From Ignavibacteriota bacterium (GTDB lineage: Bacteria; Bacteroidota; Ignavibacteria; UBA10030; UBA6906): a DNA stretch of 64,000 bases. The stretch covers positions 258,774-322,773 of the forward strand of contig CAWIOS010000015.1 of NCBI GenBank assembly GCA_963837815.1. The letters run 5' to 3'. The first letter of the stretch is position 1. The number at the start of each line of letters is the position of its first letter. The translations under genes and the position numbers were made by a program. The notes below the pieces were generated by a model. It searched no databases and had not been told where the DNA came from. It worked only from the letters and a program-made list of their open reading frames with translations. This document shows, in pieces, positions 1 to 64,000 of this stretch.

Positions 1-1270
1 CATGCGTGTCAATCGGCGCGGGCTTGTCCGTTTCGCCGGTTTTCATCCGGAATACGATCCCGCCTCCGGGATTCATCCCGGTCTTGTCGAGAAGGAACCT
101 GGCGAACGTCTGCTGGTACCCGCGGGCGGCGTCCAGGTACCTGTCCTTGATCGACACGGACGTCCCCGCCAGCGTCGCGGCGGCAAGCGAAAACGCGGCC
201 GAAGGGGAGACCCGCGCGATCCCGAGCGCCACAGACGACTGGAACGCCTGCCTGTTTGCGCGCTCTTCGTCAAGACGGGAGGAAAAATCGTCGATCTTCT
301 TCTGGCGCTCATCGGCGATTGTGCTCATGAATTTCTGGAACTCCCCGACCATCATGCGCATGTCGGTCGTCTTCGACGGAGAAAAAGAAGCCATTGCCTT
401 GCGGTCCTCCGCGAAGAGCTGTTCGGAATACCGGAATTTCCTGGCGTTGATGTCGTCAAGCGACGGCACGTCGATTGCGCGCCCCGCGATGAGTATCGCG
501 CTCCGGGGAATGATAAGGACCGCGATTATCCAGATCACAAGGAGTGCAAGAAAAGCGCTCGACGATCGCACGGTCAGCGCGGAGACCGCGATGCCGATTG
601 TCAGACACGCGCCGAAGTAGAGAAGCCCCGTTCCGACGATGAGGGCAAGTCGCATCCACTCGTCGAGCGAGAGGGGAACGCCGAGGAGCGTGAACATTAT
701 GCATCCCAGCAGTATCGGCACGAGAAGGGGGACCGCAAGGGCGAGAAATGCGCCGGTGAGCTTCCCGGCGATGAAGGTGTGCCGGGGAAGCGGGTTGGCA
801 AACGAGAGCCGCATCGTCCCTCGCTCCTTTTCGCCGCATATTGCATCGTACACGAACAGGATCGCAAAGAGCGAAAGCACGGTCTGGAATATGAACTCCA
901 GATCGAGGAAGCGGAACATCGCGAACACCGGCTCCTCGCCGTACCGTGTGTCGTCCTGCATAAGCTCGCCCCGGCCGTGGACCTCCGTCGTCCGGCCGAT
1001 GTCATTGGACACACCGGCCACGAGCGAGGCCAGCGGGTGCGGGGGGAGGAATATCCTGTTGTTCCGTACCAAGATCCAGTCCGTGAGTCCTTCCATCTTC
1101 TTCAGGTTCTCCCGCTTCGCCGCGTCGTACCGCGCGACGTCCGCGCGGTATCCCGCCGCCCCCATGAAGAACGCGAGGAGAATCAGGACGGCGCACGCCG
1201 CGAACGAAACCGTAAATTTCGCCGAGGTGAGTATGTCGCGTATTTCTTTCTCGATAATGAGTTTCAGCAT
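1..1270 (-). CDS. ABC-2 family transporter permease (partial; C-terminus lies beyond the window start). It has multiple TM helices followed by a hydrophilic coiled-coil-like C-terminal region.
   Basis: This ORF is not in the supplied track because it has no stop codon inside the window. Manual translation of the minus strand from the ATG at 1268-1270 gives MLKLIIEKEIRDILTSAKFTVSFAACAVLILLAFFMGAAGY...LSLFAILFVYDAICGEKERGTMRLSFANPLPRHTFIAGKLTGAFLALAVPLLVPILLGCIMF...LALLVIWIIAVLII..., open to position 1. The start lies 31 nt downstream of the ABC ATPase stop. The hydrophobic segments are typical of ABC-2 permeases. Confidence 0.6.
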   Translation of the reverse strand, partial: MLKLIIEKEIRDILTSAKFTVSFAACAVLILLAFFMGAAGYRADVARYDAAKRENLKKMEGLTDWILVRNNRIFLPPHPLASLVAGVSNDIGRTTEVHGRGELMQDDTRYGEEPVFAMFRFLDLEFIFQTVLSLFAILFVYDAICGEKERGTMRLSFANPLPRHTFIAGKLTGAFLALAVPLLVPILLGCIMFTLLGVPLSLDEWMRLALIVGTGLLYFGACLTIGIAVSALTVRSSSAFLALLVIWIIAVLIIPRSAILIAGRAIDVPSLDDINARKFRYSEQLFAEDRKAMASFSPSKTTDMRMMVGEFQKFMSTIADERQKKIDDFSSRLDEERANRQAFQSSVALGIARVSPSAAFSLAAATLAGTSVSIKDRYLDAARGYQQTFARFLLDKTGMNPGGGIVFRMKTGETDKPAPIDTH

Positions 1271-1301
1271 GGCCTCGATCTCCGTGGTCTCTGTGCAGGT
1301 G

Positions 1302-2042
1302 TCAGGAAGCGGCGCCGCTGTGACCGGCGATATGCTGCATGTACAGCGCCTCCAGGTCCTCCCCCGCGAGCTCCCGTGAGGGACGCTGCATCACGAGGCG
1401 TCCCCTGTTCATGATGCCGACGACGTCGGCCACCTCTTTTGCGCGAAATATGTCGTGCGTCGACATCAGTATCGCCTTTCCTTCGTCGCGGAGCGATGTC
1501 AGGAGCCCTATGAACTCGAATCCTGCCTGCGGATCGAGGCCCGACGTGGGCTCGTCGAGGAGGATGGCCGGGGCGTTCTTCATGATGGCGATCGCGATGC
1601 CGCACTTCTGCCGCATCCCCTTGGAAAACCCTCTCAGTTTCTTCCCGTGGGCTTCTTCCTGCAGGCCGACGCGCAGCAGTGCGTTTGTGCATGAGCTCCG
1701 GGACGGGGCCGGGCGTCCGCTCAGCCGCGTGAAGTAGTCAATGTTCTGCAGCGCGGTGAAATTGGGGTAGAGCATCACGTTCTCGGACACGAAGCCCACT
1801 TTCTCCTTCGCCTTCAGCGGGTCCCTGTGTGTCACGATCCCGTCGATCCGCGCCTCCCCCTCCGTGGGGTCGATGAAATTCAGGAACAGGTTAATCGTCG
1901 TCGTTTTTCCCGCCCCGTTCCCCCCCAGCATTGCGTACACTTCCCCCTCCCGCACGGCGAACCCAACGTGATCGAGCGCCAGCACCCCGTCTTCATACCG
2001 CTTCGTGAGCCCGTCCGCTTCCAGCATCGGCTTTCCGGCCAT
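1302..2042 (-). CDS. ABC transporter ATP-binding protein
   Basis: It carries Walker A GGNGAGKTTT, the ABC signature FSKGMRQK, and Walker B ILLDEPTSGLD. Its start lies 4 nt after the upstream gene's stop. Confidence 0.9.
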   Translation of the reverse strand: MAGKPMLEADGLTKRYEDGVLALDHVGFAVREGEVYAMLGGNGAGKTTTINLFLNFIDPTEGEARIDGIVTHRDPLKAKEKVGFVSENVMLYPNFTALQNIDYFTRLSGRPAPSRSSCTNALLRVGLQEEAHGKKLRGFSKGMRQKCGIAIAIMKNAPAILLDEPTSGLDPQAGFEFIGLLTSLRDEGKAILMSTHDIFRAKEVADVVGIMNRGRLVMQRPSRELAGEDLEALYMQHIAGHSGAAS

Positions 2043-2045
2043 GTG

Positions 2046-3548
2046 TCACCTCCTTGTGAGTTTGATTCCGAAAACGACAATTCCTCCGACGAGACCGACG
2101 ATGAGAAGTATGAGAAGAACGGTCCCCGTCACGTTCGCCCCCTGTGCGATCTCCACGGTGGCCGTCTTGTCCTCCGCGTTCACGGGATGGTTATCCGAGA
2201 GCGCGCTCGACCGGAGCCGTATCTCGTAGCGCCCGACCGAGACATCGTGCGGCGGTGTGAATGTGAGTTCCACGCGCCGTTCTTCCCCGATTCCGAGCGA
2301 CGGAACGACCGCGGGCTGAACGTCTTTTGTCCAGTTGAGCGGGGGATCGATCTTCACTTCGATGTTATCGAGTCGACGCGTCCCTTCGTTGACGACGTCC
2401 ACGTTCATCTGCACCGTCCCCTCCGGCTTTATGGAATAGAAAAGCTGGGGCGCGCGCACGAGGAGCTTCCCTTCGCCCCGGGGAATCAGCTCGAGTTTCA
2501 CGAATCCCACGCGGAGGTTCTCGATCTCCGCCTGCGTCCACGTGCGCGATTTCATGTCCCCGGCGGAGTTTGCAAGGTCATGGGGAACCACGACGACGAA
2601 GAAAGGAACCGGCCTGTCCATCGGCACCTCATCCGTGGGCCGGTCGGGGAGAGAGACCTCGAGCGCAGCCTTTCGGGTGTTCGTCGTCTCCGTGAACTTG
2701 AACTGGCTCAGCCTGGCCCGCCCGGAGGGATCCTTGAAGAACCTGTCGATCTGAGGCGGGAGGTTCAGCACCTCGAGGCTGAACGTAGTGCTGACGCCGC
2801 TGAAGAGCTCGAGCGTAAGGTCAAACGTCGCGGATTTTCCGAGCTCGACCTCCTGGGAAAACTGCTCGGATTGTACTGCCACCTTGTTCACGGAGGCGTC
2901 TTTCTGGAGAAAGATCTTCATCGAGCGGGAGGAGCCGCTCCCGTATATCATGTTCACGGTGACTACATCGAGGTCCTCCAGCAGCGCGAAGTCGAGAACC
3001 GCCGGCTCGCCGTACCTGAGCTGCGCGATTTTGGCTTCGTACGGCTGGCTGATGATCGCCCCGTCGTGGTTGGTGATGGAAATGTACACGTCGTTGACGA
3101 CATCAGGCTGGAGCGAGCGGAAGAGTTTGTCGTCGATGTTCAGAAGCTTCTGGAATTCCGCCGTCTCCCCCGAGGTGTTGGCGACGGTGAGCCGGACGTG
3201 CTTCGTGCCGTCGTGGTGCTGGTATTTCACCGCGTGCGCCACGGAGACGAACTGTTGCTCAAAGAGAACTGCAAGAAGCGACTGCTGGTAGTTCACCTCC
3301 GCATCGGCCATGATGTTGTGATAGTGGTCCAGGTCGGCCTGGGAGATCAGCGTCTTCTTGAAAAGCTCCTCCTGCCTCTCGTAGTCGCGCCGGGCGGTCT
3401 CGTACGCCTCCTTCGCCCGTTTCAGCCCCAGCACCCTGTACTTGTCGTCGCGCTGGTTATAGTTCACCTGCGCCCGGGTCGGCACGACAGCACCTCCGGA
3501 AAGTATCGCCGCAAGAATGCAGAGGAAAAATATCGGTCGGATTGTCAT
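2046..3548 (-). CDS. ABC-transporter-associated secreted/membrane-anchored protein. It has an N-terminal signal peptide, a HlyD-like coiled coil, beta-rich repeat (NEW3/CARDB-like) domains, and a C-terminal TM anchor.
   Basis: The ORF is 2046..3611. The likely true start is the internal Met (MTIRPIFFLCILAAILSGGAVVPTRAQ), which gives a signal peptide. The N-terminus is a coiled coil (KRAKEAYETARRDYERQEELFKK), and the C-terminus is hydrophobic (VTGTVLLILLIVGLVGGIVVFGI). It is the first gene of an operon with the ABC ATPase and permease. Confidence 0.55.
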   Translation of the reverse strand: MTIRPIFFLCILAAILSGGAVVPTRAQVNYNQRDDKYRVLGLKRAKEAYETARRDYERQEELFKKTLISQADLDHYHNIMADAEVNYQQSLLAVLFEQQFVSVAHAVKYQHHDGTKHVRLTVANTSGETAEFQKLLNIDDKLFRSLQPDVVNDVYISITNHDGAIISQPYEAKIAQLRYGEPAVLDFALLEDLDVVTVNMIYGSGSSRSMKIFLQKDASVNKVAVQSEQFSQEVELGKSATFDLTLELFSGVSTTFSLEVLNLPPQIDRFFKDPSGRARLSQFKFTETTNTRKAALEVSLPDRPTDEVPMDRPVPFFVVVVPHDLANSAGDMKSRTWTQAEIENLRVGFVKLELIPRGEGKLLVRAPQLFYSIKPEGTVQMNVDVVNEGTRRLDNIEVKIDPPLNWTKDVQPAVVPSLGIGEERRVELTFTPPHDVSVGRYEIRLRSSALSDNHPVNAEDKTATVEIAQGANVTGTVLLILLIVGLVGGIVVFGIKLTRR

Positions 3549-3649
3549 GCGCAAAATCCCCGTGAGAGCCCGGGACGGGCGGTCCGCCCTCAGGCAGAAT
3601 GGTTGACGCAAATATATCTCATCGGTTGCGCGCTTGACAGTTAAGCGTT

Positions 3650-3665
3650 GTTAACACGTGTTAAC
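3650..3665. promoter_or_regulatory. Perfect 16-bp palindrome GTTAACACGTGTTAAC in the divergent intergenic region, next to a TTGACA hexamer at 3634-3639
   Basis: Seen directly in the sequence. It lies between the minus-strand ABC operon and the plus-strand two-component operon, so it is a candidate operator or response-regulator binding site. Confidence 0.4.
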
Positions 3666-3715
3666 GCCCCGTGCGACCGCGGGCAAATGGTTGCGGCAGG
3701 ATGTATATTGCTTCC

Positions 3716-5356
3716 ATGACGATGAAACTCCGGAAAATCCTGCCTGTGGTTGGTCTGATCGCGGTCGCCCTGGCCGGGCTGATTATTCTCCAGGTCTCCC
3801 TCCTCGAAAACGCGTTTCTCCTGAAAGAGCAGGCGTTCCGGCAGAACGTGAAAACGGCTCTGGGCACCGCCGCGCTCAAGGTGCAGGCCGGTGAGACCCT
3901 CTCACGCGTCGTGCGCTCCGAAGGTGCGTCCCGTTCGCACCCCGTTCCGGGGAGGAAGAAGGAAACGCCGTCTTCCCGCCGGACGCGTGTCGCAGGTAAT
4001 TCGATCTCGTACAACGACGGGCCGGATAGGGAGCCGGTTGTGCGCGTACGCCTGTTCCACGCCAGGGCCGGGGACACACTTCAAACCGATACGCTGCGGG
4101 GAACGGGTGAAGGCGGGGTGAGTTCGTCCGCCCTCTCCGTCGGGAAGGGAGGGTACTATTACGATTTCTTCTCGGACAGCGTGTCGACAATCGTGAGAAC
4201 CGGCACAACCTCTCCCGGGGAGACCGCGAGGACGGGGGTGGTGGACAGGGACCGCCTGTTCGTGGTTTCGACCGTCTATGACGACCTGCTTTCGGAAGGG
4301 AAGGGGATCGAAAAGAAGATCAACCCGGTGCTCCTCGACTCGGTCCTGAAGGCGAGCATGCACGAGGCGGGCATACCGCTGCCGTTTGCCTACGGCATAC
4401 TCTCCCCGCGGAGGGATTCCGTTCTCGTTGCGAACCCTGCGGGCGCGGCGCAGGATCTCCGCGCGACCGAATTCCACGCTCCCCTCTTTCACCTCGCGTT
4501 CGGAGCGCCGCAGGGGGAGCTCGCGGTTTACTTCAGCGGAAGGGAGGCCTATCTCTTCGGTCAGCTCTGGCCTGCCCTCACCGCGTCTGTCATCTTCATT
4601 GCCATCATCGCGCTCTGTTTTGCCTACACCGTCCGGACGATAATGCGCCAGCAGCGCCTGGCCGCGGGCATGGTGGAATTCGTCAACAACATGACGCACG
4701 AATTCAAGACGCCCATAGCGACGATCACGCTCGCAACCGAAGCGATCCGCCGTCCGGACGTCATCCGGAGCAGCGCCCGGGTCGGAAAGTACAACGGCAT
4801 GATTGCCGAGGAAACTCTCAGGATGAAGAACCAGGTGGACCGGATTCTCCAGATGGCGGTCGTCGAGGAAGGGGACTACGAGCTTTCTCTCACAGGCGTC
4901 GACATGGATGCGGTCATCCGGGCGGCGGTGGGAAGCGCCGCGCTCGGCGTCGAATCACGCGGAGGGAGCATCACCTGCGCGCTCGGGGCCGAGCGCCACG
5001 TGATACGGGGGGACGCGGTGCACCTTGCCAGCGTCGTCCACAACATCCTTGATAACGCCTCGAAGTATTCCCCCGGCGCCCCTGTGATAACGGTCAGCAC
5101 CGCGAATGACGGGGCATGGCTCGTCGTCCGCGTGAAGGACCGGGGGATCGGCATCCCCCCGGAGCATATCCAGAGGGTATTCGACAAGTACTACCGTGTC
5201 CCCACAGGAAACCTCCACGAGGTGAAGGGATTCGGACTCGGCCTGAGTTACGTAAGGCTCCTCGTTGAAGCCCACGGCGGAACAATCACGCTGAAAAGCC
5301 TGCCGGAGGAGGGGACAGAGGTGGAGATGAGATTCCCGGAAAGGGCGCCGCAGTGA
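3716..5356 (+). CDS. Sensor histidine kinase (membrane-bound)
   Basis: The likely start is MTMKLRKILPVVGLIAVALAGLIIL (TM1). The H-box is MTHEFKTPIATI, and the HATPase G-boxes are DRGIGIPPEHIQRVFDKYYRV and GFGLGLSY. Its stop overlaps the response regulator start. Confidence 0.85.
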   Translation: MTMKLRKILPVVGLIAVALAGLIILQVSLLENAFLLKEQAFRQNVKTALGTAALKVQAGETLSRVVRSEGASRSHPVPGRKKETPSSRRTRVAGNSISYNDGPDREPVVRVRLFHARAGDTLQTDTLRGTGEGGVSSSALSVGKGGYYYDFFSDSVSTIVRTGTTSPGETARTGVVDRDRLFVVSTVYDDLLSEGKGIEKKINPVLLDSVLKASMHEAGIPLPFAYGILSPRRDSVLVANPAGAAQDLRATEFHAPLFHLAFGAPQGELAVYFSGREAYLFGQLWPALTASVIFIAIIALCFAYTVRTIMRQQRLAAGMVEFVNNMTHEFKTPIATITLATEAIRRPDVIRSSARVGKYNGMIAEETLRMKNQVDRILQMAVVEEGDYELSLTGVDMDAVIRAAVGSAALGVESRGGSITCALGAERHVIRGDAVHLASVVHNILDNASKYSPGAPVITVSTANDGAWLVVRVKDRGIGIPPEHIQRVFDKYYRVPTGNLHEVKGFGLGLSYVRLLVEAHGGTITLKSLPEEGTEVEMRFPERAPQ

Positions 5357-6048
5357 GACGGACTGTCCTGCTCCTGGAAGACGACCCGAACCTGGGTCTC
5401 ATACTGCAGGAACACCTGGAGATGAACGGGTTCGGCGTCAAACTGTGCCTGAACGGCGAAGAGGGAGCCGGCGCCTACCGGAAGGGGAAGTACGACCTCT
5501 GTCTCGTTGATGTGATGATGCCAAGGAAGGACGGGTTCTCGTTCGCCCGCGATGTCCGTGCCGTCGACAGGGAGACTCCTATCATATTCCTGACGGCGAG
5601 GGCGATGAAAGAGGACCGGATCGAAGGGTTGAAGATAGGTGCGGATGACTATTTGACGAAGCCCTTCAGCATGGAGGAGCTCCTCCTCCGCATCAGGGCG
5701 GTGCTCCGGCGGGCCGGGCGGCTGGAGGAAGACGCGGCTCCCCCTGTCGAATTCTCACTCGGCGCCTATGCGTTTGATCCCGTGAAGCGCACGCTCCGCC
5801 GGGGGCGGTCGACGAGAAAACTCACGGCACGCGAATCCGATCTCCTCCGGCTGCTCTGCCTCCACATGAACGCGACGCTGGAACGGGATGCCGCGCTGCG
5901 CGAGCTCTGGGGGGACGACAGCTACTTCAACAGCCGGAGCATGGATGTCTTTGTCTCCCGGCTCAGGAAATGTCTCGCCGCCGATCCCGAAGTGAAGATC
6001 ATGAACGTTCCCGGAAAAGGGTTCAGGCTCGTCGTGGGGGGCAGGTAG
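5353..6048 (+). CDS. OmpR/PhoB-family response regulator (receiver plus winged-helix)
   Basis: The start is GTG at 5353. The receiver domain has LLLEDDPN...DLCLVDVMMP...ADDYLTKPF, and the C-terminal winged-helix segment is ...VFVSRLRKCL...GKGFRL. Confidence 0.9.
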   Translation: MRRTVLLLEDDPNLGLILQEHLEMNGFGVKLCLNGEEGAGAYRKGKYDLCLVDVMMPRKDGFSFARDVRAVDRETPIIFLTARAMKEDRIEGLKIGADDYLTKPFSMEELLLRIRAVLRRAGRLEEDAAPPVEFSLGAYAFDPVKRTLRRGRSTRKLTARESDLLRLLCLHMNATLERDAALRELWGDDSYFNSRSMDVFVSRLRKCLAADPEVKIMNVPGKGFRLVVGGR

Positions 6049-6149
6049 GGGCCTCTTCTCCCCTTTTTTCCGAACGCCGGTGTGGTACCGTCGTCCCTGC
6101 TCGCACCGCACCTTTCGCCGTCCGGCGTATCATCCCGATTCCCTTCCCC

Positions 6150-7853
6150 TCACTCCGCAGTCTGGTACATTGTGCGGATCTGCGTATCGATGTAAAACCA
6201 GTCGTCGTCGCACCGGAACTCCTTCGGGTCCATCGATCCCAGGTCCATTGTCTGCCATTCGGTCGTGGGATGGATGAACGCAAATTTCCCGGGTAATGTC
6301 GTCACCCGGACGGGCATGTGGAAATCCTTCACGTCCGCCCTCCACCGATAGCGGCACTTCAGGTTTCCCCCCCGTACCATCAAAAATACCTCGAGCTTCG
6401 GAATCGCCGGATAGCGGAGATACTGATCGAAGAAATACGTGAAGTCTGTCCCCGTCGCACGGTTGACGTACGCCACGATGTCGGCGGTGGCGATCGTTCT
6501 GTACCTGAACTCCATCGACATTCCGCGCATCACCGCAAACCAGAGCGAATCGTTGTCCATGACCCCGCGCAGCGTATTGAGCATGAGCGAGCCCTTCGGG
6601 TACATGTCGCCCGACCCCTCGTTGTTCACGTTGTACACGCCGAGTATGGGCCTCTGGTTGGCGACCTGGCTCTTTTTCGCATTCACGTACTCGAGCATCG
6701 CCTGCTTCCCGAACGTGCACTCGACGTACAGCGCCTCCGCGTGCGCGCCGAAGCTCTCGTGAATCCACATGTCCGCGATGTCCTTCGCGGTCACGCCGTT
6801 TCCCCACCACTCGTGCGCCGACTCGTGCATGATGATGAAGTCGAACATCAGTCCCCACGGGGAACCGGACGTTCCCCGGTACCCGTTCCGGAATCCGTTG
6901 CCGTAGGCCACCGCGCTCTGGTGCTCCATTCCGAGATGAGGGGACTGCACAAGCTTGTACCCGTCGCGGGCGAACGGATAGGGGCCGAAGTCCCTCTCGT
7001 AGCAGGCGAACATCTGTTTCACCTGCGTAAATTGCTTCTCCGCCTTTACGAGATCTTCCGGCAGGACGAAGTAGTCCAGCGTCACCGTGTCCTCTCCCGT
7101 GTAGGTCTCCCCGAAATGCGAGAACTTCCCGATGTTCACAGTAACGCAGTAGTTGTTGATCGGGTACGTCACGGCCCAGTCAAAACGCCGCCAGCCGTCG
7201 GGAAGCGTCGTCACGCCCCGGAGACGTCCGTTCGAGATGTCTTCGAGACCCGGGGGGACGGTCACGCGTATGCTCATGCTGTCCGGCTCGTCCGACAGGT
7301 GGTCCTTGTTCGGCCACCAGAGGCTCGCGCCCGTCCCCTCGCATGCGACCGCGACCCAGGGATTCCCCGTCGAATCTTTCGTCCAGATCATCCCCCCGTC
7401 CCACGGGGGGTTTTTTGCCACCTGCGGCGTGCCGGAATATTTCAGGAGGAGGTTGTACGTCGATCCGGGCCTGAGAGGCTCATCCAGCACGATAAACACC
7501 GCGTTGAACTCCCGCGTGAAATAAAGAGGCCGGCCCCCGTCGAGCGCCGCCGACTCCAGCGCCATGTTCGCAAACAGGTCCACCTGCAGACGTGAGGATG
7601 CCTCCATCGCTGTGAACCTGATCGTGTTCGAACCGGATATATGCTTCCGTTCGGGATCTACGCGCACGTCCAGGTCGTACCACCGGACGTCGTAGCAGGT
7701 CCGTTCCGGCCTGAGCATCCCCCTGAGCGTATCCGCGCGGGTAAAGACAGGCGCCGCGTTGTTCCGGGAATTCTGTGCGGAGAGCGTCCCGCCGGACGCA
7801 TACAGAAGGATGTGGAACGCAATCAGTGTTTCGGAAAACCGGGGATGTCGCAT
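6150..7853 (-). CDS. M1-family zinc aminopeptidase (secreted)
   Basis: There is a signal peptide. It has the HEXXH motif (MHESAHEWWGN) and a downstream HESFGAHAE glutamate, typical of peptidase M1. Confidence 0.8.
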   Translation of the reverse strand: MRHPRFSETLIAFHILLYASGGTLSAQNSRNNAAPVFTRADTLRGMLRPERTCYDVRWYDLDVRVDPERKHISGSNTIRFTAMEASSRLQVDLFANMALESAALDGGRPLYFTREFNAVFIVLDEPLRPGSTYNLLLKYSGTPQVAKNPPWDGGMIWTKDSTGNPWVAVACEGTGASLWWPNKDHLSDEPDSMSIRVTVPPGLEDISNGRLRGVTTLPDGWRRFDWAVTYPINNYCVTVNIGKFSHFGETYTGEDTVTLDYFVLPEDLVKAEKQFTQVKQMFACYERDFGPYPFARDGYKLVQSPHLGMEHQSAVAYGNGFRNGYRGTSGSPWGLMFDFIIMHESAHEWWGNGVTAKDIADMWIHESFGAHAEALYVECTFGKQAMLEYVNAKKSQVANQRPILGVYNVNNEGSGDMYPKGSLMLNTLRGVMDNDSLWFAVMRGMSMEFRYRTIATADIVAYVNRATGTDFTYFFDQYLRYPAIPKLEVFLMVRGGNLKCRYRWRADVKDFHMPVRVTTLPGKFAFIHPTTEWQTMDLGSMDPKEFRCDDDWFYIDTQIRTMYQTAE

Positions 7854-10000
7854 CAGTAATCATTCCCGGCTGCGGGAGGAATCTTCAGCTGATCGAAGAG
7901 GAACGCATAGACGTCCGTCTCCTGCGCGATCTGGTCGTCGAGCGAACTGCCGAACCCGTGACCGCTCGCAGGACTCGTGCGCAGGAGGATCGGAAATGCC
8001 GCGCCCGTCGCCGCCTGGAGCCTTGCCGTCATCTTCCGGGAATTCGCCGGGTCGACGCGCCCGTCGTTGTCCCCGGTGAGCATCAGCACCGCCGGGTACT
8101 TCACACCGTCGACGACGTGCTGGTACGGCGAGTATGCGTACAGTGCCCTGAATTGTTCGGGATCCTTCACGCTCCCGAATTCCGTCACGTTGAACGCGCC
8201 GTTCGGGAAAAGCTCGAACCGGAGCATGTCGTAGAGCCCCACGTGGCTCACGACCGCGCGGAAGAGTCCCGGTCTCTGCGTCAGTGCCGCCCCCATCAGG
8301 AGCCCCCCGTTGCTCCCGCCCTCGATCGCGAGCTTCTCCGGGGAAGTGTACCTCTTTGCCACCAGGTACTCCGCGCATGCGATAAAGTCGTCGAAGACGT
8401 TCTGTTTTTTCGTCAGCCTCCCGGCGTCATGCCACGTTTCCCCGAACTCCCCGCCCCCCCGGAGGTTTGCGTCCACGTAGATCCCCCCGTGGTCCATCCA
8501 GAGCCGGTTGGTCCGGAGGAACCGCGGCACCTCGGAGACGTTAAACCCGCCGTAGCCGTAGAGAAGCAGGGGGCTCTTTCCGTCTAATGCCGTACCCGTG
8601 CGTCGTATGATGTTCATCGGGATCTTTGTCCCGTCCATGGACGTGGCGGAGTCCCGTATGACCTCGCAGTCGGCGTAGGAGATTCCCGAACTGTTCACGA
8701 GCCTTGATCTGGCTGCGCTGTTGGACATCGGGTCGTACGTGAAGTACGCGAAATTCTCGAGATACGTCTCCGCGCCGTAGAGCACCGTATCCCCCCGGAG
8801 GGGGATGAGGCCGTACACCGTCGCAACGGGCGCTGTCGGCAGCATTGCCCTGAACATCCCGTTCTTGTCGAAGACGCGCACACGTGACGGCCCGCCGATC
8901 AGATCGACGACGTAGAGCCTGTCAGTTCCCGGGAGCATGGCGGTGATGACCGCGTTGGATTGGGGGACGATCGTCTTTGCGGACCGGAGATCGGGCCTGG
9001 CTAGTGGTACGGTCCTGATCATTCCGCGGGGAGCGTCCTTTACGGAGAGGAGATAGAGAATCGCATCTCTGCCGAACGCCGCCTCGGTAACCCCGTCGCT
9101 GAAATCCGCAACGCGCGTCCATCGTTCGCCCGGACCCATAAGGTAGAGCGCAAATTCACCGCCGTCGCCGTTCGCAACCCTCACGAGCAGGTACTTCGAG
9201 TCCTCGCTCATGGAGAGCGAAATCTCCGCGATCCTGGGGAAGTCCTTCCCCGTCACGTACCTGTCCCGTGAGGCCGGCGTGCCGAGCCTGTGGAAATAGA
9301 CCTCCTGGTAGAAATTTTCGTCGCCGGCCGGACGCTCGTTCCCCTGGGGGTACCGCGTATAATAGAAGCCCGAAGCATCCCTGTTCCACGCAATGCTACC
9401 CCCCGCGGTCGGGAAATTGACACGAGGAACGACGTCGCTCAGTTTTCTTCCCGATGCCGTTTCGAACACCGACGCCGTACCGTCTTCGCTCCCGTTTCTC
9501 GAAAGGGACACGGCGACGAGCTTCCCGTCCCGTGACGGAACGTAGAAATCAATCGACGTCGTCCCGGTGCTGTCAAGCACGTTCAGATCCAGCACCGTAT
9601 GTTCCGAGGAGAGATCGTTCGGGGAGTCGAACGTGACGAGGATCGGCTGTTCCTTCGTGCCCTGGTGCTTGAGCGCGAAGATCTTCCCCCGGAAGAATCC
9701 CGCGTCGTACGACACCGAATTCCCCCCGTAGATCTGTTTCAGCCGCGTGGCGATTGCGGCGCGGGAGGCGACCTTGTCGAGTATCGAGCGTGAGAGCGCA
9801 TTCTGCGCCTCCACCCACGAAATCACCTGGGGATCGTTCCGGTTTTCGAGCCACCGGTAGCTATCCACAACGGATGTGCCGTTGTAGACGTCCGTCACCG
9901 GTTGCTTCGCACTCGGAGGATACGGAGGGCGCGATGGGGTGCATCCGCCGATCAGGGCGGCGGCCGCGACAAGTGCTGCAATCGTGCGCATTCGGAACAT
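7853..10000 (-). CDS. Prolyl oligopeptidase (S9A) family serine peptidase, lipoprotein
   Basis: The N-terminal beta-propeller region has PPYPPSAKQPVTDVYNG...DSYRWLEN. The catalytic serine nucleophile is in GGSNGGLLMGA. The likely start is the internal MFRMRTIAALVAAAALIGGC (lipobox). Confidence 0.85.
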   Translation of the reverse strand: MFRMRTIAALVAAAALIGGCTPSRPPYPPSAKQPVTDVYNGTSVVDSYRWLENRNDPQVISWVEAQNALSRSILDKVASRAAIATRLKQIYGGNSVSYDAGFFRGKIFALKHQGTKEQPILVTFDSPNDLSSEHTVLDLNVLDSTGTTSIDFYVPSRDGKLVAVSLSRNGSEDGTASVFETASGRKLSDVVPRVNFPTAGGSIAWNRDASGFYYTRYPQGNERPAGDENFYQEVYFHRLGTPASRDRYVTGKDFPRIAEISLSMSEDSKYLLVRVANGDGGEFALYLMGPGERWTRVADFSDGVTEAAFGRDAILYLLSVKDAPRGMIRTVPLARPDLRSAKTIVPQSNAVITAMLPGTDRLYVVDLIGGPSRVRVFDKNGMFRAMLPTAPVATVYGLIPLRGDTVLYGAETYLENFAYFTYDPMSNSAARSRLVNSSGISYADCEVIRDSATSMDGTKIPMNIIRRTGTALDGKSPLLLYGYGGFNVSEVPRFLRTNRLWMDHGGIYVDANLRGGGEFGETWHDAGRLTKKQNVFDDFIACAEYLVAKRYTSPEKLAIEGGSNGGLLMGAALTQRPGLFRAVVSHVGLYDMLRFELFPNGAFNVTEFGSVKDPEQFRALYAYSPYQHVVDGVKYPAVLMLTGDNDGRVDPANSRKMTARLQAATGAAFPILLRTSPASGHGFGSSLDDQIAQETDVYAFLFDQLKIPPAAGNDY

Positions 10001-10178
10001 GGTGTTGACTCCTGGGAGGGTGTACAATGGTCGGGGTTCGTACAGAAGGAAAAGTACGCGTGGAACCTGCAAATGTCAACAAAAGAAATTCAGGGAATCA
10101 GCGAGGGCGGGTGCAAAAAGAAAAGCCCGGATTTCTCCGGGCTCGTACAGAAATCATCCTCCGTACGCGGAGGGGGGG

Positions 10179-10676
10179 TTATTTGTCCCCCTCCTCGATC
10201 GGCTCGAATGACGCCATCCCTTTGTCCTCGGGATGCTTTCCCGTTATCCTCTCGTACGCAAGCCACGTGCACACGTATTTGACTTGCGGGTCCGACGTGA
10301 ACGTCGCCGTCCTTTCGATTGCGAATGCCCCCCTCTCGCTGCCGATCTGGTCAAGGGCAAGAGCCGCGAGTATCCGGACAGGGCCCTCCTCCTGTTCGTT
10401 CTTGAGTATTGCCATGAGGGGAATGACGCACGACGAATACGACTCCTCGGGCCGGATCCTGTTCAGGTCGCGGACGAGCTGTGCGGCATCCGCCTGCATG
10501 CCGGGGATTCCGCTCTCCAGCGCGGTCACGATGTTCGGCTCTATGAGGTCAACCCTGACCTTCGGAAACGACTCGATGTAGCTCTCGCTCTCCCCCGCGA
10601 AGGCGGGAGCCGTGCAAAGCACTCCGCCGGCCACAAGGTAGAATGCCGCGACAAAATTGTGTTTGTTACACTTCAT
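10179..10676 (-). CDS. Small secreted HEAT-repeat protein
   Basis: It has a signal peptide (MKCNKHNFVAAFYLVAGGVLCTAPAFA) followed by HEAT-like repeats (...VRILAALALDQIG...). Confidence 0.5.
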   Translation of the reverse strand: MKCNKHNFVAAFYLVAGGVLCTAPAFAGESESYIESFPKVRVDLIEPNIVTALESGIPGMQADAAQLVRDLNRIRPEESYSSCVIPLMAILKNEQEEGPVRILAALALDQIGSERGAFAIERTATFTSDPQVKYVCTWLAYERITGKHPEDKGMASFEPIEEGDK

Positions 10677-10943
10677 GACTCCCTCCCGGGTGATGTAAAT
10701 TGTGTATCGGGGCTTCACATCATGGTACGCAGGTGGTAAGGCGGGGTTACAGGGGTACACAACGGCCTGTGTTCTTCGTCAACAGGGAATGTCCGTTCCC
10801 GGCGCGAATTTCAGACGAGTTCCGCAGCCGCGGGGCGAAGGGGGAGAAATGGCCCAATCGTATCAACAGGAGTCGTTTCGTCTGAACAAAATCGCCCGCG
10901 CGACGCCTGGATTACACGCCGGATAGCAGGTTTCTCAACAACA

Positions 10944-11984
10944 TCATTCTTCGTCAATGACCCATGTATCCAGCAGATTCTCGGGAAGTCCGGCGATGAA
11001 CCGGGAAGGTTTGGAGAGGACGAGCCCCGACTCGCGGTCGTAGATGTTGATAGGATACGTGATGAAGAGATTCTGCTGCGCCCTCGTGCACGCCACGTAC
11101 ATCAGCCGTCTCTCCTCCTCCATCGAATCCTCGCTCATCGCCGCGCGGCTTGCAGGGAATCGTCCCTCGAGCGCGTATATGACAAACACCGTGTGCCATT
11201 CGAGCCCCTTCGCGCTGTGGATTGTCGAAAGCACGAGCTTTTCGTCGTCTGTCCCCGGGGCCGTAATGTCGGTGACGCTCTCCGTGGCGGGCTCAAGCGC
11301 CAGGTCGGTCAGGAGCGTCCCCAGCGACCGGTACCGTTCGGTGATCTGCTGGAACATCTCGAGATCCTTCCGCCGCTTGTTGTAATCATCGTAGCGGCGT
11401 TTGAACACCGGCTCGTAGTAATTCAGGAGCATCTGCACCTTGTCGGCCGGAGCAATGTGCGCCGGGCTCGCGTCTTTGAGTATGCCGAACAGGTCGCTCA
11501 CACGGTCCGGGTACCCGGCGAATCCTGTCCAGAACGCCGGGAGTGACCGGGAAGTATCGCCCCCTCCTCCGGATGTTGTCGCACGGCGCGCGAGCACGTC
11601 TTCGATCACTTTCTCCGCCGTCCGCGGGCCCACACCTTCCACGAGGAGAAGTATCCGGTTCCACGCCACCGCATCGCGGGGATTCTCAAGGACGCGGAGG
11701 TACGCCACCATGTCCTTGATATGCGCGGTCTCGATGAATTTGAACCCGCCGAATTTGACAAATGGGACGTTTGCCTTGTTCAGTTCAATTTCGAGATCAA
11801 ACGAAAGGTATCCTGAGCGGAAGAGGACGGCGATCGTGTTGAGGAGGATTCCCTGCTCCCGGAGCTCGAGAACCTTTTGCACGACGAACTTGGACTGGAA
11901 GTTTTCGCTTTCCGCCACCACAATCGTCGGCAGCTCCCCGCCGGGCTTATGCGTGAAGAGCTCTTTCTGGAATTTGTGTCTCAT
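10944..11984 (-). CDS. UvrD/PcrA-family helicase, C-terminal half (domains 2A/2B, motifs IVa-VI)
   Basis: Motif V is TIHSAKGLEWHTVFV and motif VI is LMYVACTRAQQNLFITY. Its N-terminus, MRHKFQKELFTHKPGGELPTIVV, continues exactly where the upstream half ends (compare E. coli UvrD ...GRLGKKLWTDGADGEPISLY). Confidence 0.85.
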   Translation of the reverse strand: MRHKFQKELFTHKPGGELPTIVVAESENFQSKFVVQKVLELREQGILLNTIAVLFRSGYLSFDLEIELNKANVPFVKFGGFKFIETAHIKDMVAYLRVLENPRDAVAWNRILLLVEGVGPRTAEKVIEDVLARRATTSGGGGDTSRSLPAFWTGFAGYPDRVSDLFGILKDASPAHIAPADKVQMLLNYYEPVFKRRYDDYNKRRKDLEMFQQITERYRSLGTLLTDLALEPATESVTDITAPGTDDEKLVLSTIHSAKGLEWHTVFVIYALEGRFPASRAAMSEDSMEEERRLMYVACTRAQQNLFITYPINIYDRESGLVLSKPSRFIAGLPENLLDTWVIDEE

Positions 11985-12919
11985 GAGACTGCTCCCGATA
12001 TCGCCCGGATGTAGTCAGGTGTTGTTCCGCAGCACCCCCCGATGAACGATGCCCCGGCGTCTACCCATTGACTTGCAAGCCCTGCGTACTGTTGAGGGCT
12101 GACATCCCTTCTGAGGCCCGCCCCCTGTTCCTCGCCGGTACGTCCGACGTTCGCATAGACGCCGACGTGCAGTTTTCCGCCGGCATGAAACTCATCGAGC
12201 GCAGACAGCATCGCGGTCAGCGGACGGCCGATCTCGTCTGCGGACACGCAGTTGATTGACAGCGCCGCAGGTGAAAGAGCCGCGACCTGTCGTACCGCTT
12301 CTGCAATCGGCTCGCCGCCGAACAGCGGGCCATCCGGCATGCAGAGAAAACTGACGACGTACTCCAACCCGGTTTCACGCGCGGCACGTGCGGCCGCAAG
12401 TGCCTCCCGTATCGTCCCCATCGTCTCGAGAAGAAGAAAATCAACTCCTGCATCTTTGAGACGCGCGGCCTGCTCACGATGTTCGTCTCGCAGTGCCGGG
12501 TCCGGGGGGACCAATTCCGCATGATAGCAATCCTCGAGCGGCGCGATGGAGCCTGCAAGAATCACCCGCCGGTCAGGAAACGACGTGATCGATTCCCGCG
12601 CAATCGTCACCGCGAGCGCCGTAAGCTCCGCCGATCGGTCGGGGAGCCCCGCCCCCCGGAATGTTCTTCGCGTCGTCCTGAACGTATTGCTCGTGATGAT
12701 ATCCGCCCCTGCCCTTATGTAGTCGTCGTGTATCTGCCGAACGGTTCCCGGCGAGGCAACGAGCGCGTTGGCAGACCAGAGCGGGAGGGCCGTCGCGACT
12801 CCCCGCCGCTCCAGCTCCGTCCCCATCGCCCCGTCGAGTATCGCCGGCTTCCGCTCTGCGAGGAGGCGTGCAAGCGGTCCCGTTCCGGTTTCACTCCCGT
12901 GCGCGGCGGAGGATTTCAT
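11981..12919 (-). CDS. Homocysteine S-methyltransferase family protein (MmuM/BHMT-like, Pfam S-methyl_trans)
   Basis: It has the LDGAMGTELERRG motif and the Zn-binding GGCCGTTPDYI motif. It is in a different reading frame from the two helicase halves and overlaps both junctions (by 29 nt and 4 nt). Confidence 0.8.
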   Translation of the reverse strand: MKSSAAHGSETGTGPLARLLAERKPAILDGAMGTELERRGVATALPLWSANALVASPGTVRQIHDDYIRAGADIITSNTFRTTRRTFRGAGLPDRSAELTALAVTIARESITSFPDRRVILAGSIAPLEDCYHAELVPPDPALRDEHREQAARLKDAGVDFLLLETMGTIREALAAARAARETGLEYVVSFLCMPDGPLFGGEPIAEAVRQVAALSPAALSINCVSADEIGRPLTAMLSALDEFHAGGKLHVGVYANVGRTGEEQGAGLRRDVSPQQYAGLASQWVDAGASFIGGCCGTTPDYIRAISGAVS

Positions 12920-13880
12920 TTGTAAGGTTCAGTATCGGCTGGGTGCTCCGGTAATTCTCCTCGAGCTTGACAAGCGTGCATCCCGGAAATGCTTCCGGGA
13001 AGTCGAGTATGTTCCGGATGGTCGCCCCGCGGAATGAATAGATCGACTGCGCGTCGTCCCCCACGACCATGATATTCCCGTGGGAGGAGGCGAGGAGCGA
13101 CACAATCTCCGCCTGTATCTTGTTCGTGTCCTGGTACTCGTCCACCATGATGTAGCGGAACCGGTCCGAAATCGTCCGCCGCACCCTGTCGTTGTCGCGC
13201 AGGAGTTTCCTGAGGTAAATCAGAAGGTCGTCATAGTCCATCATGTTATGACCGGCCTTGTATTGTTCGAATGCAGACTGGAGCTTCAGGATTTCATCCA
13301 GGTAGTCCTCATAATGCGGGTAGTCCTCTTTCAGTATGTCCTTGACCGGTGTCAGCGTGTTCACCGCGCGCGAGAAAATGGTGTACAGCGTCTGCTTGCG
13401 CGGGAACCGCTTCTCTTTAGTGTCGTACTTGTGCTGGGTGCGGAGGAGATTGACGACGTCCTCGGCGTCCCCCTGGTCGAGTATCGAGAACGACGAATCG
13501 AAATCGAGGAGCGGCGCGTACTGGCGGAGGATGAGGTTGGCGAACGAGTGAAACGTCCCGCCGGCGACCTTCTCGCAACGGGCGTCGAGGAGCATGGAAG
13601 CGCGGCGAAGCATCTCCTGCGCCGCGCGCCGGGTGAACGTCAGGAGGAGGATCGACTCGGGCTTCACGCCGAGCTCCACGAGATACGCGACCCGGTACGT
13701 GATCGTGCGCGTCTTCCCCGTGCCGGCCCCGGCGATGATAAGGTGCGGCCCGTTCACCGAGGAGACCGCCTGGTACTGCGCCGGGTTGAGCTGGTTCTTG
13801 TAGTCGATCCGGAAATGCCGCGGGGGCTCCGGTTCCGGAGCGTCCTTGAAGAGAGATTTCTTGAGCGTGTATTTCTTCAT
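12891..13880 (-). CDS. UvrD/PcrA-family helicase, N-terminal half (motifs I-IV)
   Basis: Motif I is AGAGTGKTRT, motif II is MVDEYQDTN, motif III is VVGDDAQSIYSFRGA, and motif IV is ENYRSTQPIL. It ends with ...NEILRRARE. Confidence 0.85.
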   Translation of the reverse strand: MKKYTLKKSLFKDAPEPEPPRHFRIDYKNQLNPAQYQAVSSVNGPHLIIAGAGTGKTRTITYRVAYLVELGVKPESILLLTFTRRAAQEMLRRASMLLDARCEKVAGGTFHSFANLILRQYAPLLDFDSSFSILDQGDAEDVVNLLRTQHKYDTKEKRFPRKQTLYTIFSRAVNTLTPVKDILKEDYPHYEDYLDEILKLQSAFEQYKAGHNMMDYDDLLIYLRKLLRDNDRVRRTISDRFRYIMVDEYQDTNKIQAEIVSLLASSHGNIMVVGDDAQSIYSFRGATIRNILDFPEAFPGCTLVKLEENYRSTQPILNLTNEILRRARE

Positions 13881-13901
13881 TGCCTTCCGGCGGAATCCCG
13901 C

Positions 13902-14898
13902 TTACAGCGTCTCGACGGGGTACTTGTCGATCAGGTCAAGTATTGCCTCGATCGTCTTCGGTGAATTTCCCTCTGCCCTGTTGTTCACGTACGCGTAGAG
14001 CTGGCGCCCTTCGGCGACGCACCGCCGGACTGTCTCCGCAAGCCCCTGGCGGAGTTCGGGGTTTTCCTCTTTGATGGATTCGTACGGCTGGAAGAGATCC
14101 ACGGCCTCCTGATACGTTCTCCCGGGTTTCAGCAGCGCCCGCGCCACCGAGAATCTTGCGCTCAAGACGCCCGAGAGCTGAATCTGCTCCATGATCGGCG
14201 GCATCTTCGTCCAGCTGTTCAGGACGTGTGCGGCGCCCCTGTCGGCAAGCATCGTAAGGTAGTCGCCCGTCAGGTACTCCCTGTTCCGTATCTCGACCGC
14301 GTACGAGAACTCCTTCGGGAGGCGGGCGAGGAAGTCGTCCATAAGCCTGAGAAACTTTTCGTACGTCACCCCCGAGTTCGGATAGAACGCCGAGAATTCG
14401 AATATGATCACCCCGCGCTTTTTCCGCAGAGACTCAACCGGGCGGAGAAACGCGTCTTCGAAGAGCTCGAGATTCAGGAAATCCGGGTTCTCCCGACCGG
14501 CATTCGCTCCGTGACGTGGCAGGTTCGGATAGCGCCTGACGGTGATACGGTCGGTCACCTTCAGCGACAGCCTGAAATCATCCGTGGTGCTGTCATGGAT
14601 GATCTGCATCTGGTGCGCGTCCGGGAAATCATAAAGCGCGAAATCGGCGCACACGGTCGGGAAAAGACTGGAGTACTCGGTAATACATTCCCTCGCAAAC
14701 GCCTTCTTCGACGGGTACGCCCTGGTGTAGACAATCCCCTGCCACCCCGGGTACTTCCACGACGAAGACCCGAAATAGATCCCCCTGCTCGCCCAGCGGT
14801 GAAGCCGTTCGCGGTTGCGCTCGACGTACGGGGACTCCGGCGCAGTGACGTCGTCGAAGAGCGGGAGCGTATCCGGAGACTGTTTCTTCTTCGCCATG
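13902..14898 (-). CDS. DUF72 (YecE/UPF0759) family protein
   Basis: The start is MAKKKQSP. It has the family motifs ...IYFGSSSWKYPGWQGIVY... and C-terminal ...LYAYVNNRAEGN. Confidence 0.75.
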
Positions 14899-14982
14899 CC
14901 CCAATATAACACACCGGTGAGGAAAAAGAAAAAGCCCGCCGGGAGCGCCGGCGGGCAGTAGCGATGCGTCAGGCGAAAATGA

Positions 14983-15763
14983 CTACCGCAGCGACGCAAG
15001 CCCGAAAACTTTGACCAGGGTCCAGAGTACCCAGAGCGCGAAGACAAGCACGAGCACCTTGGGCGTGTCCTTCTGGAAAAGGCGCGCGAGTCCGATCCCC
15101 GTCACCGCAAGCGTCCAGAACGTGAACACGTTCACCGAAGCGGCTAGAAGATGCATCTTGTTCTCGAGGGAGAAGTCGGAGACAAACAGCGCGAGGCTCG
15201 GCGAGGCGAACATCGAGCTCATGCCGATTGCCAGGATCGTCGTTACGACGCTTTCGATCATCGAGATGAAGAACGTGAGCCCCACCACCTCGACGACCTT
15301 CATGTACGGTACTGTCGCCTTCATCACCCCTCTTCCGAGTAGCCAGAACACGAGGCCTCCGAGGAACAGCGCGAAAAACGGCCCGAGGATGGCGCTGACG
15401 TACGAAAATATGAGTGTGCCGGTCTGTCCCATTCCGGCCATCTGGTCGCGGGCCTGGCTCGCCTGCTCCTGCGTCATTTTGCCCGCCGCGATCTGCTTCT
15501 GCAAGCCTTTTTCCATCTGCTCGCTTGCCATCCGTTTCATCTGGTCTGAGAGAACGGGATTGCTCGTCATCAGGTACGCCATGATGATGCCGACGACGAC
15601 GAGTACCAATGTCGGAATCACCCAGTTGCTGCTCGTCGGAGGGGTTTGCCGGACATTGTCGAACAATTCTGAAGGTGAGGCAAACACGCCGACGAGTTTA
15701 TCACTGAACGACATCGGCTTCACCTCTTCCGTCGGGGCAGCCTGTACCGGAGTTTCGCTCATG
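14983..15763 (-). CDS. Yip1-domain integral membrane protein
   Basis: It has five predicted TM helices and a Yip1-like organisation. The likely start is MSETPVQ, with AAGGA 9 nt upstream. Confidence 0.55.
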
Positions 15764-16110
15764 GGAGGGGATCCTTCTTGTGTGGGGGTGTTCGGGACGG
15801 GAAAAATGTACAAAACGGAACACTGAGAAGAAAGGCGGAAAAAAACGGAAAACAACACGCCGGCACCCCATCCTGCCGGGGGACAGGACGGGGTGCCCGG
15901 CTTGCCGTCGTCGTGCGGTCCGTGGAAGCGGCGGGTCGGCGGCGGCGGAACGACGTTCTCCCCGGCCCCCCTCCGGTGCCGGGGTGCCGGTACAGGTAAC
16001 TACATGTTTCTGCGGACGTTTGCGAGATCGGATGGAATTTATTTTTATGCGGGAGCTCTCCGCGCGTTGTCCCTCAACGACTTCACAAGTTTTCCCCGGG
16101 AACGCACACG

Positions 16111-16160
16111 ACAAATTTGTTGTCTGATTATTGACAACACGACAAAAATGTCGTATCATT
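16111..16160 (+). promoter_or_regulatory. Promoter (TTGACA-N18-TATCAT) overlapped by three palindromes: ACAAATTTGT, GTTGTC-N8-GACAAC and ACGACA-N4-TGTCGT. This is a candidate damage-response (LexA-like) operator.
   Basis: Read directly from the sequence at 16111-16160. It lies immediately upstream of the Zn-ribbon/dinB/polB cassette. An RBS, AGGAGGTGAA, sits at 16204-16213. Confidence 0.5.
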
Positions 16161-16216
16161 TTTCCGGGCCCCGCGCCCCCGAACTATTAATGTTTCGCCG
16201 AACAGGAGGTGAACCC

Positions 16217-16471
16217 GTGATCCGCACCGAACTGCTGTATGTCCTGTCGCCGGCGGAATGCTGCGTGTGCGAGCGGACATTGAGCGCCCGCGAGCTGGAG
16301 GAATTTTACGGAATGGCGGACGACACGCTGAGGGGAGACATCCAGTGTCCCTCCTGTGCCCTCCACACCCTGACACTGTGCCGCGAATGTTCATGCCGCT
16401 ACACGGCGGACCCGGGTGGCGTGTGCGGGGAATGCCAGAGACACGACTATGCGCACATTCTTTCTTCTTGA
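16217..16471 (+). CDS. Small Cys-rich zinc-ribbon protein (about 84 aa)
   Basis: It has a GTG start with a strong SD. There are four Cys pairs (CCVCE, CPSC, CRECSC, CGEC). It overlaps the dinB start by 23 nt. Confidence 0.45.
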   Translation: MIRTELLYVLSPAECCVCERTLSARELEEFYGMADDTLRGDIQCPSCALHTLTLCRECSCRYTADPGGVCGECQRHDYAHILSS

Positions 16472-17672
16472 CATCGATTGTTTCTTCGCCTCCGTCGAAA
16501 TGGCCCTGCACCCTGAACTCCGCGGCAAACCGCTGTGCGTCGGGGGACTGCGCACCGACAGGGGAATCGTCGCGTGTCCGAACTACGAGGCACGGAAATA
16601 CGGCGTGCGTACCGCCATGCCGTTGCGTACCGCCGCCCGGCTTCTTCCGTCGCAGGCGGTATTCATGCGCGGAAGCTACCGGCTCTACGGCGAATATTCG
16701 GAAAAAGTCATGACGATACTCCGGGATTTCACCCCCGACATGGAACAGGTGAGCGTGGACGAAGCGTACATGGACGTGACCGGGTGCCTGCATTTCTGGG
16801 GACACGACCCACGGCGCATGGCGGAGGCGATGAAGGAGCGGATATGGCGCGAATGCGGGCTGAGCGTTTCGATCGGCGCTGCATCGAACAGGGTATGCGC
16901 GAAGATCGCCGCCTCCGTGAACAAGCCGGACGGGCTCGTCGTGATACCGCCGGGGGCCGAGCGCGAGTTCCTGGATCCGCTCCCGGTGGAAGCCGTTCCC
17001 GGCATCGGTCCCCGGACGCTTCCGCATCTCCACACGCACGGCATCAGGACGGTGCGGGAGGCCGTGACCTACGTCGAGCGCAACACGCGTGCGACCGGAC
17101 AGTATCCCCCCCTGCGCGAGGAACGGCTCCGCACGTTTTCCCTCTGCTCCTTTATCGCCTCATGCGCCCTCCCGTCCGACGAGGCGATACTTCCGCACGA
17201 TCACGTCGAGAAATCGATTTCCCGCGACAGGACATTCGGTACGGACACCGCCGACAGCGAGCGCGTGAGCGCCACGCTCTACTGCCTCGCGGAACGCTGC
17301 TGCAAGACGCTCCGGCAGGATGAGCTCCTTGCCTCCACCGTCACCGTGCGCGTGCGGTTTGCCGACTTCGCGACGGTGCAGAAACAGTCCACGCTCCCCC
17401 GTCCCTCGTCGAACGAAGAAGACGTCTTCGCCGCCGCCCGGCGGCTGCTCGCGGCGCTTTCCGCGCCGGGGCAGCTCGTCCGTCTTGTCGGCGTGAAGGT
17501 GTCCAATCTGTCGGGGGCGGAAGAAGCCCAGCTTGACCTCGGCGTCACCGCCTCGGAAAAATTCGGCGCGCTCCACCGGCGGCTGGACGGCCTCCAGACC
17601 CGGTACGGGTACGACAGCATCCGCTGGGGGATCACCTGCAATGCGGCGGAGCGGCGGGAGGAACGGGAATGA
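16449..17672 (+). CDS. dinB: DNA polymerase IV (Y-family translesion polymerase)
   Basis: The catalytic residues are present in LLDIDCFFASVEM and SVDEAYMDVTG. Other DinB motifs are GIVACPNYEARKYGV and GIGPRT. Confidence 0.9.
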   Translation: MRTFFLLDIDCFFASVEMALHPELRGKPLCVGGLRTDRGIVACPNYEARKYGVRTAMPLRTAARLLPSQAVFMRGSYRLYGEYSEKVMTILRDFTPDMEQVSVDEAYMDVTGCLHFWGHDPRRMAEAMKERIWRECGLSVSIGAASNRVCAKIAASVNKPDGLVVIPPGAEREFLDPLPVEAVPGIGPRTLPHLHTHGIRTVREAVTYVERNTRATGQYPPLREERLRTFSLCSFIASCALPSDEAILPHDHVEKSISRDRTFGTDTADSERVSATLYCLAERCCKTLRQDELLASTVTVRVRFADFATVQKQSTLPRPSSNEEDVFAAARRLLAALSAPGQLVRLVGVKVSNLSGAEEAQLDLGVTASEKFGALHRRLDGLQTRYGYDSIRWGITCNAAERREERE

Positions 17673-18574
17673 TCGCATACGGCGACGACCCGGGGGAGCA
17701 GCTCCTTCCCCGCCTCCGTGCATGGAGGAGGCACAGCATCCATATCGGTCTCTCCCCCCGTTCGTCCGCGTTCTGGAGCGGGCTGCTCTACCGGGAGCCG
17801 CGCGGGGTCATACGGGAATATGCCCGGCTCTTCGACACGGCCCTGCTCCCCTGCGACCGCCGGTGCGGGCCCGATCCCGTGCTCCTTGCCCGGATGAATG
17901 GACAGGCCGGGGACGGCTTTGCATGGACGCTCTTCATCGACGACGGACCGGTGGTGTACCGGTTTCCGTACGGGCATCCCGACAGGAAAGCGCGGGGGGA
18001 AGTCAACCCGCATTTCCTTGACCCCGGGTGCATTGCCGGAACGTTCACGCCCGTGGCGCGGATTCTGGGGTCCTCCGTCCGTCTCGTGATGCTGAAGATC
18101 GGGAACGTCTGCAGGACTGAAGCGATGGATTTCGACGGATTCCTCCGCGCGCTCCTTCCCTGCCTCGACGCGCTCCCCCCGGCATACAGCTACGCGGTTG
18201 AAAACGGCACGTCCCGGTTCATACTGCCGGAGTACCTTGGAGCCCTGCGCGAGCGGAACATCATTCACGTGCCGGCGCCCGTTCCGCTTCTCGACGCCCT
18301 CCGCATCCCCGGCGCGTTCGGGACCGGCACCTGCGTGCTGCGCACGGCGTGCCTGGCGATGGAGGAAGAAGGAGAAGAATGGGCGGGATTCCGCGAGGCG
18401 GTCCGCATCTGCATCGGAGAAGAAAAGACGCTCTACGCATATCTCACGGATGGGGAAGAAACGGCGGTGTCCCCGGCGCCGGGCGGGACCGGCGCGCGCG
18501 CGCTCACACGTCTCCTGGCCGGGCTCGACCCCGAACTCGCCCGCCGCTCACCCATACGACGAAAAGCCGCGTGA
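17669..18574 (+). CDS. DUF72-like protein (divergent paralog of the 13902-14898 gene)
   Basis: Its start overlaps the dinB stop by 4 nt (ATGA-type overlap). It has IHIGLSPRSSAFWSGLLY, corresponding to IYFGSSSWKYPGWQGIVY in the paralog, and the C-terminal LYAYLTDGEE, corresponding to LYAYVNNRAEGN. Confidence 0.5.
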   Translation: MIAYGDDPGEQLLPRLRAWRRHSIHIGLSPRSSAFWSGLLYREPRGVIREYARLFDTALLPCDRRCGPDPVLLARMNGQAGDGFAWTLFIDDGPVVYRFPYGHPDRKARGEVNPHFLDPGCIAGTFTPVARILGSSVRLVMLKIGNVCRTEAMDFDGFLRALLPCLDALPPAYSYAVENGTSRFILPEYLGALRERNIIHVPAPVPLLDALRIPGAFGTGTCVLRTACLAMEEEGEEWAGFREAVRICIGEEKTLYAYLTDGEETAVSPAPGGTGARALTRLLAGLDPELARRSPIRRKAA

Positions 18575-18578
18575 CGTC

Positions 18579-19364
18579 ATGACCACCGATCCGCCCGTTC
18601 CGTACACGCAGCTCGTGCAGCAATTCAAGTCCGCCCCGCCGGGAAAACTGTACTGCATTCACGGTACGGGGGGCGTCTTCCGCATCTCCCTTGCGGCGGC
18701 GGCGCACGTGCTCCTGGGCGGCATGCCGGTGACGCTCGTGGACGGCACGAACCGGTTCGACGCGTACTACCTCGCCGAGTTCGCGCGGAAACACGCGGGG
18801 GTGCGCCCGGACGGGAGGAGGATCACCCCGGAGAGCCTGCTTGACAACATATTCATCTCCCGTGCGTTCACCTGCTACCAGATGGAAGCCGTGATCACGG
18901 AGCGCCTCCCCCTTTTCGTCCGGCAGAAGGGCTCCCCCGTCGTCATCATATTCGGCCTTCTCGACACGTTCTACGACGAGCAGGCGCCGCTCTTCCAGGT
19001 GAAAGCGGGACTGGAGAGGATTGCCGTCGCACTCCGGGCTCTCAAACAGGACCAGATCGCCGTGCTTCTGGCCTCGCTGGACGTGAAGCTCGACTCGAAG
19101 GAGCGAAACGCGCTGTTCCCGCGCATGATGGCGGTCATGGATCGCGTGTACCGACTCGTCGGGGACGCGGGGAGCCAGCGGCTCCTGCCGGAGATTCTCA
19201 CCGGGGCAACCGGCGCACGGGGGGAAAAGAACAGTCATACGACAAAGGAGGGCGCATTCCATGGGACGGACCGTACCGACGTTCACGATGGTCATCCAGC
19301 AGGAGATGGAAAGCTGGGGAAAATTCCGGCGCGGGCTGCGCAGGGAAGACCAGGAGGCGCTTGA
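18579..19364 (+). CDS. RecA-fold protein with a degenerate P-loop (ImuA/SulA-like)
   Basis: The start is MTTDPPVPYTQ, 4 nt after the upstream stop. It has the degenerate Walker A GTGGVFRIS (no GKT/S), a Walker-B-like hydrophobic strand VVIIFGLLDTFYDE, and a low-complexity C-terminal tail. Confidence 0.5.
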   Translation: MTTDPPVPYTQLVQQFKSAPPGKLYCIHGTGGVFRISLAAAAHVLLGGMPVTLVDGTNRFDAYYLAEFARKHAGVRPDGRRITPESLLDNIFISRAFTCYQMEAVITERLPLFVRQKGSPVVIIFGLLDTFYDEQAPLFQVKAGLERIAVALRALKQDQIAVLLASLDVKLDSKERNALFPRMMAVMDRVYRLVGDAGSQRLLPEILTGATGARGEKNSHTTKEGAFHGTDRTDVHDGHPAGDGKLGKIPARAAQGRPGGA

Positions 19365-19554
19365 CGAACTCTTCCGCGCGGCGCGCCTCCAGCTTGCGGG
19401 GAGCGCCTACGCCGCACGGCCGATCCCCTTCGAAAGCATCGCCATGTGCATGCTCCTGGCGCAGCACAGGATCATCGCGGACCTGCAGCAGCGGATGAAA
19501 CAACTGGAAGCAGCGCATGACGACAGCGCGGACAATCACCGGGTGGCTGTTTGA
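19288..19554 (+). CDS. Small all-helical hypothetical protein. It overlaps the 3' end of the ImuA-like ORF and the 5' end of polB.
   Basis: It is in a third reading frame and reads MVIQQEMESWGKFRRGLRREDQEALDELF.... Its stop overlaps the polB start by 38 nt. Confidence 0.3.
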   Translation: MVIQQEMESWGKFRRGLRREDQEALDELFRAARLQLAGSAYAARPIPFESIAMCMLLAQHRIIADLQQRMKQLEAAHDDSADNHRVAV

Positions 19555-21811
19555 CCTCTATCCGTCACGGCAGGGAATCACCCTCTGGCTTGTGGACCGT
19601 GACGGGGCGAAGCACTGCTGCCACGACGCGTTCGCCCCGTGGTTTTACATGCATGTCCCGCCTTCGGACGAGGCGCGCGTCGAGGCAATCGTGCGCCTTT
19701 TTCCGTTCCGCGTCACGCTCGACAGGACGGTGCGGAAGGAAATCTACACGAACGAAGAATGGGACGTCCTCCGCGTCACCGTGCATGACACGCTCCACCT
19801 GAAGGACGTCGTCCGCCGCCTCGAACCGCACTTCCCGCATTTCGTCTTTTTCGATTCCGACATCTCCTCTCAGCAGCTCTACCTCTACAGGACGGGGCTC
19901 TTCCCGCTTGGCTTCGCCGAGTACACGATCGACGAAGAGGGGCGTCTCGCCGGATGGAAACTGGACGACGATCCCGCCGCGCTGGAATACCTGCTCCCAC
20001 CCCTTGTGACGATGACGCTCAAGAGCATCCCCGACTTCGTCTCGCCGAAATACCGGAAGACGTACCAGCTCGAGGTCGGGTACGAGGGGAGCATGTACGC
20101 GCTCGAAAACGAGGAGCCGGCCGAGGTGATCGGATCGCTCAACCGCCATCTCACGCGGTGCGACCCGGACATCATTATGACCGAATTCGGGGATGCCATA
20201 CTCCTCCCGATGCTCACGCGCATTGCGGCCGAGGAGGGACTCCCGCTTGCACTCAACAGGGACCCCGATGCGGGGTACTTTACGACAGGCGAAACGAGCT
20301 ACTTCGCCTACGGCAAAATTGTCCACAAGGACGGCGCATTTGAGCTGGCCGGGCGCTGGCACCTTGACACGGAGAACTCGTTCATGATGGGGGAAGCAAG
20401 CCTCGACGGCGTCGCGGAAATCGCGCGCCTGACGCAGCTTCCCGTGCAGCACCAGTCCCGCGCGACGATCGGCTCGGCGCTCTCCTCGATGCAGCTCTCC
20501 TGGGCGTCGCGCAACGGGTACCTCATACCGGCCAAAAAACGGGAGCCCGAGGAATTCAAATCCGCCTCCACGCTCCTCCTTGCCGACCGCGGGGGGCTCA
20601 TATTCCAGCCTGTCATGGGATTCCACGAACAGATCGCGGAAATGGACTTCGTTTCGATGTACCCCACGATCATGGTCGAGCACAACGTCTCCCCGGAGAC
20701 CGTCAACTGCCGCTGCTGCCGCAACGAAGCGGTCCCCGAACTGGGCTACACGATCTGCGAGCGCCGTGAAGGGATCGTCCCCGCCACGCTCCGCACCGTC
20801 GTCACGAAGCGGGCCGCGTACAAGAAGACCAGGAAAGCCCTCAAGCGCGCCGGGGACGGGAAATGGAAGCTGTACGACCGCCGGCAGAATGCGCTCAAAT
20901 GGATGCTCGTCACCTGCTTCGGCTACCTCGGTTACAAGAACGCCCGTTTCGGGCGGATCGAGGCGCACGAATCGGTAAACGCATTCTCCCGCGAAGCGAT
21001 CCTGCGCGCCAAGGAAATTGCGGAGGATCGGGGATACAAATTCATACACGCGATCGTGGACTGCATGTGGCTCTGGAAGGAGGGGGCGACCGAAGCGGAT
21101 TACGAATCACTCGCCCTGGAGGTGCGGAAAATCGTCGGGATCGACATCTCGCTCGAGGGGATGTACAACTGGATACTCTTCCCCTCGTCGAAGATGGATC
21201 CCCGCATACCGACCGCCAACCGGTACGTCGGCTGGTACGCAAACAACGAGATCAAGATCCGCGGCATCGAAGTCCGGAGGCGCGACACCCCCGTCTTCAT
21301 AAAGCGCCTCCAGGGGGAAATGCTCCAGATATTCGGCACGGCGCCCACCGTTGCAAAGCTGGAAGAACTCATCCCCGCGGCCCTTGCGAAGGCCGGCGAA
21401 GCGGTCGCGCTCCTCCGCTCCGGAACGGCGAACCCGCTCGAGCTTGTCATCCGCCGCCACCTGTCGCGTGACCCGGAAGAATACACGACAAACACCGCAA
21501 GTGCCGGCGCGGCGAAAGCCCTCGACGAGGCGGGCGTCCATCTTGCGCCGGGGGAAATGGTCGAATACATCATCGTGGACGCTTCCGGGAAAAAGAAGCC
21601 CGCGAAGGCGCTCCCGGTCCCCCTCTACGAATCCGCCGAAGGGTACGACATCGAAACGTACACCGACATGGCGCTCAAAGCCGTTGAGACGCTCCTCCTG
21701 CCGTTCGGGTACGACGTGGAGAAGCTGCGCGAAGTGTTCGGCTGCTCGCTGAAGAAGAAGTTCCCGGCCATCTCCCGCGACACGGTGCAGGGGTCACTCT
21801 TCGATTGCTGA
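19517..21811 (+). CDS. polB: B-family DNA polymerase, predicted proofreading-deficient (Exo I motif lost) with a divergent motif C
   Basis: Motif A is DFVSMYPTIM and motif B is KWMLVTCFGYLGYKNARFG. Motif C is IHAIVDCMW instead of IYGDTDS. The Exo I position reads VTMTLKS where Pol II has VSIDIET. At 764 aa it is about the length of E. coli Pol II. Confidence 0.8.
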   Translation: MTTARTITGWLFDLYPSRQGITLWLVDRDGAKHCCHDAFAPWFYMHVPPSDEARVEAIVRLFPFRVTLDRTVRKEIYTNEEWDVLRVTVHDTLHLKDVVRRLEPHFPHFVFFDSDISSQQLYLYRTGLFPLGFAEYTIDEEGRLAGWKLDDDPAALEYLLPPLVTMTLKSIPDFVSPKYRKTYQLEVGYEGSMYALENEEPAEVIGSLNRHLTRCDPDIIMTEFGDAILLPMLTRIAAEEGLPLALNRDPDAGYFTTGETSYFAYGKIVHKDGAFELAGRWHLDTENSFMMGEASLDGVAEIARLTQLPVQHQSRATIGSALSSMQLSWASRNGYLIPAKKREPEEFKSASTLLLADRGGLIFQPVMGFHEQIAEMDFVSMYPTIMVEHNVSPETVNCRCCRNEAVPELGYTICERREGIVPATLRTVVTKRAAYKKTRKALKRAGDGKWKLYDRRQNALKWMLVTCFGYLGYKNARFGRIEAHESVNAFSREAILRAKEIAEDRGYKFIHAIVDCMWLWKEGATEADYESLALEVRKIVGIDISLEGMYNWILFPSSKMDPRIPTANRYVGWYANNEIKIRGIEVRRRDTPVFIKRLQGEMLQIFGTAPTVAKLEELIPAALAKAGEAVALLRSGTANPLELVIRRHLSRDPEEYTTNTASAGAAKALDEAGVHLAPGEMVEYIIVDASGKKKPAKALPVPLYESAEGYDIETYTDMALKAVETLLLPFGYDVEKLREVFGCSLKKKFPAISRDTVQGSLFDC

Positions 21812-21890
21812 ACAGTATGCCGGGCGCCACTCAACGCCTTGCAGCCGGGCAGATCGAAAAGCAGAAGGATGCTGTGTGCAACAGCCCGCC

Positions 21891-24092
21891 TCAGGGGAGC
21901 GCATTAACGAACCCGATTTCGCGGGCCGACATGCGTGATACGTTGAGCGCAGCCCCTCCCAGTATGCTGATCGTGAGAGTCGCCGTCATGGCGCGGGAGG
22001 GAGATGTGGAAAGCAGCTTCAGCACCGAACTCTTTTTGAGGAAGACTCCCGGGGCTTGATCCGTCCGTATCTGTTTTCCGTTCACGTCGAGCCATGAAAT
22101 CTCGAGCGCGGCATTGGCGTACGCCGAATCTGCCGATCCGGTGCAGGTGCAGAGATACATTCGCCCTTCCTTCGCGGCAAATCGCACATCCACGTGGACC
22201 GTATCGTCTGTTCTCGCCTTCTGAACTGCGGGGATAAGCTCCGGGCCGTACGAAGGGGCGATCGGGACTGATGAAACCCGGAAGAGCGCCACGCCCGTCG
22301 ACCGGTACCATGGGACGACGAATCTCCGCGACAGCCACTCCTCGCTGCACACGCACCCCGCGCTGTCGTCCCTGATGAGAAGATAATCCGCACCCAGCGT
22401 GCGCAGTGCCGCGCGAAGTGAATCCTCCGGACCGCCCAGCACCCCCTCGATAAGCGAATACCGCCACGGTCCGAAAAAATCCCCCCTGAACCCACCGTCT
22501 GTAAAATACGCCATCTGGGAATCATGATACGAGTAGAGCGTGAATCCCCTTCCGCCCCGTTCGTTCAGGAGCCTCACAGCCCTGTAGGAGGGGAGGCGGC
22601 TCTCGAGGTACTTGTCCCTTCCCGCGGCGTTCGACGGGGGGAATCCGCTCCTCCCGGCCGTCCGGAGTGTGTAGTTGAGCGCGGGGAAGAACATGACCAT
22701 GGCGACGACCGCAAAACCAAGCGGGAGAATCGCAGATGACACGTTCCTTCTGAAGAACTGACCCGCCCCTGCAGCGGCCGCGGCGCAATAGAGGGGAATG
22801 ACAGGGATCAGATAGCGGAGCATCGGGGCAGTGTAAAACCAGAAGAGCGTGTATGCCCCCGCCGCGACAACCAGCCGGCGGGCTGACCGGTCCCGCACCG
22901 CCGCGTACAGGGCAAACGGGATTCCCGCGAGGAGCATGTACGAGAGAGACCCTTCGGTGTGGAACAACTCGCTGCGGAAGAAGAGATTCCACGGGAGCGT
23001 GAGGAGAGACGAGAAACTCTTTCCCGATCCGTACTGTGAGACGAGGTCCGAAGTCTGTGCCGCGATGTCCGCCGCGTTCCAGTACTTGAGACCGAAAACA
23101 CCCGAGAAAAAAGGCCAGACGGGGTTTCCCGTCCATGCGAAATTGTACAGGTACCACGGGATCCCGCTGATGAGAAGCGGGGCAAGGAAGATCAATGATG
23201 AGCGGAGAAATCTCCCGCGGCCTCCTCCCAGGAGTATCATCATGAGAAGTACCGGCGGAAAGAAAAGGGCCGAGTATTTCGTGCCGACGGCCAGCCCCGT
23301 CATGAAACCTGACACGACAAGCCATGGTTCTCCGTCCCCTGCGCGCCACCGTTCAAACGAAAGAAAACTGAGAGTCACAAACGCCGTCAGGAGCATGTCA
23401 CCGAATGCAACCCCCCCGAGAAGAAGAATCGCCGTATTGCTGAGAAGAAGTCCGGCCCCCCAGAGCCCTTCGCCTTCTCCGCTTGCCCTCCGGACGAACG
23501 ACGTCACGGCGGCGGCGGTTACTGCGAGCGCGAGAAAACTCATCCACTGCGCGGTAATCTCGTTTCCGAGGAGAAGCGAGCCTGCGAACAGCATCTCCGC
23601 AAGCTCGGGGAACACGGCATAGCGGAACTCGGGCGTCGGGCTCACGATCCCGGTCGCTGCAAATTTCCGCGCGACCGCAAGGTGATACGTGATCGCGTCG
23701 GATCCCGTCGGGGGATAGAGGGGGAGAAGCAGGAGAGGAACCGTGAGAATCACCAGTACGAAGAACGCGGTCCTGTACAGTGGATCAACGGCGCCACGCG
23801 CAGGTGGAGGCACCGGCGCGCCGCCCCGTGGGATGAGCGAAAGCACCACGTACAGTGCGAGAAGACCGCCGAACGGGACTGGTTTGAGCCACCCGCCGTT
23901 GCCGAGCCCGAATGCCAGGAGTGCCGCGATGCCGAGCCCCGCGGCAGTGGAAAAGGAGAATTCCTCCCAGCGTGAATCGAACCTGAGATCAAGGAAAAGG
24001 AGGGCGCGCCTTCCTACGAGGAAGGCGATCCCGCCGGCAAGAGATCCTCCGAAGATGGCGCGCGCCAGGAACGCCAGCGAATCAGGAACCAT
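21891..24092 (-). CDS. GT39/ArnT-like (PMT_2) polytopic membrane glycosyltransferase
   Basis: It has many TM helices at the N-terminus and a soluble C-terminal domain. It is divergent from the GT2 plus DUF2304 pair. Confidence 0.6.
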   Translation of the reverse strand: MVPDSLAFLARAIFGGSLAGGIAFLVGRRALLFLDLRFDSRWEEFSFSTAAGLGIAALLAFGLGNGGWLKPVPFGGLLALYVVLSLIPRGGAPVPPPARGAVDPLYRTAFFVLVILTVPLLLLPLYPPTGSDAITYHLAVARKFAATGIVSPTPEFRYAVFPELAEMLFAGSLLLGNEITAQWMSFLALAVTAAAVTSFVRRASGEGEGLWGAGLLLSNTAILLLGGVAFGDMLLTAFVTLSFLSFERWRAGDGEPWLVVSGFMTGLAVGTKYSALFFPPVLLMMILLGGGRGRFLRSSLIFLAPLLISGIPWYLYNFAWTGNPVWPFFSGVFGLKYWNAADIAAQTSDLVSQYGSGKSFSSLLTLPWNLFFRSELFHTEGSLSYMLLAGIPFALYAAVRDRSARRLVVAAGAYTLFWFYTAPMLRYLIPVIPLYCAAAAAGAGQFFRRNVSSAILPLGFAVVAMVMFFPALNYTLRTAGRSGFPPSNAAGRDKYLESRLPSYRAVRLLNERGGRGFTLYSYHDSQMAYFTDGGFRGDFFGPWRYSLIEGVLGGPEDSLRAALRTLGADYLLIRDDSAGCVCSEEWLSRRFVVPWYRSTGVALFRVSSVPIAPSYGPELIPAVQKARTDDTVHVDVRFAAKEGRMYLCTCTGSADSAYANAALEISWLDVNGKQIRTDQAPGVFLKKSSVLKLLSTSPSRAMTATLTISILGGAALNVSRMSAREIGFVNALP

Positions 24093-24189
24093 GGTGTTCA
24101 GCCGGATGAGAAACTGAGTGTGAGAGCACCATTTGTGAAATGACGCGTGTTGAAATTTGACCTACGATTCTCTACGTTGCACGGGCCAC

Positions 24190-24912
24190 ATGGATTCCCC
24201 CTCCCCCCATATCGCAGTCGTGGTGCCGGCGTACAACGAGGAAGAGTCGATCAGGGGCGTCGTCAGCGATATCCGCTCCTCGATCGAGCACTCCGGCCTC
24301 AGGTCCGACGTCATCGTTGTCAATGACGGGTCGACCGACGGGACAGCCTCGGCGGTGCGGAACCTCCCCTGCGTCCTTCTCAGTCTCACCTTCAATGTCG
24401 GAAAGGGGGCGGCGACCCAGCTTGGTTTCCGCTACGCCCACGCCCGCAACTGCGAATACGTCGTGCAGATCGACGGTGACGGCCAGCACAAGCCGGACGA
24501 AATAGGAATACTCCTGAAACCTCTCGTCGACGGAACTGCCGACGTCGTCATCGGCTCGAGGTTCATCGGCGACGGCGGATCCCGCTCCTCGTTTGCACGA
24601 AGGATCGGGATAGGCTATTTCAACGCCCTCCAGGGGCTTCTCCTGCGGCGTCGGTTCACCGACAGCACATCGGGATTCCGTGCGATGAACCGGAAGGCGC
24701 TTGCCGTCTGCATTGATGAGTACCCCGACCAGTATCCCGAGCCCGAGTCCATCGTCATGTTCACGCGGCGGAAGCTCCGCGTCACTGAAGTCTCCGTCCA
24801 CATGGACGAACGGGTGGGAGGACACTCATCCATCGGGATGATTGTCGGGCTTCTCTACCTGTTCAGGGCCACGCTTGCCATGCTTATGACAGTCCTGCGC
24901 ACTCTCAAATAG
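24190..24912 (+). CDS. GT2 polyprenyl-phosphate glycosyltransferase (ArnC/GtrB/DPM1-like)
   Basis: It has IAVVVPAYNEEESI, VIVVNDGSTDGT, the DXD motif QIDGDGQHKP, and a C-terminal TM segment. Confidence 0.85.
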   Translation: MDSPSPHIAVVVPAYNEEESIRGVVSDIRSSIEHSGLRSDVIVVNDGSTDGTASAVRNLPCVLLSLTFNVGKGAATQLGFRYAHARNCEYVVQIDGDGQHKPDEIGILLKPLVDGTADVVIGSRFIGDGGSRSSFARRIGIGYFNALQGLLLRRRFTDSTSGFRAMNRKALAVCIDEYPDQYPEPESIVMFTRRKLRVTEVSVHMDERVGGHSSIGMIVGLLYLFRATLAMLMTVLRTLK

Positions 24913-24927
24913 CGGAAGGAGAAAGTC

Positions 24928-25290
24928 ATGGATACGGTTGTCCCTCTTCGGATTCAGATCCTGAGCATCATCGGCAGCGTTTTCTTCCTTCTGTTTATCG
25001 GGAGGCTGATACTGAGAGGAAAACTGAGAGAGGAATATGCGATTATCTGGGTCGTATGCACGGTCGCCCTTCTTGTCCTGTCGTTCTGGCGGGCGGGACT
25101 CGACCGGATTGCCGCACTCCTCGGGGTGTTTTACGCCCCGTCTCTCATATTCCTTGCCGCCCTCTTTGCCGTTACAATATTCCTCGTCCACCTCTCCGTC
25201 GTAGCGACAAGGCTCGAACACCAGAACCGGCTCCTCGCCCAGGAACTGGCTCTCCTGCGAAACGAACTCCGCGAATCAAAGAAGGCCTGA
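24928..25290 (+). CDS. DUF2304-family small membrane protein
   Basis: It has 3-4 TM helices and a C-terminal coiled coil. It sits in the canonical position downstream of a GtrB-like GT2. Confidence 0.6.
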   Translation: MDTVVPLRIQILSIIGSVFFLLFIGRLILRGKLREEYAIIWVVCTVALLVLSFWRAGLDRIAALLGVFYAPSLIFLAALFAVTIFLVHLSVVATRLEHQNRLLAQELALLRNELRESKKA

Positions 25291-26508
25291 CGGAAGTCTC
25301 GGCGATGAAATGAGCTCCTCGAATATCTTCCACCGTACATCGGGCTTTTTCGCGACGCCCCCTGCGGACTCGATATACCGTTTCACCATGTCCTGACCGA
25401 GGTTGTAGTTTATCACGTAGCTTCTGTACTTGTCGAAGAACTTCGTCCGCTGCAGCGCCCGGTCCGCCGGCATCAGCGCGTAATTCGTCAGGTACGCGAC
25501 CGCCTCCTCCCTCGTACACTTTCCGTCGAGATACTTCCGCGCGGCTTCGTTCCCTGCGTAGGCGAGCTTCAGAAAGAGCGCGTGTATCCTGTAATACTCT
25601 CCGGCTTCATCCGGGGGAAGCCCCGCCAGGGGAAAAAGCACCTCCCTCTCAAACTCCGCCCGCTCCTCCCCGGGGAACGCCATGTCGATGCCGAAATTCG
25701 CGGTCCCTTCAGCGATAAGCGACTGCGGGCTGAAGAGGGGATAGACGGTGAATTCCAGCCATTTCCTTCCCCGGACAAGATGCGTCTCAAGGAGTGAGTT
25801 GTAGAGATGGTGGCCGGGATACCCTTCGTGGCTTGCGAGATCCACCGCCCTGTCGACCGTGATGGGGAGATCGGTATTCACCTGTATCAGGCTGTGGCAG
25901 TTCCCCTTGAACCAGTTGTACCCGCTCCATGGTTTGTCGGTCACGTACTCGACGGTAAAGCTCTCTCCCACCGGGAGGGCGATCCGCTTCGCCGTCCGTT
26001 TCCTGCTCTCTTCGATTGCCGCTTTGAAGACACTGTCGAGTTTCTCTTTCGGAATGACGAAATTCGCCCTGTACGCGTCGAACCGTGCCGGCGTTTCCCC
26101 TTTCCCCGGCAGCGCCGCCCCCAGCTCATCGCGCAGCGCCGTAAAATGCTCTTCATCATAAGAAGGAGCCTTCGCGTCGTACAGGGCCTGTGACTCCTCG
26201 TCAAACGTCATCACCTTCCCGCCGAGTATGTCTACCTTAGCGATGAGTGCCTGGAGCTGGCGCACAATGTACCGGTGACGAAGACGGACCATGTCGTCCA
26301 TCCGGGTGGGCGAAAGCATTTTCAGCTCGGCGATCGCCGATGCCCCCCTCTTCCGTATCGTCTCAAGAGGAATGATCTCCCCGCGGAAAGTATCGGGACC
26401 GTAGTACGCATCAACGTAGTCTCCGTCGTGCGCCCCCACGGCGAGAACGAGCCGTATGTACATTTCGGAAAGCCTTGCGAGTGCAGCACCTGTCGTATTC
26501 TGTTTCAT
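25276..26508 (-). CDS. DUF885-like putative metallohydrolase
   Basis: It has the signature HEGYPGHHLYN (the DUF885 HExxPGHH motif). No signal peptide is evident. Confidence 0.45.
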   Translation of the reverse strand: MKQNTTGAALARLSEMYIRLVLAVGAHDGDYVDAYYGPDTFRGEIIPLETIRKRGASAIAELKMLSPTRMDDMVRLRHRYIVRQLQALIAKVDILGGKVMTFDEESQALYDAKAPSYDEEHFTALRDELGAALPGKGETPARFDAYRANFVIPKEKLDSVFKAAIEESRKRTAKRIALPVGESFTVEYVTDKPWSGYNWFKGNCHSLIQVNTDLPITVDRAVDLASHEGYPGHHLYNSLLETHLVRGRKWLEFTVYPLFSPQSLIAEGTANFGIDMAFPGEERAEFEREVLFPLAGLPPDEAGEYYRIHALFLKLAYAGNEAARKYLDGKCTREEAVAYLTNYALMPADRALQRTKFFDKYRSYVINYNLGQDMVKRYIESAGGVAKKPDVRWKIFEELISSPRLPSGLL

Positions 26509-26769
26509 GTGAACCTGGTTCTTTGGGGTGTGAGGAGCGCGTCAATCCGGGATACGGGTTGAGGCTATGATAGCGAATTCCGGGCAATTCTTCACGCAGC
26601 GCGCGCCCGATTCGGGATCCGGCATTGCGGATGAATCGGCTTCCGATCGTGGCCGGGTCAACGGTTCTCCTTTTTCTCGTTCTCCTTCAACAGGCTCAGC
26701 GTGTGCTCCAGCCCATGGCTGTCGGCCCAACCGAGCCGCGGAACTTCACACCGGCTGACCCGGGATAAA

Positions 26770-29301
26770 CTACATGAGTCCCGCCGGATCGACGTCCACG
26801 ATAAGCTGAACCTCCGCTTTCCGTCGCGGCGCCGTCTTTCCCATCGCCCTGTGTATGACCTCTCTCACGGCATTCCCTGAAGGGTCCTCCTCCTTGAGGC
26901 ATTTCAAAATCAGGTGCCAGCGGTATTTCTTGTCGATCCTGCTGATCACCGCGGGGGCCGGCCCGAGGAGCGTCGCACGAATTCCTTCCTCCCTGAGTGC
27001 CCGGGCGAACCGCTCCGCCTCGTCCCGGACATGCTCCTCGTTCGGCCCCCGCGTTTCCACGAGCACGAGACGTGAGAAAGGCGGATAGGCGAGCTCACGC
27101 CGTGCGCGGAGCTCCTCCTCGTAGAACGCCATGAAGTCGTTATCAAGGACGTGGACGAGCGTATAATGCCCCGGCTGATGTGTTTGTATGAGCACCTCAC
27201 CCAAAATGGAGCTCCGCCCCGCTCTGCCGGCCACCTGCGTCAGAAGCTGAAACGTCCGTTCGGAGGCGCGGAAATCGGGGAGAAGCATCTGCGTGTCCGC
27301 CGAGATCACCCCCACGAGCGACACACGCGGGAAATCCAGCCCCTTGGCAACCATCTGTGTCCCGAGGAGTATGTCCGTCTCGCCGCGTGCAAACGACCGG
27401 AGTATCCTGTCATGCGCCCCCTTCCGCGTCGTCGAGTCCATGTCCATCCGCAGTATGCGGGCTCCGGGGAACGTCTTGCCGAGTTCCTCTTCCACTTTCT
27501 GCGTCCCTATCCCGCGGAGCCTGATGTCGGTCCCGCCGCACGTCGGGCAGAGTATGTGGGGAGTGCGGATGAGACCGCAGTAGTGACAGCGGAGGTGTTT
27601 TTTTTCCAGGTGGTACGTCAGCGTCACGTTGCAGTTATCGCACATCTCGGCGTAGCCGCACTCCGCACACTCCACAAACGGGGCGAATCCCCGCCGGTTC
27701 TGCAGAAGTATCGTCCCTTCCTTCCGTTCAATCCGTTCCTGGATCTTCGCGCGGAGGATCCCCGAGACAGACGGCTGGACGAAATTCTTCAGCGGCGATC
27801 TCTGGTCGGGCGGGAGAGCCTCTTTTGCCGCAGCGTAAAGACGCTTTCGTTCGGCGGTCATGTCCACGAGCGCGATGGAGGGCATCGGAACGTCGTCGAT
27901 CCGTTTCGGCATCCCGAGGAGCGTATACTTCCCCAGTTCGGCGTTGCTGTACGATTCCACGCTCGGCGTGGCGGACCCGAGAACGACGACTGCACCCGAG
28001 TGTCCCCCCCGGACCACGGCGACGTCGCGTGCGTTGTAGCGGGGGGAGGAATCGAACTGCTTGTACGATGCCTCGTGTTCTTCGTCGACGACGATGAGCC
28101 CCAGATGTGCGAGCGGTGCGAATACTGCCGATCGCGGCCCGATCACGATTCTCGCCTCTCCCCTGTACGCCCTCCGCCATGCGTCATGCCGCTCCCCGGG
28201 GGACATGCGGCTGTGGACGACAGCAACGTCGGCGCCGAAGTGCGATTTGAACCGTCGGACCATCTGGGGAGTCAGCGAAATCTCCGGCACGAGAACGATC
28301 GCCGATTTTCCGAGCGAAAGGCAGAACCGTATTGCCTCGATGTACACCTGCGTCTTTCCGCTCCCTGTCACACCGTGCACGAGATACGCACCTCCCCCGC
28401 CGCGCTCCATCGCCCCCCTGACCGCGGCGAGAACGGCCGACTGCTGCTCGTTGAGGCGTATGCCGAGCGTTTGCAGTTCCGTTCCGAAATCCTGCTCCCG
28501 TGACACTTCGACCCGCTCCGTAACGATGGCCCCCGAACCCACGAGCTCCCGGAACAGTGTCAGCGTCGCACCGGTGTGGCGGAGCAGGTCGGCCACCGCC
28601 GTGGAGGTCCCCGGCGCCGTGTCCCCCGCGAGGAGATGTTCGATGAGCCCCCGGGCTCTCTTTTTTCGCGGAGAGAGAGTGTCGAGTGCCCTCCTCAGGA
28701 GAACCGGGTTCAGGAGATCCCTCCGCACCATCTCCACGATCTTTGGCTTCCCGGAGGGGCGGGGGATCTGCTCTTCCGATTCGATTAGTCCCGCATGGAC
28801 CAGGTCATTCAGGAGCGCATGGATCTGGCGCGCGCCGGTCTTTCGCGCGACCTCTGACGCCGATGCCTCCCGCTTCGTGAGTACATAAGCCGCCGCCTCC
28901 GCCTGTTTCGGAGCGCGGCTCTTCAGATCCTCCATGGCCTCCGGCGTCAGGGCGGCGAGCGCCCGCACGACCCGGCGGCTCGAGGGGGAAAACCCCTGCG
29001 GCATGGCTGCCTTCAGGACGCTTCCCAGCGGGGAAAGATAGTAACCGGCAATCCACCGGCAGAGCCAGAGAAGCTCGTCGGAGACGATGGGGGAGGGATC
29101 AATGATGTCGTGTATCGGCTTCAATCCCGCGACATTCGTCGTCGCGGGAAGTCCCGTGATGAGTCCGGTTGCGAACTTCCGTCCGAACGGGACGACGGCG
29201 CGGGTGCCCACAAGAGCGGCACTCTCGAGTCCGGGGGGTATGAGGTAGGTGAACTCCCTGTCGAGGGTGACGGGGAGGGAGACGTCGGCGTAACGCTTCA
29301 T
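26770..29301 (-). CDS. priA: Primosomal protein N' (replication restart helicase)
   Basis: The N-terminus is MKRYADVSLPV.... It has Walker A GVTGSGKT, the DEAH-like motif VVDEEHE, and the Zn-binding CxxC cluster CAECGYAEMCDNC...CHYCG...CPTCGG. Confidence 0.9.
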   Translation of the reverse strand: MKRYADVSLPVTLDREFTYLIPPGLESAALVGTRAVVPFGRKFATGLITGLPATTNVAGLKPIHDIIDPSPIVSDELLWLCRWIAGYYLSPLGSVLKAAMPQGFSPSSRRVVRALAALTPEAMEDLKSRAPKQAEAAAYVLTKREASASEVARKTGARQIHALLNDLVHAGLIESEEQIPRPSGKPKIVEMVRRDLLNPVLLRRALDTLSPRKKRARGLIEHLLAGDTAPGTSTAVADLLRHTGATLTLFRELVGSGAIVTERVEVSREQDFGTELQTLGIRLNEQQSAVLAAVRGAMERGGGGAYLVHGVTGSGKTQVYIEAIRFCLSLGKSAIVLVPEISLTPQMVRRFKSHFGADVAVVHSRMSPGERHDAWRRAYRGEARIVIGPRSAVFAPLAHLGLIVVDEEHEASYKQFDSSPRYNARDVAVVRGGHSGAVVVLGSATPSVESYSNAELGKYTLLGMPKRIDDVPMPSIALVDMTAERKRLYAAAKEALPPDQRSPLKNFVQPSVSGILRAKIQERIERKEGTILLQNRRGFAPFVECAECGYAEMCDNCNVTLTYHLEKKHLRCHYCGLIRTPHILCPTCGGTDIRLRGIGTQKVEEELGKTFPGARILRMDMDSTTRKGAHDRILRSFARGETDILLGTQMVAKGLDFPRVSLVGVISADTQMLLPDFRASERTFQLLTQVAGRAGRSSILGEVLIQTHQPGHYTLVHVLDNDFMAFYEEELRARRELAYPPFSRLVLVETRGPNEEHVRDEAERFARALREEGIRATLLGPAPAVISRIDKKYRWHLILKCLKEEDPSGNAVREVIHRAMGKTAPRRKAEVQLIVDVDPAGLM

Positions 29302-29374
29302 TGCAAAATATGGAGAAAACACCCCTGAAGAACAAGCACCGGCCGCACGGTTGAAACTTCCGCCGTGCGTTCCC

Positions 29375-30242
29375 TCAGAGTATCCCCAGGTCTTTCAGTA
29401 TCGCGAGGGCGGCGCTCTTCCGTTCTCTGAATATCGCCTCACCGTCCTTCTCTTCGTCGGGGCTTGTCATATTGAGCGCGAAGAAATAGACGTTGCCGGC
29501 TTTCTCGACGTAGCCGACGAACCAGCCGACAGCGACGCCGCTCATGTCGTTTGCCATGCCCGTCTTTGCGTGCAGCACGGTGGAGTCGGTCCGCTGGAGT
29601 ATGAGTATTCTCTTCACGATATCCATCGACCGGCGCGAGAACGGAAGATCCTCCGCGTACAGCCGCCGGAGAAACTCCGACCTGCTCATCCGCGGATATC
29701 CGGAGCGTGTTCCCGAGCCAGAACCTGTCGATCGGACCGCTGGCGTCGTTGTTCCCGTACCCGGTGCTGTCGATAAATGCCGTCATCCTCCCGCGCCCGA
29801 CACGCCGGGCTAGTTCCTGGTAATACCAGACGACGGAATTCTCGAGTGCGGAGGCAAGGTCGTGATCGCGGTTCCAGGATTCGACGCTCCGGTGGAGGCT
29901 GTCCCACCGTATCACGAAGTGCTCGTCGGGTATCACGCCGCTCTCGAGACCGATGAGAGAGTTGAGTATCTTGAATGTCGACGCGGGGGAGAGCCGCTTC
30001 CTGCACTCCGCGGGGCGGTACCGGGTGTACGCTCGTCTGTTCATGTCGTACATGACGAACCCGCCTCCGAATCCGTGGTAGTACTTTGCCGGGATCGTCG
30101 TCTCAACAGAAGCCTGCGGCAAAGTCCTGGCGGAACTCTCTGCGGACATCGGTGCTGAAGTCTGCGCGCAGAGAGTCTGGATCGCCGTAACCGATATCAG
30201 GACAACCGGCGCGAACGCGCGCCCGTGCACGCTCCGGCTCAT
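29375..30242 (-). pseudogene. Class D (OXA-type) beta-lactamase interrupted by a +1 frameshift near 29690
   Basis: Frame A (ORF 29439..30284) has STFK (PASTFKILN), SxV (ENSVVWYYQE), YGN (YGNNDASG), FWLGNTLRISADEQV and a signal peptide. Frame B (ORF 29375..29689) continues with EFLRRLY...KTGMAN...GWFVGYVEKAGNVYFFALNM. The junction gat gag cag gtc gGa gtt has one extra nucleotide relative to a DEQVEFL reading. Confidence 0.7.
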
Positions 30243-30601
30243 GGTTCCCGCCGGACAGTATCGGGTGAGAATGCAGGGAGGCACACGGCGATGTATTCCG
30301 CCCCCTCAGGGTACGGGGAAGAATACCTGACCCATTCCCCCCTGTGCGCGATGAGGGCCTGCCCCGCACGAACGTCGATTTCCCCCGAGGCGTGCGTCAC
30401 GCGGAGCGTACCGTTCAGGACCACCGTGTACTCGTCGAACTCCGGCGTCTGCGGGGGCTCGAGCCATCCGGAAGGGCTCTTCATCCGGGCGATGCTCACC
30501 GCCTCGGTTCCGGAATTCACCCTGCCGATGAATTCCTCAATGATCTTCGGTTTGTTTCCGGCGGACTCGATCCGCGCCGGAGCGGGCACGATCGTTGGCA
30601 T
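30239..30601 (-). CDS. Cupin-domain protein
   Basis: It is a 120-aa beta-rich protein with a cupin-like segment GEIDVRAGQALIAHRGEWVRY. It overlaps the upstream gene by 4 nt. Confidence 0.4.
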   Translation of the reverse strand: MPTIVPAPARIESAGNKPKIIEEFIGRVNSGTEAVSIARMKSPSGWLEPPQTPEFDEYTVVLNGTLRVTHASGEIDVRAGQALIAHRGEWVRYSSPYPEGAEYIAVCLPAFSPDTVRREP

Positions 30602-30610
30602 AGACTCCTC

Positions 30611-31228
30611 TCATTCGGGTGGTATCCGTACGCCTGCCTCTTTCAGATCCTCGAGCAATCGCTCGTGCGTCGTGTAATGAATCGCATTCAGCCCGGCCCG
30701 CCGCCCCCCCTCCACGTACTCCTGTATGTCGTCAATATAGACGCAGGCCGCCGCCGGCAGGGCAAGCTTCCCCAGCATATCAGCGTAGATCTTCGGATCG
30801 GGTTTCATGGCGCGGACTTCGTAAGAGAGCGTCACCGCGTCAAAACACGGGAGGAGCCCGACGGGCTTGATCCCGAACTCATAATGCCATTCGTTTGTGT
30901 TCGAGAGGAGACCGAGCCTGTAGTGTCCCTTCAGGCGCTTTACGAGCGCGATCGTCGCCGGCTTCTGCGTGAAGATATCGGTGTAGGCCCTGACGAACTC
31001 CTCCTCCGTCATCGTGAGAGAAGCGATCGCGCAGACGCTCCTGTAGAACTCCTGCGAGGAGATGAGCCCGGTCTCGTAGCGCACGGCCGCCGCCTCTGAC
31101 TCAGCCATCGTCGACTTCAGACCCTGCGGCGAGAGGGACGAATGTGCCGCGGCGCGTGCGATGAACTTCCCGATATCGAAATCACAGATCACGCGCCCGA
31201 AGTCAAAAATCACGCCCCGTATGCTCAT
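30611..31228 (-). CDS. HAD-superfamily hydrolase
   Basis: Motif I is VIFDFGRV at the real start MSIRGVIFDFG (the ORF track gives a longer N-terminus). The C-terminus has YIDDIQEYVEG. It overlaps the murB stop (ATGA-type overlap). Confidence 0.7.
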   Translation of the reverse strand: MSIRGVIFDFGRVICDFDIGKFIARAAAHSSLSPQGLKSTMAESEAAAVRYETGLISSQEFYRSVCAIASLTMTEEEFVRAYTDIFTQKPATIALVKRLKGHYRLGLLSNTNEWHYEFGIKPVGLLPCFDAVTLSYEVRAMKPDPKIYADMLGKLALPAAACVYIDDIQEYVEGGRRAGLNAIHYTTHERLLEDLKEAGVRIPPE

Positions 31229-32280
31229 CGTTTCCCCGGACTGCTGCCCACGACGACCGCTTCCCTCCGGAGCTGCACGCCGAATTTTACTTCGACCCCC
31301 TTCTCGATCTCTGTTGCGAGCGCCAGCACGTCGGACGTCGTTCCCCCCCGGTTGACGATCGCAAGCGCATGATTGTCGGAGATCCCCGCCCCCTTTCTCG
31401 TAACCCCCCTGGCAAATCCGGCGTGCTCGACAAGCCATGCTGCGGAGAGCTTCACCCCTCCGGGCGCGGGATACGTCGGGACCGGTATCCCATGCAGCCT
31501 CGATTCGAAGAATTCCTTGGTGACGACCGGATTCGTGAAGAACGAGCCCACCGACCGGGAGTTCCCATCGGCCGGGTCGACAACCATCGATTTCCTCCTC
31601 CTCAGCCCTATCACTGCATCTCGGACGGCCCGGAGCGAGAGGTCTCCCCCCCGTGCGTCGATTTCCTTCCGGAGTTCTGCATACCGTATCTCCGGCTTCC
31701 GATTCCTCCGGAGAACGAATCTCACCTCGGTAATGATGAACCTGTCCGCATCCTCCCTCTTGAACCGGCTCTCCCTGTATCCGAACGCGCACTCATCGCG
31801 CGGGAACTCCCTCTCCGCAAGCGTGAGCCGGTCGAGCGCGCGGACCGACACGAGCGTCTCTGCCACCTCCTGTCCGTACGCCCCGACGTTCTGCACGGGG
31901 GTTCCCCCCGCAGAACCGGGGATTCCGGAAAGGCACTCTATCCCTTCCAATCCTCTTTCCACGGCAAGCCCGACGATCCCGTCCCACGGCTCCCCCGCTC
32001 CTGCGGTGAGCCTGACCCCGTCGGCTGATTCCTCTTCGCGTATCCCGCGGAGAGCGACGTTCACCACAACGCCGTCAAATCCCTCGTCCGCGAATATGAT
32101 GTTGCTCCCCCCCGAAAAGACCTGGACGGGAAGGCGCTCCCGGGCCGCGAAACCGAGTGCATCTCGCAGTTCTCCCCCGTTCGTGCACCGGGCGAGCCAA
32201 CGGGCGGTACCGCCGAGCCCGATCGTCGTAAGAGGTGCGAGCAGTACGTCCGGCGTCATGCACGGAGGGGGGGATGCCAT
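31225..32280 (-). CDS. murB: UDP-N-acetylenolpyruvoylglucosamine reductase
   Basis: It has the FAD-binding N-terminus LAPLTTIGLGGTARWL, FSGGSNIIF, and MurB C-terminal motifs. Confidence 0.85.
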   Translation of the reverse strand: MASPPPCMTPDVLLAPLTTIGLGGTARWLARCTNGGELRDALGFAARERLPVQVFSGGSNIIFADEGFDGVVVNVALRGIREEESADGVRLTAGAGEPWDGIVGLAVERGLEGIECLSGIPGSAGGTPVQNVGAYGQEVAETLVSVRALDRLTLAEREFPRDECAFGYRESRFKREDADRFIITEVRFVLRRNRKPEIRYAELRKEIDARGGDLSLRAVRDAVIGLRRRKSMVVDPADGNSRSVGSFFTNPVVTKEFFESRLHGIPVPTYPAPGGVKLSAAWLVEHAGFARGVTRKGAGISDNHALAIVNRGGTTSDVLALATEIEKGVEVKFGVQLRREAVVVGSSPGKR

Positions 32281-32282
32281 TG

Positions 32283-32570
32283 TCAGGGTTTTTTCATGTG
32301 GGGGGGTGTGAATCCGCGGTACGTATCGTACCGCGAATCGTAAAATACGAGATTGAACGCGCCGTCCCGCAGCGTCCCGCCGGAAGGATACAGATAGAAC
32401 TCGGCGGTCTCCGGCGTCACCCTGTTGACGGGTTTCCCCTTCTCCGCGTAGAACGTCACCGTATATGCCCCGAGTGTGAACGGTGCCGCTGCAATCTGCG
32501 CAAGAAGGTTCTCGTGCGTGAACAGGTGCAGATCGTTCGCCGTCCCGCCGGTTCCGGACCCGGGCTTCAC
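32283..32570 (-). CDS. Hypothetical small protein
   Basis: It is a 95-aa ORF translationally coupled between the SDR gene and murB. I recognised no family. Confidence 0.3.
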   Translation of the reverse strand: MKPGSGTGGTANDLHLFTHENLLAQIAAAPFTLGAYTVTFYAEKGKPVNRVTPETAEFYLYPSGGTLRDGAFNLVFYDSRYDTYRGFTPPHMKKP

Positions 32571-33343
32571 GCAGACCTGTGCACGTGGTTGACGGAAGCC
32601 TGGTCTGTCGGCATCACGACCAACTGCTCGATGTCGACATGCGGCGGGCGCGTCGCGCAGAATACAACGGCCTCCGCGACGTCCTCCCCCCTGAGCGGGC
32701 GCATGTTCACGTACGTCTGTGACGCCCGCGTTGTGTCCCCGCGGAATCGCACCTCGCTGAATTCGGTTTCCACGAGCCCCGGGTCAACGGAACTTACGCG
32801 CACGTTCGTTCCAAGGAGGTCCATCCTCAGTCCCTTGGAGATGGCGGCGACGGCGAACTTGCTCGCGCAGTAAACGTTGCCGTTCGGGTAGAGCTCGTGC
32901 CCCGCAATCGATCCCATATTGATGACGTGCCCGCTGTTCCTTTTCACCATCCCCGGGAGGACGGCGCGGGTCACGTACAGGAGACCCTTCACGTTCGTGT
33001 CGATCATCTCCTCCCAGTCCCGGATCTCCCCCTCGTGGAGTTTCGTCAGCCCCCTGCTCAGCCCGGCGTTGTTGACGAGTATGTCGATGTGATCCCACGC
33101 CGGGGGGAGCGAAGCGATCGCCTTTTCCACGTCCTGCTGGTTCCTCACGTCAAGGACGAAGCCGTGCGTCATGACATGGTGCGTGTCCTCGAGCGACCGT
33201 GCGAGCCTGTCGATCCGGTCCTTCCGCCGTGCGGCCAGGAGGAGGTTCGCCCCCTCGCGGGCAAACGCGGCGGCACACGCCTCCCCGATCCCGCTGCTTG
33301 CGCCGGTGATGAGAACGTTCAGGTTCTTCAGCGATATGCTCAT
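32567..33343 (-). CDS. SDR-family NADP-dependent oxidoreductase (YdfG-like)
   Basis: It has TGASSGIG, NNAG and the YCASK catalytic motif. Confidence 0.85.
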   Translation of the reverse strand: MSISLKNLNVLITGASSGIGEACAAAFAREGANLLLAARRKDRIDRLARSLEDTHHVMTHGFVLDVRNQQDVEKAIASLPPAWDHIDILVNNAGLSRGLTKLHEGEIRDWEEMIDTNVKGLLYVTRAVLPGMVKRNSGHVINMGSIAGHELYPNGNVYCASKFAVAAISKGLRMDLLGTNVRVSSVDPGLVETEFSEVRFRGDTTRASQTYVNMRPLRGEDVAEAVVFCATRPPHVDIEQLVVMPTDQASVNHVHRSA

Positions 33344-33364
33344 GCGTTTCCCCGCTTCGTTGTC

Positions 33365-35032
33365 TCAGTTCGTTTGCTCTTCCACGCCGTTGAACTCCGG
33401 CTCGATGTCCACCGGAAGGTGGGCGAGCCTGTCGAGCGTCCGCTGCATGGAAGGGCGTATGACCGCGTACCTGATCAGGAGCGACCGCGCGCCGTCATAG
33501 TTCCCCTGCGCCTGCAGCGTCATGATCTCCCCCGTCAGCTTTCGGACCCCGGCTTTGAATTTCGCGACGTCCGCGGAGAAGACCCCCGATCCCTCGTTGT
33601 ACGTAATCGCCCCCTCGTCCATGAGGTAGTTGAACTGCAGCGCCATCCCCTGCCCGTGTGCCTCGTTGATCCCGAACCTGACCGAGCGGAATATGCCGGC
33701 GAGGTAGGTGATGTACATCTGCTTCTCCATCGTGCTGTCGACGATCCCGTGATCGATCATGTACTGGAGGGCGAACAGTCCGCTGATGTCCGCCTTTGCC
33801 TCCTCGAGCGCGGAGCTGAGCTCCTGCATCGCCTGGCGCACCGTCGTCTGCTTGCCGTGGAGCATGATCGTGTGGGGTCCGAGCCCGTGCATAAGCTCGT
33901 GCGCAAGTATGTGCGTGAAGAAGGCGTTGAACGAGACGTAGGGCTGCTGCGCGGGATCGAGCGCGATCCCCGTAATCGGCTTCAGTATCGTCCTGAATTT
34001 CGCCTCCTGCACGTTCTTCAGCATCACCCTCTTGCTCCCTTTCTCCGCCGTCACCCGCTCGTCGTTCGGGAGGTTGAACGCCGCCGTCTGCACGCCGGCG
34101 TGCGCCTCCCCTCCCGTCACAACCTCGTCCACGACGCGTATCGGGGAGAGCGCTCCGAGCTTCGGGTTCCTGTACCGGGGGTCGATCGGGAGGGCGTTCT
34201 CGATCTCCTGCAGGTGTGCCGAGAACCGCGCAAGCTTCGTCGTCGACGAGTCGTCCCGCAGGCAGATGTACGCTTCAAACGCGGCCTTGTAATTGAACAG
34301 CTCGTCGCGGTAGACCTCGTAGGGACCGATCGTCGGTTCGATCGGGCTGTCAAGATCCATCCAGGCGACGTCGCTCTCGTAATAATCGTTGCTTATGAAC
34401 GCGTCCGCCCGTTTTGTCAGGAACGTCCTGAGGGACGCATTGTCCGTGGCCGCCGCAGCTTCCATGAGGAGCCGGGCCGCGGGGATGAGAAGATCCCGGT
34501 ACTCGTCGCTGTACGGCACCACCGTGAGGTGACGGATGCCGTTCCGCCGAATCGTCGTAAAGAACCCGGTCGCTTCCTTCTTCTGCGCTTCCGTGAGCGT
34601 CCCGGTCCACTCGTTGAACTCCTCCTTCGTCATGTCCTCGGGATAATAGTTCGCGCCGGGGGGCCTGACGCGGGGTGCGCCGGAAATGAACGGCTCATCG
34701 TGGTCCAGGCTCGACCAGGGGGACATGTTGAGATTGTAATAGTGGAGCCGTTCGGCTCCCTCGTCCGTCCGGTCGGCCTCGAGCTCCTTGCGGAGCGCCT
34801 CGTTTCCGCTCCAGACCTGCCGCGTGTAGATCCGGTCGGCGATCTTCGCGGCTTCCACGAGCTTGATGAGCGCCCGCCTGTCCCCCGGGCTCAGGCGCGA
34901 AAGGTCGGCGTTGACCTGTGTGGGGACGAAGCGCTTGATCTTGGCGGCAAGGGGGGACGGCGGTTTTTCGGTTGAACATCCGTTGATCATGGCGACGATG
35001 CCTGCGGTGAGAAGGAGAACGTGGGGTTTCAT
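33365..35032 (-). CDS. Secreted zinc metallopeptidase lipoprotein (HExxH...EExxAD; M49/DPP3-like)
   Basis: There is a lipoprotein signal (MKPHVLLLTAGIVAMINGC). It has HELMHGLGPH and LEEAKADISG. Confidence 0.45.
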   Translation of the reverse strand: MKPHVLLLTAGIVAMINGCSTEKPPSPLAAKIKRFVPTQVNADLSRLSPGDRRALIKLVEAAKIADRIYTRQVWSGNEALRKELEADRTDEGAERLHYYNLNMSPWSSLDHDEPFISGAPRVRPPGANYYPEDMTKEEFNEWTGTLTEAQKKEATGFFTTIRRNGIRHLTVVPYSDEYRDLLIPAARLLMEAAAATDNASLRTFLTKRADAFISNDYYESDVAWMDLDSPIEPTIGPYEVYRDELFNYKAAFEAYICLRDDSSTTKLARFSAHLQEIENALPIDPRYRNPKLGALSPIRVVDEVVTGGEAHAGVQTAAFNLPNDERVTAEKGSKRVMLKNVQEAKFRTILKPITGIALDPAQQPYVSFNAFFTHILAHELMHGLGPHTIMLHGKQTTVRQAMQELSSALEEAKADISGLFALQYMIDHGIVDSTMEKQMYITYLAGIFRSVRFGINEAHGQGMALQFNYLMDEGAITYNEGSGVFSADVAKFKAGVRKLTGEIMTLQAQGNYDGARSLLIRYAVIRPSMQRTLDRLAHLPVDIEPEFNGVEEQTN

Positions 35033-35075
35033 GTCATGCCTCGGGTTCGTTGAACTGCGTGGGCGAGCAGAATCC

Positions 35076-36256
35076 TTATGTCGGGGCTGTTCCCTCTCTC
35101 AGCTCCTTTTCGAGTGTCTTCATGACGTCGAGAAGCGGCATGTTCCGCTCCGTTGCAATCCGCCTGCACTCCTCGTACTCGGGGGTCACGATCTCCCGTC
35201 CGTCCCTGATGACCGCCTTTGCTTTCACAATCCCGAGGGACGTGACGGCTTCCAGGTGACGGCGGGGGAGCTTCCGGCGCCCCGTCTGCTGGATTCTCAG
35301 GCCGATCGTGGACGTCTCCCTGTAGAGCACGCCGACGACCGCCTCGAGGTGCGACCGTGCGACCATAGTGGAAAGGAGTATCCCGGGCCTCCCTTTCTTC
35401 ATGATGATGGGAACAAGGTACGCGTCGTGCGCGCCGGCCCCGAGAAGGAGCTCGATGACGTACGGGTAGGCCTGCGGATTCATGTCGTCGATGTTCGTCT
35501 CGACGCAGAGTATCTCCTCCTGCTCGAGCGGGGACTCCAGCGTGCCGATGATGACCCGGAGGAGATTGGGGATCTCGGCGAACTCGTTTGTCCCCGCGCC
35601 GTAGCCGACGGCGCTGACGCGGAGGCGCTCATCGTCGAGAAGCCCGGAGGAGAGCGCCTTGATGATCGCTGCCCCCGTGGGTGTCGTCAGTTCATGCGGG
35701 ACCGACGTCAGGACCGTCGGGTACCCTTTGAGTATCTCGACAGTGGCGGGGGCGGGGACCGGCATCTTCCCGTGCTGCGTGTTGATAAAACCGCCGCTTC
35801 CCAGCCGCACCGGGGACGAATACACCGCCTCGATGCCGCACGCCTCAAGACAGATCGCGCATCCGACAATGTCCACGATGGAATCCAGCGCCCCCACCTC
35901 GTGGAGATGCACCTTATCCGGGGTGGTCGCGTGGACGTGCGCCTCCGCTTCAGCGATTACGCGGAATATCGATCGGGACCTTTCCTTCACGGACGGGGGA
36001 AGAGCGGAGCGGTCGAGTATCTCCTCAATGTCGCTCATCTTCCTGTGGACGTGTTCCGCGCCTGTCGTGATAACGTCGATGTGGAGTGCGTCCACAGCGC
36101 TCCGCCTCACGTGACGCGCGGAGAGCTCGAACCCCGCAATGCCGAGTTTGTCGAGATCCGACTGGAGCGACTCGAACTTCACCCCGGCGCTGACGAACGC
36201 CGCCATCGTCATGTCCCCCGCGATACCTCCGATGGTGTCAAAGTATGCGATCTTCA
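35076..36256 (-). CDS. larC: LarC-family nickel-pincer cofactor biosynthesis protein (DUF111)
   Basis: The real start is MKIAYFDTIGGIAGDMTMAA, verified from the DNA (the track ORF is longer). It has the conserved HLHEVGALDSIVDIVG and a C-terminal LarC domain. Confidence 0.8.
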
Positions 36257-37543
36257 TAGCCCTTTCGGGAGTCTCCGCTCGAGATGTTCGAGAAATCGTG
36301 CAGTCGCGCCTGTATGTGATTCCACAAACTTTGCCGCGCGCTCGCCGGAGGCCTGCCGCGCCCCGCCGTCCTCGAGAAGGTTCTGGAGCGTCCTGTGCGC
36401 CTCCGCGGAGTTTTCGACGACGAATGCCCCCCCGCATTCCACGAGCATGATCGGTTCATGCGAGTTCCTGTGGCGGGGGCCGAAAATGACGGGGATGCCG
36501 AACACGGCAGCCTCGAGAACGTTGTGGATTCCCTGGCGGAAGCTCCCGCCGACGTACGCGATGTGGGCGAGCGCATAGAGGACGAGGAGTATCCCCACGC
36601 TGTCGACGATGATGATGTTCTCCCCGGCGTACTCGTTCAGCCCTGAAAACCGGATGGACATCGCTTTCCCCGCGATGTCCCGTTCCAGCTCCTCGATGTG
36701 TTGCTCCGTCGGCTCGTGCGGGACCACGATGACGAGAACGTTGCCGGATTCCGATTGCAGGCGGAGGCACGCGGGGATCACGACCTCCTCGTCCTCGTGC
36801 CAGCTGCTTCCGATCACAACGACCTTCTTTCCCGCGGTGATCGCCGGGGGGATGATGTGGCGCTTCCGTGCCTCCGCGCTCCTTGCCGTCACCTGGTCGT
36901 ACCGGGTGTCGCCGATCGCGCGGAGCGTCGGCCGGTCAAGCGAGAAAAGGTGGAACGCCTCGACGTCGGACGCCGCGACGGTAAGTATGTCGTCGATATC
37001 GTTGTACACGCTGTGGTGGAAGCTGCGCGAGACCGGGAGCCGCCGCTTCGTGCGCATCCGCATCGTCGCGTTCGCGATGAGAACCGGGATTCCCCTCGCG
37101 TGCGTTTCCCAGATGTGATTGGGCCAGATGTCATACCGGACCATCACCGCGGCGTCCGGGCGCACAAGGTCGAGAAATCGCCGCGCGTTCCTCCGCGTAT
37201 CGAACGGGAGATACGTGATGACGTCCGCGAGCCTGTACGTGCGCGAGTGCTCGTATCCGGACGGGGAGAAGAACGAAACGACGACAAGCGTCCCCGGGTG
37301 CCGGCGTTTCAGCTCGGCGATGATCGGCTTCGCCTGCTCGAACTCTCCCATGGACGACGAATGGAACCAGACGCGGCTGCCCGGGCCCAGCAGGGCGATC
37401 TGCCGCTCCAGGTCGGCGAAGAGCGTCTCCCGTCCCCTGATCGCACGGCGCGCCTTCGCGTTCACAACCGCGATTACCCGCAGTGTGATCCAGAAAAGAG
37501 GGATGACGACAAAACTGTATGCCGCTCCCCAGAATCGTTTCAT
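36254..37543 (-). CDS. waaA: 3-deoxy-D-manno-octulosonic acid (Kdo) transferase
   Basis: The real start is MKRFWGAAYSFVVIPLF, verified from the DNA (the long track ORF 36254..38161 includes a spurious N-terminal extension). It has the GT30 motifs VWFHSSSMGEF and GGSF..GGHN-like. Confidence 0.8.
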   Translation of the reverse strand: MKRFWGAAYSFVVIPLFWITLRVIAVVNAKARRAIRGRETLFADLERQIALLGPGSRVWFHSSSMGEFEQAKPIIAELKRRHPGTLVVVSFFSPSGYEHSRTYRLADVITYLPFDTRRNARRFLDLVRPDAAVMVRYDIWPNHIWETHARGIPVLIANATMRMRTKRRLPVSRSFHHSVYNDIDDILTVAASDVEAFHLFSLDRPTLRAIGDTRYDQVTARSAEARKRHIIPPAITAGKKVVVIGSSWHEDEEVVIPACLRLQSESGNVLVIVVPHEPTEQHIEELERDIAGKAMSIRFSGLNEYAGENIIIVDSVGILLVLYALAHIAYVGGSFRQGIHNVLEAAVFGIPVIFGPRHRNSHEPIMLVECGGAFVVENSAEAHRTLQNLLEDGGARQASGERAAKFVESHTGATARFLEHLERRLPKGL

Positions 37544-38595
37544 GACGGGAGGAGCCGTTCTGCCGCCGCGGTCACCGCGGCCGGCGTGATCTCGTTCATG
37601 CACCGGAAATGCCCCCGGGGGCAGCGGGAGAGCCCGATGTGCGTGCAGGGACGGCAGGGGAGCCCGGGAGGTTCGATGACGGAGGATCGTGCGCCCCGCG
37701 GGAAGAAGCCGAACTCCCGGACCGTCGGGCCGAACACTGCCGCGACGGGAACCCCGCGTGCTTCGGCGATGTGCATGAGCCCGGTATCGTTCGCCAGTAC
37801 AATTGCGCAGCGGTCCATCGCGCTTGCGGTCTCGAGGAGCGAAAGGCGCCCCGCGAGGTTCAGGACGCTCGTATGGGGGTGCGCACCGGTGATTGCCGCC
37901 TCGATCGCGCTGCACATCGCCCTCTCGTCCGCGGTCCCGAAGAGGAGGACCGGGAGCCCGAGCTGTTCGGCGACCTGGCCCGCCGATTCGGCAAAGCGCT
38001 CTGCCGGCCACATCTTGTTCCAGTGCCGCGCACAGGGGCAGACGCCGACGCACATCGTGCCGTTCCCCAGCCTCTCCGCCTTCAGGAGCCCCTCCGCGGA
38101 TTCCCGGATCGCAGCGGGGAAATGAAGCTCGGGCACGCCGCCATCGTCCTCGATCCCCCACGGGAGAAGGGGCTCAATGTAGCGCGCGGCGACGTCCGGC
38201 GCCCCGCCGAACCGGTCATACATGTTCACTTTGAGATTGACGAGGAGCGTCCTTGCGATCTTTCGCTTATTGACGCGCGCCACGGGTCCCGCTCCTGCGG
38301 AAAGAAAGCGGCTCCGGATGCTGTCGTGGATGTCGATGATGAGGTCGTACCCGGAGGTGCGCACAGTGCGGCGGAGTCGGACGAGGTCCCCGAGCGTCCC
38401 TCCGCCCGGGAATTGTATCACGCGCGTGACATGCGGATTGAACCGCACGAGGTCGGCATACTCCGCTTTGACGAGAAAGTCGATCCGGCAGTCCGGGAAA
38501 CGCCCGTGGAGAACGCGGACGAGCGTCGAAGAGAGGACCACGTCGCCGACGGAACTAAAGCGGATGATGAGCGTTTTATGTAATACACCCTGCAT
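37540..38595 (-). CDS. GT9-family lipopolysaccharide heptosyltransferase
   Basis: It has ILIIRFSSVGDVVLSSTLV... (the GT9 N-terminal motif) and a C-terminal glycosyltransferase domain. It overlaps the waaA start by 4 nt. Confidence 0.8.
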   Translation of the reverse strand: MQGVLHKTLIIRFSSVGDVVLSSTLVRVLHGRFPDCRIDFLVKAEYADLVRFNPHVTRVIQFPGGGTLGDLVRLRRTVRTSGYDLIIDIHDSIRSRFLSAGAGPVARVNKRKIARTLLVNLKVNMYDRFGGAPDVAARYIEPLLPWGIEDDGGVPELHFPAAIRESAEGLLKAERLGNGTMCVGVCPCARHWNKMWPAERFAESAGQVAEQLGLPVLLFGTADERAMCSAIEAAITGAHPHTSVLNLAGRLSLLETASAMDRCAIVLANDTGLMHIAEARGVPVAAVFGPTVREFGFFPRGARSSVIEPPGLPCRPCTHIGLSRCPRGHFRCMNEITPAAVTAAAERLLPS

Positions 38596-38733
38596 GTCGG
38601 CCGTGTGCAATGGTACCAACTTTCAGGCGCAATTGCAACGCAGCAACGGGCTTCCGGACGCGCGCTTGAATGTCAGCCCGGGAGCGCCTACATTGGCCGG
38701 GCGGACAACGAAGGCCATATCCGGGGAACACTA

Positions 38734-40248
38734 ATGAACAAAGAAGCGACACTCGGCGAATTGCGTACGAGCGGGTACCGCGTCCTCCCGCTGAAGGACG
38801 AGCTCCGTGCCAACCTGATCCGGAAGATGCGCGCGAAAGAGAACCTCTTTCCCGGGATCATCGGCTATGAACAGACGGTGGTCCCCGCGCTCGTCAACGC
38901 GATCCTTGCGAAGCACGACATCATCCTCCTCGGGCTCCGCGGCCAGGCCAAATCGCGGATTGTCCGGCAGCTCACGTCGCTTCTCGATGAGTACATCCCG
39001 GTTGTCCGGGGGAGCGAGATCAACGACAACCCGTTCGCGCCCGTTAGCAAGTTCGCCGCGGATCTCGTGGCCGGGCAGGGCGACGCCACCCCGATCGACT
39101 GGATCCACAGGTCGCGGCGCTACGGCGAAAAGCTCGCGACGCCTGACGTCACGATTGCCGACCTGATCGGCGACATTGACCCGATCAAGGCCGCGGCGCA
39201 ACGCCTCCATTACGCGCACGAAGGCGCGATCCACTTCGGTATCATCCCGCGGTGCAACAGGGGGATATTCGCGATCAACGAGCTGCCGGACCTCCAACCG
39301 CGCATCCAGGTCGGCCTCTTTAATATCCTTGAGGAAAAAGACATCCAGATCCGCGGGTTCAACATCCGCATCCCGATGGACATCATGCTCGTCTTCACCG
39401 CGAACCCCGAGGATTACACGAACCGCGGGAACATCATCACGCCGCTCAAGGACAGGATCGATTCCCAGATCCTCACGCACTATCCCCGGTCGCTCGAAGA
39501 CGCCATACGGATCACCGAGCAGGAGGCCCACATTGCGCGCGAGGGGAAGCAGATCCGCGTCCCGCATTTCTTCCGCGAGATCGTTGAACAGATCGCGATC
39601 GAGGCGAGGAAGAGCGAGTTTGTCGACCAGAAATCCGGTGTGAGCGCGCGTCTGACGATCGCCGCGATGGAAAACCTCATAAGCAATGCGGAGAGGCGCG
39701 CGATACTCATCGGCGAGGAAGTCGTCGTCCCGCGCATCTGCGACCTGCCGCACGTCCTCCCCGGTCTGACGGGCAAGATCGAGCTCGTGTTCGAAGGGGA
39801 ACAGGAAGGGTCGGTCAAGGTCAGCAAGGCCCTTGTGGGGAAGGCGGTACGCGAGACGTTCAAGAGATATTTCCCCGACCCGCTCCGAAAGCGTCCCCGC
39901 CCTGCCGGCGAAGGGCAGGGAGGGGGGAAGCAGGCGGCGGAGGACCCGGAGTACGGGAAGATCATACAGTATTTCGAGACGGGGAACGCCATCGAGATCG
40001 CTGACGACATGACGATCGCCTCCTATACGAAAGAGCTCGACAAGGTGCGGGGGTTGCGCGACCTGACGAAGAAGTACATGAAGAACCTGGACGAGCAGCA
40101 CGAGCTTCCCTCCGTCATGGAGTTTGTTCTCGACGGGCTCCATCAGAATTCCAAGATCGCCAAGGATGAGATGGACCACAGAACCGCCTACAAGGACCTG
40201 GTGGGGAGCATATTCACGGGGCAGGGGAAGATGTACGAGGACGACTGA
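38734..40248 (+). CDS. ChlI/BchI/CobS-like AAA+ ATPase (Mg-chelatase family) with a C-terminal extension
   Basis: Walker A is ILLGLRGQAKS (degenerate). Walker B and sensor motifs are in IFAINELPDL. The C-terminal half is helical and about 250 aa long. Confidence 0.7.
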   Translation: MNKEATLGELRTSGYRVLPLKDELRANLIRKMRAKENLFPGIIGYEQTVVPALVNAILAKHDIILLGLRGQAKSRIVRQLTSLLDEYIPVVRGSEINDNPFAPVSKFAADLVAGQGDATPIDWIHRSRRYGEKLATPDVTIADLIGDIDPIKAAAQRLHYAHEGAIHFGIIPRCNRGIFAINELPDLQPRIQVGLFNILEEKDIQIRGFNIRIPMDIMLVFTANPEDYTNRGNIITPLKDRIDSQILTHYPRSLEDAIRITEQEAHIAREGKQIRVPHFFREIVEQIAIEARKSEFVDQKSGVSARLTIAAMENLISNAERRAILIGEEVVVPRICDLPHVLPGLTGKIELVFEGEQEGSVKVSKALVGKAVRETFKRYFPDPLRKRPRPAGEGQGGGKQAAEDPEYGKIIQYFETGNAIEIADDMTIASYTKELDKVRGLRDLTKKYMKNLDEQHELPSVMEFVLDGLHQNSKIAKDEMDHRTAYKDLVGSIFTGQGKMYEDD

Positions 40249-40250
40249 TC

Positions 40251-41351
40251 ATGCGCTTCCGCTATTCACAGTGGCGCCCTGAGTCGACGACCGACGAGCA
40301 GCGCCTCCAGCAGCTTGTGACGCTCTTCAGCTACCTTACCGTGCAGACAAACGGCGACGTGGAGGAGGCCCTGGAGTGGCTCAAGCAGCTCGCGGAGGAG
40401 TACGGCCTGTTTGACGGGAACATGACGATGGACGACATCATCGACAAGCTTCGGGAGATGGGGCTCATCGAGGACGCCAGGACCGGGATACAGCTTACCG
40501 GGAAGGGGATACAGCGGATACGGCAGGACGCGCTCCGGGAGATTTTCACGTCGCTCAAGAAGGCCCCCTCGGGAAACCACGAGACCCCGTACACGGGGTC
40601 CGGCGTTGACAGGCTGAGCGAGACGAAGAAGTACCGGTTCGGCGACCAGCCGACGAACATCGACCTCACCTCGACGCTCACGAACGCGTTCCGGCGTGAC
40701 GGGATTGACGATTTTACCCTGAAGGAAGAGGACCTCGAGGTCTACGAGACGGAGCACCAGACGACGTGCGCGACCGTCCTGATGATCGACATAAGCCACA
40801 GCATGATCCTGTACGGAGAGGACCGGATTACCCCCGCCAAGCAGGTTGCGCTGGCGCTGAGCGAGCTCATCCTGACCCGTTTCCCGAAGGACTACATCGC
40901 GCTCATCACGTTCGGCGATGACGCGCAGCTCGTCAGCATCAATGAACTCCCCTTCCTCACCGTCGGCCCGTACCATACGAACACGCGCGCGGGACTTCAG
41001 CTCGCCCGCGATCTTCTCCGCCGCCGCGGGGGGAACGTCAACAAGCAGATCTTCATGGTGACCGACGGGAAGCCCTCCGCCATATTCGAGCCGAACGGGC
41101 GGCTCTACAAGAACTCCTTCGGCCTCGACCCCCGGATCGTCAACAAGACGCTTGACGAGGCGGTCGCCTGCCGCCGAGAGCGGATCCCGATCACCACATT
41201 CATGGTGGCCCGCGATCCGTACCTCGTGAATTTCGTCGAGGAGCTCACAAAGGCGAACCACGGGCGCGCATACTACTCGTCGCTCAACAACCTCGGGGAA
41301 TTCGTGTTCGTCGATTACATCCGCAACCGGAAGAAGAAATTCACCCGCTGA
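40251..41351 (+). CDS. von Willebrand factor A (vWA) domain protein (CobT-like partner of the AAA+ ATPase)
   Basis: The vWA MIDAS motif is VLMIDISHSM. Its start is 3 nt after the ATPase stop. Confidence 0.7.
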   Translation: MRFRYSQWRPESTTDEQRLQQLVTLFSYLTVQTNGDVEEALEWLKQLAEEYGLFDGNMTMDDIIDKLREMGLIEDARTGIQLTGKGIQRIRQDALREIFTSLKKAPSGNHETPYTGSGVDRLSETKKYRFGDQPTNIDLTSTLTNAFRRDGIDDFTLKEEDLEVYETEHQTTCATVLMIDISHSMILYGEDRITPAKQVALALSELILTRFPKDYIALITFGDDAQLVSINELPFLTVGPYHTNTRAGLQLARDLLRRRGGNVNKQIFMVTDGKPSAIFEPNGRLYKNSFGLDPRIVNKTLDEAVACRRERIPITTFMVARDPYLVNFVEELTKANHGRAYYSSLNNLGEFVFVDYIRNRKKKFTR

Positions 41352-41434
41352 CGCGCTCTACCCCCCCCGGCGGGCCCTTCACACCCCCATATGCCGGAAG
41401 TTGAAATTGTAACGGATTTTGTGCACTATACCGC

Positions 41435-42187
41435 GTGATTCTCATCATTCCGGCTGTGGAAATACGCGCCGGTCGCAGCGTCCGGACCGCACAGGGGGTC
41501 GAGGGCTTCGGATATTCCGACGACCCGGTGGAGATGGCAAGGCTCTGGCGCACCGAGAACGCGAAGTCGCTCCACGTCACCGACCTTGACGGCGCGCGGG
41601 AGGGGCGTCTCGTGAACGTCGAGACCGTGAAGCGGATGGTGCAGACCGTGGATATCCCCGTCGAACTCGGCGGCGGCGTCCGGACGTTCGAGGACGCACG
41701 CTGGGCGTTCGAAACCGGTGTCTACCGGGTGCTCGTCAACACCATGGTCATCGAAAACCCCGACGAGGCGCAGCGTCTTCTCAGCGTGTACGGCCCGAGC
41801 AAAGTCGTCCTCGCGATGTACGCCGTGCGCGGCATCGTCGCCACGCACGGTGGAATGACGACCTCCGGGTTGACCGCGCTCTCCGTCGCGCTCAACGGGA
41901 AGGCGCTTGGTTTCCGGCGGCTCGTCTACGCGGACATCGGGGAGGACGGCTCCCCCGCTCTCGTCAATTTCGACGTCCTGCGCGACCTCGGCGAAAAGAC
42001 CGGCATGCGCATCACGGCCGCCGGAGGCATCACCGGGCTCGACGATCTCCTGAAGATCCAGGCTCTCGAGCGCAGCGGCGTGGACTCTGTCGTCATCGGG
42101 CGCGCCCTCTACGAAAACAGGTTTGCATGCCAGGCCCTCTGGCGGAAGTGCGAAGCCGGCAATTATCCCTACACAGCGAAGATCTGA
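41435..42187 (+). CDS. hisA: ProFAR isomerase (histidine biosynthesis)
   Basis: It has IIPAVEIRAGRSVR and the HisA/HisF TIM-barrel motifs. Confidence 0.85.
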   Translation: MILIIPAVEIRAGRSVRTAQGVEGFGYSDDPVEMARLWRTENAKSLHVTDLDGAREGRLVNVETVKRMVQTVDIPVELGGGVRTFEDARWAFETGVYRVLVNTMVIENPDEAQRLLSVYGPSKVVLAMYAVRGIVATHGGMTTSGLTALSVALNGKALGFRRLVYADIGEDGSPALVNFDVLRDLGEKTGMRITAAGGITGLDDLLKIQALERSGVDSVVIGRALYENRFACQALWRKCEAGNYPYTAKI

Positions 42188-42189
42188 CA

Positions 42190-42648
42190 ATGCGGCGTGT
42201 TGCAGTCCTTCTCGGGAGCAGGAACGACGAACAGGTGATGTCGGGGTGCACGGACTATCTTGTGAAATTCGGCATCCCCTACGATCTCAAGGTCTCATCC
42301 GCTCACCGGCAGCCTGAACAGACCGCGGCGTTTATAAAAAGCGCCGAAGGGGAAGGGTATGCCATAATCATTGCCGCGGCCGGGATGGCGGCCCACCTGG
42401 CGGGGTTCGCCGCCGCGTACACGACGCTCCCGGTAATCGGGGTGCCGCTCGAAGGGTCCGCGCTGGGAGGCGTGGACGCCCTCTATTCCACGGTGCAGAT
42501 GCCCGCCGGAATTCCCGTGGCGACGGTCGCCATCGGCTCGGCCGGTGCAAAAAACGCCGCCGTCCTCGCAGCGGAGATACTCGCGCTGAACGACGACGGG
42601 CTCCGCCGGAAACTTGCCGAATTCCGGAACAACGGGGCGAAGTTCTGA
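42190..42648 (+). CDS. purE: N5-carboxyaminoimidazole ribonucleotide mutase
   Basis: The start is MRRVAVLLGSRND. It has the conserved AGMAAHLAG motif. Confidence 0.85.
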   Translation: MRRVAVLLGSRNDEQVMSGCTDYLVKFGIPYDLKVSSAHRQPEQTAAFIKSAEGEGYAIIIAAAGMAAHLAGFAAAYTTLPVIGVPLEGSALGGVDALYSTVQMPAGIPVATVAIGSAGAKNAAVLAAEILALNDDGLRRKLAEFRNNGAKF

Positions 42649-42685
42649 CCCCGCCCTTCAACGCGCGTCATCGCGGCCTCACGCA

Positions 42686-43573
42686 ATGAAACTTATCGTC
42701 CTCGGCCATCTCTGCATCGACTGCGCCCACCCGGCCGCAGGGGAGCCACGTAACCGCTGGGGGGGGATAGCGAATGCGGTCGCCGCGGTGGCTGCGCTCG
42801 CGGGGGCGGGAGAGACGGTGCTTCCCGTCTGCGGCGTCGGGGCGGCTGACGAGAAGGACTTCCTGGCCTGGCTCGGCCGCTTCCCGGCCGTCGATCCCTC
42901 GGGCGTGTACGCATTCAAGGGCCCGACGAACAGGATCGACATCTACGAAAAGGAGAAGGGGCACCGCGTGGCATGCGCGGGGGAGATTGCGCCCCCGATC
43001 CCTTTTGAGAAGATACGGAAGTTCCTCTCGTCGGACGGAATTCTCATAAACATGGTCTCCGGGAAGGACATTGCGCTTGACACGCTCGATCAGATCCGCA
43101 TGGAGATCCGTGCGCGGGAAACACCCCTCCACCTGGATTACCACAACCTGACGACGGAGGTCGGGCCGGGGAGGGAGCGCATCCGGACGCCGCTCGCCGA
43201 ATGGCGGCGCTGGGCGTTCATGCTGACGACGGTCCAGATGAGCGAAGAAGAATCCGCCGGCCTCACTGTCGACCGGCTCGACGAGAAGCAGCTCACGGGG
43301 CATTTCCTGACCCTCGGCCTGAAAGGCGTCCTGATCACCCGGGGCTCGCGCGGTGCGACGCTCTTTGAGAACGAACACAAAAAGGTGGTTCGCCGCGACA
43401 TCGCCGGCATCCCCTCCGATGGTGCCGGAGGGAGGGAGGGACTCGGGGACGTATTCGGTGCGGCGTTCCTGTACAGGTACGTAACGACGTCGGACCTCGC
43501 GGCATCCGCGGATTTCGCGAATGCGACAGCGGCCCGCGCGGCGTCCGGCGGTTTATCGGCGGAGGTTCCATGA
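42686..43573 (+). CDS. PfkB-family (ribokinase-like) carbohydrate/nucleoside kinase
   Basis: It has an MKLIVLGHLCID start and the C-terminal PfkB anion-hole motif GAGD.FGAAFL. Confidence 0.6.
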   Translation: MKLIVLGHLCIDCAHPAAGEPRNRWGGIANAVAAVAALAGAGETVLPVCGVGAADEKDFLAWLGRFPAVDPSGVYAFKGPTNRIDIYEKEKGHRVACAGEIAPPIPFEKIRKFLSSDGILINMVSGKDIALDTLDQIRMEIRARETPLHLDYHNLTTEVGPGRERIRTPLAEWRRWAFMLTTVQMSEEESAGLTVDRLDEKQLTGHFLTLGLKGVLITRGSRGATLFENEHKKVVRRDIAGIPSDGAGGREGLGDVFGAAFLYRYVTTSDLAASADFANATAARAASGGLSAEVP

Positions 43574-44304
43574 AAATCGCTCTCGTTGGCTACGGGAAGA
43601 TGGGGAAGGAAGTGGAGGTCGCGGCAAAGGCGAAGGGCTTCACCGTGTCGAAGGTCTTCGACATCAACAACAACACGGGGAGCCTGGGACTCACGGCCGA
43701 ATCGCTCAAGGGGGTCGACGTCTGCATCGAGTTCTCGACGCCGGGGTCCGTTCTCGAGAACATCGCGGCGGTCGCCGCGTGCGGCAAGAACATCGTCGTC
43801 GGCACCACGGGATGGTATGACAGGCTCGATCACGTGAAGAAGATCGTGAAGGAGAACAGGATCGGCTTCCTCTACTCCCCGAATTTCTCGCTCGGCGTGA
43901 ACGTCTTCATGCAGATCGTCGCCCACGCCGCGCACATGATGGACAGATACGCGGAGTACGATGCGGCGGTGATGGAGAGCCATCACCGCGGCAAGGTCGA
44001 CAGCCCGTCCGGCACCGCGCTCACGATTGCGTCAAACGTCCTGCAGGGGATGAAACGGAAGACGGAGATAGCGTCAGGGACGATCCAGGGCCAGATCAAG
44101 CCGAACCAGCTCCATGTCGCTTCCTCGAGGTTCGGCTGCGTCACGGGAACGCATGCGGTGGTGTTCGACTCCGACGCGGATTCGATCGAGCTCGTCCACA
44201 CGGCCAAAAACCGTTCCGGGTTCGCCGTCGGCGCCGTTGTTGCCGCCGAATGGCTCAGGGGGAAGAAGGGTTTCTACACAATGCGTGACGTGATCACACT
44301 CTAG
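43570..44304 (+). CDS. dapB: 4-hydroxy-tetrahydrodipicolinate reductase
   Basis: It has the MKIALVGYGKMGK Rossmann N-terminus and DapB C-terminal motifs. It overlaps the pfkB stop. Confidence 0.85.
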   Translation: MKIALVGYGKMGKEVEVAAKAKGFTVSKVFDINNNTGSLGLTAESLKGVDVCIEFSTPGSVLENIAAVAACGKNIVVGTTGWYDRLDHVKKIVKENRIGFLYSPNFSLGVNVFMQIVAHAAHMMDRYAEYDAAVMESHHRGKVDSPSGTALTIASNVLQGMKRKTEIASGTIQGQIKPNQLHVASSRFGCVTGTHAVVFDSDADSIELVHTAKNRSGFAVGAVVAAEWLRGKKGFYTMRDVITL

Positions 44305-44340
44305 AGTCTCCTGCGCGAACGCTCCATAAAGGGAACAACA

Positions 44341-45240
44341 ATGGCCAAACGAAAGCTTCTCTTCCGCGGCACCGGCACGGCGCTCGTCACACCTTTCAAA
44401 AAGGACGGTTCCGTGGACGAGGTCGTCCTCCGCGAGCTCGTCGAACGGCAGATCAAGGGGGGCGTGGAAGCCCTGATTCCCGTCGGGAGCACGGGGGAGG
44501 CGGCGACGCTCTCCGAGACGGAACAGGCGCTGGTGATCGAGATGGTCGTCGACCAGACGCACGGGAGAATCCCTGTCATCGGCGGGGCAAGCAGCAACTC
44601 TACGATGAAGGCGATCGCGCTTGCGAAGGAAGCGAAGCGCCGCGGCGTCGACGCGATACTCACCGTCGCGCCGTTTTATAACAAGCCGACGCAGGAGGGG
44701 CTCTACCAGCATTTCAGCGCGATCGCGGACGCCGTCGAGATGCCCATCGTCATGTACAACGTCCCCGGGAGGACCGCTTCCAACATCGACGCCGGTACGA
44801 CCCTCCGTCTTGCCGGGGAGGTCTCGTACATCGTTGGGATCAAGGAAGCATCAGGGAACCTCGCGCAGATCATGGAGATTCTCCATCACCGGCCGGCGGG
44901 GTTCGGCGTCTGGTCGGGAGACGACAACATGACATTCCCCCTCGTGGCGCTCGGCGCGGACGGAATCATCTCCGTCGTCTCGAACGAGGTCCCGGCCGAG
45001 TTCTCCAAAATGGTCCGCTACGCGCTCAAGGGGAACCTCAACAAGGCGAGGGAACTGCATTACAGGCTCCTTCATCTCATGAACGCGAACTTCGTCGAAT
45101 CCAACCCCATACCGGTGAAAGCCGCAATGGCGATGATGGGCCTGATGGACGACGCGTGCCGGCTTCCCCTCACGCAGATCGGCGAGGGGGCCCGCCCGAA
45201 GCTTGAAAAAGCGCTCAAAGAACTCAGGCTCATCCGCTGA
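44341..45240 (+). CDS. dapA: 4-hydroxy-tetrahydrodipicolinate synthase
   Basis: It has GTALVTPF, VGSTGE, and the Schiff-base Lys region. Confidence 0.9.
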   Translation: MAKRKLLFRGTGTALVTPFKKDGSVDEVVLRELVERQIKGGVEALIPVGSTGEAATLSETEQALVIEMVVDQTHGRIPVIGGASSNSTMKAIALAKEAKRRGVDAILTVAPFYNKPTQEGLYQHFSAIADAVEMPIVMYNVPGRTASNIDAGTTLRLAGEVSYIVGIKEASGNLAQIMEILHHRPAGFGVWSGDDNMTFPLVALGADGIISVVSNEVPAEFSKMVRYALKGNLNKARELHYRLLHLMNANFVESNPIPVKAAMAMMGLMDDACRLPLTQIGEGARPKLEKALKELRLIR

Positions 45241-45243
45241 CGC

Positions 45244-46077
45244 ATGTCACTGCAGGCAGACATAGAAACGCTCTACGGGACCGATCCCGATGCGCTTGAC
45301 CGCGATGAGGCGCTCCGGGCGTTCTCCGAATTCAAGTTCTTCCTCAACCGGGGCGAGATACGCGCCGCGGAAAAAAAGGGGGGATTCTGGACCGTCAATC
45401 ACTGGGTGAAGAAGGGGATACTCCTCGGGTTCCGCCTCGGTGCGCTCCAGGACGTTTCGATCGACGCCAGATTCCGGTTTTTTGACAGGAGCACGTACCC
45501 GCTCAAGAAGCTGACCGCAGCTGATGGCATCAGGCTCGTTCCCGGCGGCTCCTCGATACGCGACGGCGCGTACGTCGCCCGCGGCGTCGTCTGCATGCCG
45601 CCGATGTACATAAACACCGGCGCGTACGTGGACGAGGGAACGATGGTCGACTCGCACGCGCTCGTCGGGTCCTGCGCGCAGGTCGGGAAGCACGTGCATA
45701 TAAGCGCGGCGGCGCAGATCGGCGGCGTGCTTGAGCCGGTCGGCGCCCTCCCGGTGATCATCGAGGACGGCGTCCTCGTCGGCGGCAACTGCGGCATCTA
45801 CGAAGGGACGATCGTGAGCAGGGGAGCGGTCGTCGCGGCCGGCGTGATACTCACCGGGGGGACCGCGGTGTACGATTCCGTGAAGCAGGAGGTGTACAGG
45901 AAGTCGCCGGGGGTCCCCCTCGTCATACCGGAAAACGCCGTTGTCATCCCCGGCAGCCGCCCGCTCGACTCCGCATGGGGACGCGGGAAGGGCATCTCGA
46001 TTGCGACGCCGGTCATTGTAAAGTACCGCGACGAAAAGACGGACGCTGCAACAGTTCTCGAAAACGCCCTCCGATGA
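45244..46077 (+). CDS. dapD: Tetrahydrodipicolinate N-succinyltransferase
   Basis: It has left-handed beta-helix hexapeptide repeats and a DapD N-terminal domain. Confidence 0.8.
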   Translation: MSLQADIETLYGTDPDALDRDEALRAFSEFKFFLNRGEIRAAEKKGGFWTVNHWVKKGILLGFRLGALQDVSIDARFRFFDRSTYPLKKLTAADGIRLVPGGSSIRDGAYVARGVVCMPPMYINTGAYVDEGTMVDSHALVGSCAQVGKHVHISAAAQIGGVLEPVGALPVIIEDGVLVGGNCGIYEGTIVSRGAVVAAGVILTGGTAVYDSVKQEVYRKSPGVPLVIPENAVVIPGSRPLDSAWGRGKGISIATPVIVKYRDEKTDAATVLENALR

Positions 46078-47042
46078 GTTCTCGCCGCGTTCTTGTCTTC
46101 GGGAGTAACGGCCTTCTCGGCCAGAAAATCGCGGACCTTCTCGTCCGGGGGACACCCGCCTCCGTGACACTCTCCTCGTTCGAAAGCGCCTCCGTCCGCC
46201 CGATGGACCCCGCCGAATACATGCAGGCGGACATCACATCCAAGAAAGACGTCAAGGCGGCCGTCGCGCGCGCGGAGCCCGACGTCATAATCAATTGTGC
46301 GGCGATAACGAACGTGGACGCGTGCGAGACCGAGCGGGAAACCGCCTGGAAGGTGAACGTTGGAGGGGTCGAGCACATCATCGAGGCGGCGCGGCGCACT
46401 GGTGCGACGATCGTCCACGTGTCGAGCGACTACATCTTCGACGGGAAGAACGGACCGTATACCGAGGACGACAGGCCCGAGCCGTTGAGCTACTACGGAA
46501 AGACAAAGCTCGCGGGGGAGAATTCGCTGCGCGCTTCGGGGATGAACTATCTCATCGCGCGCACGATGATCCTGTACGGCTTCGCTGCGGGCGTCAAGCA
46601 GAACTTCGCGCTCTGGCTCATACAGAGCCTTGAGAAGCAGACGCCGGTGCGAATCGTCGACGACCAGCTCGGGAACCCGACGCTTGCAGACGATCTAGCC
46701 TACGGCCTTCTCCGTGGGATGGAGCTCGGGCGGACAGGCGTCTACAACATCGCGGGTCGCGACATTGTCTCGAGGTATGAATTCGCCGTGCGCATCGCCC
46801 GCGCGTTCAATCTTGACGCGTCGCTCATTTCCCCCGTCAAGACCGCCCAGCTCAGGCAGCCCGCGCACAGGCCGCTCAAATCCGGGCTTATCACGCTCAA
46901 AGCCGAGGTGGAACTCGGTATCCACCCCTCGACGATCGAACAGGGGCTCGCGGTCCTGAAGAACCAGATCTCGCGCGGGAAGCGGCGTGCCGCCGACAGC
47001 GGTCCTGTTCCGGGTCAGCCGCACGGGCGCGGAAAACACTGA
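46074..47042 (+). CDS. rmlD: dTDP-4-dehydrorhamnose reductase
   Basis: The start is MSSRRVLVFGSNGLLG (Rossmann fold). It has YGKTK. The start overlaps the dapD stop. Confidence 0.75.
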   Translation: MSSRRVLVFGSNGLLGQKIADLLVRGTPASVTLSSFESASVRPMDPAEYMQADITSKKDVKAAVARAEPDVIINCAAITNVDACETERETAWKVNVGGVEHIIEAARRTGATIVHVSSDYIFDGKNGPYTEDDRPEPLSYYGKTKLAGENSLRASGMNYLIARTMILYGFAAGVKQNFALWLIQSLEKQTPVRIVDDQLGNPTLADDLAYGLLRGMELGRTGVYNIAGRDIVSRYEFAVRIARAFNLDASLISPVKTAQLRQPAHRPLKSGLITLKAEVELGIHPSTIEQGLAVLKNQISRGKRRAADSGPVPGQPHGRGKH

Positions 47043-47054
47043 AAGACACAGACA

Positions 47055-48323
47055 ATGCTCGACATTAAGTTCATTCGTGAAAACGCGGAAAAGGTGAGGG
47101 CGGGCGTTCGGCTCAAGGGGGAGCAGGAGTCGATGGTCGACGAAGCCCTTGCGCTCGATGAGGAGCGGCGGCGGACGCTGCAGAAAGTCGAGGCGCTCAA
47201 AAACCGGCGGAACGAGGTGTCCGACACGGTCGCAGGGATGAAGGCCCGGAAGGAGGATGCCTCTGCGCTCATCGCGGAAATGCGGAGCGTCGCCGATGAG
47301 ATCAAGTCGCTCGATGCCTCGCTCGGGAAGATTGAGGAAAATCTACGCTCGGCGCTCCTGCTCATCCCCAATCTCCCCCACGAGAGCGTCCCCCCGGGAA
47401 AGACCCCCGGCGACAACAAGACCGTGGCAACCTGGGGTGATGAGCCGGTAACGGATTTTCCGCTCAAGCCGCACTGGGACCTCATGGAAAATCTCCGGAT
47501 TGTCGATTTTCCCCGGGGAACCAAGATCACCGGCGCGGGGTTTCCCGTGTACGTCGGCCGGGGGGCGGAACTCGAGCGGGCGCTCATTAATTTCTTCCTT
47601 GACGAGGCCAGGACGCGGGGGTACACGGAAATGAGCCCCCCCCTCATGGTAAACACGGCAAGCGTCACGGGAACAGGGCAGCTTCCCGACAAGGAGGACC
47701 AGATGTACGTGGTCTCCCGGGACGAGATGTTCCTCGTCCCCACAGCCGAGGTCCCCGTCACGAATTACTACAGGGACGAAATTCTCACGGAAAAGCAGCT
47801 TCCGGTCCGTCTCTGCGCCGCGACCCCCTGTTTCCGCCGCGAGGCCGGTTCGTACGGGAAGGATGTGCGGGGGCTCAACCGGGTGCACCAGTTTCACAAG
47901 GTCGAGCTTGTAAAGCTCGTCCGCCCGGACACGTCGTATGAAGAGCTTGAGGAGATGCGCGCGGACGCGGAACGTCTCATTCAGAAACTCGGTCTCAGGT
48001 ACAGGGTGCTGCTCATGTGCGCCGGCGACATTGGCTTTACGCAGGCCAAGAAATACGATCTGGAGGTCTGGTCCCCAGGGCAGGCGAAATGGCTCGAGGT
48101 ATCCTCGATAAGCAATTTTGAATCGTACCAGGCGCGGCGCATGAACATCCGCTTCCGCCCCGACGCGGGGGGGAAGCCTGAAATCGTTCACACGCTCAAC
48201 GGGTCCGCCCTTGCGCTTCCCCGTATTGTCGCCGCGCTCCTTGAACACTGCCAGACCCCGGAAGGGAAGATCGTGGTGCCGGCCGTGCTGCACAGGTACA
48301 CGGAATTTGAAATCATAGGATAA
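47055..48323 (+). CDS. serS: Seryl-tRNA synthetase
   Basis: The N-terminal coiled coil is MLDIKFIREN.... It has class II aaRS motifs 1-3. Confidence 0.9.
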   Translation: MLDIKFIRENAEKVRAGVRLKGEQESMVDEALALDEERRRTLQKVEALKNRRNEVSDTVAGMKARKEDASALIAEMRSVADEIKSLDASLGKIEENLRSALLLIPNLPHESVPPGKTPGDNKTVATWGDEPVTDFPLKPHWDLMENLRIVDFPRGTKITGAGFPVYVGRGAELERALINFFLDEARTRGYTEMSPPLMVNTASVTGTGQLPDKEDQMYVVSRDEMFLVPTAEVPVTNYYRDEILTEKQLPVRLCAATPCFRREAGSYGKDVRGLNRVHQFHKVELVKLVRPDTSYEELEEMRADAERLIQKLGLRYRVLLMCAGDIGFTQAKKYDLEVWSPGQAKWLEVSSISNFESYQARRMNIRFRPDAGGKPEIVHTLNGSALALPRIVAALLEHCQTPEGKIVVPAVLHRYTEFEIIG

Positions 48324-48326
48324 CGT

Positions 48327-50087
48327 TTGAAGCCGCTCCTTCGCTTGCGACCGTATCTTGCGCGGTACAGGAACACCCTTCTCTGGGGACTCCTGACCGT
48401 GGTGTTGAGCAACGTGTTCAATGTTGCTCTCCCCCTCTTTGTGGGGCGCGCCATCGACGCCCTGAAGTCCGGCCTCCAGACCGGCGCCCTCGACTCGGGG
48501 GGAGTCCTCAGGTACGCGCTTCTCGTCGTCGGCTTCTCCCTTCTCGCGGGGATATTCACGTTCCTCACACGCCAGACGATCATCGTCGTCTCCCGCCACG
48601 TCGAGTTTGACATCCGGAACGATTTCCTCCGGCACATCCAGAAGCTCCCGCTCGCCTACTTCCAGAACACCCCCACCGGCGAGCTGATGGCGCTCGCAAC
48701 AAACGACATCAGTGCCGTCCGGAACGCACTCGGTCCGGGCATCATGTATCCCACGGACACGATGATGACGTTCATCATGGTCCTCGGGGTGATGCTCTAC
48801 GCCGACTGGCAGCTCACGCTCCTGGCGCTGATTCCACTCCCGTTCGTCTCCATCGCGGTCTACCGGCTCGGGAAGCTCGTCCACAAGAAATTTGAAGAGC
48901 GCCAGGCGCAGTACTCCGCCCTCACGACGCGAGCGCAGGAGAACCTCTCCGGCATCAGGGTCATCAAGACCTACGTGCGCGAAGAGCACGAGACGGAGCT
49001 CTTCCGGAGCATGAGCTGGGACTACCTGAAGAAGAACCTCGTCCTCGCCCGTGTCCAGTCCATCATGTGGCCGCTCATGTTCCTCCTGATCGGATTCTCC
49101 CTTGTCATCACGCTCTACGCCGGGGGCTCGCGAGTCATCGACGGGCGCCTCTCCATCGGCACGCTCACCGCGTTCTTCGGCTACCAGGTGATGCTCATCT
49201 GGCCGATGATCGCATTCGGCTGGGTGATCAACCAGCTCCAGCAGGGGGCCGCCTCAATGGCGCGCCTGGCGAGGATCATGGACACGGAGCCCGGCATCAG
49301 GGACACCGACGCCACCGACCGCTCCATCACCGCGGTCAAGGGGACAATAGAATTCCGGAACGTCACGTTCCTCCACACCGGGGCGGCGAACCCGGCGCTG
49401 AAGGGGATCTCGCTCACGATCCCGGCGGGGAGCACGCTCGCGATCGTGGGGTACACCGGTTCGGGGAAGAGCACGCTCGTGAACCTGATCCCGCGTCTGT
49501 ACGACGTCACAGGCGGGGAGCTCCTCGTCGACGGCGTGGACGTGCGGCGTATCCCCCTCGGCGTTCTCCGCGGGGCCATCGGCTACGTGCCGCAGGAGAC
49601 GTTCCTTTTTTCGGACACGATCGCGGACAATATCGCCTACGGTACGGACGGGGGATCGGAAGCGGAGGTCCACGAGGCGGCGGAGATCGCGCGCATCGCG
49701 CGGGACATCGCCGACTTCCCGAAGGGGTACGAAACGCTTCTCGGCGAGCGCGGCATTACGCTCTCCGGGGGGCAGAAGCAGCGGACAAGCATCGCCCGGG
49801 CGGTCATGCGGAAGCCGGCCATCCTGATACTGGACGACGCGCTCTCCGCGGTCGACACGTATACGGAAGAGGGGATCCTGAGCCGCCTCCGCGGCGTCAT
49901 GAAAGGGCGCACGAGCATCATCATAAGCCACAGGATCTCCACGGTCAAGGACGCGGACTCGATCGTGGTCCTCGACGGCGGGGAAATACGGGAGCAGGGG
50001 ACACACGACGAGCTTGTCGCGCATGGGGGGATCTACGCCGAGCTCCACCGCAAGCAGCTCCTGGAAGAAGAGCTCGAACAGTTGTAG
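48327..50087 (+). CDS. ABC exporter, fused permease/ATPase (type I; MsbA/heterodimer half-transporter)
   Basis: It has six TM helices, Walker A GYTGSGKST, signature LSGGQKQR, and Walker B ILILDDALSAVD. Confidence 0.9.
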   Translation: MKPLLRLRPYLARYRNTLLWGLLTVVLSNVFNVALPLFVGRAIDALKSGLQTGALDSGGVLRYALLVVGFSLLAGIFTFLTRQTIIVVSRHVEFDIRNDFLRHIQKLPLAYFQNTPTGELMALATNDISAVRNALGPGIMYPTDTMMTFIMVLGVMLYADWQLTLLALIPLPFVSIAVYRLGKLVHKKFEERQAQYSALTTRAQENLSGIRVIKTYVREEHETELFRSMSWDYLKKNLVLARVQSIMWPLMFLLIGFSLVITLYAGGSRVIDGRLSIGTLTAFFGYQVMLIWPMIAFGWVINQLQQGAASMARLARIMDTEPGIRDTDATDRSITAVKGTIEFRNVTFLHTGAANPALKGISLTIPAGSTLAIVGYTGSGKSTLVNLIPRLYDVTGGELLVDGVDVRRIPLGVLRGAIGYVPQETFLFSDTIADNIAYGTDGGSEAEVHEAAEIARIARDIADFPKGYETLLGERGITLSGGQKQRTSIARAVMRKPAILILDDALSAVDTYTEEGILSRLRGVMKGRTSIIISHRISTVKDADSIVVLDGGEIREQGTHDELVAHGGIYAELHRKQLLEEELEQL

Positions 50088-50129
50088 ATCATCGCGGCCG
50101 GAACCCGGACGCCCACTGACAGGGAAACC

Positions 50130-51926
50130 ATGCAGGAAGAAGAAGTCCTCGGCAAAGCCTACGACGCGCGGCTTATGAGCAGGATGCTCCGCTACTTGAA
50201 GCCGTACGCCGTGTACGTCGCGGCCGGCATCGCGCTCAGCATCGCGGTCTCGGCGATGGAGGCCGTCCGTCCCTACTTTGTCAAGGTGGCGGTGGACGTC
50301 AACATCGCGCAGAAAGACTACGGGGGGCTGATGCGGACGACGCTCCTCTTCCTGGGGGTGATGATCGTTCGCGGCGTCCTGCAGTACCTGAACACCTACC
50401 TCACGCAGTGGATCGGGCAGCGGACGATATTTGACCTCCGCATGGAGATATTCTCCCACCTGCAGCGGCTCGGACTCAGATTCTACGACAGGAACCCGAT
50501 CGGCCGCCTCATCACGCGCGTGACGAACGACGTCGAGGTCCTGAACGACATGTTCTCCTCCGGCATCGTCATGGTGTTCAGCGACGTCTTCACGATCATC
50601 GGGATACTGTATTTCATGTTCTCGATGAACTGGCGCCTCGCCCTGATCTCTCTCAGCGTTCTCCCCCTTCTTTTCTACGGCACGTTCCTATTCCGCAAAA
50701 AAGCCCGCGAGGCATACAGGGAAGTCCGCGTCCAGATCGCGCGGATCAACGCGTTCATGCAGGAGCATATCACGGGGATGATGGTGGACCAGGTGTTTTC
50801 CCGTGAAGGGTATTCGTACGAGAAATTCCGGGACATTAACGGGCTCCACAGGGACGCGAACATCAAGTCGATATTCTACTACGCGGTCTTCTATCCGGGC
50901 GTCGACCTTATCGGCGCGATCGCGGTCGGCCTCATCATCTGGTACGCCGGCGTGGAGACGATCGGCGGTGGGGTCACGATCGGCACCGTCATGGCGTTCC
51001 TGCAGTTCAACGAGATGTTCTGGAGACCGATCCGCGACCTGTCGGAGAAATATAACATCATGCAGACCGCCATGGCCTCCTCCGAGCGGGTGTTCAGGCT
51101 CCTTGACGACACAACGGTCATCCTCGACACCCCCGGGGCCGTTGCGCTTCCCTCGGTTCGTGGCGAGGTTGAATTCCGCAATGTCTGGTTCGCATACAAC
51201 GTGCCGGAGAACGGATCGGAGCCCGAGTGGGTCCTGAAGAACGTCTCGTTTGTGATCCGCGCCGGCGAGACGGCGGCGTTCGTCGGCCACACCGGGGCCG
51301 GGAAGACGACAATAATCAGCCTCCTCAGCCGGCTCTACGACGTCCAGAAGGGTGAAATCCTGATCGACGGCATCGACATCAGGAAGGTTCCGCAATCCGA
51401 CCTCCGCCGGCACATCGCCGTCGTGCTCCAGGACGTCTTCCTCTTCTCGGGCGACATCACGACGAACATCAACCTCGGAAACGACAACATTGGTGAGGAG
51501 CGCGTCAGGGAAGCAGCGCGCGTTGTCGGCGCGAGCAGGTTTATCGAACAGCTTTCAGGGGCGTACCGCGCGGAGGTAAAGGAAAGAGGCTCGACGCTCT
51601 CCGTGGGGCAGAAGCAGCTCATCTCGTTCGCACGGGCGCTGGCATACCAGCCCCGCATACTCGTCCTCGACGAGGCAACTTCCAGCGTCGACACGGAGAC
51701 CGAGCTTCTCATCCAGGAAGCGATAAAGAAACTCCTGTTCGGCCGGACATCCATCGTTATCGCCCACCGCCTTTCCACGATCCAGTCCGCCTCCCAGATC
51801 ATCGTCATGCACAAGGGGGAGATCAGGGAGAGGGGGAACCACCAGCAGCTCCTCACCCTGGGGGGCGTCTACTACACGCTCTACCAGCTCCAGTACAAAG
51901 ACCAGGAACTTCCCCGCGCGGTGTGA
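50130..51926 (+). CDS. ABC exporter, fused permease/ATPase (partner half-transporter)
   Basis: It has six TM helices, Walker A GHTGAGKTT, signature LSVGQKQL, and Walker B LVLDEATSSVD. Confidence 0.9.
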   Translation: MQEEEVLGKAYDARLMSRMLRYLKPYAVYVAAGIALSIAVSAMEAVRPYFVKVAVDVNIAQKDYGGLMRTTLLFLGVMIVRGVLQYLNTYLTQWIGQRTIFDLRMEIFSHLQRLGLRFYDRNPIGRLITRVTNDVEVLNDMFSSGIVMVFSDVFTIIGILYFMFSMNWRLALISLSVLPLLFYGTFLFRKKAREAYREVRVQIARINAFMQEHITGMMVDQVFSREGYSYEKFRDINGLHRDANIKSIFYYAVFYPGVDLIGAIAVGLIIWYAGVETIGGGVTIGTVMAFLQFNEMFWRPIRDLSEKYNIMQTAMASSERVFRLLDDTTVILDTPGAVALPSVRGEVEFRNVWFAYNVPENGSEPEWVLKNVSFVIRAGETAAFVGHTGAGKTTIISLLSRLYDVQKGEILIDGIDIRKVPQSDLRRHIAVVLQDVFLFSGDITTNINLGNDNIGEERVREAARVVGASRFIEQLSGAYRAEVKERGSTLSVGQKQLISFARALAYQPRILVLDEATSSVDTETELLIQEAIKKLLFGRTSIVIAHRLSTIQSASQIIVMHKGEIRERGNHQQLLTLGGVYYTLYQLQYKDQELPRAV

Positions 51927-52068
51927 CGCCCGTCCTTGAAACTCCGTGCCCTGATCTTTAGATTCCAGCACGGGTGGTGCGCAGTGCCGGTGCGCTCCCG
52001 CAGGTGTTGAATCCGCCCGGCAGGTCCCTCCACACGTACGACACACGAGGTGCGAATCGAGGAGAGCT

Positions 52069-53091
52069 ATGAGCGCCCAGAACCCCACCGGAACAAAATT
52101 CATGACGCTGGAGCGGCACATCATCGAGGGGGAACGGGAACACCCTGGCGCCACCGGGAGCTTCAGCTCCCTCCTTCACAACCTTTCGCTTGCCGCGAAG
52201 CTCATCTGGCGCGAGGTCACGAAAGCGGGACTCGTGAATATCCTCGGCAAGACCGACAGGATGAACATCAGCGGCGACGTCATCAAGAAGCTGGACGAAT
52301 TCGCGGACCAGACGATCTACAGGGCGATGGATCATGGCGGGGACGTCTGCGTAATGGCGTCCGAGGAGAACGAAGACATACTGCAGATTCCGGACGACTA
52401 CCCGCACGGCCGCTACGTCCTCATCTACGACCCGCTCGACGGATCGGGGAACATCGACGCGAACGTCACGATCGGCACGATCTTCTCGGTCTATGCCCGC
52501 GTTACGGAATCCGGCATGGGGACGATCGAGGATGTCCTGCAGGCGGGGCACAGGCAGGTCGCGGCCGGGTATCTCCTCTTCGGCTCGAGCATGATGTTCG
52601 TGTACTGCACGGGACACGGGGTCCATGGCTTCACGCTCGACCCGAGCGTGGGCGAGTTCATCCTCTCGCACGAGAACATACGCATACCGAAACGGGGGAC
52701 GATCTACAGCCTCAACGAGGGGAATGCGGAACGCTGGAATGCCAATATGCAGCGGTACGTCCGGTGGCTGAAGGAGGAGGACGAGGCGACCGGTCGCCCG
52801 TACAGCTCCCGGTACATCGGTTCGGTCGTCGCCGACGTACACCGGACGATGCTCTACGGCGGGATCTACTGTTATCCCGGCGATACGAAGAACCAGAACG
52901 GGAAGCTCCGCCTTATGTATGAAAACAATCCTCTTGCGTTCATCGTTGAAAACGCGGGAGGGGCGGCCTCAGACGGCCGCAGGCGCATACTCGACATCAA
53001 GCCGACGTCGCTTCACCAGCGGGTCCCGCTCTACATCGGGAGCAGGGAAGACGTCCGTACCGCGGAGGAATTCCTCGCCGGAATGAGGTGA
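52069..53091 (+). CDS. fbp: Fructose-1,6-bisphosphatase class 1
   Basis: It reads MTLERHIIEGEREHPGATGSF...DPLDGSGNID... and has FBPase class 1 motifs. Confidence 0.9.
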   Translation: MSAQNPTGTKFMTLERHIIEGEREHPGATGSFSSLLHNLSLAAKLIWREVTKAGLVNILGKTDRMNISGDVIKKLDEFADQTIYRAMDHGGDVCVMASEENEDILQIPDDYPHGRYVLIYDPLDGSGNIDANVTIGTIFSVYARVTESGMGTIEDVLQAGHRQVAAGYLLFGSSMMFVYCTGHGVHGFTLDPSVGEFILSHENIRIPKRGTIYSLNEGNAERWNANMQRYVRWLKEEDEATGRPYSSRYIGSVVADVHRTMLYGGIYCYPGDTKNQNGKLRLMYENNPLAFIVENAGGAASDGRRRILDIKPTSLHQRVPLYIGSREDVRTAEEFLAGMR

Positions 53092-53155
53092 AATGAAGGT
53101 GGCGCCGGAGGCGCCACGGGAATGCGGTGAAATGAAGGTGGCGCCGGAGGCGCCA
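53078..53155. repeat. 39-bp tandem duplication (2 copies, 2 mismatches). Each copy contains the hairpin TGGCGCC-GGA-GGCGCCA.
   Basis: The units are c(c/g)ggaatg(a/c)ggtgaaatgaaggtggcgccggaggcgcca at 53078-53116 and 53117-53155. The first copy includes the fbp stop codon. Confidence 0.6.
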
Positions 53156-53175
53156 TTCACGCGAGTGCAACAATA

Positions 53176-53210
53176 GAAAACCCCGCCGAAGGCGGGGTTT
53201 TCTATTTCTC
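53176..53210. terminator. Bidirectional rho-independent terminator
   Basis: The sequence is gaAAAccccgccGAAGggcggggTTTTcTaTTTcTc: a GC stem with an A-tract before and a T-tract after. A second hairpin, ccacgcc-ttcttcc-ggcgtgg at 53258-53278 followed by T-rich sequence on the minus strand, terminates the 53301-54023 gene. Confidence 0.7.
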
Positions 53211-53300
53211 ACTGCTAACTCGCCGTTGGCGGGATTAACAGAGTGTTACAGTGAAAACCACGCCTTCTTCCGGCGTGGGTGGTGGGGTGGAAACCATCTG

Positions 53301-54023
53301 CTACTGCAACTTCGCAAGCTTCTCTTTTGCCTTCTCCACGAGCGAGCTGGAGGGATACGTGCTGACGAGCTTGTTATACGCATCCTTGGCGGCTGCCTTG
53401 TCTCCGAGCGCCATGTAGGAATTCCCGATCATGAGCTGTGCATAGGGGCGTTTCCCCGATCCCGAGTAGCCCAGGACGGTCTCGAAGTGCTTTATCGCCT
53501 CGTCATATTTCTTCATTCCGTACAGTGATTCCCCGATCCAGTAGTGGCAGTTGTCGACGAGCTTGTCCGAGCCGGAATTCAGTATCGCAGTGAATTGGTT
53601 CGCCGCTTCCTGGAAATTTCTCTTCTTGAATTCACCGAGTGCCGAGGTATATGCGCCGGAGACGTCGCTCACCGGGGCCGACGGAGCCGCGGATTCCGCG
53701 GCCGGCGCCTTCGCTGCCGCCGTCGCTTCGTTCAATTTCGTCTCGAGTTCCGCATTGCGAGCCGTCAGCGTCCTGTTCTCGGCGGCAAGTGCGTCATTTT
53801 GCTCCTTGATCCGCCGGTTCTCGAGCTTCATGCTGTCGGCCGGTGTCTCAGGGGCAGTCGCACCGGAGGCAGCCGCGGTTGTCGTCGCGGGAGTGGACTC
53901 CCAGTTTTCCGTGTCTTCCTCTGAAGACCCGCATCCCACCGCCGCCACGGCCAGACCCAGAGCGAAAGTGGCCGGGATGATGAGCATGCGGAGGGGACGG
54001 ACACTCTTTGGGTCGTTGCTCAT
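53301..54023 (-). CDS. TPR/coiled-coil lipoprotein (YbgF/CpoB-like)
   Basis: It has a lipobox (AAVGCGSS), an Ala/Thr-rich linker, coiled coil (LTARNAELETKLNEATAAAKA), and C-terminal TPR repeats. Confidence 0.55.
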   Translation of the reverse strand: MSNDPKSVRPLRMLIIPATFALGLAVAAVGCGSSEEDTENWESTPATTTAAASGATAPETPADSMKLENRRIKEQNDALAAENRTLTARNAELETKLNEATAAAKAPAAESAAPSAPVSDVSGAYTSALGEFKKRNFQEAANQFTAILNSGSDKLVDNCHYWIGESLYGMKKYDEAIKHFETVLGYSGSGKRPYAQLMIGNSYMALGDKAAAKDAYNKLVSTYPSSSLVEKAKEKLAKLQ

Positions 54024-54202
54024 GAGTACTCTCCTTTACGTGTGGTGGTAAGTGTCGTTAATGTATCAAAGCAGGCATGCAATGTCAAGGCGTACGGGGT
54101 GAATTCGGGCTCTCAATGTATAGGTTTAGAAGCACTTCGTCAAAGGATTGTCGAACTATTCCCCCTCAAACTCCCTTTAATAGAGAGGTTATGCGCGGCC
54201 CG

Positions 54203-55168
54203 TCACGATGGACGTTTCCTGGACCCGCACGCGGCATCGGCAAGGAGTCCGCTAATGGCCCGGGCGAGCCTGTCCGGAACCCCGTCGGGATGGCGTGATT
54301 GCAGGCGCATGTCGCAGATTTCGTTCACGTAATCGACGGTCACAAATTGCCCGGCGGGCGTCATGGCGATCTCCGTGGAAAAGAAATCCAGCATGCACAC
54401 CGTGCTTATCGCGCGCGCGATCGATGCGAGGGGAGAGAGGGAAAAACCCTCCGATTCGCCGGCAGTAACCTCCGCGTACACATGCGTGATGTCGTCCCAC
54501 CAGCAGGGAAAGATCTCCCCGCAGACGAAAAACACCCTGAACCACGCGCGTCTCCCCGAGAGCTCCGCCGGAACGACCTTCTCCTGGAGGAGGTACTTGT
54601 CGTCCCGGTGATGCTTCCGTGAATCAATCACGTCCTTGAGCGTCTCCGCCCCGGTGATCACGCCGATTCCCCCTCCCGTGGTGTTTGCGGGCTTGATGAT
54701 GAAAGGGCGTTTGAGGAGGGCCAGTTGTTCGAGTGAAAGCTCCACCTGCCATTCGCGGTTGTACGGCGAGATGATAATCGTGAAGGGGACAGCGATGCCG
54801 TGGGAAAGGAATTCCAGGTGCATCGTCGCCTTGTCCGCCGCCCGGCGGACTTCCTCCGGCGGGTTGAGAAACCGCGCGCCCGACTCTGCCATCGCCGCAG
54901 AAAGTTCGGTGAACGGTTCCTCATCGGGCGCCGCGCGATCAAGAAATGTCCCCACGCTCATCTCCCCCTTCCTGAGCGCCGTTGCCGCCGCAGGAGCATC
55001 CCCCGCGCCGAGCGCGGTCATCCGTATCCCCCGGTTCACGCACTCGGCGTCAAGAAGCGATATGAAATCGCTGTCGTACGCCCAGTCCCAGGCGACGGCA
55101 AGATCAATCCGGTCTCCGATGATCAATCTCCGTAGACGAACCGTGTACGATACCGAAAAGGTTTTCAC
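54203..55168 (-). CDS. ATP-grasp domain protein
   Basis: It has the RimK-like motif FIIKPANTTGGGIGV. Confidence 0.5.
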   Translation of the reverse strand: MKTFSVSYTVRLRRLIIGDRIDLAVAWDWAYDSDFISLLDAECVNRGIRMTALGAGDAPAAATALRKGEMSVGTFLDRAAPDEEPFTELSAAMAESGARFLNPPEEVRRAADKATMHLEFLSHGIAVPFTIIISPYNREWQVELSLEQLALLKRPFIIKPANTTGGGIGVITGAETLKDVIDSRKHHRDDKYLLQEKVVPAELSGRRAWFRVFFVCGEIFPCWWDDITHVYAEVTAGESEGFSLSPLASIARAISTVCMLDFFSTEIAMTPAGQFVTVDYVNEICDMRLQSRHPDGVPDRLARAISGLLADAACGSRKRPS

Positions 55169-55201
55169 CTGTCAAGGCCTGCTTGTTATTCAAACGGTGA
55201 A

Positions 55202-56971
55202 ATGGTATATTTTTTTGATAATGGAGGGTGTGGCGTGGAGACAAAACGAGTGTGGGTGGGGACGACGGCCCTCTGCTTGGCCGGCGCCATATTAGCGATC
55301 ATGCAGGGATGCGGAACGGCCGGGAAGGCTCAGGTGGCCCCCCGTCCCACACCGACAGAATCAGCCCAGATGGATTTTCGGCGCGAGGTCGCGCTGACGC
55401 ATTTCATCGCGGGCTCCGTGTATGAAGTCAAGGGGGAGTACGCCGAAGCCGCGCTGGAATACCAGGAAGCCCTCCGTGCGGACACCAATCACGCCATGTT
55501 CTACGGGCTTGCCAAATGTTACTCTGCCCTCAACAAGCCCGCGCTCGCGCTTGATGCCGCACGCGAAGCGGTCCGCATGGCGCCGGACAAGATCGAATAC
55601 CGGAAACTCCTCGCAGACATCTCCGCGTCGGCGTATGATCTCGACGGGGCAGCCCTCCAGTACGAGGCGATCATCGCCCGCGATTCATCGAACGCCGAAG
55701 CGTGGTACAACCTTGCGCGCGTCTACCAGGTACGGAAACCGGTCAAGGGGCTCGAGACGTACGAACAATTCACCGCCCGGTTCGGGCCGGAATGGGACGT
55801 CCTCCTCCAGACGGCCGATCTCTGCAACAAGCTCGGGCACCCGGACCGGGCCGCCGCCGCGCTCAGGCAGATGGTGGACCTCGATCCAGGCAACAGGGAG
55901 CTGAGGCACTCGCTCGCGCAGACGGAAATCAGGGCCGGGAATCTCGACTCTGCTCTCGCCGTCTACGCCGAGCTTCGCGGGATGGATCCCTCCAACCTTG
56001 GATACCAGGCGGAAGTTGCCGGCATATGGCTCCTCAAAAAGGACTATACACGGGCCGCCGGGTTGTTCGACCCGATCCTGAAAAAGGACACTGTCTCGGC
56101 CGACGTGAAAGTCCACATCGGCGAGCTGTACTACGGGCAGATGGAAAGAGACTCGACGCTCGGTCCCGTCACGACGAAGATCTTTGAAGCGATCCGGGAC
56201 GCCAATCCGAAAGACTGGCGCCCGTACTGGTTCCTCGGCGGGATTGCATCGAGCCGGAAGGACGACTCCCTCGCGGTGATGAATTTCCGCCGGGTGACCG
56301 AGCTGGCAAGCTGGAACGCCGACGGGTGGGTATTCCTCTCCTCCGTCTACCTGACGAAAAACGACTTTCAGCACAGCGTTGCCATCCTGGAATCTGCGGA
56401 GAAAGCCGTCCCGGAAGACTTCCGCGTCAATTTCTTCCTTGGCGTCGCCTACAGCCGCGTCGGGAAGAACCCCGACGCCGCGCGCGTCCTCGAAAAGGCG
56501 CGGCAGATCAGCCCGCGCGACACGGAGGCGATCGCACAGCTCGCGCTCGTGTACGACAGCATGAAGAGGAACGACGACAGCGACAGCCTCTACGAGGAAG
56601 CGCTCCGTATCAACCCCGACTTTTCCCTCGCGCTGAACAACTACGCCTACAGCCTCGCCGAGCGCGGGCTCCAGCTTGACCGCGCGCTCGTGATGGCGAG
56701 GAAGGCACTGGACGAAGCCCCGGACAACGCCTCGTATCTCGATACGATCGGCTGGATTTATTTCCGCCTCGGGAGGTACAAGGACGCGGAAGGGTACGTC
56801 AGGAAGGCGATAAGCAAGGGAGAGGTGAGCGCGGTCGTGCACGAGCACATGGGGGACATCTACTTCAAGCTCAACGACACCGATCGGGCTCTCGAGCACT
56901 GGAACGCCGCTCTGAAGCTCGACGAAAACAACACGACACTCCGCGACAAGATAACGCGCAGGTCGCTATGA
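55202..56971 (+). CDS. Secreted tetratricopeptide-repeat protein
   Basis: It has a signal peptide and more than 10 TPR units. Confidence 0.7.
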   Translation: MVYFFDNGGCGVETKRVWVGTTALCLAGAILAIMQGCGTAGKAQVAPRPTPTESAQMDFRREVALTHFIAGSVYEVKGEYAEAALEYQEALRADTNHAMFYGLAKCYSALNKPALALDAAREAVRMAPDKIEYRKLLADISASAYDLDGAALQYEAIIARDSSNAEAWYNLARVYQVRKPVKGLETYEQFTARFGPEWDVLLQTADLCNKLGHPDRAAAALRQMVDLDPGNRELRHSLAQTEIRAGNLDSALAVYAELRGMDPSNLGYQAEVAGIWLLKKDYTRAAGLFDPILKKDTVSADVKVHIGELYYGQMERDSTLGPVTTKIFEAIRDANPKDWRPYWFLGGIASSRKDDSLAVMNFRRVTELASWNADGWVFLSSVYLTKNDFQHSVAILESAEKAVPEDFRVNFFLGVAYSRVGKNPDAARVLEKARQISPRDTEAIAQLALVYDSMKRNDDSDSLYEEALRINPDFSLALNNYAYSLAERGLQLDRALVMARKALDEAPDNASYLDTIGWIYFRLGRYKDAEGYVRKAISKGEVSAVVHEHMGDIYFKLNDTDRALEHWNAALKLDENNTTLRDKITRRSL

Positions 56972-57744
56972 CCTGGAAGGCGCTGCGTCTTGGTCTTCTT
57001 CTGGGGATCGGGGCAGCGATGTATTCATGTTCGCCCCACACCGCCGCTCTCGTCACGGACCTCGACACCACGCCTGCCGCCGTGATCGCAGGCAGGGTGA
57101 GGCATCGGGAAGCGGATCTTGCGAGCATGGCGGGGAGGGGGAGTGTCTCATTTGAGACCCCCGACCGCGCGGGGTCTGCCTTCTTCGACCTCTCTCTCAA
57201 GAAGCCCGATTCGCTTCTGATGACGTTCGAAGGACCGTTCGGGATCGGCGGGGGGTTCCTGTTCCTGAGCCGCCTGAAATTCGTGATGTACAGCAGCTTG
57301 GACAACCGGGTGATCTCCGGGGTCCCGGGACCGGCTGCGATACGGTCGGTGATCCCCGTTGATCTGACGTTCGACCAGATCATGGACGCATTTACCGGCG
57401 GATTTGTCCTCCCCGATTCCGTCCCCCTCCGGTACACCGTGGACGACGGCAAGTTCCTTCTCGTCTACAGGGTCGGCGGCCTGACGCACTCCTACTGGAT
57501 CGATCCCGAGTACGATCTCGTCGTCAGGTACGAGGTCCACTCCGAAGCGGGCGAACTGATCCTCGAAGTGGAATCGTCGCAGATGGTCGCGCACGGCGGA
57601 CTCTGCGCCCCGCGGCATATCCGGGTCGATTTCCCCGACGAAGGGAAACGGCTCTCCATTCACTTCACATCGCTCGACCTGAACGCGGGGGATCTCTCGT
57701 TCGAGTACACCGTTCCCGCCGGCGCCCATTCATCCCCACGGTGA
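56968..57744 (+). CDS. DUF4292-family lipoprotein
   Basis: It has a lipobox (GAAMYSCS). Its position between the TPR protein and the M23 peptidase is typical of Bacteroidota-type clusters. It overlaps both neighbours by 4 nt. Confidence 0.5.
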   Translation: MTWKALRLGLLLGIGAAMYSCSPHTAALVTDLDTTPAAVIAGRVRHREADLASMAGRGSVSFETPDRAGSAFFDLSLKKPDSLLMTFEGPFGIGGGFLFLSRLKFVMYSSLDNRVISGVPGPAAIRSVIPVDLTFDQIMDAFTGGFVLPDSVPLRYTVDDGKFLLVYRVGGLTHSYWIDPEYDLVVRYEVHSEAGELILEVESSQMVAHGGLCAPRHIRVDFPDEGKRLSIHFTSLDLNAGDLSFEYTVPAGAHSSPR

Positions 57745-58945
57745 TTCGCGTGCCACTGCACCTCAGGCGCATCCTCCTTCTCCTCCTCCTCGTAGGCCTT
57801 CCCCGCCCGTCGCTCCCGCAGGATGAGATTCGCAAACGTCAGGACGAGCTGCAGGCGATACGGGATCAGATCCGCGACCTGGAAGGGAAAATCGGTGAGC
57901 AGCAGAAAAACGAACGGGAAACGCTCGACCTCCTTGACAGCTACGAGAAGAAGGGGACACTCATCCGCACATTGATCACCCGTCTGAAAAACGACGAAAC
58001 GACGCTCACGCACCGGATCGAGAACACCCGAAAGGGGATGGAGAAGCTCGAAAGCCAGCTCCAGTTTCTCAGGAAGCACTATGCCGCCTACGTGATTTCA
58101 GTGTACAAGCGGGGGAGGACGCGCGACCTGGAGCTTCTCCTCTCGGCGAATTCCGTCAACCAGGTTTACATCCGGAACCAGTATCTCAAGCGCTTCACGA
58201 ACCAGCGCCGCCGCGACGCGCAGGCGATCGCGAAAAAGCAGAAACAGGTCGAGGACACGCAGGCGCAGCTTTCCCTGCAGCTGAGCGAGGAACAGCGGCT
58301 CCTTGCGGAAAAGGGGGCGGAGGAGGAACGCCTTACCTCGCTCGCGGCGGACCGGAGGGACGCGCTCACGAAAATCAGGAAAGACCGGAAGTTCGCCCAG
58401 CGCGAGATCGAACGGCAGATGAGGGCGGCGAAGGAGCTCGAAGGGCTCATCGCCCAGCTCATCGAGGCCGACAGGATCAGGAAGGAACACGAAGCTGAAG
58501 AGGCGCGCAAGGCGCGCATCCCTGTCCCCCTCCCCGAGACGGGAACGCTCGAATCCCGGAAAGGAAATCTCCGGTGGCCGGTCAGCGAAGGGAGCATCGT
58601 CGCCCACTTCGGCAATCAGACGCACCCGACGCTGAAGACGATAACGCAGAACACCGGGATCGACATCGCGGCCCGCGTCGGCTCTCCCGTCTCCTCCGTC
58701 GCCGACGGGCAAATCTCCAAGATTCTCTGGCTCCCCTCGTACGGAAACCTCGTGATCATCTCGCATCCCGGCGGCTTCTATACCGTCTACACCCACCTTG
58801 CCGAAATCACCGGCGCCGAGGGACAGAAGGTCAAAGAGGGGGAAGTGATCGGGAACACCGGAGAAGCCCTCAACGGGCCCCGCCTTCACTTTGAGATCTG
58901 GAAGGGGAGAGAAAAACAGAATCCCGAACAGTGGCTCGGACGGCA

Positions 58946-58949
<4 letters not shown>
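57741..58949 (+). CDS. Coiled-coil M23 peptidase (EnvC-like murein hydrolase activator)
   Basis: It has a long N-terminal coiled coil and a C-terminal LytM domain with HLHFEIW. Confidence 0.8.
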
Positions 58950-61585
<2,636 letters not shown>

Positions 61586-61647
61586 CCGCCTGAAACAGGC
61601 GATTTGCCCCAGAACACTTCGTTCACGCCGCTGTGCCTGATATTCCC

Positions 61648-61684
61648 GGACCCCGCACTTCTCGGCGCGGACCCCGCATTTCTC
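61648..61684 (+). promoter_or_regulatory. Two 16-bp direct repeats GGACCCCGCA(C/T)TTCTC with 21-bp periodicity. These are candidate enhancer (UAS) sites about 80-115 bp upstream of the sigma54 promoter.
   Basis: The repeats are at 61648-61663 and 61669-61684, read directly from the sequence. Confidence 0.4.
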
Positions 61685-61761
61685 TTTTCCCCATATCCCT
61701 GAAACCTTCTTCTCCCGGCCCGTTTTCCCCATTTTCCCCGCCGTTTTCTTCTCTCGATCTG

Positions 61762-61777
61762 TGGCATGCGAATTGCG
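61762..61777 (+). promoter_or_regulatory. Sigma-54 (-24/-12) promoter TGGCAT-N5-TTGC
   Basis: The sequence tgTGGCATgcgaaTTGCgaa matches the TGGCAC-N5-TTGCW consensus. It is about 85 nt upstream of the lipoprotein gene start at 61859. Confidence 0.65.
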
Positions 61778-61858
61778 AACTCTGGTGGTGAATGTGGACG
61801 GCGACACCATCCGACGCGTTCACGAGTGCAAAACAACAGTCAGAGGGGAGACAGTCTC

Positions 61859-62827
61859 ATGAAGAGGTCCATTGCGGTGATGGGGGGGATGCTTGCCGTG
61901 TGTGCGCTGTCCATCACGGGATGCATGAAACACGACAACGGGCCGGTCAGCGGGTCATCTGCCAATGTCGACCAGATAGCTCAGATACAGACACAGGCGC
62001 TCGCCGATCCGTTCGTGCAGAGCGACATGGCGACGTTCTCCGACCAGGCCGTTCAGCCGACGGATTACGGCACGCTTGCAAAAACCGATGCGTTAATCAC
62101 CCCGTTGCGCTGGGGACGGTTCATTTCGGGGGTAACGAGCACTGTCACGACGACAATACTCCCCGGCGACACAACGGCGATGGCCACCGTCACGAAGACG
62201 ATCACCGGGGTATTCAAGGTCAAGGGGACCGAGGCAGGCGTCGACACGGTGATTACAAAGCCGTTCACGGATCAGGCGGTCCGCAACCTCCTGATGCGGA
62301 AGGTGAACCTGCTTGACACGTCGGTCTGGCGTCCCGCGGCAACATCTCTCGTTGTCGGTCAGACGACGCCTGCACCTGCGAACAACTCGATCAAGATTAC
62401 GGAAGTGCAGGTCTTCACACCGACGGACACGGTGTCTGTCACCACCCCGACGACGTTTTACCTCCGCTACGAGTGGCGACCGTTCCATGACGGTGAGCGG
62501 AAAGACTGTCCGGAATTCCATGGTGGAGACAAGGTCATCGTCCAGGCGACGGTCGTGAGCCAGTCGGCCGATACGGACATCGTCGCGCTCCGGTACGGGT
62601 TCGGCGGGCTGAACCTCTCGTTGGGCCGCCGGCAGCAGTTGGACCTTATTTCACAGACACTGAACAGCGACAGCACGTACACGCGCGTCTACCAGGGGAC
62701 GTGGTATGCTCACTTCTTCACCGGGTTCTTCAACGCCGGTGTAGATGCGGTGACGCGTGGAACGCTGTATGACGATTCGTTGCCGTATTCTGCGAGCTGG
62801 TGGGGGATTCCGTACAGGGTCTACTGA
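61859..62827 (+). CDS. Hypothetical lipoprotein
   Basis: It has a lipobox (MKRSIAVMGGMLAVCALSITGC). It is Thr/Val-rich and beta-rich, with no recognisable family. Confidence 0.55.
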   Translation: MKRSIAVMGGMLAVCALSITGCMKHDNGPVSGSSANVDQIAQIQTQALADPFVQSDMATFSDQAVQPTDYGTLAKTDALITPLRWGRFISGVTSTVTTTILPGDTTAMATVTKTITGVFKVKGTEAGVDTVITKPFTDQAVRNLLMRKVNLLDTSVWRPAATSLVVGQTTPAPANNSIKITEVQVFTPTDTVSVTTPTTFYLRYEWRPFHDGERKDCPEFHGGDKVIVQATVVSQSADTDIVALRYGFGGLNLSLGRRQQLDLISQTLNSDSTYTRVYQGTWYAHFFTGFFNAGVDAVTRGTLYDDSLPYSASWWGIPYRVY

Positions 62828-62957
62828 ACTGTGCGGATTTAGCGGGCGGGCCCCCGTACCTCTCCAGGTCGGGGGCCCGGTGTTTTTCCGCGGTTGAAAT
62901 TCAGGACGGAATTCGGCTAATTGGTCCATAATCCGTATTCCTGTCCGAAGGGATTAT

Positions 62958-63863
62958 ATGAGGAATCTCGCCATACTCGTTTGCGTTACGTTCCTCTGTC
63001 AGGCTGGCTGCCAGAAACCCGCCCCGTTAACCGTAGAACCTGAGCCGGCATCGCCGGCTGCGTCGGTTTCTGTGACATTGCTCGCCAATCCTGACACGAA
63101 CATCGCCGTCGACCCGGTTGATTCAACCGGCGTGCTTCCGACGGACCAGACGAACTATTCCGGGCTCTTCCTCGTGAACAGCGTGAAGTACGACAACGGC
63201 CACGGGGTAATCTCCGGGGCATCGGTAATCGCGTACTTCGGCGACCGCAACAGGCCTCTTGTTGTGAACGGAAAGATCGTCGGGTACTACGGCATCGACT
63301 TGATGCCGTCTGCTGTCTTCCCCCTGAAACTCGGGGGGATCCCGATGGTCCGGTACCCGTACAAAATACAGATCGGGAACCGCGACACGGCATTTGGCTT
63401 CATGTACCGTGCGCCCGCATACTTCCTGGCGACGATCCAGCCACAGACCAGGTATGATTGGGACGATCCCGGACCCGACACGACACGGCTCATGCCGTTC
63501 CAGGATTCCGTCGTGACCCCCGAGGATCTGACCGTGCTGGCGCCTCCGGGCGGGAGCATTCTCTCCCGCCTGAAGCCGGTTGAACTGCGCTGGAAAGGGG
63601 ACGGCAATATCTCGATCATCGTCAGTTCGTATAATATACTGACAGGGAAAACGAGGCCGATCCTCCAGTTCCAGCCGGCTGTTAATACGGGAGATGCGGT
63701 CATCGACGCGAGCGTGTTGCAGCTATTGCCGCGCACGAAGTACTTCGTGTTCACGTTTATAATCGCCAACAAGGGTAATCGGCAGCTGAGCGGGATGTCG
63801 CCGACTGACAGGATACTGGTACAGGCAGCATCCGTCTATAACAGCTACCTCCAGATCCAATAA
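62958..63863 (+). CDS. Hypothetical lipoprotein
   Basis: It has a lipobox (MRNLAILVCVTFLCQAGC) and no recognisable family. Confidence 0.55.
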   Translation: MRNLAILVCVTFLCQAGCQKPAPLTVEPEPASPAASVSVTLLANPDTNIAVDPVDSTGVLPTDQTNYSGLFLVNSVKYDNGHGVISGASVIAYFGDRNRPLVVNGKIVGYYGIDLMPSAVFPLKLGGIPMVRYPYKIQIGNRDTAFGFMYRAPAYFLATIQPQTRYDWDDPGPDTTRLMPFQDSVVTPEDLTVLAPPGGSILSRLKPVELRWKGDGNISIIVSSYNILTGKTRPILQFQPAVNTGDAVIDASVLQLLPRTKYFVFTFIIANKGNRQLSGMSPTDRILVQAASVYNSYLQIQ

Positions 63864-64000
63864 TGCCCTTGTCCCGTTCTGCCGTGCTCGGTTGCGTTCT
63901 GAGCATGGCAGTATCGACAGCCTGTACGCAGGCGGTCTTCTCGCCGCGTGCAACTGCGCTGGGAGCCTACGGCCCCCTTGTGCAGGATGCGCGTGGCTTC
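63863..64000 (+). CDS. Hypothetical lipoprotein (partial; it continues beyond the window end)
   Basis: It is not in the ORF track because it has no stop in the window. The ATG at 63863 overlaps the TAA of the previous gene. It reads MPLSRSAVLGCVLSMAVSTACTQAVFSPRATALGAYGPLVQDARGF..., with the lipobox-like segment LGCVLSMAVSTAC. Confidence 0.45.
   Translation, partial: MPLSRSAVLGCVLSMAVSTACTQAVFSPRATALGAYGPLVQDARGF

Follow-up and report, generated by a model that had tools for sequence, protein, structure and literature searches.

Three open reading frames (ORFs) lie on the minus strand of the window (the whole 64,000-nt stretch of DNA that was analysed) in the order helicase N-half, methyltransferase (MT), helicase C-half. 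The N-half gene (12891..13880, minus strand, 329 aa) ends ...NEILRRARE and is closed by TGA. The C-half gene (10944..11984, minus strand, 346 aa) begins MRHKFQKELFTHKPGG (M-R-H-KFQKELF). The guest between them, a gene of methionine metabolism for a homocysteine S-methyltransferase family protein (MT; 11981..12919, minus strand, 312 aa), shares 29 nt with the 3' end of the N-half (dual-coding overlap, 12891..12919, minus strand), and its stop forms a 4-nt ATGA overlap with the C-half start (11981..11984, minus strand). The two helicase ORFs share one frame (13880 and 11984 are both 2 mod 3), and that of the MT differs. The initial annotation had given the same stop at 12891, the same in-frame restart at 11984, both overlaps, and two independently translatable helicase pieces on either side of an intact 312-aa S-methyltransferase in another frame; ORF mapping and the junction sequence agreed with it on each point.

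The MT was matched to PF02574 (2.1e-65) over profile positions 2-282 of 283, a full-length Hcy-binding TIM-barrel domain. LDGAMGTEL and GGCCGTTP, both read initially, are present, and across 22 MT homologues the Zn-ligand cysteines C224, C296 and C297 do not vary. The score against the MmuM equivalog (NF007020) was 170 bits, below the cut-off of 215. N-termini of the MKSS... type were found in ~25 protein clusters, and MTs starting M-x-GPLA... are mostly nested between helicase halves too. One MT protein (P0121) was 100% identical to that of the window; exact look-ups of the window N-half, the window MT and P0121 returned no record. A contig scan with the MT alignment yielded, among the matches listed, mostly distant stand-alone MTs of other phyla, with one informative locus (L004).

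Upstream of the N-half, 21 nt from its start, lies a DUF72 gene (13902..14897, minus strand, PF01904); the same neighbour was found in four related loci (L001, L002, L084, L086). A terminator-like hairpin is located upstream of the DUF72 gene (14956-14934), and the consensus scan detected no terminator-like sites between that gene and 10944. From the spacing and the absent consensus terminators, the transcription unit of the N-half, MT and C-half probably begins with the DUF72 gene. A weak terminator-like hairpin lies just past the C-half stop (10891..10904, minus strand; 5-bp stem, consensus match only), and the operon may end there. A sigma-70 scan gave no match near the operon, Bacteroidota-type promoters lying outside the models of the scan. 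A Shine-Dalgarno-like GGAG precedes the C-half start; usage of such sites is low in this genome (11 of 48 genes, or 23%, where the background is 17%; start calls were crude).

Junctions and reading frame

The ATG start of the MT is made from the AAT-GAA (N-E) codons of the helicase (aATGAAatc), and MT codons 1 to ~9 (MKSSAAHGS) come from reading the helicase codons for NEILRRARE in another frame. This is a case of overprinting, with both readings conserved. Synonymous sites of the overlap sequence (AATGAAATCCTCCG..) were identical in the 10 loci of the window's subclade. Outside this subclade the N-half/MT overlap is mostly 4 nt or 1 nt; by this comparison the 29-nt overlap is a derived trait of the window's own subclade. 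At the MT/C-half junction, a 4-nt overlap was present in 22 of the 61 MT-containing loci. Both halves were in the same relative frame in 19 of 40 loci, and the close relatives L086 and L095 differ; the common frame of the halves in the window is, on these counts, incidental.

The seam was aligned to 13 intact orthologues, which read ...ARE-KYTKVLY where the window reads ...ARE/MRH/KFQKELF. No residues are lost and three are gained (M-R-H), so that the initial claim of a complete UvrD-like sequence rebuilt from the two halves, with nothing missing, held apart from the three extra residues. The equivalent point in E. coli UvrD is ...ALIENN/NGRLGKKLW (~N300/N301), within a few residues of where it had been placed before. 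Inspection of the junctions for flanking direct repeats, inverted repeats and insertion scars gave none.

Three kinds of intervening element were considered and rejected. For an intein or split intein, there is no in-frame Hint domain and no sequence on the half-proteins beyond M-R-H, and the MT is in another frame. For a group I or II intron or other structured RNA, no Rfam family was matched at gathering score in the 64-kb window. An excisable element or transposon was excluded because the insert encodes the MT only, with no recombinase or transposase and no junction repeats. The initial annotation had likewise argued against an intein and an intron.

Helicase domains, fold and selection

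The N-half was matched to the full PF00580 profile (6.9e-78, positions 1-271). The C-half was matched to PF13361 (6.2e-48) and PF13538, with the first 23 positions of PF13361 falling on the N-half. The N-half spans domains 1A and 1B and reaches into 2A as far as its first helix, with motifs Q, I, Ia, II and III and the motif IV strand; the C-half supplies what is left of 2A, along with 2B, motif V and motif VI. The motifs of the N-half (AGAGTGKT, DEYQDTN, GDDAQSIYSFRGA and EENYRS) and of the C-half (STIHSAKGLEW and YVACTRA) were aligned to PcrA and are invariant among orthologues. The SF1A domains, motifs I, Ia, II, III, IV, V and VI and the four-subdomain fold (1A, 1B, 2A, 2B) are all present. 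A motor core on a single polypeptide is not, as a stop after ...RRARE and a separate M-R-H start are found in the window and in >70 related loci.

Intact orthologues of ~663 aa are 63-70% identical to the halves. The best NCBIfam match was TIGR01073 (PcrA), to which the halves scored 278 + 160 bits and an intact orthologue (P0001) 468 bits, against a cut-off of 911; the halves score far under the equivalog cut-offs of PcrA, UvrD and Rep. On these scores the proteins form a UvrD-like paralogue family of their own, in organisms of the Ignavibacteria, Kapabacteria and Bacteroidota types.

With the halves concatenated, an AF2 model built from 93 sequences had a pLDDT of 86.7 and a pTM of 0.82 (with 14 sequences the pLDDT was only 69). 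Foldseek matched this model to full-length UvrD, PcrA and Rep (4C2T, 2IS1, 3PJR, 1UAA) with TM scores of 0.82-0.87. The junction falls in a lower-confidence stretch between helix 314-325 and strand 349-353, corresponding to a gapped, variable loop of PcrA and UvrD. The break site is a variable surface loop just past motif IV, ~20-45 residues into the RecA-like domain 2A. PDB entries 1QHH and 2PJR give PcrA as several chains, which we take to be proteolytically nicked protein that remains assembled.

At dS of 0.6-1.7, dN/dS was 0.04-0.13 in the N-half and 0.03-0.14 in the C-half. For the MT it was 0.16-0.26, and the MT, too, is under purifying selection in the frame in which it is read. Relatives that share 87-95% identity with the halves reach just 60-70% in the MT. 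Judged by these ratios, both halves are under strong purifying selection, and all helicase motifs are kept, the two points on which the initial annotation had proposed that the halves be checked.

Distribution of the split among relatives

The N-half/MT/C-half layout was found in 61 MT-containing metagenomic or MAG loci (among them L001, L002/L003, L084/L085, L086/L087, L004 and L091, the last on a 1.9-Mb contig), which come from dozens of independent assemblies (JGI, ENA, NCBI, Logan). Peat, wetland and soil samples were the source of L084, L092-L097 and related loci. The best C-half matches were stand-alone proteins in 120 of 120 cases (339-395 aa, typically ~345) and start M-x-R-H-K. A further C-half-only protein, possibly independent (P0457, 39% identity), begins MSQAEDKYEKKLF. 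In neighbour-joining (NJ) trees the MT-type clade is monophyletic together with its host halves. Basal branches between the intact group (P0001-P0007) and the split groups are short, and for this reason neither one fission followed by re-fusion nor several fissions is claimed. One intact orthologue (L088) adjoins the same Yip1 neighbour. From these comparisons the split is an ancient, clade-wide architecture across a large group of uncultured Bacteroidota. A one-time event in this genome is contradicted by the 61 loci; the comparison with related loci that the initial annotation had proposed yielded intact orthologues as well as split copies with and without the MT.

The gap between the halves ranges from 2 nt to 2.5 kb, and TAA, TAG and TGA are all used as N-half stop codons. 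In L093 and L094 the MT has been lost, and RRARE-stop, 15-18 nt and then MRHKY are retained with dN/dS of 0.02-0.06; the two losses were independent, and neither led to re-fusion of the halves. At the same break, other lineages have an unrelated gene for a lipoprotein, an ORF for a membrane protein, or a spacer alone (100-220 nt). In some MT-clade loci a PDDEXK_3 ORF, a weak 23S_rRNA_IVP-like ORF or an antisense GH29 gene lies between the MT and the C-half. Small PD-(D/E)XK genes occur in the gap of some relatives. The halves are adjacent or in one operon at most loci. In some lineages the MT and C-half occur with no N-half inside 7 kb and the N-half is not linked, so that expression of the halves can be uncoupled; in L172 the N-half was absent within 7 kb upstream and 5 kb downstream of the MT and C-half. 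L102/L172, L146, L111 and L132 are among these unlinked lineages.

Origin of the split and the proposed helicase

The two genes are likely to encode an obligate two-subunit (split) UvrD/PcrA-like SF1A helicase, the gap between them being an intergenic slot that here holds the MT. That the halves no longer cooperate and took on independent roles after fission, for example as an ATP- or ssDNA-binding N-half and a 2A/2B accessory C-half with other partners, is considered unlikely. It would suit the lineages in which the N-half is missing from the neighbourhood of the MT and C-half, and domain 2B of UvrD, Rep and PcrA is a regulatory and partner-binding module. However, dN/dS is equally low in both halves, catalytic motifs I-IV (N-half) and V-VI (C-half) are all retained, most loci keep the halves together, and the SF1 ATP site requires residues of both 1A and 2A (PcrA, UvrD). 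Still less probable is an original fission by insertion of the MT combined with a functional tie between MT and helicase, in which the MT would serve, for example, as third subunit or as a partner under common regulation. The MT is the commonest occupant, is monophyletic with the halves that host it, is tightly coupled at both of its junctions and, where the N-half is unlinked, remains with the C-half. Nevertheless it evolves faster than the halves, in identity and in omega, was lost twice with no effect on them, and has left no flanking repeats or insertion scars; sister lineages are split identically with other genes or none. To our knowledge there is no biochemical link between PF02574 enzymes and SF1 helicases, which also counts against such a tie. 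Of the gene-within-a-gene insertion proposed initially, the position of the MT between the halves stands; the MT as cause of the split is not supported, given the other guests or spacer at the same break and the loss of the MT in two loci.

Restoration of a full-length helicase by recoding (read-through, ribosomal bypass, RNA or protein splicing, or DNA excision) is very improbable. The halves of the window are in the same frame and the seam is clean save for M-R-H, but the relative frame differs among close relatives, three stop codons are used, the length of the gap is highly variable, and the MT is under purifying selection in its own frame; neither an intein domain, an Rfam intron or RNA family, a recombinase nor flanking direct repeats were found. 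An assembly chimera or a decaying pseudogene, for which the unusual layout alone would speak, can be dismissed with near certainty. Mis-assembly and pseudogene decay had been named initially as ways in which the reading might fail, and both are countered by the recurrence of the layout in dozens of independent assemblies, by dN/dS far under 1 at near-saturated dS and by the intact motifs.

In the proposed two-subunit helicase, the N-half and C-half polypeptides would most likely join non-covalently, each half supplying part of the ATP site between 1A and 2A; either half alone is not expected to be catalytically competent. Since the break does not follow a domain boundary but cuts a RecA-like domain, completing 2A would require one strand and one helix from the N-half. 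Helicase activity and physical reassembly of the halves are what we infer from the purifying selection and the composite ATP site. The genes would form one packed operon, probably DUF72, N-half, MT and C-half, and be co-transcribed. Because of the 29-nt overlap and the ATGA, translation of the MT and of the C-half is probably coupled to that of the cistron before each, and this coupling would keep the halves near-stoichiometric. Over evolution the gap between the half-genes has gained and lost unrelated genes, like an ordinary intergenic slot.

Canonical UvrD, PcrA and Rep (2IS1, 3PJR, 1UAA, 4C2T) resemble the helicase of the window in domains (PF00580 and PF13361), motifs and fold; they are single chains, whereas the helicase described here is two polypeptides broken within domain 2A. 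The skin element of B. subtilis (sigK) and the cyanobacterial nifD and fdxN elements also interrupt a coding sequence; these encode a recombinase, lie between repeats and leave a single restored ORF once excised. In contrast, the 918-nt insert in the window encodes the MT only, repeats are absent and the frame is not conserved. The reverse gyrase halves of Nanoarchaeum equitans are a stable fission of a helicase-containing enzyme with unlinkable genes, split between domains. Here the fission is likewise stable and unlinkable, but the break is within the RecA-like motor domain and the gap hosts guests.

NrdA of Aeromonas phage Aeh1, split by gene insertion, reassembles to an active enzyme (Crona et al. 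2010, PMC3045599). As in Aeh1 nrdA/mobE ('genes in pieces'), a host enzyme gene is cut in two ORFs by a free-standing gene. The nrdA pieces are separately translated and rejoin without RNA or protein splicing, and the halves in the window would presumably do the same; nrdA has new short tails at the break, whose counterpart here is the conserved M-x-R-H. The guest in Aeh1 is a mobile homing endonuclease (mobE) and the host a phage, whereas the guest here is a metabolic enzyme (PF02574) and the host a cellular lineage. Unlike that of Aeh1, the split described here is ancient and clade-wide and outlives guest loss, and its slot has held several unrelated genes. In the 'fractured genes' of Dassa et al. 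2009 (PMC2677866), split inteins flank an endonuclease gene, and a host gene is likewise interrupted by an ORF. The halves in the window, unlike those, carry no intein halves, the N-half ending on a residue of the helicase and the C-half starting three residues before the helicase resumes, and protein trans-splicing is for lack of these and of a Hint domain unavailable to them. No published description of a split UvrD or of an MT-helicase arrangement was found in the literature.

A wider reading is offered tentatively, as possible rather than probable. The loop after motif IV may be a heritable 'nesting slot', created by one ancient fission (the R-H dipeptide is shared) or by several at the same loop, into which at least four unrelated guests (MT, lipoprotein, membrane protein and PD-(D/E)XK genes) were captured and exchanged, the product being an obligate heterodimeric SF1A helicase of a motor architecture undescribed before. 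If so, the unlinkable halves could permit regulation through subunit supply or exchange.

Annotation pipelines will label such halves "partial" or "ATP-binding domain-containing", and quality tools may flag a frameshift or pseudogene. The loop would be a permissive split site for engineering of UvrD, PcrA and Rep, and would raise the question of how a composite ATP site is assembled. For cellular genomes the locus is also a gene fission sampled unusually well: intact, spacer-only, guest-occupied, guest-lost and unlinked forms are all available, and the order of events in the fission, and possibly in a re-fusion, is therefore testable. The recurrence of the same split across a large group of uncultured Bacteroidota speaks against an error or a gene in decay and for a real, long-lived helicase in two pieces. 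Such a helicase would be a natural SF1A enzyme with its motor core cut inside a RecA-like domain, maintained by selection throughout the clade.

Anatomy of the split helicase gene

The N-terminal half of the UvrD-like helicase (N-half; 13880-12891, minus strand, 329 aa) contained a complete UvrD/REP N-terminal ATP-binding domain (PF00580, 6.9e-78). The C-terminal half (C-half; 11984-10944, minus strand, 346 aa) contained a UvrD-like C-terminal domain (PF13361, 6.2e-48; also PF13538). Between them, the MT gene (12919-11981, minus strand, 312 aa) encoded a full-length homocysteine S-methyltransferase domain (PF02574, 2.1e-65). In the raw sequence the N-half ended ...AAT GAA ATC CTC CGC CGC GCA CGG GAG TGA; its AAT-GAA codons make the MT start ATG, yielding an overlap of 29 nt, and the MT stop and C-half start share ATGA. 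The two helicase ORFs were in the same frame, with an insert of exactly 918 nt. ORF calls, Pfam and the raw sequence agreed in full with the initial annotation of the three ORFs, their junctions and frame.

Only full-length proteins of ~663 aa were matched when the joined halves were used as query (55-70% identical, 100% query coverage). At the seam, intact proteins read ...NEIIARARE-KYTKVLYTRKP..., whereas the window reads ...NEILRRARE-MRH-KFQKELFTHKP...; as had been claimed, no residues are missing, and three are added. Both halves keep their motifs, all SF1A motifs being found in alignments (I, Ia, II, III and IV in the N-half, V and VI in the C-half). The nearest NCBIfam families were PcrA, UvrD and Rep, with scores far under the equivalog thresholds, the intact orthologue included; the protein was therefore assigned to a UvrD-like paralogue family. 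Named relatives of this family were MAGs of Ignavibacteria, Kapabacteria and "Bacteroidota bacterium".

The junction aligned with a gapped, variable stretch of PcrA (NEVIEHN--VN-RKPKRIW) and UvrD (ALIENN---NGRLGKKLW), equivalent by sequence mapping to ~N300/N301 of E. coli UvrD. An AlphaFold2 model of the joined halves (93 sequences in the alignment; pLDDT 86.7, pTM 0.82) was superposed on full-length UvrD (D. radiodurans, E. coli), PcrA and Rep with TM 0.82-0.87. Here the junction, between residues 329 and 330, follows helix 314-325 and precedes strand 349-353, and confidence in this part of the model was lowest around it (block means 75-80 versus ~88-94 either side). By the published UvrD limits, in which domain 2A begins near residue 281, the break sits inside RecA-like domain 2A, and the motif IV strand and first 2A helix are carried by the N-half.

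Conservation and junctions of the methyltransferase-bearing loci

All relatives were metagenomic, with taxonomy resolved only as "Bacteroidota-affiliated", and trees were neighbour-joining (NJ) trees from top-hit samples. The closest MT homologues (52-85% identical) often started MKSS..., which is the helicase NEIL codons read out of frame. Their contigs (L001, GCA_936419445.1; L002/L003; L084/L085; L086/L087) carried the N-half/MT/C-half order, with DUF72 and Yip1 genes upstream and often a peptidase S9 gene downstream. The order was also found in L004 and L091 (on a 1.9-Mb contig). Comparison with related genomes, proposed in the initial annotation, thus recovered the same layout, and its occurrence on other contigs and assemblies rules out an assembly artefact. 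A 193-aa ORF without a Pfam match lay downstream of the C-half (10179-10760, minus strand); L001, L002 and L172-L174 had a similarly sized, unannotated ORF (164-167 aa) at that position. One lineage had a toxin-antitoxin-like HEPN/nucleotidyltransferase pair directly downstream of the C-half (L086 7012-8032, L087 4251-5271). The 64-kb window held no tRNA genes, and GC was ~55-65% over the profiled 8-17 kb stretch.

The 120 best clusters in a C-half search were all stand-alone proteins (339-395 aa, 76-98% identical), nearly all starting M-(x)-R-H-K[Y/F]. At 50% clustering this group formed one cluster, and the next match was an intact 691-aa protein. Nei-Gojobori dN/dS across six loci was 0.04-0.13 for the N-half, 0.03-0.14 for the C-half and 0.16-0.26 for MT, with dS of 0.6-2.4 over all three. 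Within the window's subclade the halves were 87-95% identical and MT only 60-70%. Low dN/dS and high identity therefore indicate strong purifying selection on both halves long after fission; the low dN/dS of both rules out a pseudogene.

Metagenome contigs were scanned with the C-half alignment and classed by tblastn and ORF reading, yielding 61 MT-bearing loci whose C-halves formed a monophyletic group in an NJ tree. Between the N-half stop and the MT start (5' junction), both ends were visible in 39 loci: 15 had a 4-nt overlap, 8 a 1-nt overlap, 10 a 29-nt overlap and 6 a gap of 0-27 nt, the 29-nt overlap being restricted to the window's own subclade. Between the MT stop and the C-half start (3' junction), 22 of the 61 loci had an ATGA overlap, 4 another overlap, 15 a spacer of 1-30 nt, 15 a spacer of 41-157 nt, and 5 a distance of >400 nt holding an additional gene. 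Small PD-(D/E)XK genes (PF13366, GxxExxY-type; matched over their full length in L108 and L130 and partially in L146) and one weakly 23S_rRNA_IVP-like ORF were found between MT and C-half (L108 316-684, L130 629-1036, L146 3439-3552, L136 1-318, L106 ~1034-1390). The GxxExxY-type and 23S-rRNA-intervening-sequence-protein families frequently occur as small inserted genes, and their presence suggests that this slot attracts selfish elements. In L098 an antisense GH29 alpha-L-fucosidase gene (2024-3466, minus strand) leaves MT and the C-half 1.6 kb apart, so that any coupling between the two must be lost there.

Split loci without the methyltransferase

Two loci, L093 and L094, had no MT and halves 93-94% identical to the window's (dN/dS 0.02-0.06). 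Their junction read ...RRARE-stop, then 15-18 nt, then ATG-R-H-K-Y. An MT-frame remnant ORF of 16-17 codons (L093 3583-3600, MKSSAAHGSKGSDRGV; L094 3586-3600, MKSSAAQESEGAPDA) still began at the ATG within helicase codons. In the NJ tree each nested beside a different MT-bearing locus (L086 and L095), implying two independent MT deletions. A sister group of eight loci carried an unrelated, conserved lipoprotein gene at the junction site (L157 2789-3595; also L151, L158, L159, L160, L166, L167 and L170), encoding ~265-300 aa with a signal peptide and a lipobox such as LAGC but no Pfam match; the C-half again started MRHKY. L155 held a 190-aa membrane-protein ORF there. In four to six loci a non-coding spacer of 100-220 nt separated an N-half ending ...ILKRG..-stop from a C-half starting MYYKELY. 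The N-half was absent upstream of MT and/or C-half in L102/L172, L146, L132 and L111, and in L172 neither the 7 kb upstream nor the 5 kb downstream contained one; the L172 contig also carried a ParE/Phd pair. The C-half and the genes downstream of it recurred in two further assemblies, where the MT position held an ORF that was cut and unannotated.

The initial annotation had attributed the split to insertion of MT. An intact MT gene does lie between the halves, but the other occupants, spacer-only loci and MT-deleted loci leave MT unsupported as the cause. The split is independent of MT, which is one occupant of the slot and not demonstrably its creator. Intact genes were found in L088, L089, L153/L154 and proteins P0001-P0009, and the shared R-H dipeptide was missing from all intact proteins. 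Basal branches of the NJ tree were short, and the split may go back to one ancient fission, after which guests turned over and the gene perhaps re-fused, or to several separate fissions at the same loop. A search of cluster representatives also gave P0457, a distant 335-aa C-half-only protein (39% identity) starting MSQAEDKYEKKLF at almost the same position, which could reflect a separate split in a different lineage or an error of gene calling.

Probable expression and assembly, and precedents

Restoration of a single protein is very unlikely. Across loci the N-half end uses all three stop codons, and the gap can be as short as 2 nt or as long as 2.5 kb. Only 19 of 40 loci have the halves in a shared frame, and close relatives can differ in this (L086 and L095, for example). 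Pfam found no Hint/intein domain and neither half bears extra sequence, in line with the initial claim that the insert is not an intein; nor is it an obvious intron, as also claimed, with no Rfam family at gathering threshold anywhere in the 64-kb window. The insert has no recombinase and no flanking repeats. These variable stops, frames and gaps, with the negative searches, make it very unlikely that one protein is restored by stop read-through, by ribosomal bypass, by splicing of RNA or protein, or by excision at the DNA level.

A stretch of 21 nt separates the DUF72 gene (13902-14897, minus strand) from the N-half downstream of it, a synteny kept in L001, L002, L084 and L086. A strong terminator-like hairpin (9-bp GC stem and T-run, 14934-14956) lies before DUF72 and after the upstream Yip1-family gene, whose transcript this predicted terminator would end; a hairpin scan of the window found none from DUF72 until past the C-half. 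The spacing, with terminator-like hairpins only outside the unit, suggests a single DUF72/N-half/MT/C-half transcript. We infer co-transcription of these cistrons and, from the gene overlaps, translational coupling, which would give similar amounts of both halves. A GGAG upstream of the C-half was not relied on, because Shine-Dalgarno usage is weak in this genome.

The SF1A ATP site lies between domains 1A (motifs I-III) and 2A (motifs IV-VI). Given this composite site and the equal constraint on both halves, a non-covalent heterodimer is the most economical reading; it would assemble into an active helicase with domain 2A rebuilt around the strand and helix of the N-half. PcrA is listed as several chains in PDB 1QHH and 2PJR, which we take to be nicked PcrA that stays assembled. 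In phage Aeh1, NrdA is interrupted by the mobE gene, and its two pieces come together as an active enzyme via short tails that arose at the break (PMC3045599). The conserved R-H may act as those tails do.

Literature searches yielded no description of a split UvrD/PcrA-type helicase, nor of an MT-in-helicase arrangement. Neither gene fission nor "genes in pieces" is a new phenomenon, and the split helicase is therefore not a new category. What is unusual is that the break falls within a RecA-like motor domain, that the split is kept across a large clade and outlives loss of its guest, that the gap has held several unrelated, mostly non-mobile genes, that the halves can be unlinked and, in the window's subclade, that the 5' end of MT is overprinted on the 3' end of the helicase N-half.

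Follow-up and report, generated by a model that had tools for sequence, protein, structure and literature searches.

What is made by six genes packed head to tail behind one promoter in an Ignavibacteriota/Bacteroidota-group bacterium, in which a Y-family polymerase and a B-family polymerase are encoded together? The initial annotation had taken the combination to be undescribed. The genes lie within a 64,000-nt stretch of DNA (the window) and are as follows.

16217..16471, plus strand: Zn-ribbon ORF, 84 aa, GTG start, first gene of the operon, AGGAGG 7 nt 5'
16449..17672, plus strand: DinB ORF, 407 aa, Y-family, assigned from Pfam/NCBIfam matches and motifs in the translation
17669..18574, plus strand: DUF72-like ORF, 301 aa, assigned by BLASTP and an AF2 model
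18579..19364, plus strand: RecA-fold ORF (iRadA), 261 aa, assigned by a PDB profile search and by Foldseek with the AF2 model
19261..19554, plus strand: small ORF (PPB2), 97 aa, MGRT N terminus, orthologs with PF26485/DUF8156
19517..21811, plus strand: PolB ORF (PolB2), 764 aa, assigned from motifs and identity to a catalogued PolB2

All six ORFs were found at the positions first given for them, codirectional and overlapping on the plus strand from 16217 to 21811, and the junctions were also as described: overlaps of 23 nt (Zn-ribbon/DinB), 4 nt in the ATGA manner (DinB/DUF72-like) and 38 nt (small ORF/PolB), with a 4-nt gap between the DUF72-like and RecA-fold ORFs. The RecA-fold ORF also overlaps the small ORF, by 104 nt, which had not been mentioned. 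A single strong promoter precedes the set (TTGACA at 16131-16136, a 17-nt spacer and TATCAT at 16154-16159), matching 11 of 12 consensus positions, and the same architecture was found in 24 related loci; a search within the operon revealed no convincing internal terminator. GC3 is 0.73 to 0.83 across all six ORFs. Because gene order and operator recur in independent genomes in which PolB identity falls to 68 to 70%, the arrangement is beyond chance. The six genes are a real DNA-damage-tolerance operon and, judged by their overlaps, ribosome binding sites, one promoter and conserved operator, look like the single damage-regulated transcription unit proposed at the outset.

The identity of the operon is clearest in its last three genes. 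The polymerase retains an intact motif A, has IVD instead of DTD in motif C and carries a degenerate exonuclease site; with no recognizable exonuclease site left, it is a B-family polymerase predicted to lack proofreading, as the initial annotation had it. A catalogued Ignavibacteriales PolB2, whose operon is annotated "DUF72 iRadA PPB2 PolB2" in the supplement of PMC11791011, shares 58% identity with it (E = 2e-170), and the polymerase scored ~398 bits against each of NCBIfam NF004418 and NF004416, under their curated cutoffs of 692 and 516. Its C terminus reads QGSLF, a clamp-type motif, and among 120 close homologs, 78 have Qxx[LMIF]F within their final 25 residues. The iRadA protein consists of an ~205-aa core of RadA/Rad51 fold, with Walker A and B inactivated, and a disordered tail (residues ~209 to 261) encoded in an alternative frame of PPB2. 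It had no Pfam match, but the top five matches in a PDB profile search were all RadA/Rad51, and the best 50 Foldseek matches to its AF2 model were Rad51 paralogs, RadA, Rad51 and DMC1, with FlaH at rank 45 as the sole exception. These neighbors of a predicted structure support the earlier suggestion of a RecA-fold protein whose P-loop is dead. PPB2 is a small helical protein beginning MGRTVPTFT, preceded 8 nt 5' by an AGGAGG that lies inside the iRadA ORF; the MGRT motif is described in PMC11791011. Given the IVD motif C, the PolB2 identity, the RadA/Rad51 fold, the MGRT/DUF8156 protein and the gene order, ORFs 4 to 6 are the bacterial iRadA-PPB2-PolB2 mutasome operon.

The gene combination is consequently not undescribed: its core is already known from bacteria (Makarova et al. 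2014; Kazlauskas et al. 2020; Timinskas, Timinskas & Venclovas 2025, PMC11791011). According to the last paper, iRadA-PPB2-PolB2 is the sole gene order reported for bacteria, DUF72 and lexA are enriched near polB2, and Y-family genes near polB2 are tabulated (IMS in Supplementary Table S1). The published operons, as presented there, share with ours the identical order of the three proteins, IVD for DxD in motif C, the dead exonuclease site, the inactivated RadA paralog, a PPB2 with an MGRT N terminus and its own Shine-Dalgarno sequence and a PolB2 with a β-clamp-type motif; DUF72 and a LexA-type regulator are recurrent neighbors, and Ignavibacteriota/Bacteroidota members are already catalogued. 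Here, by contrast, the transcription unit itself includes an active DinB together with a Zn-ribbon protein restricted to this lineage, the DUF72 next to the core is a degenerate paralog with a new conserved basic tail, and no regulator gene adjoins the operon. What seems less ordinary, then, is that the PolB2 core is predicted to share its transcript with DinB, a degenerate DUF72 paralog and a small Zn-ribbon protein.

These identities bear on the proposal that the locus is an undescribed analog of the imuA-imuB-dnaE2 mutasome, with the B-family polymerase standing in for DnaE2 and the RecA-fold protein for ImuA. The two share a general logic: under an SOS-type operator, a RecA-superfamily accessory whose P-loop is dead is combined with a Y-family protein and with an error-prone member of a replicative polymerase family. 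The components are not homologous, however. The last three genes are homologous to the published operon, which is of archaeal origin; the structural neighbors of the modeled accessory are RadA/Rad51 rather than ImuA; the Y-family member is an active Pol IV, not a catalytically dead ImuB; the polymerase is B-family, not C-family; and Pfam and NCBIfam gave no match to ImuA, ImuB or DnaE2. We consider this proposal very improbable. The iRadA-PPB2-PolB2 homology and the RadA/Rad51 fold refute it wherever it claims novelty or homology, and the label "ImuA-like" holds as an analogy only.

The three upstream genes were assigned separately. DinB has the Pfam domains IMS, IMS_C and IMS_HHH, scores 264 against NCBIfam NF002677 (cutoff, 256) and contains the motifs LDIDCFFASVE and SVDEAY, so that it is Pol IV, the catalytically intact Y-family polymerase originally proposed. 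The 301-aa protein is indeed a DUF72 relative: it matches the bona fide DUF72 encoded at 13902..15047 (BLASTP E = 3e-19), 15 of its 58 homologs carry PF01904, and its AF2 model (pLDDT 87) has the DUF72 structures 1VPQ, 1VPY and 1ZTV as best PDB matches. This member of a TIM-barrel family has lost family-invariant residues and ends in a conserved basic tail, ...LARRSPIRRKAA. It appears to be a degenerate paralog of the divergently encoded bona fide DUF72, possibly a new observation, where "degenerate" means loss of family-invariant residues, not of known catalytic residues. The Zn-ribbon protein has four invariant CxxC pairs, matched nothing in Pfam or NCBIfam and has only 18 representatives among 1.84 billion proteins; in one related locus (L012), it is fused to the DUF72-like protein. 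Cotranscription is in itself no proof of physical or functional cooperation of DinB, the Zn-ribbon protein or the DUF72-like protein with the core.

Upstream of the operon, the control region comprises three elements.

16108..16123, no strand: distal operator copy ACGACAAATTTGTTGT, one mismatch to ACGACA-N4-TGTCGT, 31 nt 5' of the proximal copy
16131..16159, plus strand: sigma-70-type promoter
16139..16154, no strand: proximal operator ACGACAAAAATGTCGT, a perfect palindrome filling the spacer of the promoter and touching its −10 element

Of the three palindromes originally reported, these two are real, and the third is a by-product of both plus the −35 element. The predicted operator was kept in 24 of the 24 loci for which upstream DNA is included, and the distal site occupies the equivalent place in most of them. 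Among 120 metagenomic contigs holding the operator 18-mer, 41 have the TTGACA-N2-operator layout, and in 22 the operator has as its neighbor a gene for a repressor of the HTH_3 + Peptidase_S24 type. It sits in the promoter region of such genes, 40 to 95 nt 5' of the start codon in the 7 contigs measured (42 to 64 nt in 6 of them). In seven of these contigs, the repressor gene and iRadA-PPB2-PolB2 point away from each other. This adjacency in other contigs suggests that the operon is under SOS-type control. Upstream in the window, where the initial annotation had advised looking for lexA, there is none, and neither the window as a whole nor any Ignavibacteriota locus, to a distance of 10 kb from the operon, yielded a repressor gene; the operator-repressor link therefore rests on other lineages. 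The noncanonical LexA of Bacteroidetes (Sanchez-Osuna et al. 2021, PMC8565304) likewise joins a phage-CI/XRE-type HTH to an S24 autopeptidase and controls translesion synthesis polymerase genes by way of a short palindromic site whose spacer is A/T rich. Its motifs are CTAA-N5-TTAG and GGA-N5-TCC rather than ACGACA-N4-TGTCGT, and the likeness between the repressors is one of architecture; the paper makes no mention of polB. Neither the operator sequence nor the HTH_3 + S24 type of the probable repressor appears in the consulted text of PMC11791011, and the operator conservation and repressor adjacency are possibly new.

A survey of 25 distinct related Ignavibacteriota/Bacteroidota loci, as the initial annotation had recommended, showed that the iRadA-PPB2-PolB2 core is constant, with the Zn-ribbon, DUF72-like and DinB genes added modularly, which is possibly new. 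The full six-gene form occurs in 6 of the 25 (7 with the window), and 4 further loci have DinB and the DUF72-like gene. Since many related loci do without DinB, the Zn-ribbon gene or the DUF72-like gene, these are dispensable for the core. This raises the alternative that the three are functionally independent SOS genes, each acting alone and sharing merely a damage-inducible promoter, with no inserter-extender hand-off and no joint complex, as might also be argued from canonical DUF72 and other repair genes, which elsewhere follow this operator singly. Against this, DinB lies directly 5' of the DUF72-like gene in all 10 cases, and this order, the ATGA overlap and the Zn-ribbon/DUF72-like fusion suggest nonchance colocation of at least these three; moreover, the DUF72-like copy has lost family-invariant residues while a bona fide copy is kept next door, as is typical of a subunit-like paralog. 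We therefore regard independence as unlikely, though it deserves to be taken seriously.

The bona fide copy belongs to a second gene set.

10944..15858, minus strand: divergent conserved neighbor set, sharing its intergenic region with the operon

Its members are, in order, a Yip1 membrane protein, the bona fide DUF72, a UvrD-like N-terminal half, an S-methyltransferase-like gene and a UvrD-like C-terminal half; we infer that the set belongs to the operon's regulon. Yip1-DUF72-UvrD(N) adjoins the PolB2 operon in ~18 loci, and a PMT glycosyltransferase occupies the opposite flank only in the closest relatives. Such chromosomal flanks, common to many genomes, argue against an island that is mobile or was acquired recently (a phage or a casposon-like or integrative element) and brings its own B-family polymerase, as do the lack of a compositional break in the region and of an associated integrase, tRNA or terminal repeat; a polymerase that lacks the canonical DxD and, as predicted, proofreading would also be unsuited to element replication. 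PolB2 did reach bacteria from archaea by horizontal transfer, according to PMC11791011, and in other contigs, the same operator precedes some defence- or phage-like genes (SocA/Panacea and TcmP-like proteins), but there is scarcely any likelihood that this operon is such an island.

How an operon of this kind might work is suggested by archaea, where Dpo2/PolB2 is damage induced, is without exonuclease activity and extends mispaired termini (PMC8764526; PMC11791011). Sulfolobus islandicus Dpo2, like the PolB2 proposed here, is a B-family extender of mismatches or lesions beside a Y-family inserter, Dpo4 (PMC8764526). Its induction is tied to an Orc1/Cdc6 homolog, whereas here both polymerases would come from one mRNA, with a bacterial SOS-type operator and a β-clamp-type motif. 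In the eukaryotic pairing of Rev1/Pol eta with Pol zeta, too, a Y-family polymerase inserts and a B-family one, deficient in proofreading and equipped with accessory subunits, then extends; subunits and regulation are unrelated, and the likeness is a functional analogy only. As an analogy, the comparison with Rev1/Pol zeta drawn in the initial annotation agrees with present knowledge of archaeal PolB2 (PMC8764526).

Taken together, we favor, with moderate confidence, a chromosomal damage-inducible translesion synthesis operon in which DinB is the inserter and the PolB2 complex the extender. A dimeric, self-cleaving HTH + S24 repressor, encoded elsewhere in the genome, would bind both operators, one within the promoter spacer and a second three helical turns upstream, until DNA damage led to RecA-stimulated autocleavage and freed the promoter. 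One translationally coupled mRNA would then yield inserter and mismatch extender together, PolB2 acting in complex with one iRadA and a PPB2 trimer and reaching the β clamp through QGSLF, as published modeling would predict. In this lineage, a two-zinc Zn-ribbon protein, an active DinB and a degenerate DUF72 paralog would have been recruited ahead of the core, the first and last of them probably as noncatalytic or lesion-binding accessories of the DinB step.

All six open reading frames (ORFs) of the operon proposed in the initial annotation were found on the plus strand of the window, and the described junctions were borne out, with a 23-nt overlap between the Zn-ribbon ORF and dinB, a 4-nt overlap of the ATGA type between dinB and the DUF72-like ORF, a 4-nt gap between the latter and the RecA-fold ORF, and a 38-nt overlap between the small ORF and the polymerase gene. 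The RecA-fold ORF also overlaps the small ORF, by 104 nt, which had been missed. Good Shine-Dalgarno sequences lie ahead of the Zn-ribbon, DUF72-like and small ORFs. GC3 across the six ORFs is 0.73-0.83, no compositional break marks the region, and a scan of the whole window at the Rfam gathering thresholds returned no RNA family.

Features of the operon and its promoter
16108-16123: distal operator copy, ACGACAAATTTGTTGT, 31 nt from the proximal copy
16131-16159, plus strand: promoter, TTGACA-17-TATCAT, matching 11 of 12 consensus positions
16139-16154: proximal operator, ACGACAAAAATGTCGT, a perfect palindrome that fills the promoter spacer and touches the -10 element
16217-16471, plus strand: Zn-ribbon protein, GTG start, 84 aa
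16449-17672, plus strand: DinB, 407 aa
17669-18574, plus strand: DUF72-like protein, 301 aa
18579-19364, plus strand: RecA-fold ORF (iRadA), 261 aa
19261-19554, plus strand: small ORF (PPB2), 97 aa
19517-21811, plus strand: B-family polymerase (PolB2), 764 aa

Of the three palindromes originally described at the promoter, two are real copies of a single palindrome, ACGACA-N4-TGTCGT, and the third is a by-product of both sites plus the -35 hexamer. In this layout, six tightly coupled genes are served by one strong promoter, which a conserved pair of operators occludes. Farther upstream, 70-120 nt from the distal operator, lies a noncoding stretch of ~60 nt (...CGTTTGCGAGATCGGATGGAATTTATTTTTATG..., 15990-16070) that is conserved in the closest relatives only (L001, L006 and L027, among the related PolB2 loci L001-L034). 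It had no Rfam match and may be the promoter of the divergent Yip1/DUF72/UvrD genes.

The polymerase matches Pfam family PF00136 and, at ~398 bits, the NCBIfam "type B DNA-directed DNA polymerase" models NF004418 and NF004416; an exact-sequence lookup returned no record. Only residues 279-738 could be aligned with solved archaeal PolBs. Motif A is kept (DFVSMYPT opposite the DFRSLYPS of KOD-type PolB), and motif C reads HAIVDC where KOD-type PolB has YSDTDG, such that the first Asp of DxD is substituted; IVD and IID motifs have been tabulated for the PolB2 proteins of Bacteroidota and Ignavibacteriales (PMC11791011). Residues 1-278 gave no significant alignment to PolB exonuclease domains. A weak alignment placed GDAILLPML opposite the Exo II segment GDNFDFAYL, with loss of the catalytic Asp, and inspection revealed no Exo I motif of the DxE type. 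The 3'-5' exonuclease domain is thus predicted, by alignment and inspection, to be inactivated, and the earlier proposal of a B-family polymerase without proofreading agrees with an exonuclease site that is unrecognizable in the alignment to solved PolBs. An intact motif A, an IVD motif C and an unrecognizable N-terminal exonuclease are together the hallmark of PolB2, and the protein is 58% identical (E = 2e-170) to a catalogued Ignavibacteriales PolB2 over the 399 residues printed of it (Supplementary data 1, PMC11791011). Its C terminus, ...VQGSLFDC, is a candidate beta-clamp-binding motif. Qxx[LMIF]F occurs within the last 25 residues in 78 of 120 close PolB2 homologues, and the C-terminal motif agrees with the clamp motifs reported for bacterial PolB2 or iRadA (PMC11791011).

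The RecA-fold ORF had no match in Pfam or NCBIfam, and the best hit of its single sequence in a PDB sequence search had an E value of only 1.3. When a profile built from 20 orthologues was used instead, the top five PDB matches were all RadA/Rad51 (E = 0.023 to 0.37). Because these sequence matches were weak, a fold comparison was needed. With an AF2 model whose core has a pLDDT of 85-96, the best 50 Foldseek matches were Rad51 paralogues, RadA, Rad51 and DMC1, beginning at E = 4.5e-9, with the exception of FlaH at rank 45. The P-loop position reads HGTGGVFR and lacks GK[ST], and an invariant Gly takes the place of Asp after the Walker B strand VVIIF. Given the RadA/Rad51 profile and fold matches and the dead P-loop and Walker B sites, this ORF is iRadA, with a modelled RadA/Rad51 fold and an ATPase site predicted to be inactive.

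The small ORF begins with MGRTVPTFT, which is invariant in 17/17 orthologues; a conserved N-terminal arm with the signature MGRT has been published for PPB2, a small helical protein (PMC11791011). PF26485/DUF8156 was found on PPB2 orthologues. The last ~50 residues of iRadA (...HGTDRTDVHDGHPAGDGKLGKIPARAAQGR..., 19261-19364) are read from an alternative frame of this invariant PPB2 N terminus, and the same tail recurs at the same place in seven related loci (L006, L013-L015, L019, L025 and L029). In the AF2 model the tail has a pLDDT of <50. We considered whether it might be a functional overprinted peptide and rejected this reading because about half of the loci stop short of the tail, which is probably a by-product of the conservation of the PPB2 N terminus. 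One Bacteroidota lineage has an "interspersed" form of the operon, in which a 179-aa ORF without a Pfam match lies between iRadA and PPB2 (L003, 8918-9457; also L004).

The initial annotation had likened the operon to imuA-imuB-dnaE2 and had regarded the gene combination as undescribed. The mutasome reading was broadly right as to function, but its ImuA-like component was not: homology of the RecA-fold ORF to ImuA is ruled out by structural neighbors that are RadA/Rad51. No ImuA, ImuB or DnaE2 match was obtained in the window (Pfam and NCBIfam, E <= 0.1), and whereas imuA-imuB-dnaE2 combines an ImuB that is catalytically dead with a DnaE2 of the C family, the window has an apparently active Pol IV and a B-family polymerase. 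The operon instead shares with the bacterial PolB2 mutasome its gene order, motif C change, dead exonuclease, inactive RadA and MGRT-type PPB2. Timinskas, Timinskas and Venclovas (2025) described the iRadA-PPB2-PolB2 operon, the only gene order reported in bacteria, as being of archaeal origin and the result of a single transfer to bacteria; they found lexA, SRAP and DUF72 enriched next to polB2, and their supplementary table annotates Ignavibacteriales/Bacteroidota operons as "DUF72 iRadA PPB2 PolB2" or "LexA iRadA PPB2 PolB2" (PMC11791011). The claim of an undescribed combination was therefore wrong for the core and for the DUF72/LexA association, and the window operon is not a new kind of mutasome. 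Genes with IMS domains lie near polB2 in 56/1,823 operons (Supplementary Table S1, PMC11791011), with only 4 from group 1a and 6 from group 4; the authors do not comment on this, so that the link to DinB is recorded but rare and unexplored. Judged against the searchable literature, the new elements are the six-gene form with its fixed DinB-then-DUF72-like module and Zn-ribbon, the degeneracy of the DUF72 copy within the operon, and the operator along with the HTH-S24 character of the repressor that probably acts on it.

DinB matches PF00817 (IMS; 2.8e-45), PF11799 (IMS_C; 2.9e-29) and PF11798 (IMS_HHH) and scores 264.2 bits against NCBIfam NF002677 (cutoff, 256). The catalytic acidic motifs LDIDCFFASVE and SVDEAY are visible in its translation, and family score and motifs alike support the original view that it is a bona fide, catalytically intact Pol IV, as judged from sequence.

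The assignment of the 301-aa ORF as a DUF72 relative was upheld by its homologues, its paralogue and its fold, the Pfam model PF01904 itself remaining unmatched at E <= 1. PF01904 is found on 15 of 58 database homologues (34-60% identity), and the protein is 25% identical (E = 3e-19) to the product of a bona fide DUF72 gene at 13902-15047, divergent from the operon, which matches PF01904 at 2.3e-27. The AF2 model (pLDDT, 87; pTM, 0.88) found its best PDB matches in the DUF72 structures 1VPQ (1.9e-8), 1VPY and 1ZTV, followed by xylose-isomerase-like barrels, including an AP endonuclease, which points to a DUF72-type TIM barrel. PDB sequence searches with the DUF72-like profile and with the bona fide DUF72 retrieved no DUF72 structure, whereas the fold search did. 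In the window protein and most operon copies, other residues stand in place of the canonical DUF72 invariants (the strand-1 Trp, the strand-3 Lys, the Arg in the ExR strand and the NN in the last strand), and some operon copies have also lost N-terminal strands. Because these invariant residues are replaced, we regard the protein as a divergent, degenerate and probably noncatalytic paralogue of DUF72. A basic C-terminal tail, LA(R/K)xSP(I/F)(K/R)(R/K)xAA (18530-18574 in the window), is invariant among the operon proteins and absent from canonical DUF72. All of them also contain the motif YRFPYGHPDRxKRGExNxxFLD, a related form of which occurs in the bona fide paralogue.

The Zn-ribbon protein has four invariant CxxC pairs and is represented by only 18 sequences among 1.84 billion clustered proteins. 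At locus L012 (7704-8963) it is fused to the DUF72-like protein in a single ORF, and the canonical GASSW first strand is kept in the DUF72-like part of L012 and L048. A literature search found no functional study of DUF72. Most simply, the DUF72-like protein and its Zn-ribbon partner may be read as noncatalytic accessories linked to DinB, which is the weakest step of our interpretation.

A search with PolB gave 5,844 matches, the best 120 clusters of which (69-96% identical) came from metagenome-assembled genomes of Ignavibacteriota/Bacteroidota. In 25 distinct loci with enough upstream DNA, the iRadA-PPB2-PolB2 core was present every time (25/25), on one strand and in the same order, preceded by a variable set of genes.

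Genes in front of the core
Zn-ribbon, DinB and DUF72-like (full six-gene form): 6 loci plus the window
DinB and DUF72-like, Zn-ribbon undetectable: 4 loci
Zn-ribbon and DUF72-like: 3 loci
DUF72-like alone: 1 locus
Zn-ribbon alone: 4 loci
Core only, nothing in front: 7 loci

The survey thus confirmed co-conservation for the core and found the front genes to be modular, with DinB directly upstream of the DUF72-like gene in 10/10 loci that have it. On the opposite strand, ~18 loci have conserved neighbors in Yip1, the bona fide DUF72 gene and the N-terminal half of UvrD. These neighbors and the constant core imply that the cassette is no island but a chromosomal locus, modular in makeup and maintained by vertical descent; a mobile-element origin was rejected on the grounds of the conserved chromosomal neighbors and the uninterrupted composition. 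The UvrD-like helicase is itself split in the window (10944-13880, minus strand) into an N-terminal half (12891-13880) and a C-terminal half (10944-11984), between which lies a complete homocysteine-S-methyltransferase-like gene (PF02574, 11981-12919) with overlaps of 29 nt and 4 nt. The same layout is seen in L005; in L001 just an 83-aa ORF is called there, and in L003 the S-methyltransferase gene lies 2 kb upstream of the PolB2 operon, without UvrD.

The promoter arrangement ...ACGACA-W4-TGTYRY...TTGACA-N2-ACGACA-W4-TGTCGT-AT... is kept in 24/24 loci with upstream DNA, whatever the composition of the operon. When metagenome contigs were scanned for ACGACAWWWWTGTCGTAT, 120 were found to carry it (L035-L154), 41 of which have the TTGACA-N2-operator layout. 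In 22 of the 120, the operator adjoins a gene for a ~216-aa protein with HTH_3/phage-CI and Peptidase_S24 domains (Pfam E values of 1.1e-11, 9.2e-9 and 1.9e-26), and in seven contigs measured it lies 40-95 nt upstream of the start codon of that gene (42-64 nt in six of them). To judge from its sequence context, such an arrangement is what one would expect of an SOS-type repressor that regulates its own gene. In seven contigs the neighbor divergent from this gene is iRadA-PPB2-PolB2, and in others it is a canonical DUF72 gene (PF01904, 1e-44). Canonical DUF72 lies behind a TTGACA-N2-ACGACA-W4-TGTCGT promoter in L044, L073, L083, L087, L103 and L116, as do genes for an SPL-like radical SAM enzyme in L110 and for TcmP-like proteins in L039, L093, L133 and L145; SocA/Panacea antitoxin-like genes in L035 and L055 have the spacing TTGACA-N1, not N2. 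The genes behind the shared operator are candidate members of the regulon of the HTH_3 + S24 repressor.

An upstream lexA gene had been raised as a possibility, but the window and L001-L034 gave no tblastn match to the LexA proteins of E. coli and B. subtilis or, in a later search, to the HTH-S24 repressor. The window has no HTH_3 + S24 gene, nor do the Ignavibacteriota loci have one within 10 kb of the operon, and for this reason the repressor acting in this organism is putative. A literature search turned up no published LexA motif for Ignavibacteria, Chlorobi or Balneolaeota. The HTH_3 + S24 domain type recalls the noncanonical LexA of Bacteroidetes, but ACGACA-N4-TGTCGT differs from the motifs reported for it, CTAA-N5-TTAG and GGA-N5-TCC (PMC8565304).

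Archaeal Dpo2/PolB2 is damage induced, has no exonuclease activity, inserts poorly opposite lesions and extends mispaired termini efficiently (PMC8764526), and PolB2 is predicted to act as a PolB2:iRadA:PPB2x3 heteropentamer able to bind the clamp (PMC11791011). By analogy with that work, the window operon may encode the same complex and be expressed upon damage. That a seemingly active DinB shares this mRNA points to an inserter-extender pair: self-cleavage of the repressor would release DinB, the inserter, and the PolB2 complex, the extender, together from one mRNA. Our fullest reading, which we put forward tentatively and hold to be rather improbable as a whole, is that in this Ignavibacteriota/Bacteroidota clade a PolB2 mutasome of archaeal descent has become part of a larger machine, with two polymerases encoded on a single mRNA. 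DinB would insert opposite the lesion, the inactivated DUF72 paralogue and the sometimes fused Zn-ribbon would recognize the lesion or tether the complex, and PolB2-iRadA-PPB2 would extend, under the control of a CI-like HTH-S24 repressor acting through an uncatalogued type of LexA box, ACGACA-N4-TGTCGT, with canonical DUF72 among the genes of its regulon. Were this so, DUF72 would for the first time have a functional context, in translesion synthesis or the processing of lesions, and bacteria would have a counterpart of Rev1/Pol zeta-style polymerase switching.

To our knowledge, no bacterial PolB2 has been studied experimentally, and the window operon is a compact, well-conserved test case, with an inserter DinB and a presumed extender PolB2 together on what is probably one damage-regulated mRNA. 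It ties the long-uncharacterized DUF72 to translesion synthesis, both through its own degenerate paralogue and through canonical copies that the same operator precedes at other loci. ACGACA-N4-TGTCGT and the HTH_3 + S24 protein form a testable pair for the SOS-type response of poorly known soil and sediment bacteria.

Follow-up and report, generated by a model that had tools for sequence, protein, structure and literature searches.

Streptococcaceae already show a phage-type S24 repressor in the place of LexA as SOS master regulator. Phage-like S24 repressors also run SOS-like networks in the Bacteroidetes (PMC8565304) and in Francisella (PMC13148647). The non-canonical LexA of the Bacteroidetes combines a CI-like, multi-helical helix-turn-helix (HTH) with an S24 domain, is autoregulated, often has two sites per promoter, and controls translesion polymerases together with an SplB-like radical-SAM gene (PMC8565304). 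FddR of Francisella is a co-opted lambdoid-phage S24 repressor, and its description includes the proposal that repressor-plus-target modules were acquired and that redundant repressor copies were lost later (PMC13148647). The SOS regulons of other phyla repeatedly include SRAP, translesion polymerases, and radical-SAM proteins of the SplB-like kind (PMC8565304, PMC7739468).

A second line of work concerns the bacterial PolB2 operon, whose gene order, iRadA-PPB2-PolB2, was described by Timinskas et al. 2025 (PMC11791011). The genes lexA, SRAP, and DUF72 are enriched near these operons, similar operons of Ignavibacteriales and Bacteroidota are listed in the supplement, and a promoter or operator is not described there (PMC11791011). 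The damage-inducibility of the PolB2 operon has previously been predicted from its gene neighborhood alone. The literature that we searched held no DNA-damage regulon or binding motif for the Ignavibacteriota.

The DNA analyzed here, a stretch of 64 kb that we refer to as the window, is high in GC and belongs to an uncultured bacterium of the Ignavibacteriota; records of metagenome-assembled genomes (MAGs) often place this group under a Bacteroidota label. The window contains a cassette that is the known bacterial PolB2 operon with DinB, DUF72-like, and zinc-ribbon genes upstream in the same operon (Table 1). It shares with the described operon the gene order, the IVD variant of the polymerase active site, and a DUF72 neighbor, and it differs by the three added genes (PMC11791011). 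The active-site motif of PolB2, at residue 511, reads HAIVDCMWL, in which IVD replaces DxD, and the same motif column appears in the supplement of the PolB2 paper (PMC11791011). An exact look-up of the PolB protein of the window returned no record. The DinB-like protein has the catalytic motifs DIDCFFASVE and SVDEAY and looks active. Our local copy of Pfam returned no match for the iRadA, PPB2, DUF72-like, or zinc-ribbon open reading frames (ORFs) of the window; an ortholog of the 301-aa DUF72-like protein in a related locus (L281) has a weak DUF72 match in precomputed Pfam annotation. Since the iRadA-like ORF overlaps PPB2, the true 3' end of this gene probably lies near position 19260. Homologs of the 84-aa zinc-ribbon protein head the cassette in many loci, and the divergent pair of Yip1 and DUF72 genes is kept beside the cassette in relatives.

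Table 1. Features of the PolB2 cassette, its promoter region with putative operators, and its neighbors in the 64-kb window
Feature	Position	Strand	Remarks
DUF72 (13902-14897) and Yip1 membrane protein (14983-15762), divergent neighbors	13902-15762	-	Pfam; synteny
Distal operator ACGACAAATTTGTTGT	16108-16123		Imperfect palindrome; ACGACA left arm kept, right arm variable
Incidental dyad GTTGTC-N8-GACAAC	16119-16138		Distal operator right arm plus -35 region; no separate element
-35 hexamer TTGACA	16131-16136	+	Promoter scan; invariant in 28 cassettes
Proximal operator ACGACAAAAATGTCGT (ACGACA-aaaa-TGTCGT)	16139-16154		Perfect palindrome; occupies whole -35/-10 spacer
-10 hexamer TATCAT	16154-16159	+	Promoter scan; TATnnT in most cassettes
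Shine-Dalgarno AGGAGGTGAA (16204) and GTG start (16217) of first cassette gene	16204-16219	+	
84-aa Cys-rich protein (4x CxxC), small zinc-ribbon gene	16217-16471	+	First cassette gene; overlaps dinB start
Y-family polymerase, DinB-like	16449-17672	+	Pfam IMS, IMS_C, IMS_HHH
DUF72-like protein, 301 aa	17669-18574	+	tblastn, 24-28% identity to upstream DUF72
iRadA-like protein (inactive RecA/RadA homolog)	18579-19364	+	Always upstream of PolB2 in relatives
PPB2 (DUF8156), small helical PolB2 partner	19261-19554	+	55-57% identity to DUF8156-annotated genes in L275, L277, L279
PolB2-type family B polymerase	19517-21811	+	Pfam DNA_pol_B

Promoter and operator anatomy of the cassette

A first-pass annotation of this DNA had proposed an SOS-type operator, composed of three dyads lying across a near-consensus TTGACA-N18-TATCAT promoter and followed by a strong Shine-Dalgarno sequence and a GTG start. 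The strings that it quoted all occur in the window as described, namely, ACAAATTTGT at 16111, GTTGTC-tgattatt-GACAAC, the remaining dyad, both promoter hexamers, the Shine-Dalgarno sequence, and the GTG codon, which is also kept as the start of the first cassette gene in close relatives. The promoter scan recovered the same hexamers with matches at 11 of the 12 consensus positions and a spacer of 17 nt rather than 18. A repeat finder reported two direct copies, ACACGACAAATTTGTTGT and ACACGACAAAAATGTCGT, spaced 31 bp apart and each palindromic with the form ACGACA-N4-TGTYGT. The proximal copy scores 23.2 bits against our position weight matrix, and its final T is also the first base of the -10 hexamer. 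A matrix scan of the 64-kb window detected no further strong operator site. The sequence CGAACTATTAATGTTTCG in the 5' untranslated region (16180-16197) was set aside, as relatives do not conserve it.

To assess the conservation of this region, we searched species-representative genomes with the polymerase and obtained 29 loci, each of which belongs to an Ignavibacteriota or Bacteroidota MAG. The promoter/operator block is kept in every one of the 23 first-scan loci that contain the upstream region, and in 28 of 28 cassettes when five loci fetched later (L274-L279) are added. All 23 first-scan loci share a common layout: the distal site, approximately 10 bp, TTGACA, 2 to 3 nt, CGACAAAwwTGTCG, and TATnnT. 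A column-by-column profile of the 28 cassettes confines the conservation to the distal site, the -35 hexamer, the proximal site, and the -10 hexamer, and the flanks are unrelated. In 26 of the 28 cassettes, a distance of 30 to 32 bp separates the distal site from the proximal site downstream of it. The arms of the proximal palindrome pair at all six positions in 25 cassettes, and those of the distal site pair at a mean of 4.1 of 6 positions, with the left arm kept and the right arm looser. The middle dyad, in turn, pairs 6/6 in this window only and at a mean of 3.25 of 6 positions across the 28 cassettes, which rules it out as a third operator; because its pairing is not conserved, we regard it as incidental, produced where the right arm of the distal site adjoins the -35 region. 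The cassette promoter thus carries two operators rather than the three dyad elements first described. The broader claim, that a DNA-damage cassette has a near-consensus promoter with operators arranged as for a repressor, is supported.

The window holds 34 perfect 6-N4-6 palindromes, compared with approximately 21 expected and a maximum of 35 in mononucleotide shuffles, and matches to CGACANNNNTGTCG with at most one mismatch are not enriched in the window (6 matches versus 4 expected). A single perfect palindrome of this form is therefore unremarkable, and the case rests on arrangement and conservation. A terminator scan also reported a weak hairpin with a T-run after it at the proximal site, which, together with the palindrome counts, could be taken to mean that the dyads arose by chance in an AT-rich promoter or fold into an RNA or DNA hairpin that no protein binds. 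The site, however, lies in a nontranscribed spacer here and downstream of the -10 hexamer elsewhere, Rfam offers no credible family match, and all 28 cassettes keep the block while their flanks have diverged. Moreover, the operator arms are invariant, with no compensatory changes, and the N4 spacer varies among A and T alone, which argues for recognition by a protein rather than for a hairpin. When the matrix was run over 586 kb of pooled related DNA, 42 matches reached at least 20 bits, compared with 1 in the reversed-sequence null. We consider chance or a bare hairpin to have almost no probability, and the comparative data refute it for practical purposes.

The S24 gene linked to the operator in relatives

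Searches by tblastn with LexA, RecA, UmuD, and lambda CI gave no match in the window and the 29 related loci. The supplement of the PolB2 paper lists a "Bacteroidota bacterium" with the gene order LexA-iRadA-PPB2-PolB2 (PMC11791011), and the PolB2 of this bacterium, used as a query, led to four relatives (L274, L275, L277, and L279). In all four, a divergent gene encoding a protein of 215 to 216 aa adjoins the cassette. Pfam assigns this protein an N-terminal HTH_3/HTH_19/Phage_CI_repr domain and a C-terminal Peptidase_S24 domain, and it did not find the LexA winged-HTH domain PF01726 (LexA_DNA_bind) in the operator-linked S24 proteins of the four lineages. The NCBIfam lexA model matches the C-terminal part only, with 67 bits versus a cutoff of 111. 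Comparison with solved structures aligned the C-terminal domain to residues 75 to 188 of Escherichia coli LexA and matched the N-terminal part to the repressors 434 and P22 C2. The alignment pairs VPAGA with VAAGE, GNSM with GMSM, and TVKLIK with TVKRLK of E. coli LexA, so that the Ala-Gly site, the serine, and the lysine are intact. The "LexA" label of the Bacteroidota MAG in the supplement (PMC11791011) probably denotes an XRE-S24 gene of this kind.

The linkage of this S24 gene to the operator extends to its own promoter. All four S24-bearing loci carry the cassette promoter in the form TTGACAagACGACAAAwATGTCGTATnnT. In L274 and L279, the S24 gene itself is preceded by TTGACA-18-TATCTT or TATTTT, and TACGACATAAATGTCAT comes immediately after this promoter, ahead of a Shine-Dalgarno sequence and ATG. 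In L275, a divergent TTGACA-17-TATCAT promoter directed at the S24 gene shares sequence with the distal operator. The presence of an operator within the S24 gene's own promoter in L274 and L279 suggests that the gene is autoregulated in these relatives. Neither the 64-kb window nor the approximately 30 loci from its high-GC clade contain a repressor gene, and in that clade (L001-L029, L278, L280, and L281), the cassette has no S24 gene next to it. In this clade, the repressor would therefore act in trans from elsewhere in the genome, and for the window genome, we infer its identity from relatives whose PolB2 is only approximately 50 to 65% identical. The zinc-ribbon protein that heads the cassette was also considered as a regulator and is ruled out, as the operator occurs in cassettes that lack this gene.

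The first-pass annotation had likened the half-sites to CTGT-N8-ACAG LexA boxes and had looked to the organism's LexA as the regulator. The arrangement does share several traits with the canonical LexA/SOS system, including a palindromic operator over the promoter of an error-prone polymerase, tandem boxes, and a regulon with DinB, SRAP, and SplB-like members. In addition, the core CGACA-N4-TGTCG has the 5-4-5 geometry and the A/T-rich spacer of the Gram-positive LexA box CGAACATATGTTCG. LexA motifs drift strongly between phyla (PMC8565304), and lexA has been reported near bacterial PolB2 operons (PMC11791011). A canonical LexA, with the winged HTH of PF01726 and an S24 domain, could thus be encoded elsewhere and bind the operators as a diverged LexA box. 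The canonical boxes nevertheless differ from the operator (CTGT-N8-ACAG in E. coli and CGAAC-N4-GTTCG in Gram-positive bacteria), and the resemblance to the former is superficial, with no match to the published boxes (PMC8565304, PMC7739468). Furthermore, tblastn found no canonical LexA in any of the fetched DNA, and the sole operator-linked S24 gene, in four lineages, encodes an XRE/CI-type HTH in place of the winged HTH. We accordingly regard a canonical LexA as unlikely; the regulator is probably a phage-like S24 protein.

A regulator of another family has a still smaller claim on these sites. The DriD operator of Caulobacter, ATACGACCGTTTCTGTCGCA, has ACGAC/GTCG half-sites in common with the operator described here and serves a DNA-damage response, and BrxR, also a WYL-domain protein, is a repressor on palindromic operators (PMC9186387). 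A WYL-domain regulator that senses single-stranded DNA (DriD/CapW/BrxR type) could in this way run a LexA-independent damage response. DriD, however, belongs to another protein family than the S24 repressors and recognizes a 20-bp palindrome, ACGAC-N7-GTCG, whereas the half-site spacing here is N6. DriD is also an activator with a site suited to activation, in contrast to a site within a consensus promoter spacer, which has the geometry of repression. No WYL gene is present among the Pfam-annotated neighbors of the operator-bearing loci, and it is an S24 gene with its own operator that is linked instead. We find a WYL-domain regulator very improbable and retain the S24 protein as the candidate repressor.

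Operator-bearing genes outside the cassette

To identify other genes with this operator, we scanned metagenome contigs for the exact 16-mer, with flanks chosen to exclude cassette promoters, and obtained at least 120 stretches. Approximately three quarters of the matches listed lie inside long ORFs and appear chance-like, and fewer than 10 of those listed look regulatory (L046, L066, L075, L076, L081, and L103). The same promoter layout precedes three kinds of genes among these listed matches: a PA0069-family radical-SAM "DNA repair photolyase" (L066 and L103), a coiled-coil protein family of approximately 63 aa (L046, L075, and L076), and a DUF5131 gene (L081). The layout in L066 reads TTGACC-ag-16mer-ATCGT before the radical-SAM family gene, and the radical-SAM protein of L103 has homologs whose annotation is Ignavibacteriales or Ignavibacteria.

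Three Ignavibacteriales contigs place the radical-SAM gene at the head of a cluster with a 57-aa membrane protein and SRAP, which adjoins a divergent DUF72 gene and a helicase gene. Two operators, 30 to 31 bp apart, lie upstream of the radical-SAM gene in these contigs. For the radical-SAM gene of L103 and L270-L272, which is succeeded by the genes for the 57-aa protein and SRAP, the operator follows directly after TTGACA-17-TATCAT or TATTTT. The DUF72 genes of L270 and L271 repeat the layout of the window, with a distal site, TTGACA, 2 nt, ACGACAAAAATGTCGT, and ATTGTC or ATCTGA. A radical-SAM ortholog in L273 has no operator site, so membership in the regulon varies between lineages. In loci that were not part of the matrix building, all matches of at least 19 bits fall in the promoter region of one of these operons or of the S24 gene.

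The operator therefore recurs in related genomes at other DNA-damage genes, a recurrence on which the first-pass annotation had made its reading depend, specifically at the radical-SAM/SRAP operon, DUF72, and the S24 repressor gene. The window and the fetched loci contain none of recA, lexA, and uvrA, the genes that the annotation had named for such a scan. Because of this recurrence and because the linked S24 gene has an operator of its own, the SOS-type reading of the site is supported. That reading was right in kind, and it erred in the number of dyads and in the likeness to a CTGT-type box; the likely regulator is a phage-like S24 repressor rather than a canonical LexA.

The exact 16-mer is also found in an unrelated setting. 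A scan of viral contigs led to hicAB prophage promoters and iteron-like repeats and did not lead to a regulator. In L167, L184, and L245, which are proteobacterial-looking prophages with P2-like tail genes, the 16-mer stands before hicA-hicB, its -35/-10 layout is the same, and a distal copy lies 32 bp upstream. This sequence can thus also serve XRE-type HTH proteins of other families, and the operator could belong to an antitoxin-like HicB-type regulator unrelated to DNA damage, or it could be a generic promoter feature whose association with repair genes is coincidental. The large share of chance-like matches among those listed from the metagenome scan fits such a reading. In Ignavibacteriota-type DNA, by contrast, each strong site belongs either to an operon related to DNA damage or to the S24 gene, and no hicAB or HicB homolog is present in those loci. 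We therefore judge a coincidental link to repair to be decidedly unlikely, and we favor control by the S24 repressor.

A proposed S24-controlled damage response and its closest relatives

Our proposed explanation is that two operators on a sigma-70-type promoter place a DNA-damage-tolerance operon under an XRE/CI-type, self-cleaving S24 repressor, and taken as a whole, we consider it probable. The strong TTGACA-17-TATCAT promoter would carry two 16-bp operators, ACGACA-N4(A/T)-TGTCGT, for a single dimeric repressor, with each palindrome bound by one dimer. The proximal operator occupies the entire -35/-10 spacer, so a repressor bound there would exclude RNA polymerase. The distal operator would add cooperative binding, which is possible because 31 bp corresponds to three helical turns and sets both sites on the same face of the DNA. 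The promoter is predicted to drive the zinc-ribbon protein, DinB, the DUF72-like protein, iRadA, PPB2, and PolB2 as one damage-tolerance operon. The repressor would be an S24-family self-cleaving protein with an XRE/CI-type HTH, presumably encoded elsewhere in the genome in the clade of the window. Upon DNA damage, RecA filaments would trigger self-cleavage of the repressor at its Ala-Gly site, which would release the cassette along with the other operator-bearing genes, namely, the radical-SAM repair enzyme with SRAP, DUF72, and the repressor gene itself.

Among described systems, FddR of Francisella offers a close parallel (PMC13148647). FddR has a conserved Ala-Gly site and a Ser-Lys dyad, is autoregulated, and binds a palindrome, and the S24 gene of the relatives appears alike in these respects. 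Both genes are divergent from the genes that they control or are predicted to control, which include translesion polymerases in the case of FddR. The proposal of module acquisition followed by repressor loss also fits the distribution seen here, with an S24 gene beside the cassette in some Ignavibacteriota lineages and none beside the cassettes of the window's clade. The two systems differ in phylum and in motif (GTG-N11-CAC versus ACGACA-N4-TGTCGT), and the regulon here, as predicted from sequence, would include the PolB2 mutasome, radical SAM/SRAP, and DUF72.

The Bacteroidetes regulators share with the Ignavibacteriota proteins the architecture of a CI-like N-terminal HTH and a C-terminal S24 domain. 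Autoregulation, frequent paired sites in a promoter, and translesion polymerase and SplB-like radical-SAM targets are likewise common to them and to the system predicted here. Their motifs, GGA-N5-TCC, CTAA-N5-TTAG, and TTAC-N5-GTAA, are different from ACGACA-N4-TGTCGT. The Ignavibacteriota S24 proteins appear to end in ...MWRVIKVIKSV right after the S24 core, with no extra C-terminal helix, whereas the Bacteroidetes regulators continue for approximately 30 residues past the core (DLSL..LVLDLQKEVQKLKK). In BLASTP comparisons of the S24 C-terminal domain, lambda CI and E. coli LexA match with E values of approximately 1e-18, and three Bacteroidetes regulators match with E values of 1e-6 to 1e-3. 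The Ignavibacteriota S24 protein would work like FddR and the Bacteroidetes regulators but seems not to belong to the family of the latter. The operator is likewise unlike any of the Bacteroidetes motifs, the FddR motif, or the Balneolaeota direct repeat (PMC8565304, PMC7739468, PMC13148647), and nothing relevant emerged when the literature was searched for the motif under several notations.

To judge from the literature searched, the box, its regulon, and its candidate regulator are undescribed, and for the Ignavibacteriota they supply a concrete candidate operator, a candidate repressor, and a first list of regulon members. They also give a first regulatory handle on the bacterial PolB2 mutasome operon. 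If the proposed explanation holds, it would add a case to the emerging pattern of phage-type S24 repressors that take over the role of LexA at the head of the SOS response. Its mechanism is a conventional one, and a known theme is extended here rather than overturned.

A broader reading joins these elements into a phylum-wide SOS-like network of the Ignavibacteriota, run through the hitherto undescribed box ACGACA-N4-TGTCGT by a CI-type S24 repressor. This repressor would have been domesticated independently and would be neither a canonical LexA nor the non-canonical LexA of the Bacteroidetes. A fixed dual-operator module would then have spread to the archaeal-derived PolB2 mutasome, the radical-SAM/SRAP genes, DUF72, and genes for small proteins. 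We offer this joint reading tentatively, as a possibility that is somewhat more apt to fail than to hold. Within it, the small proteins, of the membrane or coiled-coil kind, may inhibit division and be induced by damage. Finally, the occurrence of the same module at the hicAB cassettes of unrelated prophages hints that such repressor/operator pairs move between phages and hosts.

Operator-bearing promoters ahead of small-protein and DUF5131 genes

Two families of small proteins are encoded behind the operator, the 16-bp palindrome ACGACA-N4-TGTCGT proposed as a repressor site (see the table for coordinates). In three Ignavibacteriales contigs (L270 to L272) and one metagenome contig (L103), an operator-bearing promoter is followed by the radical-SAM gene, a conserved gene for a 57-aa protein, and the SRAP gene, in this order. 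The protein combines a single N-terminal transmembrane helix with an acidic tail, and a possible role as a damage-induced inhibitor of division is speculative. Genes for the second family, coiled-coil proteins of about 63 aa, lie immediately behind the operator in three metagenome contigs (L046, L075, and L076), and the L076 gene has the complete -35/-10 layout as well. The latter gene adjoins both a DUF3276 gene (Pur-alpha-like, assigned by Pfam) and a gene whose product was judged by eye to look like a DUF932 protein, and its L075 counterpart has a similar Pur-alpha-like neighbor. These neighbors suggest a mobile-element context for the coiled-coil genes. Another metagenome contig, L081 (region 5136-6126), carries an operator-bearing promoter (TTGACT-tc-16-mer-TACCTT) with a distal-like site upstream; it precedes a short TcmP-looking open reading frame (ORF) and then a DUF5131 (phage Gp37/Gp68) gene.

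Coordinates of the features described in this part (window positions unless a contig is named)
Feature	Position	Strand	Basis or remark
UvrD-like helicase, C-terminal part	10944-11984	-	Pfam domain PF13361
Homocysteine S-methyltransferase ORF	11981-12919	-	Pfam domain PF02574
UvrD-like helicase, N-terminal part	12891-13880	-	Pfam domain PF00580
GC-rich hairpin CCGGCACCCCATCCTGCCGGGGGACAGGACGGGGTGCCCGG	15860-15901		Terminator scan; followed by a T-run on the minus strand
84-aa protein, first cassette gene	16217-16471		Four CxxC motifs
Conserved 57-aa protein gene	L270 11191-11364; L271/L272 11195-11368; L103 1964-2101
Coiled-coil protein family (~63 aa)	L046 435-626; L076 1513-1710; L075 779-967	- (L075)

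The 16-mer in prophage and low-GC contigs

The hicA-hicB modules of three prophage contigs, L167 (~5100-5200), L184 (~6030-6125), and L245, share the operator layout: their promoters hold the 16-mer ACGACAAATTTGTCGT between the -35 and -10 elements, and a further copy lies 32 bp upstream of it. All three contigs have P2-like tail genes and a GC content of about 0.4, and the HicB proteins of these modules possess a C-terminal HTH. Three tightly spaced copies of the same 16-mer also occur in each of two low-GC contigs, at 6792-6865 in L146 and at 207-279 in L222, whose sequence is near-identical to that of L146. The L146 copies fall within a 276-aa ORF and encode TTNMS-type repeats; the product looks like a replication initiator and the copies look like iterons inside the gene.

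Surroundings of the cassette promoter

The hairpin CCGGCACCCCATCCTGCCGGGGGACAGGACGGGGTGCCCGG, located between the cassette promoter and the divergent yip1, resembles a terminator by virtue of its minus-strand T-run, is retained in the closest relatives (L001, L002, L019, and L022), and has no Rfam match. Directly 5' of yip1 (window ~15795-15815), an alignment reveals GMAAGATAGGRAA, conserved in L008, L010, L011, L020, L023, and L024. Its reverse complement reads TAtcTTTG and is similar to TAnnTTTG, the -7 box of Bacteroidetes-type promoters. In contrast, the operator-controlled promoters are of the form TTGACA/TATnnT, and the window's clade may use two promoter styles.

Upstream of the cassette, a UvrD-like helicase is split over two ORFs (10944-13880), with a homocysteine S-methyltransferase ORF in between on the same strand. 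Stops and starts overlap among all three ORFs, and the same order is present in two contigs of the window's clade (L280 and L281).

First cassette gene and variant PolB2 loci

The gene for the 84-aa CxxC protein, which has no Pfam match, overlaps the dinB start with its 3' end, and homologs stand at the cassette start in many loci, even those without dinB (L011, L012, and L024). Two polymerase-scan loci, L013 and L017, encode PolB2 homologs 70% identical to that of the window, yielded no operator, and adjoin a two-component system; an unrelated protein of ~190 to 230 aa replaces iRadA/PPB2 ahead of PolB2 (L013 5387-5965; L017 3567-4250). In L275, a relative with an S24 gene, a MazE/PIN toxin-antitoxin pair (6806-7434) interrupts the PolB2 operon, separating PPB2 from the polymerase gene.

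Follow-up and report, generated by a model that had tools for sequence, protein, structure and literature searches.

DNA polymerases of the PolB2 group have been described since 2008, with the Sulfolobus enzyme characterised as an active extender in 2020-2022 and a bacterial catalogue that includes Ignavibacteriales built up in 2020-2026. The group is defined by an HxxxD motif C instead of YxDTD together with lost Exo motifs (PMC8764526), and both its definition and its operon have been set out in several studies (PMC4104785, PMC7544198, PMC11791011, PMC12926913). Within the group, "ExoIII is missing altogether" (Kazlauskas 2020, PMC7544198). The partner protein PPB2 is recognised by an MGRT motif, and the clamp-binding motif is carried by PolB2 or by iRadA, rarely by both (PMC11791011). 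Purified Sulfolobus Dpo2, which is damage-inducible, is a robust polymerase with undetectable 3′-5′ exonuclease activity that efficiently extends mismatches and lesions (PMC8764526). The bacterial G2 clade carries the same substitutions and is predicted to work similarly (PMC7544198, PMC11791011, PMC12926913). The bacterial lineage derives from archaea through horizontal transfer.

We analysed a window of 64,000 nucleotides from an Ignavibacteriota bacterium (GCA_963837815.1 CAWIOS010000015.1:258774-322773), in which positions are counted from the first letter. The open reading frame at 19517..21811 (+) starts with ATG and encodes 764 aa. A preliminary description of this DNA had called it a B-family polymerase, and the call holds: the Pfam DNA_pol_B match (E=8e-32) and the best solved relatives in the PDB, the Thermococcales PolB enzymes (E~1e-46), place the homology far beyond chance. 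The NCBIfam models NF004418 and NF004416 match over the full length (1e-118 to 1e-119) but fall short of their curated cut-offs, and the AF2 model (pLDDT 76.7) has the full-length fold of archaeal PolB (Foldseek, TM 0.65 to 5mdn and 4k8z). An identical 764-aa sequence is already present in public databases, on a 534-kb contig, and a 61-aa segment from motif B to motif C is ~79% identical to an Ignavibacteriales PolB2 in the supplement of PMC11791011, which also holds an Ignavibacteriales DUF72-iRadA-PPB2-PolB2 operon with HAIIDCVWL. We assign the reading frame to bacterial PolB2, group G2 of the B-family polymerases, with a probability of about 85%, its placement in the B2/G2 clade being supported indirectly by the partial-segment identity and by the full-length NCBIfam matches below cut-off. 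Since the unusual motifs are what characterises this already known family of repair polymerases, the protein is an ordinary member of it rather than a novel type of enzyme.

The polymerase motifs carry the PolB2 signature. Motif A, DFVSMYPTIM (aa 377-386; 20645..20674, +), aligns with DFRSLYPSII and contains the catalytic D377 and the steric-gate Y382, which are kept in 126/126 and 121/126 sequences, respectively, in a family alignment built on 125 diverse representatives with 33-58% identity. Motif B, KWMLVTCFGYLGY (aa 461-473; 20897..20935, +), aligns with KILANSYYGYYGY and reads K461-WML-VTCFGYLGY, with K461 present in 125 of the 126. All three residues expected of a PolB2 protein at these sites (motif A Asp, motif B Lys, steric-gate Tyr) are retained, and the earlier view that these two motifs are canonical is confirmed. 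Motif C is HAIVDCMW (aa 511-518; 21047..21070, +), with the HxxxD of PolB2 and not YxDTD. A residue-by-residue match of HAIVDCM (aa 511-517) with YSDTDGF of KOD puts I513 at the first Asp position and D515 at the metal-binding Asp, confirming that the first Asp has become Ile and the second is kept. Across the family, H511 is found in 119/126, D515 in 126/126 and an Asp at position 513 in none. The replaced Tyr and first Asp and the kept His and second Asp are the pattern that defines PolB2. The preliminary description had named a missing motif A or second motif C Asp as evidence against its reading, and both are present without exception. Full or near invariance across 33-58% identity is also seen for the N-R-Y primer-binding motif and for the K-x-R-G / R-R-x-D region. 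The polymerase site would use D377 and the sole remaining motif C Asp, D515, in its H-x-x-x-D context.

In the exonuclease-like domain, our alignments lead to a partial revision. The preliminary description had read VTMTLKS as Exo I and had taken both the Asp and the Glu to be lost there. Alignment of a HMMER family profile with P. abyssi PolB instead sets Exo I (AFDIET) on the strand GWKLDDD (aa 146-152; 19952..19972, +) and VTMTLKS (aa 164-170; 20006..20026, +) on strand beta-2, where it aligns with IIMISYA of P. abyssi and Pfu PolB. An hhalign comparison with Pfu PolB (probability 98.4) also identifies GWKLDDD as Exo I, and the AF2 strand order (E143-149, E165-170, E183-189, E192-198, then a helix at 201-215) agrees with the alignments, indicating that the first placement was off by one beta-strand. 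With Exo I at GWKLDDD, the Asp is replaced by K148 and the Glu by D150, rather than each by Thr; the loss of both residues thus stands, but not by way of VTMTLKS. Columns 148 and 150 are variable across the family.

The other exonuclease motifs have fared no better. Exo II is degenerate, TEFGDAILLP (aa 222-231; 20180..20209, +) aligning with TYNGDNFDFAY such that the Asn is replaced by F224 and the Asp by L229; the family has W, G, Y and other residues at 224 and L, I or V at 229. Relative to KOD, ~48 residues are absent between Exo II and the SRSSTG region. Exo III is represented by the invariant strand GRWHLD (aa 279-284; 20351..20368, +; G279 and R280 in 126/126, H282 in 123/126, D284 in 119/126), which leads straight into the C-terminal half of that motif's helix, and its Y-x3-D is deleted or unrecognisable in both the HMMER profile and hhalign. 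The domain does keep conserved acids, namely D151 (D/E in 108/126), D226 (120/126) and D284, which by alignment appear to lie off the catalytic positions. HMMER and hhalign differ on whether D284 is the equivalent of the Exo III Asp or lies upstream of a whole-motif deletion, and we therefore limit our claim to Y-x3-D not being intact. A variable Exo I, a substituted Exo II and a deleted or unrecognisable Exo III amount to the loss of the exonuclease active site typical of PolB2 (PMC7544198). Because the Exo I columns are unconserved, the Exo II Asn and Asp are lost and the Exo III Y-x3-D is not intact, the enzyme most likely has no 3′-5′ proofreading site, as the preliminary description had predicted, and the exonuclease domain would be a decayed, non-catalytic remnant. 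A low-confidence loop in this domain (aa 242-278; 20240..20350, +; AF2 pLDDT <50 at aa 255-274) with a conserved S-Y-F-S/T-Y-G-R/K corresponds to the place where PolB2 is predicted to contact iRadA and the N-terminal arm of PPB2 (PMC11791011). Shortly before aa 255-274, N247-R248 is a candidate, uncertain in its mapping, for the D(K/R) motif of a flexible loop (S. islandicus residues 253-254); position 247 is D in 35, G in 35 and N in 33 of 126 sequences, and R248 is kept in 122/126.

The genes next to polB2 are those expected of a PolB2 operon. iRadA, PPB2 and PolB2 are adjacent, co-directional (+) and overlapping, in the bacterial order, which recurs in 23 of 29 genome loci, that is, wherever the region 5′ of PolB2 was recovered. 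PPB2 (19261..19554, +) follows the Shine-Dalgarno sequence AAGGAGG, and at 97 aa it matches the ~90-aa PPB2 with a conserved N-terminal MGRT arm; its N-terminus, MGRTVPTFT, is unchanged in 15 loci. The 261-aa iRadA (18579..19364, +) corresponds exactly to a called gene in public data and has a RadA/Rad51-like ATPase core with no N-terminal domain. Its ATPase residues are lost, the Walker A motif being degenerate (HGTGGVFR, no Lys) as well as the Walker B motif (IIFGLLD, Asp to Phe125). Profile comparison with the PDB is only marginal, with RadA/Rad51 proteins as the top 8 matches at E 0.08-0.3, and the assignment therefore relies mainly on the AF2 model (pLDDT 79.8) and its Foldseek matches to Rad51 paralogues, RadA and DMC1 (probability 1.0, E 2e-8). 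We take iRadA to be an inactivated RadA-like protein. Comparison of C-terminal tails identifies QGSLF (PolB2 aa 758-762; 21788..21802, +) as a candidate beta-clamp-binding motif, and among close PolB2 relatives 75/120 carry Q..LF in their final 25 residues, versus 0/120 iRadA relatives, suggesting that the clamp motif here lies on PolB2 and not on iRadA.

PolB2 is the last gene of a tightly packed, co-directional and partly overlapping series that runs 8-Cys ORF, DinB, DUF72-like, iRadA, PPB2, PolB2. The first gene (16217..16471, +), preceded by the ribosome-binding site GGAGG, encodes a small Cys-rich protein of 84 aa with four CxxC pairs; it is kept in 11/29 genome loci, and in 24 metagenome loci it is the gene that comes first downstream. 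The second, dinB (16449..17672, +), encodes a Y-family DNA polymerase IV supported by Pfam IMS (2.8e-45), IMS_C and IMS_HHH and by NCBIfam NF002677 (262.7 against a cut-off of 256), and with its catalytic residues present (LLDIDCFFASVE; SVDEAY) it looks to be active. The third (17669..18574, +) encodes a divergent 301-aa DUF72-family paralogue that has no Pfam match even at E<=5; cross-tblastn relates it to canonical DUF72 genes, with identities of 22-29% and E-values from 1e-10 to 1e-37, and a canonical DUF72 gene occupies the equivalent operon position in metagenome loci. Pfam and NCBIfam searches at permissive E-values gave no match for iRadA, PPB2, the DUF72-like ORF or the Cys-rich ORF, and their identities therefore come from synteny, motifs, cross-BLAST and structure. 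An ImuA-ImuB-DnaE2 cassette was also considered and rejected, DnaE2 being absent and the catalytic residues of DinB being kept.

Upstream of the first gene is a sigma-70-like promoter (TTGACA, 17-nt spacer, TATCAT; 16131..16159, +) that matches the consensus at 11/12 positions and whose architecture is kept in 21 related genome loci. The spacer contains a perfect 16-bp palindrome, ACGACAAAAATGTCGT (16139..16154), a candidate operator for an XRE + S24 LexA-like repressor, and a second, imperfect copy with one mismatch, CGACAAATTTGTTG (16109..16122), sits directly 5′ of the -35 element at a position kept across loci. The palindrome has the form ACGACA-N4-TGTCGT, is the sole exact CGACA-N4-TGTCG in the 64-kb window and precedes the leading gene of the operon in 21 genome loci. 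Across 120 metagenome loci it is found mostly before PolB2-operon genes, and in 27 of these loci it adjoins a divergent gene with HTH_3 and Peptidase_S24 domains. In one locus (L055), such an HTH_3 + Peptidase_S24 gene itself leads the operon. Copies of the palindrome core with one mismatch occur elsewhere in the window at the level of chance (6 seen versus 4 expected), so no further regulon members can be claimed within it. A tblastn search of the window with E. coli LexA and with a metagenomic XRE-S24 repressor gave no match; with neither an S24 repressor nor a canonical LexA in the 64 kb, the case for control of this operon comes from operator conservation alone. Nothing relevant on an Ignavibacteria LexA motif was found in the literature. 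The operator, its link to XRE-S24 and the Cys-rich leader gene are absent from the cited PolB2 papers, and the regulatory observations are modestly new.

PolB2 was initially predicted, by Rogozin 2008 and Makarova 2014 (PMC4104785), to be catalytically dead and to serve only as a scaffold, structural or regulatory, together with iRadA and PPB2. The loss of the motif C Tyr and first Asp and of the exonuclease motifs fits that prediction. However, the invariance or near invariance of D377, D515, K461 and Y382 argues against a dead scaffold, and together with that of N-R-Y and K-x-R-G / R-R-x-D it is hard to explain without catalysis; moreover, Sulfolobus Dpo2, with the same HxxxD, has activity equal to that of the replicase Dpo1 (PMC8764526). 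We consequently consider a scaffold role improbable for the protein here. Dpo2 biochemistry and the conservation of the four active-site residues instead support the proposal of the preliminary description that this is an exonuclease-dead but probably competent B-family enzyme of the translesion or mutagenic kind, both its polymerase activity and its lack of exonuclease being expected by analogy with homologues. One refinement is needed: the homologue with known biochemistry extends primers rather than inserting opposite lesions, and it copies undamaged DNA with good fidelity.

An active enzyme could also be imagined as a proofreading SOS polymerase orthologous or functionally equivalent to E. 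coli Pol II, with exonuclease motifs that have simply diverged beyond recognition. Such a view gains something from the B-family fold, the probable SOS-type operator, the C-terminal clamp motif and the acidic residues that persist near the Exo I strand (D150-D152), but the NCBIfam Pol II models cover only aa 321-687 at E 2e-15 or worse, compared with 1e-119 over the full length for the PolB2-type models. The intact DEDDy exonuclease and YxDTD of the Pol II type (G1) are not found here: the Exo II Asn and Asp have become hydrophobic residues, the Exo III Tyr is lost, and the HxxxD motif C never occurs in the G1 / Pol II group (PMC8764526, PMC7544198). An equivalence with Pol II is thus highly unlikely. 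We give equally little credence to the idea that the gene belongs to a mobile element (casposon, pipolin, plasmid or prophage) rather than to chromosomal repair. Bacterial PolBs are generally regarded as horizontally acquired, and the same operator has among its other targets Panacea and TcmP-like genes, of a kind that often accompanies mobile elements. Against this, the synteny DUF72 - Yip1 / operon / PMT glycosyltransferase is kept in related Ignavibacteriota and Bacteroidota MAGs on contigs of up to 3.7 Mb, and GC is unchanged around the locus. Furthermore, the closest structures are RNA-primed archaeal PolB1/PolB3 and not protein-primed or piPolB types, and the specific partners of the polymerase are iRadA and PPB2.

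For a PolB2 acting in chromosomal repair, we consider the following sequence of events the most likely. DNA damage would remove the S24-type (LexA-like) repressor from the palindromic operator and allow the operon to be transcribed. PolB2, one iRadA and three PPB2 subunits would then form the predicted "PolB2 mutasome", a PolB2 : iRadA : PPB2x3 heteropentamer. By way of the QGSLF at the PolB2 C-terminus this complex may dock on the beta-clamp, and it would extend mismatched or lesion-opposed primer ends without excision. Insertion opposite the lesion would fall to the co-transcribed DinB or to some other polymerase. It is tempting to go further and view the six genes as one damage-tolerance operon under a single promoter, combining a DinB inserter, a DUF72-type putative damage nuclease, an 8-Cys zinc-ribbon protein and a PolB2 extender complex, and governed by an XRE + S24 LexA-like repressor through the previously undescribed operator ACGACA-N4-TGTCGT. 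In its full form, this tentative reading, which we hold to be possible but on balance doubtful, would have the operator define an SOS-type regulon of Ignavibacteriota-like bacteria (PolB2 operon, DUF72, SplB-like radical SAM and TcmP-like genes) and the zinc-ribbon protein serve as an undescribed mutasome subunit or regulator.

PolB2 is defined by just such an ablated exonuclease and I-V-D motif C, and there is accordingly little new in the polymerase itself. The locus is useful as a complete and well-conserved bacterial PolB2 operon with a clamp motif on the polymerase and a sharply defined promoter and operator. The co-transcribed DinB makes the inserter/extender hypothesis directly testable, and the operator, the XRE-S24 link and the Cys-rich leader could extend SOS-type regulation beyond the known Bacteroidetes motifs.

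The closest counterpart is the bacterial PolB2 (G2) mutasome operon (Kazlauskas 2020; Timinskas, Timinskas & Venclovas 2025), with which the locus shares HxxxD, an unconserved Exo I and a missing Exo III, the order iRadA-PPB2-PolB2, the MGRT start of PPB2, an iRadA without ATPase residues, a candidate clamp motif on PolB2 rather than iRadA and an adjoining DUF72 gene; Ignavibacteriales operons are already part of the published catalogue. It differs in having an active-looking DinB within the operon, as IMS domains are near only 4/1375 group 1a operons (PMC11791011), in a DUF72 copy that has diverged past Pfam detection, in the unannotated 84-aa 8-Cys ORF at its head and in its candidate regulator, XRE-S24 as opposed to the canonical LexA counted in Timinskas 2025. 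Dpo2 of Sulfolobus islandicus and S. solfataricus has the same motif C signature (IID versus IVD here) and the same partner genes (PMC8764526). However, it is the smallest PolB2, with most of the exonuclease domain deleted, whereas the 764-aa protein here is modelled by AF2 with a full-size, folded domain. Dpo2 also works with PCNA where the bacterial enzyme would use the beta-clamp, and archaeal regulation involves Orc1/Cdc6 and not an S24 repressor.

E. coli Pol II (PolB, G1) is likewise a B-family enzyme with damage inducibility, a C-terminal clamp motif and a role in damage tolerance, but it combines an intact DEDDy exonuclease with a YxDTD motif C, operates as a single-subunit enzyme and falls in another clade (PMC12926913). 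Eukaryotic Pol zeta (Rev3-Rev7) offers a parallel as a multisubunit B-family polymerase with an inactivated exonuclease domain that extends after a Y-family inserter; it is a functional analogue only, with unrelated accessory subunits, an intact motif C and a place in the Delta-like clade (PMC7544198). The Pol V mutasome (UmuD'2C-RecA) and ImuA-ImuB-DnaE2 are SOS-controlled mutagenic complexes that also include a RecA/Rad51-family component, and architectural parallels with Pol V are treated in PMC11791011. In those complexes the catalytic subunit is of the Y-family (UmuC) or C-family (DnaE2), whereas here it would be a B-family PolB2, accompanied by a DinB that, in contrast to ImuB, keeps its catalytic residues and by an iRadA that is of the RadA/Rad51 type and neither RecA nor ImuA.

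The open reading frame at 19517..21811 on the forward strand (polB2), placed as in the preliminary description and reading from an ATG start as 764 residues, is unmistakably a B-family DNA polymerase. The protein matches Pfam DNA_pol_B (E=8e-32), its closest solved structures are the Thermococcus and Pyrococcus PolBs (E~1e-46, residues 279-738), and archaeal PolB1 and PolB3 structures superpose on its full-length AlphaFold2 (AF2) model (pLDDT 76.7, pTM 0.76) with a TM of about 0.65. Public collections already contain an identical protein, encoded on a 534-kb contig; the annotation of its cluster members goes no further than "DNA polymerase domain-containing protein" or "DNA polymerase-2". Motif A (DFVSMYPTIM, aa 377-386) and motif B (K461-WML-VTCFGYLGY) are found in the sequence as first described. 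The divergence noted in motif C is also borne out: HAIVDCM and the YSDTDGF of KOD align without a gap, with I513 at the first Asp and D515 retained. Among 125 PolB2 family representatives (33-58% identity), D515, D377 and K461 are essentially invariant, H511 is found in 119/126 sequences, and the residues occurring at position 513 are I, L, Y, N, V and M, in no case D. The primer-binding KKRY of archaeal PolBs reads T-A-N-R-Y here (aa 566-570; window 21212-21226), with the N, R and Y found in 102, 111 and 101 of 126 family members, respectively.

The exonuclease domain required a different placement of Exo I than the one first proposed, which was VTMTLKS (aa 164-170). Both a HMMER profile of 40 relatives compared with P. 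abyssi PolB and hhalign against Pfu PolB (probability 98.4; the Pfu query is consistent with PDB segments) put LVTMTLK on strand beta-2 (IIMISYA) and identify LAGWKLDD as the counterpart of the Exo I strand LAFDIET. The AF2 model concurs, with strands at residues 143-149, 165-170, 183-189 and 192-198 followed by a helix at 201-215, which is the same order of four strands before helix A as in B-family exonuclease domains. Together, these placements assign the D-x-E positions to K148 and D150. The proposed site was thus one strand off, and the absence of a proofreading site nevertheless stands, as columns 148 and 150 are unconserved in the same 125 representatives and Exo II and Exo III are degenerate. 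In Exo II, the Asn aligns with F224 and the Asp with L229, and across the family column 224 is variable and column 229 mostly hydrophobic. The stretch linking Exo II to the SRSSTG region is approximately 48 residues shorter than in KOD, indicating that the Exo III Y-x3-D was removed or scrambled; as judged from sequence, this motif no longer exists in intact form. The domain also has acidic residues that are conserved across the family, at D151, D226 and D284, and alignment places all three off the catalytic positions. For D284 HMMER and hhalign conflict, and it is either the Exo III Asp or a residue preceding a deletion that takes out the entire motif.

These features assign the protein to a known group. 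Kazlauskas et al. 2020 found Exo I unconserved and Exo III absent in PolB2 (PMC7544198). Feng et al. 2022 described the change of motif C from YxDTD to HxxxD in PolB2 (PMC8764526), and the form found here, H511-A-I-V-D515, together with the degenerate Exo motifs, places the protein in the PolB2 group, which is defined by these features. PolB2 genes are accompanied by the inactivated RadA-like protein iRadA and the small accessory protein PPB2 (arCOG07300), and in bacteria the gene order is solely iRadA-PPB2-PolB2 (PMC11791011, PMC4104785). Both partners are present here, and this genomic context settles the PolB2 identity. PPB2 (19261..19554, forward strand, 97 aa) has a ribosome-binding site, AAGGAGG, within the 3′ end of the preceding gene and begins with MGRTVPTFT, which is unchanged in 15 loci and contains the PPB2 signature MGRT (PMC11791011). 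iRadA (18579..19364, forward strand, 261 aa) has no Pfam match and is RadA/Rad51-like by profile and structure: the best eight PDB matches of its profile are RadA/Rad51, and Foldseek relates its AF2 model (pLDDT 79.8) to Rad51 paralogues, RadA and DMC1 with probability 1.0. Its Walker A, HGTGGVFR, lacks the Lys, and Walker B has Phe in place of the Asp. The iRadA and PPB2 genes overlap in different reading frames, over the last 104 nt of iRadA and the start of PPB2 (window 19261-19364). In approximately half of the related loci the iRadA stop precedes PPB2, and the overlapping tail that iRadA has here (…HGTDRTDVHDGHPAGDGKLGKIPARAAQGRPGGA) therefore probably arises as a by-product of coding for the invariant PPB2 N-terminus. 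The PolB2 C-terminus, QGSLF, has the appearance of a candidate beta-clamp motif; among relatives, 75/120 close PolB2 proteins and 0/120 iRadA proteins carry a Q..LF tail, in agreement with published mutasomes, in which the clamp motif is on either PolB2 or iRadA (PMC11791011). Close relatives are already catalogued: among the operons in the supplement of Timinskas et al. 2025 is one from Ignavibacteriales, "DUF72 iRadA PPB2 PolB2", with HAIIDCVWL (PMC11791011), whose PolB2 is ~79% identical to the present one over the motif B-C segment. This polymerase is therefore a typical bacterial PolB2 (G2) in a canonical mutasome operon, and is not novel.

Searching GTDB species genomes identified 29 related loci (68-96% identity), all of them in Ignavibacteriota or Bacteroidota MAGs. 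The iRadA-PPB2-PolB2 order holds in the 23 with the region upstream of PolB2 recovered. The genome loci share their flanking genes, with oppositely oriented DUF72 and Yip1 genes upstream and a gene for a PMT-type glycosyltransferase on the downstream side, and this common neighbourhood argues for a chromosomal repair locus rather than a mobile element; no composition shift was found at the PolB2 locus. In three of the MAG loci (L024:6001-8210, L027:2-1614 and L029:6001-8279) the PolB2 match is split into 3-5 pieces in different frames, the result of errors in assembly or of decay of these copies.

The operon is tightly packed and begins well ahead of iRadA. A near-consensus forward promoter, TTGACA-17-TATCAT (16131-16159), carries a perfect 16-bp palindrome, ACGACAAAAATGTCGT (16139-16154), in its spacer, and a second copy with one mismatch lies just 5′ of the -35 element. 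The whole region, cTTGACAanaCGACAAAAATGTCGTATnnT (window 16109-16159), including the palindrome and its imperfect copy, is conserved, and the same layout is found ahead of the operon in 21 genome loci, whichever gene leads. Scanning metagenome contigs with the 18-mer ACGACAAAAATGTCGTAT returned at least 120 loci; in most of the 120 listed, the palindrome and promoter stand ahead of PolB2-operon genes, including operons of distant lineages whose PolB2 is just 44-60% identical to this one. Among the matches listed, the first gene 3′ of the palindrome is a Cys-rich ORF in 24, iRadA in 23, a DUF72 family gene in 13, DinB in 12, TcmP-like in 6, a SplB-like radical SAM gene in 4, Panacea in 2, and an XRE-S24 repressor and Yip1 in 1 each; it is unidentified in 24, and 10 have too little downstream sequence.

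A 215-aa protein with HTH_3 (XRE; Pfam 4e-12) and Peptidase_S24 (Pfam 8e-26) domains is encoded divergently less than 600 nt from the palindrome in at least 27 metagenome loci (L031, L044, L054, L062, L063, L081, L084, L088 and others), and in L055 such a gene leads the operon (L055:1627-2271). These adjoining genes indicate that a non-canonical LexA-like repressor of XRE type probably uses the palindrome as its operator; the repressor gene was not found within the 64-kb window. This operator and promoter also stand ahead of a SplB-like radical SAM protein (L100), SocA/Panacea proteins (L030, L079), stand-alone DUF72 genes (L041, L076, L095), and a 282-289-aa protein without a Pfam match that we take to be TcmP-like (L032, L052, L073, L089, L104). 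Such targets beyond PolB2 hint at a small damage-response regulon.

Three further genes precede iRadA. The Cys-rich ORF (16217..16471, forward strand, 84 aa; RBS GGAGG) encodes four CxxC pairs (CCxC...CxxC...CxxC...CxxC), and its 3′ end overlaps the dinB start. It has no match in Pfam or NCBIfam, we found no mention of it in published PolB2 work, and it is the first gene, with or without DinB, in 11 genome loci and at least 24 metagenome loci. DinB (16449..17672, forward strand) matches Pfam IMS (2.8e-45) and NCBIfam Pol IV over the cut-off and, with the catalytic residues of LLDID and SVDEAY in place, looks active. The third gene (17669..18574, forward strand, 301 aa) encodes a DUF72-like paralogue without a Pfam match that is 22-29% identical to canonical DUF72 genes (E down to 1e-37). 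A canonical DUF72 (13902..15047, reverse strand; Pfam 2.3e-27) lies upstream and adjoins a Yip1 membrane protein, and in other lineages a canonical DUF72 occupies the in-operon position. The association of DUF72 with PolB2 operons is already published (PMC11791011).

PolB2 family traits and the archaeal Dpo2 homologues support the initial proposal that this is an exo-deficient and probably competent polymerase of the specialised translesion or mutagenic kind. The purified Dpo2 enzymes of S. islandicus and S. solfataricus incorporate nucleotides robustly with undetectable 3′-5′ exonuclease, have good fidelity on undamaged DNA, insert poorly opposite lesions, and efficiently extend mismatched and lesion-paired termini (PMC8764526). 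In addition, dpo2 is induced by damage, and targeted mutagenesis depends on it. AlphaFold-Multimer and AF3 predict a PolB2 : iRadA : PPB2x3 heteropentamer using the sliding clamp (PMC11791011). By analogy, the present PolB2 would be the catalytic subunit of a PolB2-iRadA-PPB2 complex and may work on the beta-clamp as an extender that lacks proofreading. The remaining interest lies in the putative co-transcription of DinB with the mutasome genes, in the operator, XRE-S24 repressor and Cys-rich ORF as computational observations, and in the fact that there is no biochemical study of any bacterial PolB2 (PMC12926913). The candidate operator is unlike both motifs published for Bacteroidetes. The presence of DinB in the operon suggests a hard-wired pair of inserter and extender, and whereas Y-family (IMS) genes lie near merely 4/1375 operons of published group 1a (PMC11791011), DinB is within the operon in 9/29 genome loci of this lineage.
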